Assembly: GCA_025594325.1 (NCBI GenBank) | Contig: JANHCV010000004.1 | Span: 930,001-994,000 of the forward strand | From: Blastocladiella emersonii ATCC 22665 | Lineage: Eukaryota > Fungi > Blastocladiomycota | Length of the DNA stretch: 64,000 bases | Reading direction: 5' to 3' | Shown: piece by piece, positions 1 to 64,000 of the stretch | How positions within the stretch are numbered: the first letter of the stretch is position 1 | How the letters are laid out: each line of letters opens with the position of its first letter | The notes under the pieces: generated by a model | The model's database searches: none | Seen by the model: only the letters and a program-made list of their open reading frames with translations | What the model was told of the DNA's origin: nothing | Program-made: the position numbers and the translations under genes

Positions 1-1662
1 GTCCTTGGACTCGAGGTGCCGCACGTACCGCAGCATCTCCGTCTCCGAGTGGTACGTGTTGAACACCGGGTGCGTCAGGAACGCCGACTTGCGAACGAGA
101 GCGGCCGGGATCGACGAGGTCGCGGGCGCGGCCGTGGCGACGGCCACGGTGGGGCCCACGGCGCGCGACGTGGTCGCGAGGTACTGCGCCTTGGCCGTGG
201 CCTGCGCGAACACGGCGAGCAGCTGCGCGATATCGGCGGCGGTCGTGGTCTCGTCGACCGAGACATTGATCTGGGTGCGGTCGGCGTTGGCGCCGAGGTT
301 GATGTTCTTCTGCTCGGCGAGGGCGAGGAGCGACTCGGCGGTCGCGGGCGTGGTGGCGATGGTGACCGTGTCGAAGAAAGTCGCGTTGACGACCTTGTGG
401 CCCTGTCCCTTGAGCCCCTCGGCGAGGACACCCGCGAGGGCGTGGATCTGCGAGGCAATGGCCTTGAGCCCGTTGGGCCCGTGGTAGACGGCGTACATGG
501 CGGCCATGTTGGCGAGGAGGGCCTGGGCGGTGCAGATGTTGGAGGTGGCCTTTTCGCGGCGAATGTGCTGCTCGCGGGTCTGGAGGGCGAGGCGGTACGC
601 CTTCTTACCGGCGGCGTCGCGGGTGACGCCAATGAGGCGGCCGGGCATGCGGCGCTTGTGGGCGTCGCCGCACGCAAAGAAGGCGGCGTGCGGGCCACCG
701 TAGCCGAGCGGCACGCCGAGCCGCTGCGCCGAGCCGAAGGCGATGTCGGCGCCCCACTCGCCGGGCGGCGTGAGGAGCGTCAGGGCGAGCAGGTCCGTCG
801 CGCAGCACACCTGGGCCTTGAGGGCGTGCATCTTGGTCGCAAAGGCGCGGTAGTCCTCGACGGACCCGTTGGCGGCCGGGTACTGGACGAGGGCGCCGAC
901 GAGGTCGTCCTTGACGGCGTCAAAGTCGAAGGTTTTGTAGTCGCCGACGACGACCTTGATGCCGAACCCCTCGGCGCGGGTGCGCAGGACGGCGATGGTC
1001 TGGTCAAAGGTGTTGGCGTCGACAAAGAAGGTGTTCTTGGCGCGCTTGGCGGCGGACCAGGTCATGAGCATGGCCTCGGCGGCGGCGGTGCCCTCGTCGA
1101 GCAGCGACGCGTTGGCGACGGGGAGCCCCGTCATGTCGGTGACGAGGGTCTGGAAGTTGAGCAGCGACTCGAGCCGGCCCTGCGATATCTCGGGCTGGTA
1201 CGGCGTGTACTGCGTGTACCACCCGGGGTTCTCGAACACGTTGCGCTGGATCACGGCCGGTACCTTGGTCCCGTAGTAGCCCTTGCCAATGTACGTCTTG
1301 GCCACCACGTTCTTGCGCGCAATCTCGCGCAGGTCCGCCAGCAGCTCCGACTCGGACCGCGGCTCGCCGAGCGCGAGCGGCTCGGTGCGCCGGATCGACG
1401 CGGGGACCGTCTTGGCGATCAGCTCGTCGACCGACTTGCACCCGACCGTCTTGAGCATGGCCTGCACGTCGGCCGCGGTCGTCGGCCCGTTGTGGCGGCG
1501 CTCGAACGAGTCGAGCGGGCGGAACTCGGAGGTCGTGGCCGTCGTGGCGAGAGCGCGGCGGGCCACGGCGGGGACGGCCGAGCGGCGGACGGCGGCTCCT
1601 GCCGAGGCAACGGCGAGGCCGCGGCGCGAGAGGGACGCGAGGCGGCGGATCGAGGACGACAT
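1..1662 (-). CDS. GCV2: Glycine dehydrogenase (decarboxylating), glycine cleavage P-protein; 5' part, runs off the window start
   Basis: Minus strand from ATG 1662 reads MSSSIRRLASLSRRGLA (mitochondrial presequence-like) ...RPLDSFERRHNGP...YIGKGYYGT...LENPGWYTQYTPYQPEISQGRLESLLNFQT...NASLLDEGTAAAEAM...SAQRLGVPLGYGGPHAAFF...REQHIRREKATSNICTAQALLANMAAMYAVYHGP. It is missing from the ORF track because there is no stop inside the window. Confidence 0.97.
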   Translation of the reverse strand, partial: MSSSIRRLASLSRRGLAVASAGAAVRRSAVPAVARRALATTATTSEFRPLDSFERRHNGPTTAADVQAMLKTVGCKSVDELIAKTVPASIRRTEPLALGEPRSESELLADLREIARKNVVAKTYIGKGYYGTKVPAVIQRNVFENPGWYTQYTPYQPEISQGRLESLLNFQTLVTDMTGLPVANASLLDEGTAAAEAMLMTWSAAKRAKNTFFVDANTFDQTIAVLRTRAEGFGIKVVVGDYKTFDFDAVKDDLVGALVQYPAANGSVEDYRAFATKMHALKAQVCCATDLLALTLLTPPGEWGADIAFGSAQRLGVPLGYGGPHAAFFACGDAHKRRMPGRLIGVTRDAAGKKAYRLALQTREQHIRREKATSNICTAQALLANMAAMYAVYHGPNGLKAIASQIHALAGVLAEGLKGQGHKVVNATFFDTVTIATTPATAESLLALAEQKNINLGANADRTQINVSVDETTTAADIAQLLAVFAQATAKAQYLATTSRAVGPTVAVATAAPATSSIPAALVRKSAFLTHPVFNTYHSETEMLRYVRHLESKD

Positions 1663-2229
1663 GGTGGTTCTGTGGCAGGGGAGGTGTGAGCACTCGTCGG
1701 GCGCAGTACGGGCAGAGGGAGCGTCTGTACCTCACACACAAGCAAGAGTAAGGGGAGAAAGCACGTCCAACGCGCGCTGAAAGAGGCAAAGGGGCGAACA
1801 CGGCCGACGCGTGCGTGCGAGTGTGCGCAGCAAGTAGAGCAAGACCCGAAGAGTGCGATCGCGGCCCGTAGCAGTCGGGCGGAACGATGGGTGTGCGTAG
1901 AGTGCAGGGTGAGGGGGCAAGGGAGAGAGAAGGCGGATTGCGCACAAGGCGCGAGAGGGTGGGGCAGGCAGGGCGGCGGCGGGCGAGCACGGCGGGAACC
2001 TCCGCCAGCAGAGGACAGAGCGGCCCGCGAGACGGCCCGCCCGCCCGCCCTCGCGCAAGTGTAGAGTTGCCACGTGCCCGTGAGCGTCGCCCGGCTTTGC
2101 CCGACGGTGCGCCACCGCCACTCTGCCGCGGGAGCGTGTCGCGCCACACTGCGATGGTCGCGGACCTCCATCATCGGCCAAAACCCCTCACGCGATACCA
2201 TTTCCTTGGCTGATCCCCAACAGATGAAT

Positions 2230-4140
2230 CTATTCACTCCCTTGACTTCCACGGGCGCCAGCGCCAGCGGCCGCTGCCTGCGTGTACAGGTGCAGCTCGA
2301 CGTCCGTGGCCATGGCGGCGCCGCGGACCTGGCCGTGCGCGCGCCACTCGGCCTTGGCCTGCGTCGACCCGCCCGTCGCGCACATCTCGGCCCACGCCGC
2401 GAGGACTGCGACCTCGTTGGCCGCGCGGACGTGGAGCGCCCACGGCCGCGTGCCCACCGCCGCCTCCTCTGTCTCAGCACCGGGACCGCCAATGACGCCG
2501 AGCTCGTGGTGGACGAGAATCTCCATGACCTCGAACGACCGGTCGCGCGACACGAGGACGAGCGGGCGGGTCCGCAGCGCGCCACGACTCGTCGCGAGGT
2601 GGAGGAGGGCCTCGTAGTCGGCCGACTCCTTGACGGTGCGGGCGACCGTGTGGTACTGGAGGTACGTGCACCCCTGCAGCTGGTGGCCCCACGACTCGTG
2701 CTTGTTGTGGCCGAGCCCGTGCACGTGCACGTCGAACCACGGCTTGTCGAGGGCGCGGATCAGGTCCATGCTCGCCGACACGTTGTCGCCGTCCCACACC
2801 ACGGCGATCGACCCGCGTTCCTCCTCCTGGGCACCTTCCCCGCGGTACGCGGCGAGCAGCGCGACGAGCGCGCGCACCATGCGGCGGCCGAGCATCTCGA
2901 CGCCGTTCGCCGTGAGCGTGCGCGCGAACGCATCGGCATCAACGCGGAACCCGTGCAGGAGCGCGTCCATGAGCTGCATCGTGGGCGAGACCGACGACCC
3001 GATCGCCTGGCCGGCGCTCGCGTGCCGCGCCATGATCGCGTCGGGCGCCACGCGCTCGTACAGCTGCAGCACCGCGAAGTGGTCGGCGGCCACCTCGACG
3101 CCCGCCGCGTGCAGGTGCAGGTGCGCCCGCGCCAGCTCGCACAGGTACACGAGCATCGCGTCCGTGATGCTTCCCGCGGTGTACCGCTGCTTGCCGCCGC
3201 CGCCGCCGCCGCGCTTGCGCTCGACCACGAACGAGATCTGCGTCAGCATCGTCTGCACGTCGCCGCGCCGCCAGCTGCGGTTCCCGGGCGCCGTGGTCAG
3301 GAGCCGGCGCAGGTGCATGATGGCCGCGTGCGCGCCGCCGCCCGTGCCGCCGCCGCCGCCGCCGCCACCGCGGCGGAGCGTGAGGACGCAGTACTCGGCG
3401 GCGCCGGCACGCGCGTCGTACGCGGACCCCGCGCCCGCGCCGAGCTGGTCGAGCGCCGCCGCGTACGCGAGCAGCTGGCACCCGTGGATCAGGGCGTCGA
3501 CGGGCCGCGCGGGGTCGGACAGGAACAGTTTGCGCGACGCGTTGAAGACGCTGCGCACGGAGCCGGACCCCGCGCCGCCGCGCACGATCTGCACCGTCAC
3601 CTTGTACACGAGCTGCAGGAAGTCGGCGGTGGGCGCGGCGAGCACGGTCGAGTCGGCCGTCTGTAGCAGCAGGGCCGCGACGCCGAGGTTGTTGAGGAAC
3701 GCGGGCGCCGGGTAGTAGCCCGGAGCGAGCTTGGCGCGCGCCGTCGGCAGCGCGCGCGACTCGGCGACCAGCGTGATGAAGTCGTCGAGCGTGCGTCGCG
3801 GGCCACGGGTTGTTTCGGACACGATCACCACTTCGTCGTCGTCGTCTTCGGGGAAATCGTCGTCGTCTGAGACCACGATGTACCGGTCCGCGTCCACCTC
3901 CATGCCGTCGTCGGCATCACGCTCGTCATCACTGTCGTCGAGCAGGTCGACCACCTCGACCGGCCTTGGCGGTCCGGCTCGCAGTGATGGAGCAGGTGCG
4001 GGCGTAGATGCAGGTACGGGCGTTGAGGAAGGCCGTCGTGGTAGACTCGGCGGGACGGGGACGGCCGGTGGGGTCGGGATCACGCCCGGCGGCACGGGCG
4101 ACGCGAACGGGACGATGCCCGGTGGTGGTGCTTTGCTCAT
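2230..4140 (-). CDS. Hypothetical protein: Pro-rich N-terminus, acidic SIM-like motifs, C-terminal NYN (PIN-like) RNase-type domain
   Basis: ORF 2230..4311, likely start MSKAPPP at 4140. The C-terminal motifs IAVVWDGDNV / KESADYEALL / LVLVSRDRSF follow the NYN pattern (DxxN, KxxxD, SxDxDF), recognised by eye. Confidence 0.6.
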   Translation of the reverse strand: MSKAPPPGIVPFASPVPPGVIPTPPAVPVPPSLPRRPSSTPVPASTPAPAPSLRAGPPRPVEVVDLLDDSDDERDADDGMEVDADRYIVVSDDDDFPEDDDDEVVIVSETTRGPRRTLDDFITLVAESRALPTARAKLAPGYYPAPAFLNNLGVAALLLQTADSTVLAAPTADFLQLVYKVTVQIVRGGAGSGSVRSVFNASRKLFLSDPARPVDALIHGCQLLAYAAALDQLGAGAGSAYDARAGAAEYCVLTLRRGGGGGGGGTGGGAHAAIMHLRRLLTTAPGNRSWRRGDVQTMLTQISFVVERKRGGGGGGKQRYTAGSITDAMLVYLCELARAHLHLHAAGVEVAADHFAVLQLYERVAPDAIMARHASAGQAIGSSVSPTMQLMDALLHGFRVDADAFARTLTANGVEMLGRRMVRALVALLAAYRGEGAQEEERGSIAVVWDGDNVSASMDLIRALDKPWFDVHVHGLGHNKHESWGHQLQGCTYLQYHTVARTVKESADYEALLHLATSRGALRTRPLVLVSRDRSFEVMEILVHHELGVIGGPGAETEEAAVGTRPWALHVRAANEVAVLAAWAEMCATGGSTQAKAEWRAHGQVRGAAMATDVELHLYTQAAAAGAGARGSQGSE

Positions 4141-4328
4141 GGCTGGTCGTGTTGCGGGGGGTTGCTGTCGTTTCGGGATGGATGCATTCGTTGTGGTGTG
4201 TGGGGTGAGGGAGAGAGCGCGGCGAGTGCGGCCGTGTGACGCGCGACGCGACCACCGCGACGACGCGTTCGACACGAAGAATGAAGGCCTGTATAAACTG
4301 CATGTATACAAAAAATCTGCTCACCAAC

Positions 4329-6099
4329 TCACCCATCAAACCCGCCGTCCGCCATATCGTAAGTAGCCTGGACCATCATCTGGTTCGCGATATACAGCCC
4401 GGCGTGCATCTCCATCTGGCGCTCAAACTCGCGGTTCTGCTCCTCGCGCTCCTCGTACGCGGCCTCGAGGTCCGACATGGTCAGCTGCGGCACGCCCGTG
4501 TCGTACTCGGACTCGTCCTCCTCGGCGACGCTCGGCGGCACGTCCGCGTCCGGCACCGCCGCCGCGCTCACGTCGGCCGCCGTCAGGACCGCGGGTACCG
4601 GCATCGCGTACATGGGCGAGTTCGGGTTGGCCAGCGGGTGCGCCGCTGAGGGGGTGAGGGCGGGCTTCGGCGGCTCGGGAGACGCGGTGGTGGGAGCAGC
4701 CACCGCGAGCGACGCGAGGTCCTCGGCGACCGAGGTCGTCGGCTTGTCGGCCTCGGGCGCTGCGGCTGCGGTGGTTGGAGCCGCCTCCGCTTCCGCGGTC
4801 GTGGTCGCGGTGGAAGTCTCGGTCGCGAGAGCCACCGCAGCAGCAACAGGCGCGACCACCGTGGCCGCCGCGGCCACCGTAGGCGCAGCGGGCTCGGCGA
4901 CCACCGCCGCCACCGTCGCAGGAGCAGCCGCGCGGGCAGCGGCGGCGTCGGCCGGCGTGACCTCGTACGCGAACACGGCCGCACGGAACATGCGCCGCCA
5001 CTCGCCATCCTCGCCCTCGCCGCCAGTCACCTCGAGGTCAGCGGGGACGACGATGCGCGGGAACGTGGTGAACGCGACGCGCGCCAACGCCTCCTCCTCC
5101 TCGCCCTCGCCGTCGCCGACATACTTGCTAGCGATCGTCGGGACCGGGTGCCGCACGTAGTCGCTCTGGACGTCACCGCCGGCGGGGATCCAGTGCAGCG
5201 CGAGCCGCGGGTCGACGGCGCGGACCGCCGCGACCGCGAGCACACTGCCGACGACCGCGTCATGCACCGCGGCGTCGTCGGCGCGCGTAAGCTCGAGCCC
5301 CGCAAAGATGCCCCGGACGCGCGCCGCGACCGCGGCCACAGCCTCGCTCCACGCGCGCGGCATCGGCTCGCCGGTCGCGACGTGCGTGGCGACCATATGC
5401 CAGACAGCGCGCGCGTGGGCTTTCGCCTGGCCATGGCCGTCGTCGTCGGTCGGGAACCACCCCGCGACCGCCGCGAGAACCGCGTGGGAGACGAGCGCCG
5501 TCAGGTACGGCTGCGCGAGGTCGCGCGAGAAGTCGAGGTCCGAGAAGGGCGAGGCGCCGACGAGGGCGCGGAGCTGCGCGAGGGCGCCGTCGATGACGGC
5601 CGCGGCGGGCGTCGTGTCGCGGACCAGGATGCCCGTCGCGATGGCGGCCAGCAGGTCCTGCGCGTTCTCGAGCGCGCGGGCGGCGCGCGGGAGGTCGAAC
5701 TCGGACTCGTGCTCCGGCTCGTAGCCGTAGCTGTGCTCAGTGTACGCGGGCAGCAGGTCCTCGGCCGCCACCGACGGGGCCTTGGCCTCGGTGGGTGCGA
5801 CGGGTTCCAAGCTCGGGATGGAGACATCCACCAGCGTCGCGGAGCTCTCGCCCTGGTCGTTCATCGCGGGCGGCGGGGGCGGAGCGACGTTGCGCGACGA
5901 CGACGACGAGGACCGCTTCTTGGCGCCAAAGACGCTCTCTATCAGGTCGTGGAGGGGCATGATGAGATCAAATCGCTGGCACAGCGAGGGGAGAGCAAGT
6001 ACTGATGAACTTGATGAGCGGGTTCGGCTCCTTCTTGTCGCTCGGCGGCGCCGGCGGCGCCGAGGCTGATGAGGTGGCCGCTTCCGGGTCGTTTGACAT
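4329..6099 (-). CDS. Hypothetical protein; probable start at 6099 with a 1-nt frameshift near 5970, otherwise start at 5960
   Basis: Long GC3-rich ORF from MPLHDL (5960) to stop 4329. An upstream ATG at 6099 in typical start context opens a 44-codon frame (MSNDPEAATSSAS...PLIKFISTCSPLAVPAI*) offset by 1 nt. No family recognised. Confidence 0.6.
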
Positions 6100-6217
6100 G
6101 GCGTAGTGTGCAGGTGCGCGATGCGGTAGAGTTCAAATTCGGGTCGGATGAGAGAGAGAGGGAGGGAGAAGCGGTGTGCGGTCACCGCCGCCACAGGTCA
6201 CCCGGCCACCGTTGCGC

Positions 6218-6255
6218 GACCACCACCGCTGACCACCACCGCTGACCACCACCGC
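6218..6255 (+). repeat. 13-bp tandem repeat GACCACCACCGCT, about 3 copies, upstream of the 4329-6099 gene
   Basis: Units start at 6218, 6231 and 6244; the last is truncated by one base. Confidence 0.85.
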
Positions 6256-6441
6256 CTCGGCCACCGCTTCGCCTTCGCCTTTACGCCGTGATCTAGCCTG
6301 ATCCTCACGCGATGGAGACCTGTCAAGGGTCGGAATCGGTAGAGGGCGGATAGACGAACCAGCGTATGTGCAATTGAAAGCAAATTGTATACAAAACTGA
6401 GGAACTAAGGCCGCACGCGGCCCGCGACATACACGCGTCGT

Positions 6442-8603
6442 TTACTCAAAGTCATCCTCGGCATCATCCTCGTAGTCGCCCTCATCGGCAGCATCGGCGT
6501 CATTGTCCTCATCGTCGTCGTCAGCGTCGATCATACCGCCCTTGGCCTGGACGCCGTCGTCCTCGTCCTCGTCGTCGTCATCGACCGTCTTGGCGCGGTG
6601 CGTGGTACCCACATCCTCCTCGTCGTCATCGTCGTCGAACCGGTTCGCCGAGGAGCTCCCGGCGCCCGACGCCGACGGCCGCTCGTCGTCCCACTCCTCG
6701 TCGGCGTCGGCGTCCGCGTCGCGCGAGCTGTGGCCACGGCGACCCGAATCGTCCTCGTCATCGTCGTCGTCGCGGTCGCGCGAGTTGTTACCGCCGCGGC
6801 GGCCGCCGTCCTCCTCCTCGTCATCGTCGTCGCGGTTGCGGGACTGGTTCCCGTTATCGTTGTTGCCCGACTTGTCCTGGTTCTCCTCGTCGACCTGCTG
6901 GCGCGACGTCGAGGTACCGGCACCGGCCGCGCCGGCCGCGCCAGCACCAGCAGCGCCAGCGCCAGCGGCACCCGACCCGCCCGCCGCCGCGGCCGCGCCG
7001 GCGGCCGCCCCGCTGCCCTTCATGAGACTGATGGACGCGGTGACGACGCCGACGGTGGCGCTGGCGGCCATGGCGAAGGGGGAGACGATGCTAGCGTTCT
7101 CGCGGAGGCGCTCCTTGAAGGTCTGGCGGCCGCGGGCCTGGTGCTGCAGGTCGACGACGGCCTGGCGCTCGGGGCACAGGGTGAAGACCGAGTTTTCGTC
7201 GGCGGGGTGCGAGATGTCGCCGGTCAGGCGGGCGGCGAGGGGCGCGTTGCGGGCGAGGCGGCCCGTCTTGGTCTTCTCGATGACGAGGCGCTTCTTGGAC
7301 TTGACGTGGATGAGCGAGACGGCGAGCTGCGAGGCCGGGTCCTTGGTCAGCTGCCACAGGACCTCCTCCGAGTTGATGTCGTCGGTCGTGAAGAAGGTGC
7401 CGTTCGAGTGCGCGCTGATCAATTCTTGGGTCCGGCTGTTCAAGATCACGACAAACTGGTCGCGGGCCTGCTTGCCATCGAGGTGCTTGAGCGTCATCTT
7501 TTCGTTATCCTCGGGGTCCTTGACGAGGGCGAGGAACTCGAAGAAGGCGATCTTGGCGCCCTCGCGCAGCAGGTCGGTCTTGCCGACGAGGATATCGGTG
7601 CCCGAGGGCTTCTCGGCGGCCTCGGCCAGAATGTACGACTCGCGGTCCTTGAACTGGATGGCCGCGGGCACCGTCAGTTCGATGCCGTGGTTGCCCTTCT
7701 TGCGGAAGTCGTCGAGCGCGGAACTCGTCTTGTCCGACTTGACGGCGGCGCGCGTGTCGTCGGCCGTGATGGGGACCATGGGCGCGGGCTTCTTGGCGGG
7801 CATCGGCTGCTGCTGCTGCTGCTGCGGCGGGCGCTGCTGGGGCTGGCCCTGGGCGGGAACGCCGGCGGGGCGCGCCTGCTGAGGCTGGCCCTGAGCCTGC
7901 TGGACAGGCACGACGCGGGGCGCGGCGGCGACGGGAGCACCACCGGCGGGAGCAGCGGCAGCGGGGGCGGGCGCGGGAGCCGCCTTGACGTCGACCTTGG
8001 GCGCGGGCGGCAGGTAGTTCTTGACGGTCACCCCCACCAGGGCGGCGGGCTCGGCGACGGGCACCATGGCGAGCTTGCCGTCCTTGAAGCCAAAGGCAAA
8101 CTCGGGCTTGGAGTTGGACACGAGCGCGAAGACGCCGGGCTTGCCCTCGAGCTCCTGTTCATCGCAACATCGAGTGGTGAGCGGCGCTCGAACAGTAACA
8201 CGGCGGCCAGGAAACGTACCGAGAGCGTCCAGGCCTGGTTGGGGAACGGCTTCATGTTGCCGAACAGCTTCTGCCCACCGACGTTGCCAAAGTAGAGGCG
8301 CATGCCGGGGAAGTGGACCGCGACGATGGCCTTCTCGGCGGCGAGGCGCGCGAGGTCCGCGGGCTTGGCCGGGTCCGTCACGGCGTTGGCGACAATGGGC
8401 CGCAGCGACGCCTGCATGCTCGGGAGCGCCCAGTCGGCGAGCTTGGCGAGCTTGGGCACGCCGCGGTCCAGCTGCAGCAGCGCATCGGGCTCGACGGCCG
8501 ACTCGTCGGCCGCGACGACCGAGAGGTACGGGTAGCCGTCGGCGGGCGGCGCCTGGTACGGCGGCGGCGCGGGGCCGGTCGGGGCGGGGGTCGACGCGAG
8601 CAT
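6442..8603 (-). CDS. Hypothetical protein, 2 exons (8603-8220, 8154-6442); Q/P-rich linker and very acidic C-terminal tail
   Basis: Exon 1 is MLASTPAPTG...NQAWTLS. GTACGT donor at 8219 and CAG acceptor at 8155 splice in frame into ELEGKPGVF. Tail of repeated DDDDE blocks. Confidence 0.75.
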
Positions 8604-8848
8604 GGTGGCGGTTCGTTCGTTGCAAAGATGACGAGTTTGGGAGAGGAGAGAGGGAGCAGCAGGGATCGTGGCGGGTTTTGTGGGCTCTTCGACTTCTTTC
8701 GACTCGACGCGCACCGCACCGCAAAGGCGGCGATACACCGGATGCCGTTGCGCCCCGCTGCACGCGATGGCCCGGTGCGACCAAAGTCGCAAGGGTCGGT
8801 CGCCACGAACGAACCCTCCTCCCCTCCGCCAAGACGACACACACCACC

Positions 8849-9841
8849 ATGACCATGATGATCGACACCCTCGACCCGTCCGCCTCCGCGATCCTAATCT
8901 CCGCCTCGTCCGCGCTGCGCGAGAGCTACCTCGGCGCGCTGTGGTGTCCCGTGGAAGCGTTCCGCGCTCGCGTCGCCGTCGACGCCACCGACGCGCCCGT
9001 CGCCGACCCGGCGCCCGCGCACGCCCGGTGGACCGCCGTGCGCGGCGCCGGCGACACGCCGCTCGTCGTGCGCGCCATCACTGCGCCCGCCGAGGGCAGT
9101 GGGGAGCTCTTGGCCGATCTCGTCGCGCTCGCCGCGTTCGCCGCCGCACACCGCCACGTCGTCGGGGTCTCCGGGATCGCGGCGAATGGCGCAGACAAGG
9201 GCACGCTGCTCGTCGCGACGCCCGCGGGGAACGGGTCGCTCGCGGCGCTGCTGCGCAAGTGGGACGTGGCCGCGCGCGAGACGGCGTCGGGTCCCGCCAC
9301 CACCGCCTCGCCGACCACCAACGATACCAGCAGCACGGCCGTGACATCGCTCGGCTCTCGCGCAGCACTGAACCCGGCGACGATGCCGCTGACGCCTCGC
9401 CTCGCGCTGTCGTGGTTCCGCGACATGCTTGAGGGCGTGCTCGTGTGGCACGCGCGCACCGAGTCGGGCGAGCGGCTGTCGCCGACCTTCACGACGCGCG
9501 CGCTGCGGCTGACGCCCGAGTACGTTTACGTGTCGTCGCCGGACCTGCGCGCGCAGATCGATGTCGCGTGGATGTGCGACCCCGACCCCGCGATGCTCGA
9601 CAGCGAGCCCGAGAACCCGGCGGCGTTCGAGCTGCAGGGCCTCAGCGACCTGCTGAGCCAGCTGCAGCGCGCCATGGCGCTCGACCTGGCGGACCCCGCG
9701 GCGGAGAACCTCGCGACCGACCTCCTGTACCTCGTGGTCGAGATCGAGTCGGCCGCCGAGGACCCCGACCTCGTCGACGCCGCGCCCGCGGTCCAGGGCG
9801 CGCTCGAGAGCGTGTGCAAGCTGCTCGCTGAGCTTGACTGA
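8849..9841 (+). CDS. Stand-alone pseudokinase (degenerate protein kinase fold), about 330 aa
   Basis: Ordered remnants of kinase subdomains: PLVVRAI (VAVK), AHRHVVGVSG (HPNIVxLxG), LLVATPAGNGSLAALLR (hinge), LSWFRDMLEGVLVWHAR (alphaE), RALRLTPEYVYV (HRDLKPENILV), AQIDVAW (DFG). Catalytic K, HRD and DFG are absent. Confidence 0.6.
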   Translation: MTMMIDTLDPSASAILISASSALRESYLGALWCPVEAFRARVAVDATDAPVADPAPAHARWTAVRGAGDTPLVVRAITAPAEGSGELLADLVALAAFAAAHRHVVGVSGIAANGADKGTLLVATPAGNGSLAALLRKWDVAARETASGPATTASPTTNDTSSTAVTSLGSRAALNPATMPLTPRLALSWFRDMLEGVLVWHARTESGERLSPTFTTRALRLTPEYVYVSSPDLRAQIDVAWMCDPDPAMLDSEPENPAAFELQGLSDLLSQLQRAMALDLADPAAENLATDLLYLVVEIESAAEDPDLVDAAPAVQGALESVCKLLAELD

Positions 9842-9909
9842 TTGTGTTTGTGGGAGAAGCAACAGACGCCATGTATACACACAAAACTGAATCCTCTAAA
9901 CACGACACC

Positions 9910-11031
9910 CTACGCGAGGTTAACCCGCTCGCGCGCGTGCTTGTCCATGACCTTGGCGCACGCCGGGATCAGGCCCTTGTACGCGTCGGGCTGCTTGGAC
10001 TTATCGAGCGCGCTCTCGGCGACCTCGAGCGCCTTACCGGCCTTGACGTCGACGTACTCGAACATGCCGTGCAGCTGCTCGGGGAGGTACTGCTTGGGCG
10101 GCACGTACACGTACGTCTCCGGGTGGGCGCCCTTGATCCGCGTCGCGATCGAGACCACGGGGATGTTGCGGGCCATGAGCTCGGTCAGCCGAGACACGCG
10201 CGCGTCAAACTTCTCGGACATGATCGGGTCCAGGAACTTGTGGCGCTCGTGCCACGACGAGTCGAGCCCCGCCATGTCGGCGACGCCCGCGGCCACGCCC
10301 ATGGCCACCTTGGTCAGACCGCCCAGCACGTTGCGCGAGAGGAACTTGACGGGCGCCGACGTCGCGAGCTTGCGCCGCGCGCTCGCGTCCTCGGGCTTGT
10401 GCGGCAGCGCCAGCTGCCCCGTGTACGCCATGATGGCGGCGTTCTCGAACGAGGACCACAGTCCATTGGGAAACTTCGTGTCGTTACGGCACGTAAGGGT
10501 TAATAGACGTGTGGTACGGTGGCGGGCGAGGACGCGTACCAGGAAGAAGGGCGTGTTGATGGCCAGAACGCCGTCAAACGTGACGCGCGACGTCCACGCA
10601 GCCGCGCCGCCGGTCCCAGCGCCCGCGGCCGAGTCAAAGTACGTGTAGAACATGCGGACGGCCTCGGCCGCGACGAGCCCACCGATCCCCTGCCCAATCA
10701 ACAGCAGACGGAGTCGCGACACGTCGCGGGCGAGGTCACGCACGCGGCCGAGCAGCGCGCGCGCCGCGTCCTGCAGGCTGGTGCGCGGGTAGGCGCCAAA
10801 CACCTCGCGGTCGTAGTCGATGGCGAGGTCGTTGGCGGGGTCGAACAGGTAGTCCTCGAGCTCGGCGCTGAAGGCGTCCATGTGCTCGCGGTCGGCCTCG
10901 TACAGCGCGCTCACGAACAGCATGGTGCGCACCTCCTCCTCCAGCACCATGTGCGGCAGGTGGTCGGCCGACGGCTCGAACAGCATCGAGTCGCGGTGCA
11001 TCGAGGTGGTCGAGCCCAGCGCGCCGTTCAT
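9910..11031 (-). CDS. Alpha/beta-hydrolase fold protein (fungal DUF676/putative lipase-like) with nucleophile Ser replaced by Gly
   Basis: LLLIGQGIGGLVAAE in place of GHSxGG, followed by FDGVLAINTPFF, resembling fungal DUF676-like proteins. Probable 66-nt in-frame intron at 10539-10474. Start MNGALG at 11031. Confidence 0.6.
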   Translation of the reverse strand: MNGALGSTTSMHRDSMLFEPSADHLPHMVLEEEVRTMLFVSALYEADREHMDAFSAELEDYLFDPANDLAIDYDREVFGAYPRTSLQDAARALLGRVRDLARDVSRLRLLLIGQGIGGLVAAEAVRMFYTYFDSAAGAGTGGAAAWTSRVTFDGVLAINTPFFLVRVLARHRTTRLLTLTCRNDTKFPNGLWSSFENAAIMAYTGQLALPHKPEDASARRKLATSAPVKFLSRNVLGGLTKVAMGVAAGVADMAGLDSSWHERHKFLDPIMSEKFDARVSRLTELMARNIPVVSIATRIKGAHPETYVYVPPKQYLPEQLHGMFEYVDVKAGKALEVAESALDKSKQPDAYKGLIPACAKVMDKHARERVNLA

Positions 11032-11313
11032 GGTGGTGATGCGTTTGATTGCGTGGTGCGGCAGCGTGGGAAGAAGAGAGAAGGGGAGAGAGAGAACGGA
11101 AGCAGGGGGCGGTGCGGAACCCCCCGTTCGCTCGCTCGGCCGGCCACCGGGTCGGCCCAAGTGGACCAAACGACGCCACCGAGAGCACCGCACGCGCACG
11201 CGGCCCTGACCACCGCGCTTGCGCGTGCTGTTGCGCGTGGGCCACCGTCGCCATCACACTGTCCATCAAAACCGCTCTATTACGTCATATCACAAAACTG
11301 GCCTTCCACCAAC

Positions 11314-14300
11314 TCAAAAGTCCGGGATCTTGTACACCGCGATCTCCGCCTCAACCGCGTCGCGCGCGGCATCGTTCCCCATGGCCGCAAACATCTCTGC
11401 GCGCGCCTGCATCTCGCGCCGCCCATTCGTCCGTGACCGCGCCGCCGCGAGCCGCTCCGACGCGGCGCGGAAACTGACGGGCTCGCCCGCGATCCCGCGC
11501 ACGCTGAACACGGCGAGCCGCGCCAGCGCGCGCTTGTAGTTCGGGAACCGCGCCACCGCGAGCTGGTAGTCGGCGAGCGCGCGCGCGTAGTGTTCGGCTG
11601 CCTCGGCCGTCACCGCGGCCGCCGCCGTCTCGCCCGCGCGCGTTCCGCGGGCCGCCGCGTCGCGCGAGCGTGACGAGGCGAGCTCGCCGAGCGCAAAGTG
11701 CACGTCTGCGCGCCCGCAGTACACGCGCGCGGCCTGGTCTTCCGTGTACGCCGTCGCGCGGCCCGGGTGGTGGATGTCGCCGAACGCGCGCTCGTACAGG
11801 GCGAGCGCGGTCGCGAGACGCGCCGCGTCGTCGCCGGCGGGTCCCGCCACGAGCGAGCGCCACTTGAGCCCGAGCTCGAACAGGACCAGGTCGCCGAGCC
11901 CCGCGCACGCGTACTCGCACCGCTGCTGCCCTGCGGCCACGTCGTACAGATCGAACGCAATGTCCCACGACGCCGACGTGCGGATCTCGGCGGCGGGCGC
12001 GCGCGGGACCGCGCCGAAGTAGTACAGGTCGGCCGCCGTCACCAGCGCCATCGGGACGTGCCCCGACACGCCCGCGCGTAGCAGCTGCAGGACGGTCCCG
12101 CGCACGTCGTAGTCGGGGTTGTCGTACGGCGAACGCGAGATCTGGATTGGGCGGACCGCGGCGCGGTACACCATGAGCGCCGCGTCGTACGTCAGGTCGC
12201 TGTCGCCCGCGGCCGCCGCGCGGCGCAGCGTGTCGAGCTGCGCCGCGTCAATGATCGTCACGGCGCTCGTCGTGAGCCCGTCCAGCAGCTCGAGGTCGCC
12301 CGCGTTCGTCACCTCCGACGAATTGGCGGTCGCGGACGCGGCAGCCGATGCGCGCAGCCGCGCGAGCACCGTCTCGAGCATCTCGGCCACGTGCCGCGGC
12401 GTCGCCTCCTCGTCTTCGGCGCCCTTGCCCTTCTCGATCGCGGCGACCAGCGCACGCAGCGGCGCGACGGGCGACTCGGGCCCGTCCGCCCCGCTCCCCG
12501 CGAGCACCAGTTCGCGCACCACGCCCGCGAGCGCGAGCGTGTCGGCCTGCATCGCGTCGACGCGCGGCATCACCGCGTCCATGCGCGCGAGCCCGGGGAC
12601 GGGCACCTTGGCGACCACGCTGCCCAGCACGTTGCGCATGAACGCGAGCCGCGGCACCGTCAGCCCGACGGGCAGCATGGCTGTCTGCGTCTTACACGTC
12701 GCGACGTGCATCTCCGTCAGCCCGTTGGCGACATCGAGCGCGACCTGCGCGCGGTCCGCGGGCGACATCCCTGCGACGCGCACGTCGCGCAGGACGCGTT
12801 CTGCGACGACACCCCAGTCGCCGCTGCCCGACGCCGCCGACGAGGGGGGCAGGAACCCGTGCACCCGCCGCACGTGCGCGGCCTGCGCGAGCGGGACGAG
12901 CCCGAGCGCGAGCGTCGCGAGCACGTCCTTGGCGCGGTCCGCGGGGCACCGCAGGATTTCGACGGGCGTGCGCCCGCACAGGAGCGCGGGGCCCCACACG
13001 CCCGAAGCCCCCGGCGCGGGCGTCACCTCGGACCAGTCGAACAGCAGCTGCGAGGTCGCGAGCTGCGGGTTTGCGTCGAGCGCGTCGTCGACGGCGAACA
13101 GCGTCTCGAGCTGCGCGTCGACCACACCCGTCGCCGCCTTGGCGGCCGCGGCGCGCGCCTTGGGCCCGAAATTGAGCCCCTTGGCCGCCTCGTCCGACAG
13201 CCCGACGCGTTTCGCGGCCTTGACGAGATCCGCCTGCGCGTCGCACAGGGACTCGGGGAACTGCGCCACGAGCTTGGTCGCGTCCGCCGAAAGCGCGCCC
13301 GGCTCGCTCTCGTCGGCCCACGCCGCGTCGCGCGCATCTGCCAGCGCGTCGGCGAGCACCTTGGCGAGCGCGGTGAGCGCGCGGACCAGCGGCGCGAACC
13401 GTTTCGGAAGCTTGCCCGACGCGGTCCACCCGACGGCCGGCGCGAGCGACCGCGCGTACTCGAGCGCCGGCGAGCCGGGGAGGTCCCACGCGTCGAGGAG
13501 CCGGGCGAGCGTGGTCTCGGCCAGCTGCGCGGCCTTGTCGGCGGCGACGCGCCCGATTGTGAAGTCCGCGGCGAGCGAGCGCACCTCGCCCACCTTGGTT
13601 TCGGCGACGACGGCCCATCCGGCGTACTTCCACACGAGCCAGTCGGGCAGCGCGGGGGTCGCGGCGTCGCCCTCGTACGCGAACGCCTTGTTGAACTGGA
13701 TCGCCGACACGAACGCCGAGTCGTCGACGTCCGACCGGCGCACCACGTCGAGGTCGTCGAGCGAGATGAGGGGGACCGCCGCGGACGTGATGCACCGCAC
13801 CGCGTGCTTGACGGCATCCCGCGCGCTCAGACCCGCGCGCGCGGTCAAGAACTCGGCGTACTTGGACTCGACAGCGGGCGCGAGCGCGAGCGCGAACCGG
13901 TCGAGCGGCATCGTGAACGAGCTGCCCTGCGGCACCATGTACTTCCACACGGCCGCGACCTGCGGGTTCGTGATGTCGCGCAGAAACGCCGCCTCGAGGT
14001 TGAGCCCCGCGACCGCTGCGCGGATCTGGCGGACGGCCGTCACCTGCGACTCTTGCGCCGCGCGGTGCGCCGTCAGAAGCGTCAGCGCGGCCTCGGCGCG
14101 CGTCGACTGCCGCGTCAGGCGGTCGTAGTTGTCGTTGGCCAGCGTGATGGCTTCCTCGGTCCGACGCGCCACGCGGCGCTGGATCGCGATCGACGCCACG
14201 GACGAGTGCGCGTGTAGGTCTGCGAGCATCTCCTCGACGCGCTATACATGGTGTGCTCTTGTCAGTTACGGGTCCTACGAGGTCAGAATGAAACGACGTA

Positions 14301-14986
14301 CCGAGTCGAGATCATCCAGCTCGCGGTCGAGCCGGGCCGAGTTGAACGAGCGCTCCATGGCGCTCGTGTTGGCAAACACCTCGAGGTCGGCGGCGACCCT
14401 CTCCATGATGGACGCGGACCGCGCGAGCTTCTCGTTGAACAGGTCGAGGTGGTGGGTCGACAGCGCGTCAGCTGCGGTGCCCGTGATGCGGTCGTGCAGG
14501 CCCTGCACGATGTTGACAATCGACTGCAGCTTGCTGTAGATGACGCCCACCTTCATCAGGTTGCCCATGGCCTCCTGGCGCACGCGGTCGATGCTACGCG
14601 GGGGCGGGTTAGCGCTGGCCGAGTACTCTCCCAAAGACCACGACGACGTACGCCGTTAGCATGCGGTAGATCGGACGGAACGGCTTGAGCAGGATGACGG
14701 CGGGGATCAGCGCGGCCTGCAGCGCCGGGTTCGACACGACGACGTCGACTTTCTGCAGCGTCTTGGCCCGCCGCTTCAGCGCCGCCTTGCGCAGCCGTGT
14801 CTCGTCGCTCGTCAGGTCCGCCTTGATGTCGCCCAGCCGCTCGGCCAGCGCCTTGGTGGGATCGCGCTCGCCGCCGCCCTCCTCGACGTCGGTCTCGTCC
14901 AGCGCCGTGTTCACTGGCCCGCCGTAGATCGTGGTCAACGCACCCGCGCCCGCGGCGGGTACGACGGCAGTGCTCGATGCGTTCAT
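11314..14986 (-). CDS. Paralog A (about 1184 aa): MLKL/Cbl-N-like helical bundle, helical linker, TKL-type pseudokinase, Sel1-like/TPR repeats
   Basis: Exons 14986-14652, 14593-14302 and 14241-11314 (GTACGT donors, TAG acceptors) total 3555 nt in frame. Kinase remnants: WGPALLCGRTPVEILR, HVRRVHGF, DWGVVAER, RAQVALDVANGLTEMH, AKVPVPGLAR, ADTLALAGVVRELV. Sel1-like: GHVPMALVTAADLYYFG..AFDLYDVAA. Confidence 0.8.
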
Positions 14987-15228
14987 GGTTGGCTGGCAGG
15001 TTTGGTGGGGAGAGAGAGGAGATGGTCGCCAAGGGCTCGCCCGTTGACGACCTCACGCTCGACGGCGGCGCGGCACCGGTTTGCGGTCAAGCGCACGGGC
15101 GGGGGGCGCCGCCACCGCATCGACGAGGCGGTGAAGTCGGACCCTTACTTCCGACTTCTCTCTTTCTCCTCTCTAGACTCGATGCATTGCGTGAGGTGAG
15201 ACCGCGCACACGACGACGAATCGACACC
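14987..15228. promoter_or_regulatory. 242-bp putative bidirectional promoter shared by paralogs A and B, containing a 9-bp-stem inverted repeat (15133-15158)
   Basis: Divergent ATGs at 14986 (-) and 15229 (+). Pyrimidine tracts precede both starts on their own strands. GAAGTCGGA-8 nt-TCCGACTTC. Confidence 0.55.
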
Positions 15229-18200
15229 ATGGCAACGACCGCACCCCCTTCCACCGCTGAGACGACGGCGCTCCTGGCCGCCGAGCCCGCGGGCGCGCTG
15301 ACCGCGACCCTCGACAGCGGCGAGCTGGCGGCGGCGGTGGTCAAGAAGTCGGCGCACGCGGCGCAGCACGAGGACGTCTCGAAGGCCGTGTCGCAGACGC
15401 GCGAGAAGATGACGTCCGAGGACGCGGCGGAGCGGCGCGCGCTGCGCATCCAGCGTGCGGAGCGGCGCGCGCGCGTCAACGAGGCGGCCAACCACATTGG
15501 CGTGCAGGGCACCGTGGCGGCGGCCACGCTGTCGGCGTCGCTCATCTACGGGCCGATTGCGACCAAGAACCCCGTCGCGCTCGCCCTGCGGCCGTACTTT
15601 CGCCTGTGGAACCGGCTGCAGAAGGAGTTTGCCAAGACGCTCGACTCGGCCAACGAGATTGAGCGCCGCGCCATCGACCTGATCCAGCTCGCCGACACGG
15701 CGCTCGATATCTACGCCGACCCCAAGGTCGCCAAGATCGTCGGCGCCCTCCAGCGCGGCGAGATCCTCAAGCTCATCCGCAAGATCGAGTCCAAGATTGC
15801 CGAGGCCACCGAGGTCCTCGAGCGCCTCGACCAGTCGAGCGACACGCGCATGATGCTCATTGGCAACCAGAAGGTCAAGATTGAGCTCGGCCAGATCAAC
15901 GCGGTACGTTTGCTGCGGTCCTCGCTCACGACGAAGGAAGCAGGGCACTCACACTGCCTGCTACGACGTAGACCATCACGTCCGCCCAGGCGCAGCTGCA
16001 CGCCCACATCACCACGTCCATGATGGCGCTGCTCGACCACCAGGGCGAGCGGAACCGCAAGCTCAACGAGTCGCTCGCCGTCGAGAACGCCATGCTCAAG
16101 GAGCAGGGCGGCCGCATCGACGAAATGTACAAGCTCGGGCTCGCGTTCCGCGCGCACGACGAAAAGATGGACAAGCAGCTCGCCCTGCTGCTCGCGCAGG
16201 TCCAGGCCGTCGACAACCGCGCCGGGTTCTGGGCCGACCTCAAGAGCCCCGAGGTGTCGCTCCTGTGGGACGCGGTGGTCGGCCCGCACGGCGACATGGC
16301 GTGCCCCGCGGGCCAGTTCCTCCTGACGCTCGAGGAGCACGTCGAGCGGCTGCGCGGCGACCGCTTCGACCCGATCGACGGGTGGATCCGGTTCGTCAAC
16401 CGGAAGGACGCCGTCGTCACGCTCGCCGACCTCGGGTACACGACCGAGGTCTCGGCCAACCTCGTCAGCGTGCACGCCCTCGACGCGCTGTTCCCCGAGG
16501 ACCCCAACGCCAAGACCAAGCTGCGCCTGAACGTGCTCCTCGGCTGGCGCGCGTACGCGTGGGCCGTCCACGCCAACGACTGCATCGACCGCATCGCCGC
16601 CATCGCCGCGCAGTCCGCCGTGTGCCGGTCCACGGCCCTCGTCACCCGCAACCTCGCGCGCCGCGCCATCGATGGGCTCAAGGCATCGGCGGTGTGGGAT
16701 ATCACGCCCAAGCTCGAGGCCCGCCTTCGCGGCCTCCGCCTCAAGCTCAGCCCCGCCATCGCCGACGCACTCCCGCCGAAATACGCGGCGCTCGTCCGCG
16801 CCCTCGACGCCGTCGAGAAGACGCTCGCCGAGTGCTACACGACGACCGAGGCCGCGGGCTGGCTCGACGACGACGCTGCCGCGAAGCTCGCCGCCGACTT
16901 CCCCGCGCGCATCAGCAAGCTGCAGGACGCCGTCGTCGCCGCCGCGGTCGCGCTCGGGCTCCCCGCCGACGTCGCGCAGGACGCGGCGTGGACGCCGCGC
17001 AACGTCGAGTCGTGCACGGCCAAGGCGCAGGCGGCCATCGAGACGCAGCTCGCGCACTTTGACGAGCTCGCGGGCGCGCTCGAGGCGCGGCCCGACGATA
17101 TCATGGCGGCGCTCGCGGGGCTCGCGTGGGCCGACGTCGGCGCCGCCGCGACCCGCGCGAGCCCGTGGGGCAACGCCGTGCTGTTCAAGTACGACCCGGT
17201 CGCCATCATCCGGTGCCCCGCCGAGGTCGCGCCCGCGGCCATCGCGAACCTCGCGGGCCTCCGCGCGCGCGGCTCCGCGCACCTGCTCCGCGTCTACGGC
17301 GTGCTCCCGCCCACGCCCGCGACGGGTGGGGACTGGGCCGTCGTCGTCGAGCGGTTCGACCCGCACGTTGTGTTCGACAAGCTCGACCTGCAGTCCAAAC
17401 TCGCGGCCGCCGAGGACGTGGTGCGCGCCGCGCAGGTGATCCATGGCGCGCAGGTCGATCTTTCGGGGGATGTCGTCGCGCAGCCGTTCGACGCCAGCCA
17501 TGTCGTCTTCACGCGCAACGTGCTCGGCCAGGTCGCGACCAAGCTCGTCCCGCCGGGCCTCGTCGTCACCGTCAACAGCGTGCCGCTCGCGGGGCTCGCG
17601 ACGCTGGGCACCGAGGCCGCGGCGAAGGCCAATGTCGATGCGCTCGTCAAGTTCATCCAGCGCGCGATCCTCGACGTGCACCCGGCGCCCGCGCGGCCCG
17701 CCGGGTACGACTACGCGGGGCCCGCGCACGACGGCGCGCCGGGCCACCCGGGCGACCTGTTCCGCGCGCTGCGCCGCCACATCGAGCAGCACACCGCGGG
17801 CCGCGCGCCGGCGCCCACGTTCGGCGAGCTTGTCGAGGACCTGCAGCTCGCGCAGTCCAAGTACCGCGAGGCGCTCGAGGCCGAGCCCGGATCGGCGCTC
17901 GTTGGTGGTTCCGCGGGCACGGTGAGCGACGATGCGTCGGTTATCGCGTTCGAGGCGCTGGCGTTCAACACGCCGGCGTCGCCGACCGCGGCGTCGCGGC
18001 TCGGGACCATGTCGGCGGACGAGGCGATGCGCAAGTACTTTGCGGCGCGCGCGACGATCCGCGACTCGCGGCACCGGCCGGCGACGCGGCCCGACTACGA
18101 CGTGCACGACGTGTACCAGAAGCTGGTGGAGGCGGGGCAGTCGGGCCACCAGCCCATGGCGTACGTGGCGGCGGCGGACCTGTTCTACTACGGCACGGTG

Positions 18201-18803
18201 CCGCGCACCCCCGACTCGTGGCGCGTCGCCATGCGCCTGTACCGGCTCGCCATCGAGCAGGGCGCGCTGTACGCGCACGCCGGGATCGGCGACCTGCTCC
18301 TCTTCCACCTCGTCGAGGACCCGACGACCGCGCGTTCGCGCGACGAGATCCTCACCGCCGCCGCAGAGCAGTACGAGCTTGCGCAGCTCGCCCTCACGGA
18401 CCCGGGCACCCGCGCGCTCCTCGCCCCGCACGAGATCGCCCGCGTCGACTGCGGTCTCGGCGACGTGCTCTTCGAGCGCGCGCAGCTCGCCGCGGACGCG
18501 GGCGACGCGCACCTCGCAGAAGACTTGCGCCGCCGCGCCCGCGCACACTACCATGAGGCCAAGGACGAGGACCCGCGCGCGAAACGCGCGTTCGCCCGGC
18601 TCGCCCTGTTCGCCCTGCACGGGTTCGGCGGCGAGGCCCGGTCGCTCCGCAACGCCAACATGTTCCTCGCGTCGGCGCGGTCCGCGGATAACCCCGCGCG
18701 CGAGCTCGCGGCGCGCGCGCAGGTGCTCGCGGTCATCGACGACGGCGAGTCCCTTGCGGCGTGTCGCGCTGAGATGGACGCGTGTACCACGCCCGACCAC
18801 TGA
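15229..18803 (+). CDS. Paralog B (about 1168 aa): MLKL/Cbl-N-like helical bundle, helical linker, TKL-type pseudokinase, Sel1-like/TPR repeats
   Basis: Exons 15229-15903 and 15972-18803 (GTACGT...TAG, phase 0). Kinase remnants: WGNAVLFKYDPVAIIR, HLLRVYGV, DWAVVVER, KLAAAEDVVRAAQVIH, TKLVPPGL. Sel1-like: GHQPMAYVAAADLFYYG..AMRLYRLAIEQG. Motifs are collinear with paralog A. Confidence 0.8.
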
Positions 18804-19879
18804 TGGAGATGGGTAGGCGACAATTTTGAATCAATCGATACATTTACGCTTTTGTGCCCGCGTGGACATGCTTAGCTCCGTGCGAACTCAACCGAGCGCT
18901 TGACTCCAAGGCCGCCGCTATAAAGGCGAAAGGAACCCCCGCTCCCGCTCGCTGTGCCTCTGGCCGTGGCTCCTGCCAGCGGTCCGCCGGGCTGCTGTCG
19001 GTCAGTTCGTCGTCGATTACGGGCTCGGACGGTCGCGACAAGCGAGCAGCGTCGTCAACTTCGCGGCAGCGCTGCTGGTTCCTCAATTGCCGCCGAGTCC
19101 CGCAACACGCGTCGCGACAGTTCGTCAAGCTCGTCCCAGGCTGCTAGTATGTAGGATAGCACGCCACAGTGAGAGTGTGACGGCTCGCGGCATCCGCTGC
19201 GTACAACTGAAGACGTTCTCGCCACGAAAAGTTTTCGCTCGGTAGGTCGTCCAGTACAGTAGGGTCGTCGAGCTCGTCAGACTAAGCGTATTGATGCGTG
19301 TAACCACGAACCTATCACACAACACCTCAACGGGCTACCCGGCGCTCCCTTCGAGCCGTTTTCCTGTCAAGTGCATGACCAACACCTTGTCTCGCCGGCA
19401 TCCACACGCTCAAGTCCAACAGCCGCGCCGTGATCCGTCGAGTCGGCGCAGGAACCCACCACCAAGATCGGTCCGTGACCTCGCACACGCGTCGGCGCCC
19501 AGCCCTCCGCTCCGGCACGCTCGCCCAACGGCTCTCGCCGGCACTCCCGTCGCGCGCTCGTCGCGCTCCCACCCCTGTCGGTACGCACGGCGGCGGTGGA
19601 GGGCGCCAACGGGCGCGTGCGTGGGGGTCACGGATCGCAGTCGTTGCGGGTCTCCGTGGTCGACTGGCGGGTCCCAGAGGTTCATTTGATCATTGCATAG
19701 AGTCTCTTAACAAATTACATCGTGGTCATCGAGAAGAGGGGAGGGTGAAGGGAGAATCAAGCGAGCGAGTGTGGCGCCGCGCGCCCGCGTGAGAGAAAGC
19801 GGTCGGCGCCGACGCCCACCTTCATGAACGCCGAGTGCCGCGAGCCATGCACTCTCCCTCACCGAACCCCCAACCTGCC

Positions 19880-20842
19880 ATGTCATCAACAGCCACGCCA
19901 CAAGACTCGACGGAGCTGCGCCAGCGCACGACCGCCTCCGCCCCGTCGCCACCCGCGTCCGCCAGCGGCAACGACGCGCCGCCGAGCGTAGCCCTGAGCA
20001 TCGGGCCCAAGGGCACCCCCGTCATCGTCGACCTGATGCCGTACCAGAAGGAGACGTGGCTGTTCGGTACCATCGTGTTCATGGCGTCGACGGCGCGCAT
20101 CTCCTCCAGCTCGTACGCTGGCATGTGGTGGGGGCTCGACTCGCCCGCCCACCCGATGCACTGGACTGCCGCCGTCCTGTCGCCGTGGATCACCGCGGGC
20201 CTGTGCGGGGCGACCGCCCTCTACACGACGTACGTGCGCGGGCGGAACCCCGACGCCCTCGCGCACGCCATGCAGCGTGTTGCGGTCAACCTCGTGTGGT
20301 CGGCCGTCGTCGTGCGCGTGCTCGCGGGCCCGCTTGGGCTGCCGGTCTGCCTGCCCATCGCGAACGCGATCGCGTCCATGCTCGCGATGCGCGAGGAGGC
20401 CCTCGTCTGGCTCCGCCGCTCGCTGCACCTCCGCGCCGAGGCCAAGTTTGTCGCGCAGGTCCGCGCCGACGCGGCTGCCGCTGCTGCCTCGGGCACCGGC
20501 GCCGCTCCCACCGCCACCTCGACTCCGCCCAAGAAGGAAGACGAGGAGGAGATTGACGAGCACTCGATCAAGGACAACGTCGACTGGGCGCTCTTCTTTG
20601 CGCTCCTCCTGTTTGGCCTGTATGAGATCCTCGAGACAGGGCTCGCGTCCTTTGTCTTCTACCGCTCGCACACCGAGACCCTGCTCAGCGTTGCGCTCGG
20701 GTACGCCGGGTGGTGGCTCGCCTACGTCCAGTGGTACCAGCGGCCTGGCGCCCCCGCCCGCGCCGCGTTCCCAGGTAACTACCACGACTACTCGCGCGAG
20801 CAGCCCGCGGCGGGGCTGGCTGAGGTCAAGAAGTCCAAGTAG
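19880..20842 (+). CDS. Hypothetical multi-pass membrane protein, about 320 aa
   Basis: Single ORF from MSSTATPQD with several hydrophobic segments (WLFGTIVFM, VAVNLVWSAVVV, WALFFALLLFGLY, LLSVALGYAGWWLAYV). No family recognised. Confidence 0.75.
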   Translation: MSSTATPQDSTELRQRTTASAPSPPASASGNDAPPSVALSIGPKGTPVIVDLMPYQKETWLFGTIVFMASTARISSSSYAGMWWGLDSPAHPMHWTAAVLSPWITAGLCGATALYTTYVRGRNPDALAHAMQRVAVNLVWSAVVVRVLAGPLGLPVCLPIANAIASMLAMREEALVWLRRSLHLRAEAKFVAQVRADAAAAAASGTGAAPTATSTPPKKEDEEEIDEHSIKDNVDWALFFALLLFGLYEILETGLASFVFYRSHTETLLSVALGYAGWWLAYVQWYQRPGAPARAAFPGNYHDYSREQPAAGLAEVKKSK

Positions 20843-20879
20843 ATCGGAGGTTGGTGGTGGGTGGGATAGAAATGTATTG

Positions 20880-23800
20880 CTATTGTGGTTGTGGTGATGG
20901 TGGATCTGATTCGCTTGACTCGCTGTCGCTCAGCGGGTCCTTGGGGCCGAGCAGCGGCGCTCGTGGCAACGGTAACGGCGAATCTGGCGGCGACGATGGC
21001 ACGATGGCCGTGGCCACGGTCAGCGACGGCAATGGCGAATCTGGCGACACGACCGCCGTGGCCACGGCCAGCGTTGGCACCAACGCTATCCTCTGCTGGT
21101 GCCGCTCCTTGATCACCTCGGCCGGATCGACGAGATCCGTAGTAAAACCGCTCAAGGTACCGCTCATGCCGCTCCTGCATCCACGCGAGCTGGAGGGCGT
21201 CCGTGGCCGCCGCCCTAAGCTTCTTGGACGACGACGACCCATGCCGCTCCCTCGCCTTGACCTGCCTCGCGCGAAACTCGCGCCGCAGCTTGAGGACGAC
21301 CTGCGACACGTACCACGGGACCAGGACACACGGCGCGGCGACGAAGATCCCCATGAGCGAGTACTTGAGCGCGTTGACGGCCGAGTACGAGCTTGACGCC
21401 GCGGGCAGCGTGAGCAGCGACACGCCCGTCATGGCCAGCATTGACGTGTACGCGACGAGCCGCAAAAAGTTGTCGAGCCGGTTGTGCGCCGGCTGCGTGT
21501 GCGCGTGCTCAATGAGGAACGAGGAACATGATGGCGAGGGCAACCGAGTTGGTCAGCTCCGTGTTACGCGGCAGGCCCTGGCATAGGGACACAATCAAGC
21601 CTTGCTTGACCACGTCCCACGCGAAGTAGTGGTCCTGCTTCGACTCCCGGAACACGGCGTAGAAGGCGCCCCACGTGTCGAGCACTGCTGGGTTCGCGAG
21701 CTGACCCGCGCGTTGGAATGCGCAGACTTTCCACATGGCGCCGACCGGGATCACGACGAACGTGATGGCCAGGACGACCGCGGCCACGCCGGCCATCGCG
21801 AGGTGGCTGCCCTGGAAGCACGGCACGCCGAGCGCCGCTTTGAGCACCTACATCATCGTGGGAGGTGAGATTGTGACCATGGCCACGCGCACCGCGTTGT
21901 CAACCACGTATGTAGTGCGACCCAACGGTCGTACAGCTGAACATTTTCATCACGCCGTCGAGCATTGGCATGAACGTGACCACGTACAGCGACACGTAGT
22001 ACTTGAACCAGCGCTGGTTGACAGACTCGACCGTCCACGCTGACTACGGCGGCGAGTACTCAGCGCCCCGCGCGCGCCGCAGTAGGCGTGTCGCGGCCGC
22101 CTGGAGCCGTGGCGGCGCCTTGACGGTTGTGAGGGCCGCGACGTGGTACAGGGCGAGGTACACCCAGAATACGGCGGGCGTCAGCGACTCGAGGATCAGC
22201 TTGGGCGTCTCGGCGAGCGCGGCCGGGCACACGTTGGTTGGGATCGTGCCCTCGAGCATGTTCAAGAACTTGAGCGAGACCAGGTCGAAGAAGGCGCTTT
22301 GGCCCGACTTGTCGGACTCGAGTATGAAGCCCGTGAGCTGGAAGAAGAGGAGCTACATGTTGGCGGTCGTGAGTGTAGGGTGGACGCGACGCAACGGCGC
22401 CAGTTGTACCAAGTCGGCCATGAACAGCGTCAACGACTCGTTGCTGATGTTGCAAAAGATGACCATGCCGACGCCGAGCACGAGGAGCAGCACAGGGAGG
22501 AGCACGACCATGCCGCCGTCGCTGCAATCGACACACTTCTCGTTCCACTTGTAGAACCCGGCCTGCGCGCACTCGTTGCACAGCAGCCCGGTCCGGCCCG
22601 CCACACACGTCACGTTCGCCGCGCACCCGACGTTCCCGGCGTCCGGGGCACAGCACGCCGCGGCCTCGAGACACGCGTAGATCTTGGGTTCCGTGGCCGT
22701 CGCCGCAGGGTGGTTCCAGTACCCGGCCGCGATGTAGTACTCGCTCCCACCGGGACAGATCGCGCCTGCGGGGCACGCAATACACGACCCGTTGGCAGCC
22801 GGGTTGAAGGTGCCCTCGGGACACGCCTCGCACGACCACCCAAGCTGCGACGCCAAGAAGACGGCCTGTGCGCCGGCCGCGCACGTCGGGCGCGCGCGCA
22901 CCCACGTCGGCAGGTTGCATACGAGCATCGGGTACTCGGCCTTGAGCCGCGCGCACGCCGCGTCCGCGACGGTGAGGTTCTGGTACTTGACGAGCGCGAG
23001 CATCGCGTTGAGCAGCGGCGTGGTCGTCCACCACGACTTGATCACCGAGACGAGAGCCGGCGAGATGGACGACAGACGTGTCGCGTGGTACCGCTTGTTG
23101 TACAAGGGCGAGCCAAAGTCGCACGGGCAAGTGGTGCCCGTTGACGCGTACGCCGCGGTGCACGAGCTCGACACGTCAGGCAGCGTGATGCGCGTCAGCG
23201 ACATGTTGGGCGAGCTGTCGAGGACGTGGCTCGGGCTCGTGATGTGCTACGAGGGCGGCGATTAGTGCGGCGAAGCGGAGACTGAGTTTGGGGCGCGTAC
23301 CCCGAGCCAGGCGGCCTTGCTTGTTGCGTTGTAGGTTGCGGTCAAGTTGGCGATGATGGCGTCGTCGGCTGATGCGGAGGGGATCTCTACACAGCAACAT
23401 GGTGTGGGAAGTCGAGAGGGCTCGCGGGTGAACAAGCGTACCAGCGACCTGGAGGTAGAGACCGAGCCTGTTGATGATGGCCGCGTCCTGCTCGCCGTCC
23501 TTGATGCTACGAACGAGGGAGTCAGGCCACGCTGGTCGGCAAGCCGCGCAAGAACACATACAGTGTGAGGTTGGTCCCGGACCCCGAGTAGACGCGCTGC
23601 GCGGGCGCAAGGAGCACACCGCGCGGTCCAAACTTGGACGCGAAGAGCGGGGTAGTCCCCGCGAGGAGACGATCCGCCTTGGACCCCTGCGCCGCCGCGC
23701 ACGCGGTGAGGTTAGCCATGGCGTCGCGAGTGTAGTCCTGGGCGTTCGAGTAGGCGGCAAAGAAGTTGACCGACGACCGGCCCGAGGTGCCCGAGAAGCA

Positions 23801-24343
23801 GGCGACCTTGTCGGCGAACTTGAACGCGACGTACGAGGCGAGGTCCGAGTCGGCGTCGAGCAAGTAGCTTGGGATGTACCACCCGCTGCGCGGGGAGTAG
23901 CCTTTGGGCCCACCATTGGCGACGAGCACGTCGTAGCCGAGCGTGCCTGGCTTGTTAGACGGCGCTTCGAGGTCAAGGCCAATGATGCCCAGGCCGATCA
24001 GGTCGTTGGTCCGCGTCGAGTTGGTGTCACCGATCGACTGGGCGAGCGAGGCGGCTTCGGACTCGTCGATGAGGGAGACCGAGATGGCGTAGACTTCCTT
24101 GAGGACAGTTTGGAACAGGCGCGCGGTGAGCGCGGACGTGGTGGTGTTCCGCTGCAGCACGCGGACGCGGTAGAGGGGGTCGGGCGCTGTGCAGTTCAGT
24201 CAGATCCATGATGGGTGATCTCACGAATCCAGTGCGAGCATCCTTAGAGCATTGGCGAGGCAGGCCGCGCTCGCAGACCGGGCAGCGAGCGCGAGCACCA
24301 GCGCCACGAGGGCCCACTGCACGTAGCCGCGGAAAAGCTTCAT
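20880..24343 (-). pseudogene. Probable pseudogene of a large Cys-rich (GCC2/GCC3-like) multi-pass membrane receptor-like protein
   Basis: Signal peptide MKLFRGYVQWALVALVLALAARSASA. Repeats CEACPEGTFN..CIACPAGAICPGG and C.AGRTGLLCNEC, then multiple TM helices. Lesions: in-frame TAG at 22046-22044; donor reads ATACGT instead of GTACGT at 21911; 7-bp duplication at 21514-21527; frame switch near 21145. Confidence 0.7.
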
Positions 24344-24836
24344 TGATGCGTTGCATGGTCGCTGAATCATCCCGCACACGGAGACACGCGAGCGAAGCGG
24401 AGACGCGTTCCGAGACGCGTCGCGTAAATCAGGTGATTTGCACGCCGATGGCCTTTTTGGCTTGGCTGCGGTGCCTCTCGCCGCGCCGCCGTGCCGTGCC
24501 ACACTCGCCGCCGGCGCCGACGCCCGCTCTCCACCTCTCCCGCCAAGGCCGCGTCGCACACCACGGCGATCGGACGGATCACTCTCCCGCACCCTGCAAC
24601 GTTGACCAACCTCCCGCCACGCCCCGTCCGCGGCCCGCTGCTGCAGTCGCCACGTCACGCCGCCGCTGCCGCCTTCGACTCGACGACCGACGCGTGAGCG
24701 ACGCCCATCTATCCGCCACGTCGCTGCTCTCGCTCTCGTGGCACCGAACTCGATTCCGGGCTCTCTTCAACACGCGCTCCTGCGGCCGTGAGCGACGCTG
24801 CTGCTCCCACAACAACGACCGAGCGCCGCCGCCGCC

Positions 24837-27800
24837 ATGTTCCAGTCGCAGTCGCAGTCGCGCATCCCGTCGCAGCTCGGGAGCGCCACCTCGGCCAACC
24901 CGGCCGCCGTCTTTGTGGTGGCCGCCCTCGAGAAGCTCATTGGCCTCAAAGAGACCAAGCGGCTGCCCAAGCTGCGCGAGTCCGCCACGGCGACTCTGAG
25001 TACGACCAGCTGCGCCACCACCGCACCCGCACCGTCCCCGTCGCTGACCCGTCGCCCGTCTACCGCACAGACACGCTCAAGTCGCTCCTCGATGACGCCT
25101 CGTCCGACACGGCGCCCAGGTACGCCGCCGTCACCCTCTCGCACGATGCGGGCAGCAACTGACACCGCCCTCGCTCATCTCGTCTAGATCGGCCGCCCCC
25201 GTGCTGTCGCCCGAGCTGATGCGCAAGATGTTCGAGCCGCTGCAGCTCGCGTGCGCGTCGCGGTCCGCCGTGATCATCGCCGTGAGTCTCGACTGCATCG
25301 CGAAGCTCATCTCGTACAACGTGCTCGTCGACAACGTGCCGTACCGCGCCGACGAGGACATTGAGTCGACGCACGACCTCGCGCGGCCCGACGGGTCTAC
25401 CACCGCGGCTGCCTCGCGCCCGTCGACCGCCAGCGCGGGCCCCGCCGCCACGCCCGGCGGCGCGTCCGACTCGCAGCCGCTCATCGAGACGGCCGTCGAG
25501 CTCGTGTGCGAGTGCAACATTGGCGAGAACACGGACGAGAAGGTGCACCTGCAGGTCGTCAAGGCCCTGCTCGCCGCCGTGTCGTCGAGCCTCGTCCCGA
25601 TCCACGGCAACGTCCTGCTCAAGGCCGTGCGCACCACATGGAACATCTTCCTCGTCTCCAAGTCGCCGCAGATCCAGATGGTCGCCCAGGGATCGCTCAA
25701 CCAGATGATGAACATGGTCTTCTCCCGCGCACTCACTGCGCCGACCCAGGCCCAGCTGCTCATGGCCGCCGGCGGGTCCAGTATCGCGGGCGCCGCGTTG
25801 CTCGCCGCCGGATCCGCGAGCGTCCGCACCAGCAGTATCGCTTCCACCTCTGCACCACCGTCGCAGGTCGCCCCCGAGTCCTCGGCGCCCAGCAGCCCGC
25901 CCACCGCGCCAACAGCCGCCGCCGCCGCCCCGCCAGCAGAAGACGACGCCGACAGCGGGGCCGCCGCCTCGTCGTCGGGCGGCGGTGCCGCAGCTCACGT
26001 CGCGCCCGCCACCGCGTCGGGGTCGGGCGAGCTCGACTCGTCGCTGGAAGCCTCGGCGCAGCGCCTGCCGCTCCCGGCGTCGCCCGCGGTGCCCGCGCAG
26101 CAGGAGATCGTGACCGCGGGCCCGTCCGGCAGCAGCACCAGCACCATGCCGTCGGACCAGCTGCTGCGTCGCGCGTCCGTGTCCTTCTCGCGCGACCCGG
26201 CGTCGAGCACGCCCGCCGAGCTGTTTGCGCGCGACGCGTACATTGTGTTCCGCGCGCTGTGCAAGCTCAGCACCAAGGGCATTAACGAGAACCTGCAGGC
26301 GTCCGACATCCGCAGCACGGCGATCCAGTCGCGCGTGCTGTCGCTGCAGCTGATCCTGCTCGCCATCAAGTCGTACCCGGCGCTGTTCGCCAAGCCGTGC
26401 TACGTGCCCGCGCCCGCGGGGCCCGGTGTCGCGCCGAGCAGTTTCCTCGACGCGAGCCGCACGCACCTCGGGCTCGCCGTCGGCCGCGCCCTGGCGTCGC
26501 CCGTCGCGCTCGTCTACAAGGCGGCGCTCGACGTGTTCGTCGCGGTCGTCCTGCACCTCCGCCACGCCATGAAGAAGGAGATCGAGGTGTTCCTGAGCGA
26601 GGTGCTGCTCAACATTATGGAGATGAAGGCGGCGACGCCGACCCAGAAGGTGTCGATCCTGGCCGCGCTCACCGAGATCATGCGCAAGCCGCAGATTCTC
26701 GTCGAGATCTACATCAACTACGACTGCAACCCCGAGGCCCTCGACAACATCTACGAGCGCCTGCTCAACGTCTCGGCCAAGCTCGTCTCGGCCCCGCAGC
26801 TCCCCGCCGACCCGCCCACCCCACAGGACCTCGCCAACGCCTCGGACGTGCACCGCGCCGCGCTCGAGGCCCTGTGCGCCTCGCTCCACTCGCTCGCCGA
26901 ATGGATCGCCGTGTGCAAGCGGTCCGCGTCCCCCGACGGCGGCGGCAACGCGGGGGCACCGCACCTCCACCACCAGCACTCGCTGTCGACCGCGAGCACG
27001 CCCGCCACCCCCGGCCAGCCCGGCGTCGTGCACCTCCCCGGCACCGCGTCGCCCGTCGGCAACAACGGCAACAACGGGCTCGCCAGCGCGGCCGCGAGTC
27101 CCGCGACGGCGCCCAACGGCGCGCTCGCCGCATCGGCGTCGGCGACCGACGACGCGGCGGCGGGTGCGGCGGCCGAGCTCGAGGACAACCCCGAGGAGCT
27201 CATCAACCGCAAGCAGCAGAAGATGCTGCTCAACGAGGCGATCCAGCTGTTCAACAAGAAGCCCAAGAAGGGGATCCAGTTCCTGGTGGACCGCGGCGTG
27301 CTGCCGTCGAAATCGCCCGAGCTGATCGCGCACTGGCTCATCAACACCGAGGGCCTCAACAAGCGCGAGCTCGGCGACTACCTCGGTGAGGGCGACGAGG
27401 ACAACATCGCCATCATGCACGCGTTCGTCGACGCGCTCGAGTTTGGCGGGCAGTCGTTTGTCGACGCGCTGCGCCACTTCCTGCAGCACTTCCGCCTGCC
27501 CGGCGAGTCACAGAAGATTGACCGGTTCATGCTCAAGTTCGCCGAGCGGTACTACGCGGCGAACCGCGACCACGCCGAGAACGTGTTCGCCAACCCGGAC
27601 ACGGCCTACGTGCTCGCGTACTCGGTCATCATGCTCAACACGGACCTGCACAACCCGCAGGTGCGCAAGCGCATGACCAAGGACGATTTCGTGCGCAACA
27701 ACCGCGGCATCAACGACAACAAGGACCTCCCCGTCGAGTTCCTCCACGGCGTGTTTGACGCCATCGCCGCCAACGAGATCAAGCTCAAGGACGACCCGCT

Positions 27801-30285
27801 CGCCGCCGCCGCCGCCAAGGCCGCCGTCGCCAGCATCACGGCCGTCTCCGTGTCGCGCAAGGCGCGCCGCGAGGCCTTTGCACTCGCCCTCGAGGAGATT
27901 GCGACCAAGGTCGAGGTCGCGTTCGACTCGAAGCGCCGCCGCAAGTACGGCACCTGGATCGCCGCCTCGCACTCGGAGCACGTCCGCAACATGTTCGAGG
28001 TGACGTGGATGGCCAACCTCGCGGCGCTGTCGATGCTGCTGCAGAAGTCGGCCGACGCGGCCGAGACGGCCATGATCCTCGACGCCTTCAAGCACTGCAT
28101 CGTCGTCAGCTGCTCGTTCGACCTCGACCTCGAGCGCAACGCCTTCGTGACGACGCTCAGCAACTTCACGCTGCTCAACAACGCCAACGAGATGCGCGAG
28201 AAGAACTTCGGCGCCATCAAGACGCTGCTCGACGTGGCGCTCACGCAGGGCAACGCGTTCAAGAAGTCGTGGCTCGACGTGCTGCGGTGCATCTCGCAGC
28301 TCGAGCGGTTCCACGTGGTCGCGTCCGAGGACCCGTCGGGCATCAGCAACGCGCTGCAGCAGGAGACCACGTCGCAGGGCGTCGTCGTCGCCACCGACAA
28401 GATCTACTCGGGGTCCGTCAAGCTCAACGGGACCGCGATCGTCGACTTCGTCGAGGCCCTGTGCACCGTGTCGTGGGACGAGATCCCGCGCATGTACTCG
28501 CTCACCAAGCTCGTCGAGATCTCGTACTACAACATGAACCGCATCCGCGTCGAGTGGGTCGCCATCTGGGCGATCCTCGGCCAGCACTTCAACCGCATCG
28601 GGTGCCACGCCAACGAGCAGGTCGCGTATTTCGCCATGGACTCGCTGCGCCAGCTGTCGATGAAGTTCCTCGAGATGGCCGAGCTCAGCAACTTCAAGTT
28701 CCAGCGCGAGTTCCTGCGGCCGTTCGAGCACGTGGTCGCGCACCAGCCGTCGTCCAACGTCCGCGAAATGGTCGTCCAGTGCATCCAGCAGATGGTCCAG
28801 GCGCGCCACGTCCAGCTGCGGTCCGGGTGGAAGGCGATCCTCGCCGTGTTCGCCGTGATCGCCGCGCAGGAGACGTCCGAGAAGCTCTTCTCCTTCTCGT
28901 ACGACGTGGTCAAGGCCATCGAGTCGCGCCACCTCGGCGCGGTCCGCGAGCACGGCTACTTTACGGACGCGGTCACCACGCTCGTCGCCTACTGCCGCGC
29001 CAAGCTGTCGCAGAAGGTGTCGCTGCAGGCGGTCGAGGCGATCCACCGCGGGATCCGCGTGCTCGCCGACGCCGACAAGGTGGACGAGGCCGAGTGGTTC
29101 GCGGCGCTGCACGCCCTGTACACGGTGATCGTCGAGTGCGAGCTCGAGGTGCGCACGCGCGCCCTCAACTACCTGTTCTCGGCGCTGCGCGACCACGGCG
29201 CGCGGTTTTCGGCGGCGTTCTGGCAGCGCATTGCGAGCGAGATTTTGTTCGAGCTGTTCGCGCCCGTCACGCGGCCCGGCGCGGTCCCGCGCGGCGAGGA
29301 CCTCAGCATCTGGCTCAGCACCACGCTGATCGCGGCGCTGCGCCAGTTCATTGACCTGTTCGGCACCTTCTACGACCAGCTCGTGCACAAGCTCGGCGAC
29401 GTGCTCGTACTGCTCAAGGCGTGCATCCTGCAGGAGAACGAGACGCTGGCCCGGCTCGGCACCTCGTGTCTCCAGCAGCTCATGGAGTCCAACTACAAGC
29501 ACCTGCACAACGCCGACTGGGACCTCGTGTGCGGCACGTGGAAGGAGCTGTTCGTGGCCACCACGGCGTACGCGCTGCAGGACCCGGCGACCGTCGCGGG
29601 TACGCCCGAGGAGCAGCAGGCCAAGTTCCAGCAGATCATCGTCAAGTGCGTGCTGCAGCTGCTGCTGATCCAGACGGTGCTCGAGGTGACGAGCGTCGAC
29701 CACGTGTACGCGAGCCTGCAGAGCCGACACCTGCTGATGCTCGTCGACACGCTCGAGGCCAGCTACGAGTTTGCGCGCGCCTTCAACGGCAACCTCGAGC
29801 TCCGCACGTCGCTGTGGAAGTCCGGGTTCACCAAGCAGCTGCCCAACCTGCTCAAGCAGGAGACCTCGTCCGTCACCTGCCTGCTGCACATCCTCTTCCA
29901 CATGTACGGCGACGCATCGCTCGACCGCATGTCCGTGCTCCCCGTCGTCGAGGCCAAGCTCATCCCGCTCGCCGTCAACATCCTCGAGGCGTACCGCGAC
30001 CTCGACCCCGACTCGCGCAAGCGCAACGCCTCGGCGTGGAAGCCCGTCCTGCTCACGATTCTCAACGGGCTCGTGCTGTTTGACGACGACTCGGTACGTC
30101 TCTTCTCGTCGTTTGTTGCTTGGTCGACCTGGTGCTGACTCGCCTGCGTCACCGCGTAGTTCAAGCGCCACATCAAGCGGTTCTACCGGTTGTCGATCGA
30201 CCTGCTCATGTACGAGGTGTCCGAGGAGCTGCGGCCAAGTCTACACGCGGTCCTGATCCGCACCGAGCAGTTCATTGAGCACTAG
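24837..30285 (+). CDS. SEC7: Large ARF guanine-nucleotide exchange factor, Sec7/BIG family
   Basis: DCB region (LDCIAKLISY), HUS box (IYINYDC), Sec7 domain (FNKKPKKGI...FRLPGESQKIDRFMLKFAERY...AYVLAYSVIMLNTDLHNPQV), HDS region (RMYSLTKLVEISYYNMNRIRVEW). Short 5' exons and a last exon at 30160-30285. Confidence 0.96.
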
Positions 30286-30516
30286 CGCGCTCCTCTTCCT
30301 CCTCCTCCTCCTCCTCACGTCTACCTAGCCCTCCTCCCTCCTCATTTTGTTGCCCCCGATTCTTATTGTCATACACGCTACCTTTCGTTGCGCTTCTTGA
30401 ACTAGACTATGATATATATACGACTATCCTAGGAGGGGGAAGGAGACTCGTGGATTCGGGCGATCGCGAGCGGGATCAGCGCGCGTCACACAGCGACGGC
30501 CAGTGCAAGGCAGGGC

Positions 30517-31213
30517 TCAGAAGCAGCACTCGCACTCGAACGGACACTGCTCCGTGTCGCCGCCCTCCTTGGCGAGCAGGTCCTCGATGTAGTACAGCGG
30601 GTAGCCGTCCTCGGTGAAGCGCTCTACACAGAGGTTGTGCGACGGGAGTGAGTGGCGATCGTGCGGCGCGAGTGAGCGAGCGACAGCCGCGCGATGCGAA
30701 TGAGTAGCAGCCGCGCGACGCGCGATGATCAAACGTACTCTTGTCCGTGTTGCCGAGGAACTCGTCCATGGACTCGACCTTGCTGCCCGCAGGCGCCGCG
30801 GCACCCTTCTTGGCGGCAGACGCGGGCGCGCCCGTCTCGGCCGAATCGGAGAACTCGACGACCTTGACGCCCGACGCAGCAGCCGGAGCGGAGGTAGCAG
30901 ACTCCTCGGACGCCTCGGCAGCAGCTTTCTTGGCCTTCTTTTTCTTCTTCTTACCCTCGGTGGGCTCAGCGGCAGCGGGTGCGGGCGGGGCCGGCTTGGA
31001 CTTGCCGCTGAAGATGTCGTCGATCTCGAGCGCGCTCACCTTGGAGGTCGACGCAGCAGGAGCCGGAGCGGCAGCCGACTTGGTTACCTTACCGCTGGCG
31101 ACCTTAGTGGTCGACTTGGCGGCGGCACTCGCCTTGGCCGATCCAGCACCGGCAGCGGGCTTCACGGCCGCCTTCTCGGGCTTTGCATTCGCTTTCACAT
31201 TAGGTTTTGCCAT
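30517..31213 (-). CDS. DUF1764-like small Lys/Ala-rich protein with a Cys-rich C-terminus
   Basis: C-terminus RFTEDGYPLYYIEDL..GGDTEQCPFECECCF matches my recollection of the DUF1764 pattern. Start MAKPN at 31213; one intron of roughly 30738-30627. Confidence 0.7.
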
Positions 31214-31467
31214 GCTGACAGGAAGGATCAGGTTGTACGAGGCGATGGACGGCCTGCGGAAGCGACCAAGGTCGAAGAGAGGAAGTGAGCGATCAGCCAC
31301 GACGTGACGCGAATGCGCCACTTGGCCACTCTGGTCGCTCGCCGGTGCGCCTCGCCGCCGCCTGCGGCGCCTGCGCTGGCTCCCGCGCTCGCTGCGCTTT
31401 GATGCTAGCACGATCGACCACGAGCTCCTTCTTTTCGGTTACTCGAGCAGCCGACGCAATTCTGAAA

Positions 31468-32478
31468 ATGGCGAACACCCCCGTCCGGTTGGTATCCTCG
31501 CGCGCACCGCGCCGGACAACCCGCACACGCCACCATGTAACTTCGCCGCCGCCCGGCCTGCACGCACGCATGATGTCGCTGTGCCGCCCTCGTCGTCACC
31601 GCCCTCTCGAACGAACGATTGCTGGACGAATCGCTGGCCGAACCGCTCCACCCGCCGCGGATGGGTGGACGTGACCACCTGCGTTGCGCCGCCGCACGGG
31701 ACCGCTGCAGTCGCATTTCCTGCAGGAACGCTGCCCGAACTACGTCGGCACGCTGCCCGGCAGAAACGCCGTCCCTGCGGTGGTGGTGCCTGTTTCGCCC
31801 GTCGTGGTGCCGTTCGTGCTGTCCGCGGTGACTCTGCGTTTCGTCCAGCACGGGGAACCTAACGTCCCGACGTTGCTGCGACGTCTGTTCGTTCAGGACG
31901 TGTCACGTCACTCGTCCTGTCGAGGCGCTAGGCGGTCCCCGTCGTCGTTGCACTCTGCATCGATGCTGCGCTGTGCTAGCGGTCGACTCGGCGTGTGAGG
32001 CTACTTGACGTCGTGTGGCGTTGTCCGGCGCACTTCACCCCTCCTTGCCCTCGAACCGAGTGCTGACTCGTCGTCTTCCGTCCTGCCCGCTCCAGTCTCT
32101 ACTCGAAGGCCCGTATCCTCGGCTACAAGCGCTCCCTGCGCAACCAGCAGACCAACCAGGTCCTGCTGCGCGTCGAGGGCGTCCACAACAAGGAGGACAC
32201 CGACTTCTACCTCGGCAAGCGCGTCGCGTACGTGTACAAGGCCGAGCGCGCCATCAACGGCTCGAAGATCCGCGTCATGTGGGGCCGAATCTCCCGCCCC
32301 CACGGCAACTCGGGTGTGGTCAAGGTCATCTTCAAGAACTCGGTCCCCCCCAAGTCGTTCGGCGCCCGCGCCCGCGTCGTACGTTTCTCTGCTCTCGTTT
32401 CGTGGTCCTGCATCGGACTTGTCCGCTCACCACCACTCGTCGCCCGCCCTCTAGATGCTCTACCCCTCGCGCGTGTAA
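31468..32478 (+). CDS. RPL35A: 60S ribosomal protein eL33 (L35a / yeast L33)
   Basis: Exons 31468-31487, 32096-32378 and 32455-32478 give MANTPVRLYSKARILGYKRS...FYLGKRVAYVYKA...WGRISRPHGNSGVV...PPKSFGARARVMLYPSRV. The first-exon assignment is inferred from phase compatibility. Confidence 0.93.
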
Positions 32479-33068
32479 GTTCCACTATTCGTGGAGCGAA
32501 CTCGGGTTTAGCAACGTGGTGGTCAGTTGCTTGTTGACTGGAATACAACAATCGAAATTGTCCACTCGCCTCTCCCTCTGCCTCGTTCTCGTACTCGTCG
32601 CCGACCTCTCCGTCGGTGTCCTGGCCGCGGCCATGGCCAGGTCCACCCTGTGAGCCTCTTGAACCTCGGCGCTTGTCGCTTGGCGCTCTTCTCCTCGTCC
32701 TCGCCAGCTTGCGCCAGTGCGATGGTCATGGCCCTGACCATAGCCGCGCCGCTTGCAACCCCGACATGAAGCCCTGCCGGCCGTCGCTACGACTCAGTTT
32801 GACACCTCGACAGCTGAGTTACCCCGTGGCCGTCTCCACGCTCAGATCAGTTCCCCTGCTGCGGTGCTCGGCACGACGAGGAACGTGTCGTTGGACTTGG
32901 AGGTGAGAGACACGGCCACGTTTTCCGCTTCAGCCACTTGGGCGCACACGCGTGCGTGCCGACCGACCGCGCGTGAGCTTGGGCCTCCGGGTCCCCGCTC
33001 TCCCTCCCCCTCTCAAGCCAACCATCACCACTTTCACTGCAACGTAACTTCTACGCATCGACCACCCC

Positions 33069-36000
33069 ATGTCAGTCCAACCGACGGCCGTGTGTTGCCA
33101 CAAGCCGTGGGAGGACGTGGCGCGGGAGCTGCAGACGGACGCCGTGCAGGGCCTGGCGTCGTCGACGGCGGCGGTGCGGCTCGCCCAGTACGGGACCAAC
33201 GAGCTGCACGTCGGCGACGACGAGCCCTGGTACCTCAAGCTGCTCGAGCAGTTCCAGAACCCGCTCAGTTACCTGCTGCTCGCGTCGGCCGCCGTGTCGC
33301 TGCTCGTCGGCGAGTGGGACAATGCATTCAGTATCGCGCTGGTGCGTGCTGCCCGGGGGGGACTTTGTCGGATGGGAACCTGATGGACGAGTCGCTGGTA
33401 GGCTATCGCCATTGTCGCAACAGTCGCATTCGTGCAAGAGTACAAGTCCGAGCAGTCGCTGCAGGCGCTCAACACTTTGGTCCCGCACCACGCCAACGTC
33501 ATCCGGTACGCTTCATCGCATTGCACCACGCGCAAGTACCGCCAGACCAACCACAACCTCGTGTAGTGACGGCATGCCGCGGCGAATTCTCGGCACCGAC
33601 CTGGTCCCGGGCGACGTGTGCACCTTCTCGACGGGCGACCGGATCCCCGCCGACGTGCGCCTCGTCGAGGCCGTGGACCTGCAGGTCGACGAGGCTACGC
33701 TGACGGGCGAGACCAAGCCCGTGCGCAAGACGCAGATGCCGCTCGAGCGCGCGCACAAGGAGCTCGCCGTATCCGAGCGCAAGAACGTGTGCTACATGGG
33801 CACGCTCGTCAAGAACGGCTACGGCACGGGCATCGTCGTTGGGACCGCCAAGTCGACCGAGTTTGGCGCCATCTTCCTCATGATGCGCGACGTACGGCGT
33901 TGTTCTCTCCGTGTGACGCTCGCGCCACGACTGACCTCGTGTATGGACATCTAGGTCGAAGTCAAGAAGACGCCGCTGCAGCAGCGCATGGACGAGCTCG
34001 GCAATCAGTTGTCGATTGTCTCGACTGCCATCATCTTCGTCATCCTGCTCATCGGGTGGGGCCTGCAGGGCCGCTCGCTGCTCGACATGTTCACCATCAG
34101 CGTGAGTCTGGCGGTCGCTGCGATCCCCGAGGGCCTACCCGTCGTAGTCACCGTGACCCTCGCGCTCGGCGTGCTGCGTCTCGCGGAGCGCAAGGCCATC
34201 GTCAAGCGGCTCCCGTCCATTGAGACGCTGAGCTGCGTCAACGTGCTGTGCTGCGACAAGACGGGCACGCTGACGACCAACCAAATGACGGCGCAGCATA
34301 TCTGGACGCCGGCCATGCCGGAACCCGTGTCGGTACACGAGCCGTCCGGCGGCGTCCCCATCGCCGACCTCGCGGCGCGCCCGGACGTGCACGAACTCCT
34401 CGCGTGCGCGAACCTGTGCAACCACGCGCGCGTCGACCCGACGGGCCGGCTGCTCGGGCAGAGCACCGACTGCGCGCTGCTCGACCTCGCGACGCGCCAG
34501 TTCGGCCTGCCCGACCTCCGCGCGTCGGCGCACCTCGTCGCCGAGCACCCGTTCAACAGCGACCACAAGTGCATGGTGACGACGTGGCGGCTCCCCTCGG
34601 GCGCCGACCGCGTGTACATGAAGGGCGCGCTCGAGCCGGTCCTCGCAGCGTGCACGACGGTCGGGGCCGGCGGACACGTCCCGCTCGAGCCCGCGCACGT
34701 CGCGGCGATCGCGGCCGAGGTCGAGCGCATGGCGACGCGCGGGCTGCGCGTGCTCGCGCTGGCCGCGGGGAACCAAGAGGGCGACCTCGCGTTCCTCGGG
34801 CTCGTGTCGATCCACGACCCGCCGCGCGCCGGCGTCCAGGACACGGTGCGGCGGCTGCAGCACGCGGGTGTGCGCGTCATTATGATGACGGGCGACGCCG
34901 AGTCCACGGCAAGGTCGATTGCCGCGCAGGTCGGGATCGTGGGCGCGGACGAGGCGGTCAGCGGCAAGGAGATGGATCTCGGTAGTGCGGCAACTGCCGC
35001 GGCCGCGGACCAGATCGGCCGCGCGGGCGTCTTCTATCGCATGAGCCCCGCCAACAAGCTCGATGTCGTGCGCTCGCTGCAGGCCATGGGGTGCGTCGTC
35101 AGCGTGCTCGGCGACGGGGTTAACGACGCGCCCGCGCTCCGGCTCGCGGATATCGGCGTGTCCATGGGCGTCTCGGGCACCGACGTGTGCAAGGAGGCGG
35201 CCGACGTGATCCTCGTCAACGACGATCTCAGCACCCTCGTCACGGCGATTGAAGAAGGTACGGTTTGCGCGCCTCGGGGACTTCGCGGTGAACTGACTTT
35301 TGGGGGATGTGTGTAGGCAAGTCCATCTTCATGAACATCCGCAACTTCCTCAGCTTCCAGCTGTCGACGTCCATCTCGGCGCTCTCGCTCGTCGCCATTG
35401 CTACGTTTGTCGGCCTCCCGAATCCGCTTAACGCCATGCAGATCCTGTGGATCAGTACGTGACTCCGTCCCGCCGTTCTCGCTCCGTGGATACTGACGCG
35501 AGCCCGCTCTGTGTAGACATCATCATGGATGGCCCGCCAGCACAAAGTCTCGGCGTGGAGCCCGTCGACAAGGACGCGGTCGAGAACACGAGCCCAAGGC
35601 CGTCGTCGGCGCCCATCATCACGCACGAGCTCGTCGTCAAGGTGCTCACGTCGGCCGCCGTGATCGTCACGGGCACGCTGTTCGTGTACTACATGGAGCT
35701 CGTGTCGGGCGCGTCGACTGAGCATGTCACGACCATGGTACGCTCGCTCGCCTGACCCACGCGCACCAGACACTGACCCCGCGCATGAAGACCTTCTCCA
35801 TCTTCGTCATGTATGACATGTTCAACGCGCTGTCGTGCCGGTCGCTGACCAAGTCGATCTTCGAGGTCGGGTTCCTGACCAACCGCATGTTCAACTACGC
35901 GCTCGGCTTCTCGCTGCTCGGCCACCTGTGCGTCGTGTACGTGCCGCCGTTCCAGCGCATCTTCCAGACGCTCCCGCTCAGCCTCGCCGACTGGGCCCTG

Positions 36001-36156
36001 ATCCTGTCGCTGGCGTCGATCGTGTTCTGGGTCGACGAGATGCGCAAGCTTGGCGCCGGCCGCGTCGCCGACGCCGTCATGGCCCGCGTAGCCCCCGCGT
36101 GGTGGCGGAGGAGGCAGCGGCCCGCGTATAACCCGCTTGATATGCTCCACCTGTAG
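33069..36156 (+). CDS. PMR1: Golgi Ca2+/Mn2+ P-type ATPase (SPCA/PMR1)
   Basis: [67 protein letters not shown]. Multiple short introns. Confidence 0.95.
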
Positions 36157-36347
36157 TTGGTAGAGGAGCTGATGTATAATACACGCGATGGTCATTTTTG
36201 CATGACGGACCGCGACTGGTTGAAAAACGTGCTCCCTCGCGGACCAAGCCGAAACGCGGCACCGCTGGTGCGCGAGGCTCGGCCGCCCTGCCTCTCGCTT
36301 GCTCTCCTCATAAGCTCGTCGTGAAGCCGACGCAACGAAACTACACC

Positions 36348-37253
36348 ATGCAATCAACCGTCCGAGCCCGGCTCGCGCAGGCGTGCGCCTGCGCCACGCT
36401 GCGGGGCGCTGTCGTTCGCCCGTCGATCGGCGCACCGAGGCCCCTCTCAACCCACACCCTCCGCGCCTCTTCGCCAGACCCCTCGCCGTCCCCGCGCGAC
36501 CCCACGATCCGCGCCGAAGACCAGCAGCAGCGTCGCGAGCGCGAGATCAACATGGGCCGCGCGACGTGGGTGCTGCGGCACGAGCTCGACACGTTCTGCG
36601 AGTGGGGCATCTCAGACACGTCCATCTACGCGCGCGACATGCGGTTCTACGACCCGCACTCGCGCCTGCACCTGACGTCGCGCACGCAGTACCTGTGGGG
36701 CTCGCGCGCGCTGCGGTGGATCCTGGCCGCGTGGTTCGTCGACCCCCGCGTCACGCTCACCAAGATCACGCAGCACGCGCGTGCCGCGCCGGCGCGGTTG
36801 ACGAGCGGGGGCGAGGCGGGTGGAAGCGAGCCAACGCCGCCGGGCGAACCCGACGCGCCGCCGCCCGACCCGCTCCCCGCGGACCTGTGCGAGAGCGACG
36901 AGGGCGCGCTGCGCGTCGGGTTCATCTTCACGGGCCTGCCGCGGCACCGGTGGGCCATGGCCGTGATCGCCAACGCCACGGGCATGCGCGCCGACCCGTC
37001 GCGGTTCGTGTATCAGGTCGAGGGTACCAGCGTCTACACGTTCAACCGCGCCGGCCTGATCCACGCACACTGGATCGAGCGGCTCGTCCCGCGCCCGACG
37101 CTGCTCAAGTACGCGGGACCGTGGTGGCGGCAGTCTGGGCCCGCGTCCGTTGAGGAGTGGCGCGCCGGGTGGTGTTACCGGGAAGTGCCCGTCGCCGCGC
37201 GCGTGCCGTTGAGGGATGCGAAGAAGCAGCAGCGGCGGCGCGAGCACGCATAG
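36348..37253 (+). CDS. DUF2358 / NTF2-like (C6orf136-like) protein, probably mitochondrial
   Basis: Presequence-like N-terminus; SIYARDMRFYDP...EGTSVYTFNRAGLIHAHWIERL resembles the DUF2358 pattern. Confidence 0.55.
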   Translation: MQSTVRARLAQACACATLRGAVVRPSIGAPRPLSTHTLRASSPDPSPSPRDPTIRAEDQQQRREREINMGRATWVLRHELDTFCEWGISDTSIYARDMRFYDPHSRLHLTSRTQYLWGSRALRWILAAWFVDPRVTLTKITQHARAAPARLTSGGEAGGSEPTPPGEPDAPPPDPLPADLCESDEGALRVGFIFTGLPRHRWAMAVIANATGMRADPSRFVYQVEGTSVYTFNRAGLIHAHWIERLVPRPTLLKYAGPWWRQSGPASVEEWRAGWCYREVPVAARVPLRDAKKQQRRREHA

Positions 37254-37506
37254 TAGTACTTTCTATATATCAGTGTTCTTGACTTGACGTCGATCCTCAT
37301 GGAAGCGTGACCAACACGTTATTCCGCGACGCGTCTCCCGACCAGCCGCCGTGTCTCGCACGCGCGTCTCTCACCGCACCGCCGCCTCCGCCTTGTTCTC
37401 CTGGACTGGATCGCGAGCGAAATACACGCACCCTCCCTCTCCATCCCCCCTCCCTCCCTCATCGTCAGTACAAACCTGCAACGCAACAGCACTCACCAGC
37501 AGCACC

Positions 37507-38946
37507 ATGTCGGAAGCGAGCATTGCGCGCGCCAAGGCGCAGCTGCTGCGCGCGGACGGCGGGCAGTGGGTGCCCATGGTCGGCGGCGTGGTGCCCATCG
37601 ACATCTACCACCACTCGGCGACCCACGCGTTCCGGTTCATTGCCTACGAGCGCAACCAGTGCATCCTCAACGCCACCATCAACGGCACGGGCGCCGCGCT
37701 CGCCGCGGGCGCCGTCGCCTTCCGCGCCGTCTCGGCCTCCTTCTACCAGTACCAGGACTCGGCCGCCCGCCTCTCGCTCGGGTTCAACTTTCCCGACACG
37801 AACGAGGCCGCGGTCTTTGCCGACAAGCTCACCAAGGTGCTCGACGGGTCGTTCGTCAGGAGCCTCACGCAGCCGCCGCCCGCACCGACGCCTCCTCCCC
37901 CGCCGCCGCCGGCCCCGCCTGCGCCCGTCGCGGCACCGGTCCCCGTCGCTCCACCTGCTCCGCCGGCACCAAGCGGTCCGCCTGCCGCTCCGATCCCGCA
38001 GGCTCCCGTGGCCGCCGTCGCCGCACCCAAGCCGCCCGGCGGCAACGTCCCTCCCCCACCTCCCCCGCCGCCGCCCATGTTCTCGTCCTCCTCGCCAACG
38101 ACGGCCGAGTCGCCGTCCTCGGTCTCCAACCCGCTCGCGGCCGGGCTCGCGGCCAAGGCGGCGCAGATGCAGGCCGCCGCCGCCTCCGCTTCCGCCGTCG
38201 CGGCTCCTCCGGCCCCGCCGGCCCCGCCCGCACCGAAACCCGCTGGCGGCAGTGGCGGTCCGCCCCCGCCGCCTCCCCCGCCGCCGCCGCCCATGTTCGG
38301 GAGCAGCGCGCCAAGCTCGCCAACGACGGCCAACGACGACGACGCGGGTGTGGCGCCCTCGGGCTCGATCGCCGCGGCGCTCGGCCAGGTCAAACTGCGC
38401 AAATCCACGCCCGCGTCGTCGCCGACGGGCGGCGGGCCGCCGGGTGTCCCGCTACCGAGCTCGCCCGCCGCTCCACCTGCGGCGGCCGCAGCCGCGCCGG
38501 CGGCCAAGAAACCCGCCGCCGCGGCGTCGTCGGGGCTCAGCATGATGGAGGAGATCGCGCTGCGCGCCAAGAAGCGGCTTTCGGCGGACGCGGGCAACCC
38601 GAGCACCGCCACGGCCATGTCGCCCATCTCGCCGGGTCCCGCGTCGGCGCCTGCTGCCGGGCCTGCGGCGGTGAGCGTCACGCGCGCCGGGTCGCGCGGG
38701 CACGGGCTCGCGACCGCGTCGCCGCGCGCGAGTACGGCGAACATCGTTGCGGCGGCCGAGCGCGCGGCGGCGACGCGGGCTGCTGAGAGTGTGGTCGGTG
38801 GTGCGGGGGCGGGTGTGTCGCAGGCCACGCTCGCGGCGTGGAAAGATGAGGTCGTCGAGGCGGTCCGCACCGAGCTCCAGGCGTTCCGCGACGAGCTCAT
38901 GCGCGATCTCAACGATATGTTTCGCGCGAGCGGTGCTGGGCAGTAG
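37507..38946 (+). CDS. Ena/VASP-like actin polymerase: EVH1, polyproline, G-actin-binding, F-actin-binding and tetramerisation segments
   Basis: MSEASIARAKAQL..QWVP..IYHH..FRFIA..FYQYQD..GFNF..EAAVF (EVH1); polyPro; IAAALGQVKLRKS (GAB); GLSMMEEIALRAKKR (FAB); LAAWKDEVVEAVRTELQAFRDELM (tetramerisation helix). Confidence 0.85.
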   Translation: MSEASIARAKAQLLRADGGQWVPMVGGVVPIDIYHHSATHAFRFIAYERNQCILNATINGTGAALAAGAVAFRAVSASFYQYQDSAARLSLGFNFPDTNEAAVFADKLTKVLDGSFVRSLTQPPPAPTPPPPPPPAPPAPVAAPVPVAPPAPPAPSGPPAAPIPQAPVAAVAAPKPPGGNVPPPPPPPPPMFSSSSPTTAESPSSVSNPLAAGLAAKAAQMQAAAASASAVAAPPAPPAPPAPKPAGGSGGPPPPPPPPPPPMFGSSAPSSPTTANDDDAGVAPSGSIAAALGQVKLRKSTPASSPTGGGPPGVPLPSSPAAPPAAAAAAPAAKKPAAAASSGLSMMEEIALRAKKRLSADAGNPSTATAMSPISPGPASAPAAGPAAVSVTRAGSRGHGLATASPRASTANIVAAAERAAATRAAESVVGGAGAGVSQATLAAWKDEVVEAVRTELQAFRDELMRDLNDMFRASGAGQ

Positions 38947-39146
38947 GTGTTGTTGTGTGTGTGGTGAGAAGAAGGAGAGGAATACATGGGATTCGATGAC
39001 GCACTGAACGTCGCGGGGTCGCGAGGGAGGTCGGCCGGCTGCCCCGTCGACCGCGACGACGACTGAGGTCGCCCTACTCTCCTCTTGATCTTGATCCACA
39101 CCACCCGCTCATGTAACTTGCCGCAACCAACCCGACCTCGACAACC

Positions 39147-41545
39147 ATGGGACCAACACGCACCCGCCGCGGGCGCACCGCCAGCGCCGACCCCGAGCCC
39201 GCCGTCGAGTCAGGGTCCGAATCGTCGAGCTCCTCGTCGTCCTCCGAGGAAGACACGCCGCCGCGCCGGTCCGCACGCGTGCAGAAACTCGCTGCTGCTG
39301 CCGCCGCCGCCTCGGCGCCCGCAACCCCCACGCGGAAGCGCAAGGCCACGCCTGCGAAGCGGAAACGAACCGCGTCGCCGGAGCCCGAGCCTGAGTCCGA
39401 GGACGAGCCGGTAGCGGCGCCGCGTAAGCGGGGGCGGCCGCCGAGTAAGTCGGCGACGCCGGCGAGTAAGAAGGCGACGCCCGCTGCGAAAAAGGCCGCG
39501 CCCGCGGCGAAGAAGGCCACGCCGGCAGCGAAACGCGCGGCGCCCGCGAAGAAGGCCGCTGCTGCCCCGGCCGAGAAGGCTGCGCCGGCCAAGAAGAAGA
39601 AGGCCGCGCCCGCGAAACGCGCTGCTCCCGCGGCTCGGACGAAAGCGGTCGTCGTCGTTCCCGCCCGCGGCTCGTCGACGTCGGGTCGCGCGAGTCGAGC
39701 TGCTGCGCGGGCTGCTGCGGCGGAGGAGCCCGAAGAGGATGGTGAAGCAGAGGAGGTCGTGGAGAGCGGACCTGAGGCGAGCGGGTCCGAGGAGGAAGAG
39801 GACGGAAGCGACGGCGAGGCGCAGCCCGGCGCGAGTGCCGAGCCGTCGGACGACGACGAGGAGGACGAGGATGCAATGGACGAGGACGCATCCGACGAGG
39901 ATGATGATGAAGAAGAAGCCGATGACGATGACGACGAGGACAGCGGCGAAGAGTACGGCCGCACGCGCACCCGCCGCGCGCTCCCGCGGAAACGCGGCGC
40001 GCTGCAGGCCTTCCGCCGCTCGCCCAACAAGTCTCGCGTCCGCACCACGAGCCCGCTGCGCGGCGCGACCAAGCGGTCCGCCGCGACGCCCTCAACTCCG
40101 TCGGGCAAGCGGCGCAAGGTCATGGCGGCGACCGAGGGCCAGGGCATCGTGCCCGCGCTCCGCCGCAAGCCGCCCGCACCCGCCAACGTCACGACGTATG
40201 TCCAGGCCAAGACGGCGCTCCACGTGTCGACGGTCCCCGAGTCGCTGCCGTGCCGCGAGAACGAGTTTGGCGAGCTGTACGCGCACCTCGACAATGCGCT
40301 GCGCGAGCAGGTCGGGACTTGTCTCTGTACGTTTCGCTTGTTCCAAGGTACTCGTGGGCGGAGACTCATCCATTCGTGTGCACCACGTAGACGTCTCGGG
40401 GGTGCCGGGTACGGGCAAGACGGCCACCTTTTTCGAGGCGCTGCGTACGCTGCAGGAAGTCGTCGACATTGGGGTACGCTCCCGCTCATTCTCTTACGCG
40501 CATCCCGACCCGAAACTGACCCGCGCGAGCGAGCGAGTAGGACCTGCCCAAGTTCAACTTTGTCGAGGTGAACGGGATGAAGGTGCTCGACCCGGCGCAG
40601 GCGTACGGCGCGCTGTGGCAGGGGATCGCGCAGGAGCGGGTCACGGACGCGCACGCGCAGGAGCTGCTGACGCGGTACTACACGGACCCGCACGCGGCGC
40701 TCGTCTCCACGGAAACCTCGGCCGCGGACCGGCGGTGCACGGTGCTCCTGCTCGACGAGCTCGACCTGCTGGTCACCAAGCGGCAGGGCGTCATGTACAA
40801 CCTGTTCGACTGGGCGCAGCTGCCGTCGTCGCGACTCGTGGTCGTCGCCATCGCCAACACCATGGACCTGCCCGAACGCATGCTCACCAAGCGCGTCGCC
40901 TCGCGCCTCGGCCTCATCCGCGTCGATTTCGCGCCCTACTCGGAGGCCCAGCTCGTCCACATCCTCCACGCGCGGCTCGGCGAGTCCGGCGCCGTCGTGT
41001 CCGACAACGCCATGACGTTCGCCGCGCGCAAGGTCGCGACCGTCAACGGCGACGCGCGGCGCCTGCTCGACGTGTGCCGGCGCGCCGTCGAGCTCGCCGA
41101 GACCGAGGCCGCGACCAAGGCGGGATCCGCGGTAACGGGTGCCGAGGTGCCCGTCACGGTGGTCGTGCAGGTGCCGCACATCAAGGCCGCGACGGACGAG
41201 ATGTACGCGTCGCCGGTCGCACACTACCTGCGCACGGGCGCGAGCTACCTGCAGAAGCTCGTGGTCGCGGTGCTCGTGGCGGCGCAGCGGCGCACGGGCC
41301 TGCGCGAGATCGATGTCGACGACGTGATGGGCGTCGCGCGCGAGGCGGCGGTGCTCGCGGGGAAGCCCCTGCCCGACGCGGGCGATTTCGTCGTCCCGCG
41401 TACGCTCGCGGCGCTCGCGTCGCTCGGGGCGGTCCTCTACGACCCGCGCGGCGGCGTCGCCCAGCTCAACTCCTCGGAGCAGGACGCGGTCCACGCGCTC
41501 AAGAAGGACGCGGCGCTGTACAAGCTCGCCACGCGCGATCGGTAG
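39147..41545 (+). CDS. ORC1: Origin recognition complex subunit 1 (AAA+); low-complexity N-terminus with an AT-hook and no BAH domain
   Basis: LHVSTVPESLPCRENEF...CL/YVSGVPGTGKTAT, LLLDELDLLVT, YNLFDW, IANTMDLPER, RVASRLG, GDARRLLDVCRRA. Two short introns near 40330-40390 and 40475-40540. Confidence 0.92.
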
Positions 41546-41925
41546 CGGTGCGGTGGTGGAGTAATGAATGAACGACTCGATTGCTTGCTGAGCCAGCTGT
41601 CTTTCCGTGAGCGACGTGACGGTCTCAGCCTCGAAGCGGGCCCACGCGGGCGGCGCGGCGCGACGAGCGACGCGTCGCGTTTCACGTCGGTCTCTCCGCC
41701 ATCTGAGACCCCTTCCGGGCCCGCCAGCCCTGACCCTTCGGGGTACACCCTTGCCTGAGTAAGCGTGGCCGCTCGCTGGGTGACCGCCGTGGGCCCGCGC
41801 CCGCTCGCGCCGACACGGTCGCCCTCCGCCGCGGCGGTGAATCCCGCTCTCTCTCCCGCTCTCGCGACGATACCTCGTCGACCCACCCTCAGTCCACGCA
41901 ACGTAATCAGCAACCACCCACCACC

Positions 41926-42629
41926 ATGTCCATGCAGGCGCGCTCCACCGGCTACGGCTACCCGACGGCCTCGGCGCCCGCCGACTACCCGTCCATCACA
42001 AGCATCAAGGACTCGATCACCGCGCCCGTGTCGCGCGCCGCCAACACCCTCTCCGCCTACACGGCGCCCATCACCGACACGGTCTGGTCGTGGTCCAGCG
42101 TGCTCCTCGACACGGCCCGTGTCTACTGGAACGGGTACGCGCGCGCTCATCTTCTTGACTTGTGGCCGCTTGCTCACATCAGACTCCCTCCGTCCCGCAC
42201 AGCTACCCGGCCCTGCGCGCCTTCACCTACGCGTTTGGCGCGCTGACGGCCATCCCGAACCTCATCTTCCTCACGTACGCGGCCATCTCGTTCGGGATCG
42301 TGGCGACCATCGCGACGGTCGGCGTGCTCGTCGTCGAGGGCGGGATCCTCGGGTTCGGGCTCCTGTTCCTCGGGCCCATTTTGTTCCTCTCCTTCTGGAT
42401 CGCGCTCGGCGGTGTGGCCCTCTTCACGGCGCTGTTCTACGGCCTGCGCGCGACCTCGATCACGCTCGGCACGACGCAGGAGTCCTTCACGGGCAACACG
42501 GGCATCATCGGCGGCGGTGTCGGGCTCGCCAAGAACGCGGCCGCCACCACGGCCGACCTCATGGAGAAGGCCGAGTCGTTTGTCGTCGGCCGCGAGGGCC
42601 TGCCGCCGCTCGTCTCGGGCCGCGTCTGA
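41926..42629 (+). CDS. Promethin/LDAF1-like lipid-droplet membrane protein
   Basis: One intron, then YPALRAF..ALTAIPNLIFL..GVLVVEGGILGFGLLFL; the long hydrophobic hairpins resemble promethin. Confidence 0.5.
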
Positions 42630-43071
42630 GCCGTGACCGTTTGTGTGTCGCTCGAGCGCGCGCCAACCGCGCTGCATCGCCCATTATGTATCACTATCCA
42701 TCCCCATGATCGTCTGATCTAATTCATTCTGCCATTTCGAATACCGCCTCGTTCCCGCTCGAGCTTGAGTGTGTCGTCGAACGGGAGCGACCTGAAACGC
42801 GACGCGACTGAGGTGGCTCGGCTCGCTCGAAGCTGCGCCACCCAAGTCACCTGGGACCCTCCGGCCCTGCATATATTCATCTCGTCTCCCCTCGTCTCCC
42901 CTCGACAAATGAGCAGCTCGACGAGTCCTGCCGACCCGCTGCGCTAGAGAAATGCACACGGACGAGACTGGCTATAAAATGCGGCCCAGCCCCCGCTGTC
43001 CTCCAGCTCTTGCTCTCCACACCCTTCGACAAGACTCTCTCATCGCAGACTCTGTTCCCCATACGACCACC

Positions 43072-44078
43072 ATGTCTGCCTCGATTGCTCTTGCCGCCCC
43101 CGTCTCGTCGTCGCCGTCGTCGCCCAAGTCGCCCGTGTCCTTGGTCAAGCACTCGCTCCGCGTCGTGGTCGCTCCCGCGAACGGCACCAGCGGCCGCAAC
43201 GTGCCCGAGAACAAGGTCGCCGACAACGAGTGCTTTGTCGACTCAACGCCGACCCCCAAGGTCGGCACCCTCAAGGACCGGTTCGAGCAGCTCGCGACTG
43301 CTCCCGGCTCGCCCGCCGGCACCAGCCCGCGCTCGGCGTGCTCGCGGTCCTCGGACCAGGTCAACGTCGCCAAGTTGGTCAGCGACAACGGCCACTTCGT
43401 GCAGAGCGACACCATCAAGTTCAAGTCGGCTACGGCGGGTCCCGCGACGGCGGCGGCGGCGGTCGTTCTCGAGTCGCTCGCGGAGGCAAATGTGGCAACC
43501 CTGCGCGCGACCTTCGAGCCCACGACCGCCGCTGTGGCTGCAGTCGCTCCCGTCACCCCGACTACCGACGTCCCGGCTGCCGTCGACACCCTCGCGTCGA
43601 CTGCGGCGCCCATCAAGGAGATCGCCTCGTGTCCCGCCCCCGCCGCCGCTGCCCCTACCGCCGAGAAGAAGCGTAGTGCCGCTGGCAAAGTGCTGCGCTG
43701 GGTCCGCCGCCGTGCTGGCCACCGTGGCAGTGCGCCGCTGGTTGCGGTGGACCCCGAGGTCAAGGTGGTGGCGGCGGCGGAGACTATCGAGGCGAGCGTT
43801 ATCAGCGGCGTCGGCTCGAACCTGGCCGTCCTGTCGGCCTGTCGGCCGCGCTCGGGTCCGATCAGACGCTGGTCGACAACCACGAGTCGTCGGCCTCCCG
43901 CTGGTCGTCGTTCAAGGCCCGGATCGGCAGCCTCCTGGGCGGTGTATCCAGTACCGTCAAGGTGTCTGTTGTTTCGTCCGAGCCCAAGCCGCGCTCGACC
44001 AAGCACCGCGGCGTCAAGGTTCTCCCGACCACCTCGTCGCCCGTCGTGGTACTTCGGTCCGCCGCCGTTGTTTCTTGA
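43072..44078 (+). pseudogene. Hypothetical low-complexity protein frameshifted by an 8-bp tandem duplication (43832-43847)
   Basis: Start MSASIAL at 43072. TGTCGGCC occurs twice in tandem. Removing one copy joins a GC3-rich frame (ALGSDQTLVDNHESSASRWSSFKARIG...) that ends at TGA 44076-44078. Confidence 0.55.
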
Positions 44079-44726
44079 ATGTTTACTTGCATTTTCAGTT
44101 CGTGATACCTCCCATTTAATCCAACATCTCCCTCTGTGTGTGTAATTTGATCATTTCTCGTGTTTCTTCACCCGCGATTGTCGCTCGATTATGAATTGAG
44201 AGATGCGTCCAGTGATTCGGGCACTTGCACCCCCCTACGTTCGACCAAATCTCTTGAGCTCACACTAGTGTAGCGCACTGCTGCTCACCGGCCATGTGAA
44301 ACGTGCCGCGACGCTCACGCGGCGAGCAGCTGCGCCACCCGCCCGGTGCTGAGCCACCGCCACTTGAGCGCGTCACCGCGTTCTCGTGTCCACTGCTCCC
44401 CTTCAAGTTCTCTACCGCCCAGTCAACGAGCGATCTACCCTCATATATTCAATCTTAAGGTTCGGCCTTCAAGAGGGAAGGGCCGCTCGTTTGCGGGCGA
44501 ATGGGTGCGAGTTTCGCTCGTGGTCGATCAGGTCGGACTCTTCCACTTCGGATGAGCAAATACAAGGCAATGTACTATGAGTATATTAGGCGATGTTGCC
44601 TACGCAAAGTAATGCGCGACACGAGGATTACCGCGCGCCGGGGCGGACCTGGCTCCAACGACCGTGGCGATGTTGATACAACACATCGGAATGATGGTCC
44701 CAGAGGTTGTCAGGTCGCTTAAGAAT

Positions 44727-45920
44727 TTACGGCGTCGTGAAGATTGAGCTTGTTGAGCACGTCCGCGAGTTCAATGGACGACTGCGCGGCCGACTCTTCC
44801 TGGAACATGACCACGATCTGCGCGCGCTTGGATGGGTCTGCTGCTGCAAGCACCTTGGGGTAGGGCAGTGTTTGAGGAGGTGTATCAACGCGAAATGGCC
44901 GTCGGTTTGGAGCTTTGAAACAGAAAAGGCCGAGAGAAAGTGTTGATCGATGTACTCGGGTGCATTCCGCAGGATCCAGTCGAGCGAAAGGGGTTTTTCG
45001 GTGTCCGCGATGCCGGCGCCACAGAGTGCCCAGGTGAACCGAGTCGAGAGGCCGGCCGTGACCATCGCGTCGGCGATTGCGACCACATCAATTGGACGAC
45101 CGAGTTTGACGAGCTCTTGGTATGACGCATACCGACATTTGATGATCGAGACGAGCGCCAAGTGGTTGAAGAACGACATGGGGTAGGCGTACGGGTAGTA
45201 AGTCTCCTCCTCGCAGTAGAGGACGTGCTGGAACCACTTGTCGTCCTCGTGGTCAAACAGCTGGGAAGCCTGCTTGTCGGTGGCCTGGAGCAGGTAGCGA
45301 AGAGTTGAAGGATCGCACCGCGTGACCGCGCTCGCGAGAAGCTGGAGAAGCGACATGATGGGCCATTCGAGGCACGAGGGAATCTCGGGCGTCAGACCCT
45401 CGTATTCCTCCCACAACTTCCGATAAAACTCGTCGCGCGGATCGGGTTCGTGGTCGGGGTAGTACTCGATCGTGCCTCGAGTTGGGAAGTAGGTAAAGCA
45501 GCTGAGAAGCACTGGGTCATTCAGCAACTCGGGATATTCGGTCTGCAGGCAGTTCAGCATTGCGTCGATCGCTGAAGCGAAAAAGTAGGAGCTGGGTGGC
45601 GGAAGATCCACCTGGTCGGCGTGGAACAGATATCCTCCGAGGTCCGTGTTCGGGAGGCACTTTGGAGGATGCCCGTGGAAACCAGCAATGACGGCGGGTG
45701 AGAGTGCGCGCAGCATGGAGCGGCCCCACACCGACCGCACTGCACGCGAAGAAGAAGCCAAGGAGTACGCCTCCCGCGAAGCGCAAAAGAGCTGTACGCG
45801 AGGCTTGGCGAGTTGCAGTGCGCGCTCGAACAACTCAAAGGGAAGCGTGTTGACTTGTTCGCAGCCCGTAGACCGAGCAGACTCGTCCATAAGATCGCAT
45901 TGCAGAGAGTCTAGTTGCAT
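44727..45920 (-). CDS. F-box-like N-terminus with possibly degenerate ankyrin-like helices; intronless, lower GC
   Basis: NTLPFELFERALQL..LFCASR (F-box-like), LLASAVTRCDPSTLRYLL. 397-aa ORF lacking the host GC3 bias. Confidence 0.45.
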   Translation of the reverse strand: MQLDSLQCDLMDESARSTGCEQVNTLPFELFERALQLAKPRVQLFCASREAYSLASSSRAVRSVWGRSMLRALSPAVIAGFHGHPPKCLPNTDLGGYLFHADQVDLPPPSSYFFASAIDAMLNCLQTEYPELLNDPVLLSCFTYFPTRGTIEYYPDHEPDPRDEFYRKLWEEYEGLTPEIPSCLEWPIMSLLQLLASAVTRCDPSTLRYLLQATDKQASQLFDHEDDKWFQHVLYCEEETYYPYAYPMSFFNHLALVSIIKCRYASYQELVKLGRPIDVVAIADAMVTAGLSTRFTWALCGAGIADTEKPLSLDWILRNAPEYIDQHFLSAFSVSKLQTDGHFALIHLLKHCPTPRCLQQQTHPSARRSWSCSRKSRPRSRPLNSRTCSTSSIFTTP

Positions 45921-46542
45921 GGTTGGCGGTAGTTTAATGATTCATGGAAGTTGAGCAGGGAGATCAAGCTCTTCGCCGGGCGAGTTCCTGTTCAGGCGCA
46001 CGACCATGGGTGGTGTAACGGCTGATCTCTCGCCACGTGCGCTATGTCTCGCGTCTCAAAGTGTGGCGCAACGCGTGGCCATAACCCAGACAAACCCTAA
46101 TTGAACAGGTTGATAGCCCCTTAGTACATGTCGAGGTGCACCACCGCCGCCCGAACTTGGGGCAACCGGCCGCTGCCCGTTGTATTTTCTGCTCGTCCTA
46201 GTCGGCTGGAGCGGTAAGGGATGGGCTAGACTTCTTGCGCGTGCGCGTTGCTCCGCACGAATGGACAACACGGGTTCTCGATCACACTTCAGATCACGTC
46301 GTGCTTGACAGATGTCCTTGCAGACCGCTGCTTAGACGTGGTGAAGCTCCTGAAATAGCCGCCACAAGGATGGACTCGTGAATCTGCGCCTTGTCAACTG
46401 GCCCATTGCGGACCACGTTCTGCATTCACTGCCCCGGTCTACGCCGCCTGTGAAAGCTGAGCTGCTATTAACATTCGTTGTTGATTTGAACGAGGGCTTC
46501 ATGAAAACAAAGAAGGAACTCTGCGGGAACGTCCCACACCAC

Positions 46543-46932
46543 TCAGGCATCCGAGTCGAAGGCCACCCAGCCGCGACCTCGGCCGGCATACATCATGGCG
46601 CATGGAGCATTGCTCTCTGTCGGTACATGGCGAACAACGGGATTCGTTGCAAACCCGGCGGGTTGATCAAAGGGCCCGAGGCCGCCATGCGAGCTGGTAA
46701 CGTCTAGGAGCCAGCGAACGGGATCGCCTGGAGGGAGCTCGCCGTCCTCGGTCGAAGCGCGCAAAATGGCTTCAAAGCCGTCATACTCGACGAGCAGCCG
46801 AAGTAACGGTTCGGCTTCGGCGTCAACTAAACCAGCGACAATGACCGCGCCGTAGTAAGCATTTGTCGCGAGCAACACGGACTTTGGCGCGAGTTCGACG
46901 ATGATGCGAACCAGTTCAACAGGGAGCTGCAC
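46543..46932 (-). pseudogene. F-box-like ORF fragment without an ATG start
   Basis: Begins GTG-QLPVELVRIIVELAP directly after an in-frame TGA, and is in frame with the upstream ankyrin ORF. Confidence 0.35.
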
Positions 46933-47067
46933 TCAGTGAAGAATGTAGTGCGCGAGTGCTTCCGGGAGCGAGGCGGTCGCCTTGTTCGGGGCTCGCGCGT
47001 CAGTGGTCTGCGTAGACGTAGTACTAGAGTTCGCATACTCGTTGTCGGGCTCGAGCTGGAGTACCGA

Positions 47068-48210
47068 CTACATCAACCGACGGACAACCTGCGGGTTGCC
47101 GCTGTTAATTGCCTCGGCAAGGACTTGGTGAGGGACGCCGCGGGACAAGAAGCCGGACAGAATACGGATACAGTTGATGGCACCGTGGCGGATCGCCAGG
47201 GCAACTAGGGCAGACGATTGGCTGCATGAGTACGTCCGTGCCTCGGGAAGATTCAAGCCGGCGAGTTGGACAACAAAGTGGTGCCCAAGCCGAGCCAGCA
47301 GCGAAAGGATGGGTTCACGGTCACCGCAGATGGCAAGGTATACAACTGTGAAGCCCGCAGAATGCCACTCTGGAAGCCCGTTGGGCGTATCAGTCACGCA
47401 CATGCGAGGAAACGCGGCTTCCAAGCGCTCGATGTCGCTAACGATCGCTGCGACACAGAGATCGGAAACAACCTGAGATTGTTCGACTTCGTAGGCCCAT
47501 TTCTGCGAAGGAAGAACGGCGAAGATTGATACGTTCGAGAACTCGGTTCGAGTGAGGTCGACGCGTGGAAGCGGCTCAAGTGCTTGGTCTTGGTTGCCGA
47601 TGGCGGCGCGAAAGAGGTCGTAGTGTGTGGTCGCAAGCTCGCCCCATTCGGCGAACCCGTGTGCAATCAACACGCGCAGGACTTGGTGCGTACCGCGAAA
47701 GTCCTCGCTGGTCGGGTCAAGTTCAGCCACGGCAGAAACCGCAGCAGTGAGAGCCAACATGTGACGCTTCGAAACCAGTTTGAAGACACGCTCATAGTGA
47801 CCAGGAGATTTAGGCGGTCGAAAGAACCGCGTAGCGGGGGACACAAGGAAGCGACGAACAACGGTAACGTCGCCGTGGGCGGCAGCAAGCTGAAGTGCGA
47901 GTCCGTCCCGCGCGAGAGGGTCGACGAGGGGCGAATCGAGCAGCTGATTGAGGACGGACACGCGCTCGCCTCGCGCGTCAAGAAGCGGACCACCAGTGGC
48001 TGGGTCCGTGGCCCACCGATGCTTTTTGCGGTCGAGGAACCACTGAAAGTGCTCGGCAGCAAGCGGAGCCATGGAGAGATTGGCGAATGCGCGGCATGTC
48101 GCGCGAAGTCGCGCAGTCTCAGTCGCGCCGAGAAACGGCCGAAGCGCGTCGACCACGGTCACCGGCATGGTCCCAAGTGACGGCAGCAAGTGTTGCATGG
48201 ACTGATTCAT
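47068..48210 (-). CDS. F-box-like plus ankyrin-repeat protein; intronless, lower GC
   Basis: MPVTVVDALRPFLGATETARLRATCRAF (F-box-like). Ankyrin repeats VDPLARDGLALQLAAAHGDVTVVRRFL, LVALAIRHGAINCIRIL and LAEAINSGNPQVVRRL. Confidence 0.6.
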   Translation of the reverse strand: MNQSMQHLLPSLGTMPVTVVDALRPFLGATETARLRATCRAFANLSMAPLAAEHFQWFLDRKKHRWATDPATGGPLLDARGERVSVLNQLLDSPLVDPLARDGLALQLAAAHGDVTVVRRFLVSPATRFFRPPKSPGHYERVFKLVSKRHMLALTAAVSAVAELDPTSEDFRGTHQVLRVLIAHGFAEWGELATTHYDLFRAAIGNQDQALEPLPRVDLTRTEFSNVSIFAVLPSQKWAYEVEQSQVVSDLCVAAIVSDIERLEAAFPRMCVTDTPNGLPEWHSAGFTVVYLAICGDREPILSLLARLGHHFVVQLAGLNLPEARTYSCSQSSALVALAIRHGAINCIRILSGFLSRGVPHQVLAEAINSGNPQVVRRLM

Positions 48211-49348
48211 TGGTTTAACGTGTGCGTGGGGACGTCGCTGGGAGCGCAGGAACGTGAGTCGATGCTTCGGAGGGGGGCGCGTTCGTCGGCCGTGATGCAT
48301 CACGCGAGTGGCGCATCGCGTCCGCCGTTCTTGACAAAACAGTCCAGCCTATCCCTGTGCCTTCCAAAGCCGAAAGCCGACGGAACCTTCTTTAGTTCGT
48401 CGCTCAATAAAATTCGAGGCTGTACAATCGCAGCGCGACGATACTCCGCCACCTGAGCCTCTGCCACCGTCCTGCCCGAACATGGTCGATGCTGCTGTCG
48501 AAGGATTTGATATACATCAAGACAATATTGTGACCCTTCCTCACGGGCCACTGTGGCCCAAAAACCATTACCTGTTGTTCGACGATCGAGACACGGATCA
48601 GCAACTTTTGTATGGCGGCCACCTCTTGTACGAACTGTCTGGCGTGCACGCGTTTCCTCCTCGATCAGAACGCCCATCAAAGTCGCATGCGCCGGTCCTC
48701 GTGTGAATTGTGGTCCATCCTCGAGCTCGACGAGAGGGGACGCGAGGAGGCGAGTGAACCGACGCGTTCCCCCTGACGACGGCTCACGTGGGCGTGTCGA
48801 TCGCACGCGCGCCGTGTGGCGTCGTCGGGCGGCGACCTCCCTTGCTTAAAACCCGCAGCCACCTCACACTCCTGGTCTTGTTCTTTACAAAATCAAGCTA
48901 GAGACTCAATCGGAACCGCGGCCGCGGTCGAGCAACGCGCGCCGGTCCTCGTGGCCGGCACGCACGGCTCGGCTGCACCTTCAATTCATGCCGCGACCAT
49001 CCACACTGGTCTTTTATACCAAAAGGGCTTTTTAGGCGCGGTGGTCTCTTCTTGTGGCCGCCGTCGTCACCTGCTGTCCGCACACCTTCATCCATCCTCG
49101 GGATGGCATGTTGCTACTTTACGCCTGCCGCGCTTCGCCTGCTCTCACAAGCACGAGCGAGGATCGGATCCTGCCCAGGTTACTGTCCCGCTAAGTCCTT
49201 ATGAACGTTCGGCATGTTGGAGTTGAAGTGGATGTCGTAGCCGCCCACGCTAACCGCGCGAGAGCTGCTGCTGAACATCTGCTGCTGCTCTCGCGACCCG
49301 TCCACGCTCCCGCATCAACCCTTCCCCCTGTTGAATGAAAGCATAACC

Positions 49349-50141
49349 ATGTCAGCAACTCGCGTCTTCATGGAGATCTCGGCGGGCAGCACTGACGTGC
49401 ACGCCGCCGAGACGGCCGCCTACGCGCGCACCATCGCGTTCCTGCGCGCCAAGGGCAGCATGTACGGCCTGCCGCCGACGGCCGCGCCCGAGTCGCTGTC
49501 CGAGGACCAGCGCGAGCTGCTCGCTTCCGTGTGGGAAGAGTCGGAGCCCGCGCGCCTCGACCCGCCGACGCCGCTCGCGCTCGGCCGCGTCGTGATCGAG
49601 CTCGCCGACGCCACCGCGGCACCCAAGGCGCACGCCAACTTTGTCGCGCTGTGCACGGGCAGCAAGGGCATGTCCAAGGCCGTCAAGACGGCTGCGCTGC
49701 ACTACCGTGGGGTCCCGCTGCACCGCGTCGAGCGCGGGTTCGTCGCGCAGGGCGGCGATGTGACCCGCCACGATGGGTCTGGTGGCGACTCCATCTACAA
49801 CGGTACTACTTGGTGGTGCTCGCCGTGTGGCCATGTCACTGACGACCCACTTTGTGCGAGCAGGCAAGTTCAACGACGAAAAGGGCGGCCTGCGCAAGGG
49901 CTGGACGCGCGGGACCGTCGCGTACGCCAACTCGGGCAAGAACTCAAACACGTCGCAGTTCTTCTTCGTGCTGTCCGACGACGCGGCAAAGTACGCCAAG
50001 CTCGAGGGCAAGCACGTTGTGATCGGCCAGGTCGTCGAGGGGCTCGAGGTCCTCGCCGTGCTCGACGCCCGCTGCGGGTCCGCCAACGGCACGCCGAACG
50101 AGCCCGTCTGGGTCAGCGACTGCGGTCTCCTGTCGTCGTAA
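49349..50141 (+). CDS. Cyclophilin-type peptidyl-prolyl isomerase with an N-terminal insertion
   Basis: GRVVIEL..PKAHANFVALCTG..HRVERGFVAQGGD..GSGGDSIY/GKFNDE..ANSGKNSNTSQFF..LEGKHVVIGQVVEG. One intron of roughly 49803-49863. Confidence 0.92.
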
Positions 50142-51359
50142 ATGTATTCGCACATGAACTTGATGCATCGTCTTGCTCGTACCGGACACCTGCCAGAGCT
50201 ACGGCGCTCCCTGTCGACGGGCCCGATCGCCATCCGCGCGACTGAGCGAGCGGGGTTCGGCGTCGTCGCCACCGAGGACATCCCGCGCGGCACCACCGTC
50301 CTGCGAGCGCCCGCCCTCGCCACACTCCTCGACGAGGTCGTCCCGTGCGGCACCCCGCGGACCGACCCGACCGCCGCCATCGCGGGCTCGCTCGCCAGCG
50401 TGTACCCGTCCCTCCCCGCGCACATCCAGTACCAGCTCCGCGCGCTGTGCACCGGCGACGCGAAGCTCGACGCCGACCGCCCCGCCCCGTCATGGACGCC
50501 GCTCGCACCCGACACGGTCGTCGGCCCCATGACGCCCGCGCACATGCACGCGGCGGTGACGCACAACGCGTTCCGGTCCTTCGACCATGTCGCGTACGCG
50601 ACCGGCGTGAGCTCGCCCGCGCGCGTCGGGCTGTGGCCCGCGGCCGCCGTCTTCAACCACGCGTGCACCGCGACGTGCGCGTGGTCGGTGCACCCGACGA
50701 CCAAGGCCATGACGATCCGCACGCTCACCGACGTCCCGCGCGGGGCCGAGCTCACGCTCGCGTACCGCAACCCGCGCGACCCGGACCGCAATGCGATGAT
50801 GCAGTCGCGGTTCGGGTTCGCGTGCACCTGCCCCGCGTGCGCCGCCGACGCGCGCGTGCCCGAGGTCGTGCGGAAGGCGCGTGTGAAGGTCATGGCCGAC
50901 GCCGATTTTGACGCGGCGCAGGCGTTTGCGCGCGGGTCAGCGACCAAGGACGACGTGAACCGGATCGAGACCCACCTCGCCGCGCTCGACACGGCCGGTG
51001 GCGGGCGGCGCGAGTACCGCCCGCACGACGCGCGGCACGCCGAGTACCTCGCTGGGTGCCTGCAGCTGATGGCGGGCGACGCGGCGGGCGGCGAGGCGCG
51101 GCTGCGGTCCGCGCTCCTCGAGGCCACGGACGCCGACGCTGACGCGGCGCGCGGGTCGGCGGCGGACCCGATCATGGACATGATCCGGTGCGTGCGGACG
51201 GCCGTGGCCATGGTCGACGCGGGGCTCTCGGCGGCGACGTGCCGCGAGCTCGTTGCCCGCGCGGCGAGTCTGCACGCGCTCGTGTTTGAGGCGCCGCCGT
51301 CGTTCGACGACGACTTCGGCGAGCTTCTCGCGCAGGCTGGGCTCGGCAAGGGCCGCTGA
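50142..51359 (+). CDS. SET-domain (SMYD-like) lysine methyltransferase
   Basis: GFGVVATEDIPRG, GLWPAAAVFNHAC, ELTLAY, post-SET FGFACTCPAC. The start could be 50142 or a nearby downstream Met. Confidence 0.85.
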   Translation: MYSHMNLMHRLARTGHLPELRRSLSTGPIAIRATERAGFGVVATEDIPRGTTVLRAPALATLLDEVVPCGTPRTDPTAAIAGSLASVYPSLPAHIQYQLRALCTGDAKLDADRPAPSWTPLAPDTVVGPMTPAHMHAAVTHNAFRSFDHVAYATGVSSPARVGLWPAAAVFNHACTATCAWSVHPTTKAMTIRTLTDVPRGAELTLAYRNPRDPDRNAMMQSRFGFACTCPACAADARVPEVVRKARVKVMADADFDAAQAFARGSATKDDVNRIETHLAALDTAGGGRREYRPHDARHAEYLAGCLQLMAGDAAGGEARLRSALLEATDADADAARGSAADPIMDMIRCVRTAVAMVDAGLSAATCRELVARAASLHALVFEAPPSFDDDFGELLAQAGLGKGR

Positions 51360-51429
51360 GTGTGCTAGATTGACTAAGAGTATGTGCGTGTATATCAATA
51401 AACAAGGAAAGTGAAATGTCGGTGCCGGA

Positions 51430-51640
51430 TCACCCGCGGTACGAGGACCGGGACGAGAACCGCGGTCCGCCGCGCGACCCGCGCTGCTGCTGATGCTGGC
51501 GCCCGTGGCTGTGGCCGTGGCTGTGGGAGTGCGAGTGCGAGTGGCCGTGGCCGTGGTGCCCGCCAAAGTGCGCGTACATGTCGTCCTCGTCGTCGTCGTC
51601 CTGCATGCCGAAGCCGCCCATGCCGCCCATCCCACCCATA

Positions 51641-51673
<33 letters not shown>

Positions 51674-53171
51674 CCGCCAAAGAACATCTGGAAGACCTCG
51701 GGTGGGATACCGCCGCCCATGCCGCCCATACCGCCCATGCCGCCCATTCCCCCAAACCCGTCGAAGCCGCCCGACTCGTCGTCGGCGCCCATGTCGTGAC
51801 GGCGGCGCTTCTGCGGGTCCGAGAGCACCTCGTAGGCCTCGGCGACCTCCTTGAACTTGGCCTCGGTGTCGGCGTCGCCGTTGGACTTGTCGGGGTGGTA
51901 CTGGAGGGCGAGCTTGCGGTACGCCTTCTTGATCTCGGCGTCGGACGCGTCGCGCTCGACGCCGAGCACCTTGTAGTAGTTTTTGCGCGACGCGATGCGC
52001 ACCTGCTGCTCGGCGTTCTGGATCGCGAACCGGAGCTCGGCCGTGGGCTCGATCGTGTTGGCGGCCTTGTAGTCGCGGAGCGCCGCCTCCCACTGCTCCG
52101 TCTTGGCGTAGCAGTCGGCGCGGCGCAGGAGCACCTTGTAGTACTCGGGGTCGATCTCGAGCGCCGCCGTGCAGTCCTCGATGGCCTCCTTGTGGCGGCC
52201 GAGCTTGGCGGCGACCGTGGCGCGGTTCGAGTGCAGCTTGGCGAGCACCTGCTTGTTGGACGGGTCGGCCGCCATGGCCTGCGCGTACAGGTCGAGCGCC
52301 TCCTCGAGCTTGCCCGATTTGAACGCGGCGTTGCCCTTCTCCTTGAGCCCGTCGACCTGCTTGACGAGGCGGAACAGGATGCGCGCCGACTTCATGTCGG
52401 GGTCCATGACCAGCGCCTGCTGCAGGTGGGCCAGCGCCTTGCCCGACTCGCCCTGCATGTAGAAGACGCGGCCGCGGAGCGCGAGCGCCTCGGGGTTACC
52501 CGAATCGGCGCGCATTGCGGCGGACGCGATGGCCGCGGCATCGTCGACGTTGCCCGTGCGCGCGAGCGCCTCGCCGCGGAACAGCTTCCACTTGGTGCAC
52601 AGGTCCGACTCCTCGACCGAGTCGCCGGCGACGAGCTGGAACACGCGCGAGATGGCCGACAGCGCCACCTCGTTCTTGTCCTCGGCGAGCGCCGCGTGGT
52701 ACGCGGCCAGCTCCTGCTCGATGCGCGCCACGGTCGCGCGGTCGGCGGTCACGGCGGCGGTGGGGGACACGTCGGCGGCGCGCTCGAGCAGCGCCGCGGC
52801 CTCGGACACCTGGCCCATGACGAGCAGGCACTTGGCGCCGCGCACCATGGCCTTGGCGAAGGCCGGGTCGGCCTCAACGGCGGCCGAGCAGTCGAGCGCG
52901 GCGCGGCGGAAGTCCTTCTGCATCATGTACGCGGCGGCGCGGTTGTTGAGGACCGTAGGGATGGGCGACTCGGCCGCCTCGAGCGACTGCGTGTACAGGT
53001 CGATGGCGCGCGAGTAGATGCCCTTCTTGTAAAACTGGTTGCCCTCCTGCTTGAGCTGCTCGGCGCGCACGCTACGCGAGAGGGAAGGTCAGCGAGGGAG
53101 GGTCGCGTCGCGCGGGAGCGCGAGACAGCGTACCTCGGGCTGTCCTCCATGGGCGTGTCGGTCGACATCAT
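51430..53171 (-). CDS. DNAJC7: TPR plus J-domain co-chaperone (DNAJC7/Tpr2 type)
   Basis: Multiple TPRs ([24 protein letters not shown]), J-domain [20 protein letters not shown], and a GGM-repeat plus His-rich tail. One short 5' intron. Confidence 0.9.
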
Positions 53172-53815
53172 GGTTGTGCTGCGCGGTGGGGTAGTGATAG
53201 AAAGTAGATGTGTGGACGCGAGCGCGCAGGCAAGGCAGACTACGGGGACATTACGGGCGCCTGTGTTAGCGCGGAGGCCCCGATGCGGTGCCCGCCCCGA
53301 CGGCACCCGGCAGCGCTCGCCACGGTCACAGCGCTACAGTTGCTGACACGACGACGTGGGGCCATCGTGCGCGCGCTCCAGCGCGAGCGTGGGACCCGAA
53401 CGGCGCTCGCGCGGGCTGTAGCATTCATGGGACCGGGAGCTTCATGGGTGCATCGGTAGCGGGACGAGCTTCATGGCGAGTGACATACGGACCAGCAGGA
53501 GCAGGCTGGTCTAGACGAGGTCGGTGGGAGCGAGAGCGTTAGCGGAGCGATGAGCGAGGCCGCATCGACGGCCGTGGAAAGCGTGAGACTGGAGAATTTG
53601 CTCAGCCGATGCCCGTGGCACCGCCGTCACGCCGCGCCGGCGCCACTTTGAAACTCGACGCGTCCGAGGTCCGCGGCCTCGCGCGCTCGCCAACTCGTGG
53701 CCATGGACATGGCAAACCATACGACTTGGAATGAGTTGTATTACAAAACCACTACGCGCCCGCTATTTCGAAGCGCCCTCGCTCGACTCACCAACCATAC
53801 GCCGCGTCAGTGGCA

Positions 53816-54793
53816 CTACTCCCGCTTCCCGCCCTCAGCGGCGCCATCATCTTTTTTGACGGGGTGGCGGCGGTTAAGCTCGTCTAGCCGGTGCAGCGCG
53901 CCGATCGGCGGGAGCTTTTCCGGGTGCGCGTCGCGGATCGCGGCAAAGAGGTCGAGGAGCTTGTTCTGATCAATAGGCTCGTCCCGGAACTGGGGCGGAA
54001 TCGGGTTGAAGTTGGGGTCGTAGTCGAAGGCGTCATCTTCATAATCATCGTCGTCCAAGTCGTCGCCGTCGTCATGACCAAGACGGCCCTCGCCACCACC
54101 AAAGCCCATGAACTCGATCGGCCGCAGCACGTCCTCGGGCTTGCACTGGAGCCGCTTGCCGCGGTACTTGGCAGGCGTGCGCGGGTCCGCGATCGCGGCG
54201 GGGCCGCCGGCGGCGCACTGGATCTCGGCGCGCGAGAGGAACGAGAGGACCGCGATCCCGTGGTCGCAGGTGCCGAAGCCGCCCGCGGGACAGGTGCAGT
54301 GGCCCTCGGCCACGACGGTCTCGCGCTGGTACAAGTCAAGCCGGAAGTACACGTCGTGCGGCGGCTGGTTGGCCTCGGCCGCGGCCACCCCGCAGCGGAC
54401 GAAGAGGGACATGTCGCGGGAAGCGTGGTGAGCGCGCAGCGTGTGCACCAGGACTCCAAGTGAGCGGGCGGAGCTGGTGCGCCGGGTCGCGGTCAGTGAC
54501 GACAAGCCCGTCGCAAAGGCAAGGATCGCCTCGACGTCGAGAGGGCCCATAATCGCAAAAATCTCCTCGAGGCTCTCAAGCCATGCGTCGTCCGGGATAC
54601 TCTGAATCTACACGCGCAACGAGCCGTTGGTCCCGGCAAGGCTACGGCTCAGCAGCAGCGCGCACAGACACACCTTGCCAACCAGGCCCCGCGCTGCGCC
54701 GCCAAGCCAGAGGGCCGCGGCCGGCTTGGGGTTTGTATGGGCTTCACGTTGCGACGAGTTGCTGCTCTGCTTCATGGCGCTACGAGATGACAT
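53816..54793 (-). CDS. SWIM zinc-finger protein, 2 exons
   Basis: AEGHCTCPAGGFGTCDHGIAVL (CxC-x6-CxH). A TAG acceptor precedes IQSIPDDAW, and an upstream exon is inferred from ATG 54793. Confidence 0.6.
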
Positions 54794-55130
54794 GGTTGCG
54801 CTGCGAGAGCTCGAGCGCTCCAGCGCACCAACGCGAAGCGAGCCGGCTTCTCGAACGGGAGATGGGTGTGGCGCGGGCATCACGCGAGGATCGGCGCCAC
54901 TTTGCTCCGACGCGTCGCGGCCAAGGTTGGCGTGCAGACTTGCCAACGTGTGTCCGCCGTGGCCGTGGCTTTCCTTCGCGTAGTCCTCGCGTGACGAAGA
55001 CCTCGTTTTGGCACTCGCTTGAACGCTAGCCGGCCCGCTGGCTATGTAAACCGCCGCCCTCGCCGCCACCGACCGCTTCTCTCCCCAGCAAGACCCTCCC
55101 CTTCTCTTGCAACGTAACACACACTACACC

Positions 55131-64000: not shown

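What the first reader, a model, noticed from the sequence alone, without database searches (positions are those of the whole stretch)
11314..18803. Head-to-head pair of MLKL-like 4HB-pseudokinase-Sel1 paralogs: candidate paired cell-death/immune switch
Seen in the sequence: two ~1170-1185 aa genes are transcribed divergently from a 242-bp spacer. They share the same collinear architecture (N-terminal helical bundle, long helical linker, kinase-fold remnant, Sel1-like repeats) but align only in short motifs, so the duplication looks ancient and both copies are retained intact. Established: animal and plant MLKL are a membrane-disrupting four-helix bundle fused to a pseudokinase; Sel1/TPR repeats serve as ligand-sensing domains; and head-to-head paralog pairs on one promoter are the hallmark of plant sensor/executor NLR pairs. 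Inference: this is an obligate pair (sensor/executor, or executor/inhibitor) for necroptosis-like death or non-self recognition in an early-diverging fungus. I do not know of this paired arrangement being described.
Basis: partly seen in the sequence, partly recalled or inferred. Interest (0 to 1): 0.88.

Follow-up and report, generated by a model that had tools for sequence, protein, structure and literature searches.

The report
Conserved divergent pair of MLKL-like genes
Two long, distantly related genes of the water mould-like fungus Blastocladiella emersonii sit back-to-back on one short promoter region; each combines a four-helix bundle, a dead kinase and a repeat domain, the general layout of the animal cell-killing protein MLKL, and the pairing is kept in a second genus, which points to joint action that has not been tested.

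Summary
Gene A (minus strand, 11314-14986, 1184 aa, H9P43_004062) and gene B (plus strand, 15229-18803, 1168 aa, H9P43_004063) of Blastocladiella emersonii ATCC 22665 are intact paralogs. Their start codons lie 242 bp apart. They align end to end at 29% identity (E 1e-69), not only in short motifs.

No Pfam domain is detectable in either protein. Profile links to relatives and structure predictions support three parts:
- a four-helix bundle of the MLKL_N/HeLo-like/plant-CC kind;
- a catalytically dead, shortened TKL-type pseudokinase;
- a Sel1/TPR solenoid.

The family is confined to Blastocladiomycota: 14 hits among 1.84 billion representative proteins.

New here:
- The A/B pair was duplicated as a unit. 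B. emersonii has three A/B sets with congruent trees, two head-to-head and one 9.6 kb apart.
- Catenaria anguillulae has the same head-to-head pair, its B gene unannotated, with no flanking synteny.
- The bundles are type-specific, whereas the C-terminal halves cluster by species.
- More distant family members are singletons.

A sensor/executor or death function remains inference: no expression, interaction or toxicity data exist.

The scan also noted the second pair elsewhere in this genome (s1-076437). I rate this a new variant of a known kind.

The parts
11314..14986 (-). Gene A (H9P43_004062, P0005, 1184 aa): exons 14986-14652, 14593-14302, 14241-11314 including the stop codon
   Evidence: The spliced translation is identical to P0005; database identity
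14594..14651 (-). Gene A intron 1, 58 nt, GTACGT...TAG with a CTAAC branch motif
14242..14301 (-). Gene A intron 2, 60 nt, phase 0 after residue 209; same alignment column as the gene B intron
14987..15228 (.). 242-bp divergent intergenic spacer between the two start codons (presumed bidirectional promoter)
   Evidence: Poorly conserved against the 264-bp spacer of the paralogous pair, except next to the ATGs
15229..18803 (+). Gene B (H9P43_004063, P0001, 1168 aa): exons 15229-15903 and 15972-18803 including the stop codon
   Evidence: The spliced translation is identical to P0001
15904..15971 (+). Gene B intron, 68 nt, phase 0 after residue 225
14173..14698 (-). Gene A four-helix bundle, residues about 97-232 (helices 101-119, 124-148, 158-187, 197 onward). 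It is preceded by a hydrophobic stretch at residues 82-100 and a basic helix
   Evidence: AF2 model m07bb9a9592b9; Foldseek and VIA matches; ESM features nearest MLKL_N clusters, score 0.88 with 188 shared features; hydropathy
13915..14172 (-). Gene A long continuous helix after the bundle ('brace'), residues about 233-318, ending at an invariant Trp (W308)
13066..13914 (-). Gene A middle helical domain, residues about 319-601; no recognised family
   Evidence: This is the best-conserved stretch linking A/B to the P0009/P0010 relatives
12493..13065 (-). Gene A pseudokinase-like region, residues about 602-792; no catalytic Lys, HRD Asp or DFG Asp, and a short activation segment
   Evidence: hhalign A7 vs A8: probability 94%, E 1.3e-7, 210 columns; alignment; not detected on its own
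11317..12192 (-). Gene A C-terminal Sel1/TPR-like solenoid, residues 893-1184
   Evidence: The family profile hits Sel1 and TPR structures; alignment
15589..15992 (+). Gene B four-helix bundle, residues about 121-232 (spans the intron); B-type-specific motif LDxANEIERR
15993..17096 (+). Gene B long helix (233-330) and middle helical domain (331-600)
17097..17696 (+). Gene B pseudokinase-like region, residues about 601-800 (VAIIR, HVVFTRN and KLVPPGL in place of VAIK, HRDLKxxN and DFG)
18012..18800 (+). Gene B C-terminal Sel1/TPR-like solenoid, residues 906-1168
   Evidence: The top Foldseek PDB hits of model mc55f4a3cb6ef are all Sel1-repeat proteins; profile search

Best explanation
Genes A and B are the two members of a heterotypic gene pair. 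They belong to a Blastocladiomycota-specific protein family with an MLKL-like layout. Each protein has an N-terminal extension with a basic helix, a four-helix bundle of the MLKL_N/HeLo-like/plant-CC kind, and a long 'brace' helix. These are followed by an extra helical domain, a catalytically dead and shortened TKL-type pseudokinase, and a C-terminal Sel1/TPR solenoid. SHOWN: the genes are intact; they are full-length paralogs with a shared intron; the pair is older than the split between Blastocladiella emersonii and Catenaria; it was copied as a unit; the bundles have stayed A-specific and B-specific, while the pseudokinase and repeat halves cluster by species. INFERRED: the two genes are co-expressed from the shared 242-bp spacer. 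Their products associate through the matched pseudokinase/repeat halves. The repeat domain receives a signal (a protein or ligand). The pseudokinase acts as a conformational switch, as in MLKL, and releases one or both bundles to act on a membrane. With two different bundles, one partner would regulate the other (executor plus modulator). The likely biological role is a regulated cell-death or non-self/stress response.
For: Paralogy and gene models.

Family range: an exhaustive HMM search of 1.84 billion representatives gave only 14 hits at E<=1e-3. All are of similar length (one 265-aa fragment aside). All but one unnamed metagenome protein come from Blastocladiomycota: Catenaria, Allomyces (3 species), Blastocladiella britannica and Sorochytrium.

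Pseudokinase:
- Relatives P0009, P0010, P0011 and P0015 pass Pfam PK_Tyr_Ser-Thr at the aligned position.
- The A/B region aligns to theirs by hhalign at probability 94%, E 1.3e-7 over 210 columns.
- The family profile hits TYK2 JH2 (3.5e-13), MLKL (3.6e-10) and RIPK1 (4e-9).
- Catalytic residues are absent.

Bundle:
- The AF2 model shows a four-helix bundle at residues 97-232.
- Foldseek gives Rx CC (probability 0.99) and RPW8.2 and RPW8-like 1 (probability 1.0). In AFDB clusters it gives 'Mixed lineage kinase domain-containing' and 'Fungal N-terminal domain' proteins.
- VIA gives Rx CC Z 11.4-12, MLA13 CC Z 10, and the MLKL 4HB Z 8.6 over MLKL residues 2-117.
- The top PDB hit of the family N-terminal profile is MLKL (E 0.009), followed by five more MLKL N-domain sequences.
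- Pfam MLKL_N hits P0017 at E 5e-5.
- The nearest named ESM-feature clusters are MLKL_N for A (0.88, 188 features) and for B (0.79).

Repeats.

Pairing:
- A second head-to-head pair has a 264-bp spacer (L001), inside a wider collinear duplication.
- The third set is linked at 9.6 kb.
- Catenaria has A-type P0008 head-to-head (361 bp) with an intact, unannotated 1184-aa B-type gene.
- No flanking synteny is shared between the species.
- The trees are congruent: (A3,(A1,A2)) and (B3,(B1,B2)).
- Bundles are type-specific but pseudokinase plus repeats cluster by species.
Against: - Neither window protein hits any Pfam family, even at E<=10.
- Profiles built from the A/B clade alone hit neither kinases nor MLKL in the PDB, so the domain labels rest on transitive homology.
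- Both AF2 models have low confidence (pLDDT 55 and 65).
- Z scores of 8-12 are common for any helical bundle; designed proteins, the Cbl TKB four-helix bundle and IncA score as high.
- hhalign links the A/B bundle to the P0009/P0010 subfamily (probability 96.5%). It does not link it to the P0015/P0017 subfamily that carries the Pfam MLKL_N signal; only 32 columns align.
- The bundle lies 95-120 residues from the N-terminus, unlike MLKL, HeLo and CC domains, whose first helix is N-terminal.
- One B. emersonii set is no longer head-to-head.
- The other subfamilies are singletons.
- Short spacers are the norm in this genome.
- The clustering of C-terminal halves by species could be a composition artefact of the 70-75% GC genome (composition flags).
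- There are no expression, interaction or activity data.
Confidence: 0.5

Rival explanations
1. The two genes are ordinary paralogs left side by side by an old inverted tandem duplication in a compact genome. Each works on its own, for example as a homo-oligomer, and the head-to-head arrangement carries no function.
For: Spacers of 100-400 bp and mixed orientations are normal here. The third A/B set has been separated by three genes and an inversion without loss of either gene. The other subfamilies of the same family exist as single genes. The spacer sequence is not conserved between the two B. emersonii pairs.
Against: Head-to-head adjacency is kept in three of four loci and across two genera, while all flanking genes differ. 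A and B were always duplicated together and have congruent trees. No A-type gene was found without a linked B-type gene. The C-terminal halves of partners resemble each other more than their orthologs do.
Confidence: 0.28
2. The proteins are pseudokinase/TPR scaffolds for a housekeeping or developmental process of zoosporic fungi, such as trafficking, cytoskeleton or signalling. The N-terminal bundle is a generic four-helix protein-interaction module, not a membrane-disrupting MLKL-type domain. No cell death is involved.
For: Structural matches to the bundle are not specific. Designed helical proteins, the Cbl TKB four-helix bundle, SNARE-like IncA and a microtubule inner protein score as well as plant CC domains and better than MLKL. 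The bundle is internal rather than N-terminal, and there is no strong transmembrane-type segment in B. Pseudokinase-plus-repeat scaffolds are common (general knowledge; ILK and KSR are among the profile hits).
Against: Three independent kinds of evidence single out the MLKL_N/HeLo-like/RPW8/CC group among named families. These are the PDB profile search, Pfam on P0017, ESM features for both A and B, and Foldseek against AlphaFold DB. The pseudokinase profile also ranks MLKL and RIPK1 near the top. Lineage-restricted, duplicating, fast-diverging families are more typical of conflict or immunity genes than of housekeeping scaffolds (inference).
Confidence: 0.2
3. One or both genes are pseudogenes or annotation or assembly artefacts.
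For: An apparent frame change in the first 400 nt of gene A when read as plain ORFs.
Against: The frame change is a 58-nt intron with GTACGT, CTAAC and TAG signals, and the spliced product equals the database protein. Read-derived contigs match the assembly exactly. Seven further intact copies exist in two species.
Confidence: 0.02

Closest known systems
Animal MLKL (four-helix bundle, two brace helices, pseudokinase), the executioner of necroptosis
   Same: The domain order is the same: bundle, helical connector, catalytically dead TKL-type pseudokinase. MLKL N-domains are the top PDB hits of the family's N-terminal profile. MLKL pseudokinase domains are among the top hits of its kinase profile. 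The predicted bundle superposes on MLKL residues 2-117 at Z 8.6.
   Different: About 1170-1185 aa against about 470. The bundle is preceded by 95-120 extra residues. There is an extra helical domain of about 270 residues. The kinase C-lobe and activation segment are shortened. A C-terminal Sel1/TPR solenoid is added. No RIPK3-like partner is known. The genes occur as a heterotypic pair. Neither window protein passes Pfam MLKL_N or a kinase model.
Plant MLKLs (AtMLKL1-3) and RPW8 / CC-type NLR N-domains
   Same: A HeLo/4HB-type bundle followed by a multi-helix brace and a pseudokinase (bioRxiv 10.1101/681015). Rx CC, MLA13 CC, NRG1 CC-R and RPW8 proteins are the best named structural matches of the gene A bundle.
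   Different: Plant MLKLs end in a serine-rich region rather than a Sel1/TPR domain and are not described as divergent heterotypic pairs. No sequence-level hit links the window proteins to them.
Fungal HeLo / HeLo-like (HELL) cell-death domains, including HELL domains fused to kinase or pseudokinase domains
   Same: Fungal bundle domains related to the MLKL 4HB. The review PMC12881547 notes that some HELL domains sit in proteins with kinase or pseudokinase domains. 'Fungal N-terminal domain' and fungal 'Mixed lineage kinase domain-containing' AlphaFold clusters are among the Foldseek hits.
   Different: The described cases are from Dikarya and are activated by amyloid templating from NLRs. No amyloid motif or NLR neighbour is seen here. 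No paper in the searchable library connects MLKL with Blastocladiomycota.
Glomeromycotina kinase-Sel1 repeat protein expansion (listed as TCDB MLKL-family homologs with Sel1 repeats in PMC8778642)
   Same: A TKL-type kinase-like domain followed by Sel1 repeats in an early-diverging fungal lineage. This is the nearest ESM-feature cluster for whole protein B (0.86, 196 shared features).
   Different: Those proteins keep Pfam-detectable kinase and Sel1 domains. They were not reached by the exhaustive family HMM search. No pairing is reported.
Head-to-head paired plant NLRs (e.g. RGA4/RGA5, RRS1/RPS4; from general knowledge)
   Same: Two diverged paralogs are transcribed divergently from a short shared spacer, inherited and duplicated as a unit.
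   Different: The protein class is entirely different: no NB-ARC, NACHT or LRR domain. No integrated decoy was recognised, and a sensor/helper division of labour is not shown here.

Membership tests
MLKL / MLKL_N (PF22215) - HeLo-like - RPW8/CC bundle superfamily | N-terminal domain recognised by the MLKL_N (or HeLo / HeLo-like / RPW8) sequence model | tested here: inconclusive
   There was no hit for A or B even at E<=10. One relative, P0017, hits MLKL_N at E 5e-5 (23.3 bits, cutoff 27). The family N-terminal profile's best PDB hit is MLKL at E 0.009, but a profile of the A/B clade alone finds nothing. ESM features place A (0.88, 188 features) and B (0.79) nearest MLKL_N clusters.
MLKL / MLKL_N - HeLo-like - RPW8/CC bundle superfamily | Up-down four-helix bundle fold | tested here: met
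   The AF2 model of A residues 1-318 (pLDDT 65) shows a bundle at residues 97-232. Matches include Rx CC (Z 12, rmsd 2.6, 105 of 112 residues), MLA13 CC (Z 10), NRG1 CC-R (Z 8.8-10.1), the MLKL 4HB (Z 8.6) and RPW8.2 (Foldseek probability 1.0). Caveat: this Z range is not specific for helical bundles.
MLKL | Bundle at the extreme N-terminus, with the first helix free to engage membrane | tested here: not met
   The bundle starts at about residue 97 in A and about 121 in B, after a disordered stretch and a basic helix. In subfamilies P0012/16 and P0015/17 the homologous region starts at the N-terminus.
MLKL | Pseudokinase domain C-terminal to the bundle, with a kinase fold but degraded catalytic motifs | tested here: met
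   Met indirectly. hhalign of the A/B region against the relatives' Pfam-positive kinase domain gives probability 94%, E 1.3e-7. The family profile hits TYK2 JH2, MLKL and RIPK1. VAIK Lys, HRD Asp and DFG Asp are all replaced. Pfam or a PDB search does not detect it directly in A or B, and the fold is poorly modelled (pLDDT <50).
MLKL | Activation by an upstream kinase (RIPK3) and membrane permeabilisation by the released bundle | not testable with these tools
   This needs experiments. The NCBI product name 'RIPK3' on paralogs P0002-P0004 has no Pfam support.
Protein kinase superfamily (PF00069 / PF07714) | Passes the Pfam kinase model | tested here: not met
   There was no hit in any of the seven A/B-clade proteins. 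It is met in relatives P0009, P0010, P0011 and P0015 (30-59 bits against a cutoff of 23.1).
Sel1-like repeat / TPR solenoids (PF08238; clan TPR) | Sel1 or TPR repeat models or fold in the C-terminal region | tested here: met
   There was no Pfam hit in A or B themselves. The top Foldseek PDB hits of the confident C-terminal model are all Sel1-repeat proteins (E 2.5e-4, probability 1.0). The family profile hits Sel1 proteins at 3e-9 to 5e-8 and consensus TPRs at 1e-37. Relatives give sub- and near-threshold Sel1, TPR_19 and TPR_2 hits. The region is best called a mixed Sel1/TPR solenoid.
Head-to-head sensor/executor immune receptor pairs (plant paired NLRs) | Divergent paralog pair inherited as a unit | tested here: met
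Head-to-head sensor/executor immune receptor pairs (plant paired NLRs) | NB-ARC/NACHT nucleotide-binding switch domain; one partner with an integrated sensor domain | tested here: not met
   There is no such Pfam domain in any member. A and B have the same domain set.

The most novel reading that the evidence does not exclude
The A/B pair is a self-contained two-component death or non-self switch that predates the Blastocladiella-Catenaria split. It would consist of two MLKL-like proteins with different four-helix heads but co-evolving (or gene-converted) pseudokinase/repeat bodies, in which one restrains or licenses the other. Such a necroptosis-like module would work without a RIPK-type activating kinase, and it would show that paired-receptor logic arose independently in zoosporic fungi.
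Probability: 0.22. Interest if true: 0.85.

Novelty: new variant of a known kind. Interest (0 to 1): 0.6.

Why it matters
MLKL-type executioners are known from animals and plants. MLKL-related bundles are known from Dikarya, where they are usually driven by NLRs and amyloid signals.

A family with bundle, pseudokinase and repeat sensor in one chain, restricted to one early-diverging fungal phylum, would extend that picture. It would indicate how widely the bundle-plus-pseudokinase layout occurs.

The conserved heterotypic pairing offers a tractable genetic handle. Two genes and one promoter region can be tested for mutual dependence, in an organism already being developed as a model.

The contrast between type-specific heads and species-specific bodies is a concrete, testable signature of either gene conversion or co-evolution between partners.

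Tried and rejected
- Pfam on whole proteins and on sub-regions at E<=10 gave nothing meaningful for A or B.
- PDB sequence searches with the full-length profile found only a spurious coiled-coil match to a coronavirus spike heptad repeat. Profiles of the A/B clade alone found nothing relevant for the kinase-like region or the N-terminus.
- The profile of the P0015/P0017 N-termini did not recover MLKL, although P0017 alone does weakly.
- The ESM Atlas structure search with the bundle model was uninformative.
- The full-length AF2 model was too poor in the kinase region to test the fold.
- RNA evidence was not obtainable. No RNA run holding this DNA is served. The three runs that hold it are DNA, with introns and spacer covered evenly and no splice joints.
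- The neighbouring 330-aa gene at 8849-9841, called a stand-alone pseudokinase by another note, showed no significant similarity to the A/B kinase-like region or to the relatives' kinase domains.
- I considered whether the head-to-head pair is only part of a whole-genome duplication or an uncollapsed haplotype. I rejected this because paralog identity is 63-66% and BUSCO duplication is 1.2% (PMC9730499).
- I did not attempt dN/dS, because synonymous sites are saturated at 63-66% protein identity in a 72% GC genome.

Full report
WHAT IS THERE. The window comes from Blastocladiella emersonii ATCC 22665 (assembly GCA_025594325.1). The two large ORFs match, at 100% identity, NCBI proteins H9P43_004062 (P0005, 1184 aa) and H9P43_004063 (P0001, 1168 aa). 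The region has 65-75% G+C.

I rebuilt both gene models from the DNA.
- Gene A lies on the minus strand, with exons 14986-14652, 14593-14302 and 14241-11314.
- Gene B lies on the plus strand, with exons 15229-15903 and 15972-18803.
- The spliced translations equal the database proteins exactly.
- All three introns are 58-68 nt and start with GTACGT.
- The apparent frameshift near the 5' end of gene A is the 58-nt intron, which has a CTAAC branch motif.
- The start codons are 242 bp apart.
- Contigs from independent DNA reads match 13000-17500 without a difference.

ARE THEY PARALOGS? BLASTP of the two large exons gives 29% identity over about 970 residues, E 1e-69, collinear from end to end. 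The one intron of B and the second intron of A lie in the same alignment column in phase 0 (LDDLDS|RVEEMLADLHAH against LGQINA|TITSAQAQLHAH). So the duplication copied an intron-bearing gene. Identity is uneven: 12-15% in the bundle, about 31% in the kinase-like region and 40-42% in the C-terminal repeats.

THE FAMILY. A word-indexed search found only B. emersonii paralogs: B-type P0002 (63%) and P0003/P0004 (45-47%, two forms of one gene), and A-type P0006 (66%) and P0007 (45%). An exhaustive HMM search of 1.84 billion representative proteins with a five-sequence profile returned only 14 proteins at E<=1e-3. All the named ones are from Blastocladiomycota. The sources are Catenaria anguillulae, three Allomyces species, Blastocladiella britannica and Sorochytrium milnesiophthora, plus one unnamed metagenome protein. 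Apart from one 265-aa fragment (P0014), they are 1026-1195 aa long and collinear with A and B. This is a phylum-restricted family with at least four subfamilies.

DOMAINS. Neither A nor B, nor any of the seven A/B-clade proteins, hits a Pfam family, even when cut into regions and scanned at E<=10. The domain labels therefore rest on three indirect routes.

(1) C-terminus. The only confidently modelled part of the full-length AF2 model (pLDDT 70-89 over residues 960-1165) gives Sel1-repeat proteins as all top Foldseek PDB hits: 6ok3, LceB, LpnE, HcpC and SEL1L, from E 2.5e-4 at probability 1.0. A profile of this region from 18 family members hits Sel1 proteins at 3e-9 to 5e-8 with its first half, and consensus TPRs at down to 1e-37 with its second half. 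Relatives give Sel1, TPR_19, TPR_2 and TPR_1 Pfam hits. The region is best called a mixed Sel1/TPR solenoid.

(2) Kinase-like region.
- Relatives P0009, P0010, P0011 and P0015 pass Pfam PK_Tyr_Ser-Thr (30-59 bits against a cutoff of 23.1) at the position that aligns with residues about 600-800 of A and B.
- hhalign of the A/B-clade region against the relatives' region gives probability 94%, E 1.3e-7 over 210 columns.
- The combined profile hits TYK2 JH2 (3.5e-13), MLKL pseudokinase domains (3.6e-10; several among the first 16 rows), LysM receptor kinases, RIPK1 (4e-9), KSR and ILK. This is a TK/TKL-like domain resembling known pseudokinases.
- In A and B the VAIK lysine is Arg, Gln or Glu (PVAIIR, PVEILR). 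The HRD and catalytic-loop residues are gone (SHVVFTRN). DFG is PPG or VPG. Only about 10-24 residues separate that motif from the alphaF-like AD..AL helix, so the activation segment is largely deleted.
- Even the Pfam-positive relatives lack the HRD aspartate and DFG (HRC, HGR, GGL), so the whole family looks catalytically dead.
- On their own, the A/B sequences do not find kinases.

(3) N-terminal bundle.
- An AF2 model of A residues 1-318, built with a 20-sequence family alignment (pLDDT 65), shows helices 101-119, 124-148, 158-187 and 197-288. This is a four-helix bundle whose last helix runs on as a helix of about 90 residues.
- Foldseek finds potato Rx CC (probability 0.99, TM 0.62-0.66 by target). 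In Swiss-Prot models it finds RPW8.2 and RPW8-like 1 (probability 1.0, model residues 95-253).
- In AlphaFold clusters it finds, at probability 1.0, an Allomyces family member. It also finds two 'Mixed lineage kinase domain-containing' fungal proteins, several 'Fungal N-terminal domain' proteins and a plant 'Disease resistance N-terminal domain'.
- VIA-align gives Rx CC Z 11.4-12.0, MLA13 CC Z 10.0, NRG1 CC-R Z 8.8-10.1, and mouse MLKL Z 8.6 over MLKL residues 2-117.
- Designed proteins, the Cbl TKB four-helix bundle and IncA score equally well, and the tool warns that such Z values are common for helical bundles.
- At sequence level, the profile of all 20 N-termini has MLKL as its best PDB hit (6lk5, E 0.009), followed by five further MLKL N-domain sequences (about 0.03). 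These align to MLKL helices 3-4.
- P0017 alone finds only MLKL chains (E 0.07-0.7) and hits Pfam MLKL_N at E 5e-5, just under the cutoff.
- The language-model features of the window's own N-terminal regions are closest, among named clusters, to fungal MLKL_N clusters (A: 0.88 with 188 of 256 features; B: 0.79).
- Against this, the A/B-only profile finds no MLKL. hhalign ties the A/B bundle firmly to the P0009/P0010 subfamily (probability 96.5%, E 8.6e-10, 215 columns). To the P0015/P0017 subfamily it aligns only over the last 32 columns.

I put the bundle's membership of the MLKL_N/HeLo-like/CC superfamily at about 75%.

Two differences from MLKL matter for mechanism. First, the bundle is preceded by 95-120 residues: a disordered stretch and then a conserved basic helix (SDE..R..RKRRA). 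Second, a hydrophobic stretch lies directly before the bundle in A (residues 82-100, mean hydropathy 1.96). In subfamilies P0012/16 and P0015/17 the homologous region begins at the very N-terminus. Between the brace and the pseudokinase lies a helical domain of about 270 residues with no recognised family.

THE PAIRING. This is where the tools added most.

(a) Contig JANHCV010000002 carries B-type P0002 and A-type P0006 head-to-head, 264 bp apart. They lie inside a wider collinear duplication that also includes neighbouring genes.

(b) Contig JANHCV010000013 carries A-type P0007 and B-type P0003 on the same strand, 9.6 kb apart, with three unrelated genes between them.

(c) In Catenaria anguillulae, the A-type P0008 faces a 4.5-kb 'empty' interval. 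That interval in fact encodes an intact, unannotated gene on the opposite strand.
- It consists of two ORFs of 457 and 729 aa joined by a 78-nt GTATGT...CAG intron.
- The product is 1184 aa and ends in the family's PEH motif.
- The ATGs of the two genes are 361 bp apart.
- Its first exon matches B (P0001 residues 17-426, E 8e-26, including LDLANEIERK) but barely matches A (E 0.002).

(d) Nothing else within the 20-24 kb compared is shared between the Catenaria locus and any of the three B. emersonii loci. The pair is an island of conserved arrangement.

(e) In the family tree, the A genes branch as (A3,(A1,A2)) and the B genes as (B3,(B1,B2)), with full support. The sets were therefore copied as units.

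(f) The more distant subfamilies are single genes beside unrelated neighbours in Sorochytrium, Allomyces and Catenaria. Pairing is a derived feature of the A/B clade.

(g) B. emersonii shows almost no gene duplication overall (BUSCO 1.2%; PMC9730499). The three sets are not a by-product of genome doubling.

A MOSAIC HISTORY. Domain by domain, the bundles are type-specific. Catenaria A against B. emersonii A is 31% identical, but 14% against B. Catenaria B against B. emersonii B is 25%, but 15% against A. The bundle tree joins Catenaria B to the B. emersonii B genes (support 89). The pseudokinase-plus-repeat half instead clusters by species: Catenaria A with Catenaria B (support 99; 53% identity in the repeats against about 39% across species), and all B. 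emersonii A with all B. emersonii B (support 96). In Catenaria the 3' ends of the two genes are still 74% alike at DNA level over 131 nt.

Three readings remain open:
- gene conversion between the inverted partners;
- co-evolution of interacting C-terminal halves;
- an amino-acid composition artefact of the very GC-rich B. emersonii genome (composition warnings).

I could not separate these.

HOW IT PROBABLY WORKS. The architecture, the homology and the conserved, co-duplicated divergent pair are shown. Everything else is inferred by analogy with MLKL, plant MLKLs and fungal HeLo-like proteins (reviewed in PMC12881547 and PMC10197012):
- The two genes share a regulatory region and are made together.
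- They associate through the matched pseudokinase/repeat halves.
- The Sel1/TPR solenoid binds a partner or ligand.
- The dead kinase acts as a conformational switch.
- One or both bundles, with the adjacent hydrophobic stretch and basic helix, then act on a membrane.

Two distinct, separately conserved bundles suggest a division of labour. Nothing here shows which partner would be executor or regulator, or that the outcome is death. The main rivals are that the adjacency has no function, and that these proteins are scaffolds unrelated to death. Both remain live.

NOVELTY. The library holds no paper linking MLKL with Blastocladiomycota, Allomyces, Catenaria or Blastocladiella. The general idea that fungal HeLo-like domains can be fused to kinase or pseudokinase domains is already in a review (PMC12881547). 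Kinase-Sel1 proteins listed as MLKL-family homologs have been reported in Glomeromycotina (PMC8778642).

Four things appear new:
- this phylum-restricted family;
- its extra domains;
- the conserved heterotypic head-to-head pair;
- the contrast between type-specific heads and species-specific bodies.

The NCBI product name 'Receptor-interacting serine/threonine-protein kinase 3' on P0002-P0004 is not supported by any domain hit. Other first-stage notes of this scan describe the same genes and the second pair on another piece of this genome. I checked the second pair directly.

Noticed in passing
L003:6007-9639 (minus strand; Catenaria anguillulae MCFL01000006.1): An intact 1184-aa B-type family member is missing from the GenBank annotation. 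It consists of two ORFs (457 and 729 aa) joined by a 78-nt intron at 8249-8326, head-to-head with ORZ39117 (P0008).
   Followed up: yes
L003:461-2987 and L003:13891-16417 (also 1-366 and 16480-16845): A 2.5-kb, 99% identical inverted repeat, plus a further 366-nt arm, brackets the Catenaria A/B pair and a bestrophin gene. It could permit inversion of the whole segment, or it could be an assembly artefact.
   Followed up: no
window:8849-9841 (+); L001:13896-14843 (-); L002:8673-9653 (+): A 315-330-aa gene without any Pfam hit lies within about 1.5 kb of the A-type gene in all three B. emersonii loci (49-56% identity among copies) and is absent from the Catenaria locus. Another note calls it a stand-alone pseudokinase, but hhalign against the family's kinase regions gives a probability under 2%.
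   Followed up: partly
window:9910-11199 (-): A 429-aa ORF (called an alpha/beta-hydrolase with a changed nucleophile elbow by another note) lies between gene A and the small companion gene. It has no Pfam hit and has no counterpart in the otherwise collinear paralogous locus L001.
   Followed up: partly
L006:9509-13023 (+; Catenaria anguillulae MCFL01000003.1): The Catenaria ortholog of the P0009/P0010 subfamily is annotated as two fragments (265 aa and 229 aa) but reads through as one gene of about 1100 aa. An epimerase/3-beta-HSD gene lies upstream, as it does at the Allomyces P0010 locus (L005).
   Followed up: partly
P0002, P0003, P0004 (B. emersonii paralogs on other contigs): The NCBI product name 'Receptor-interacting serine/threonine-protein kinase 3' is attached to three B-type paralogs that have no detectable kinase domain in Pfam. 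The window's own genes are named 'hypothetical protein'.
   Followed up: yes
window:5400-8500 vs L001:15160-17867: The segmental duplication that copied the pair also copied at least two further genes, including one rich in low-complexity acidic and Gln/Pro tracts. Part of that gene recurs several times in L001 2600-5100.
   Followed up: no
L003:9639 (start of the Catenaria B-type protein): The Catenaria B-type protein begins MGFFKKKQ, a Gly-2 followed by basic residues that resembles a myristoylation-plus-polybasic membrane signal. The B. emersonii B proteins begin differently (MATTAPP, MKYAPV, MLSSSL).
   Followed up: no
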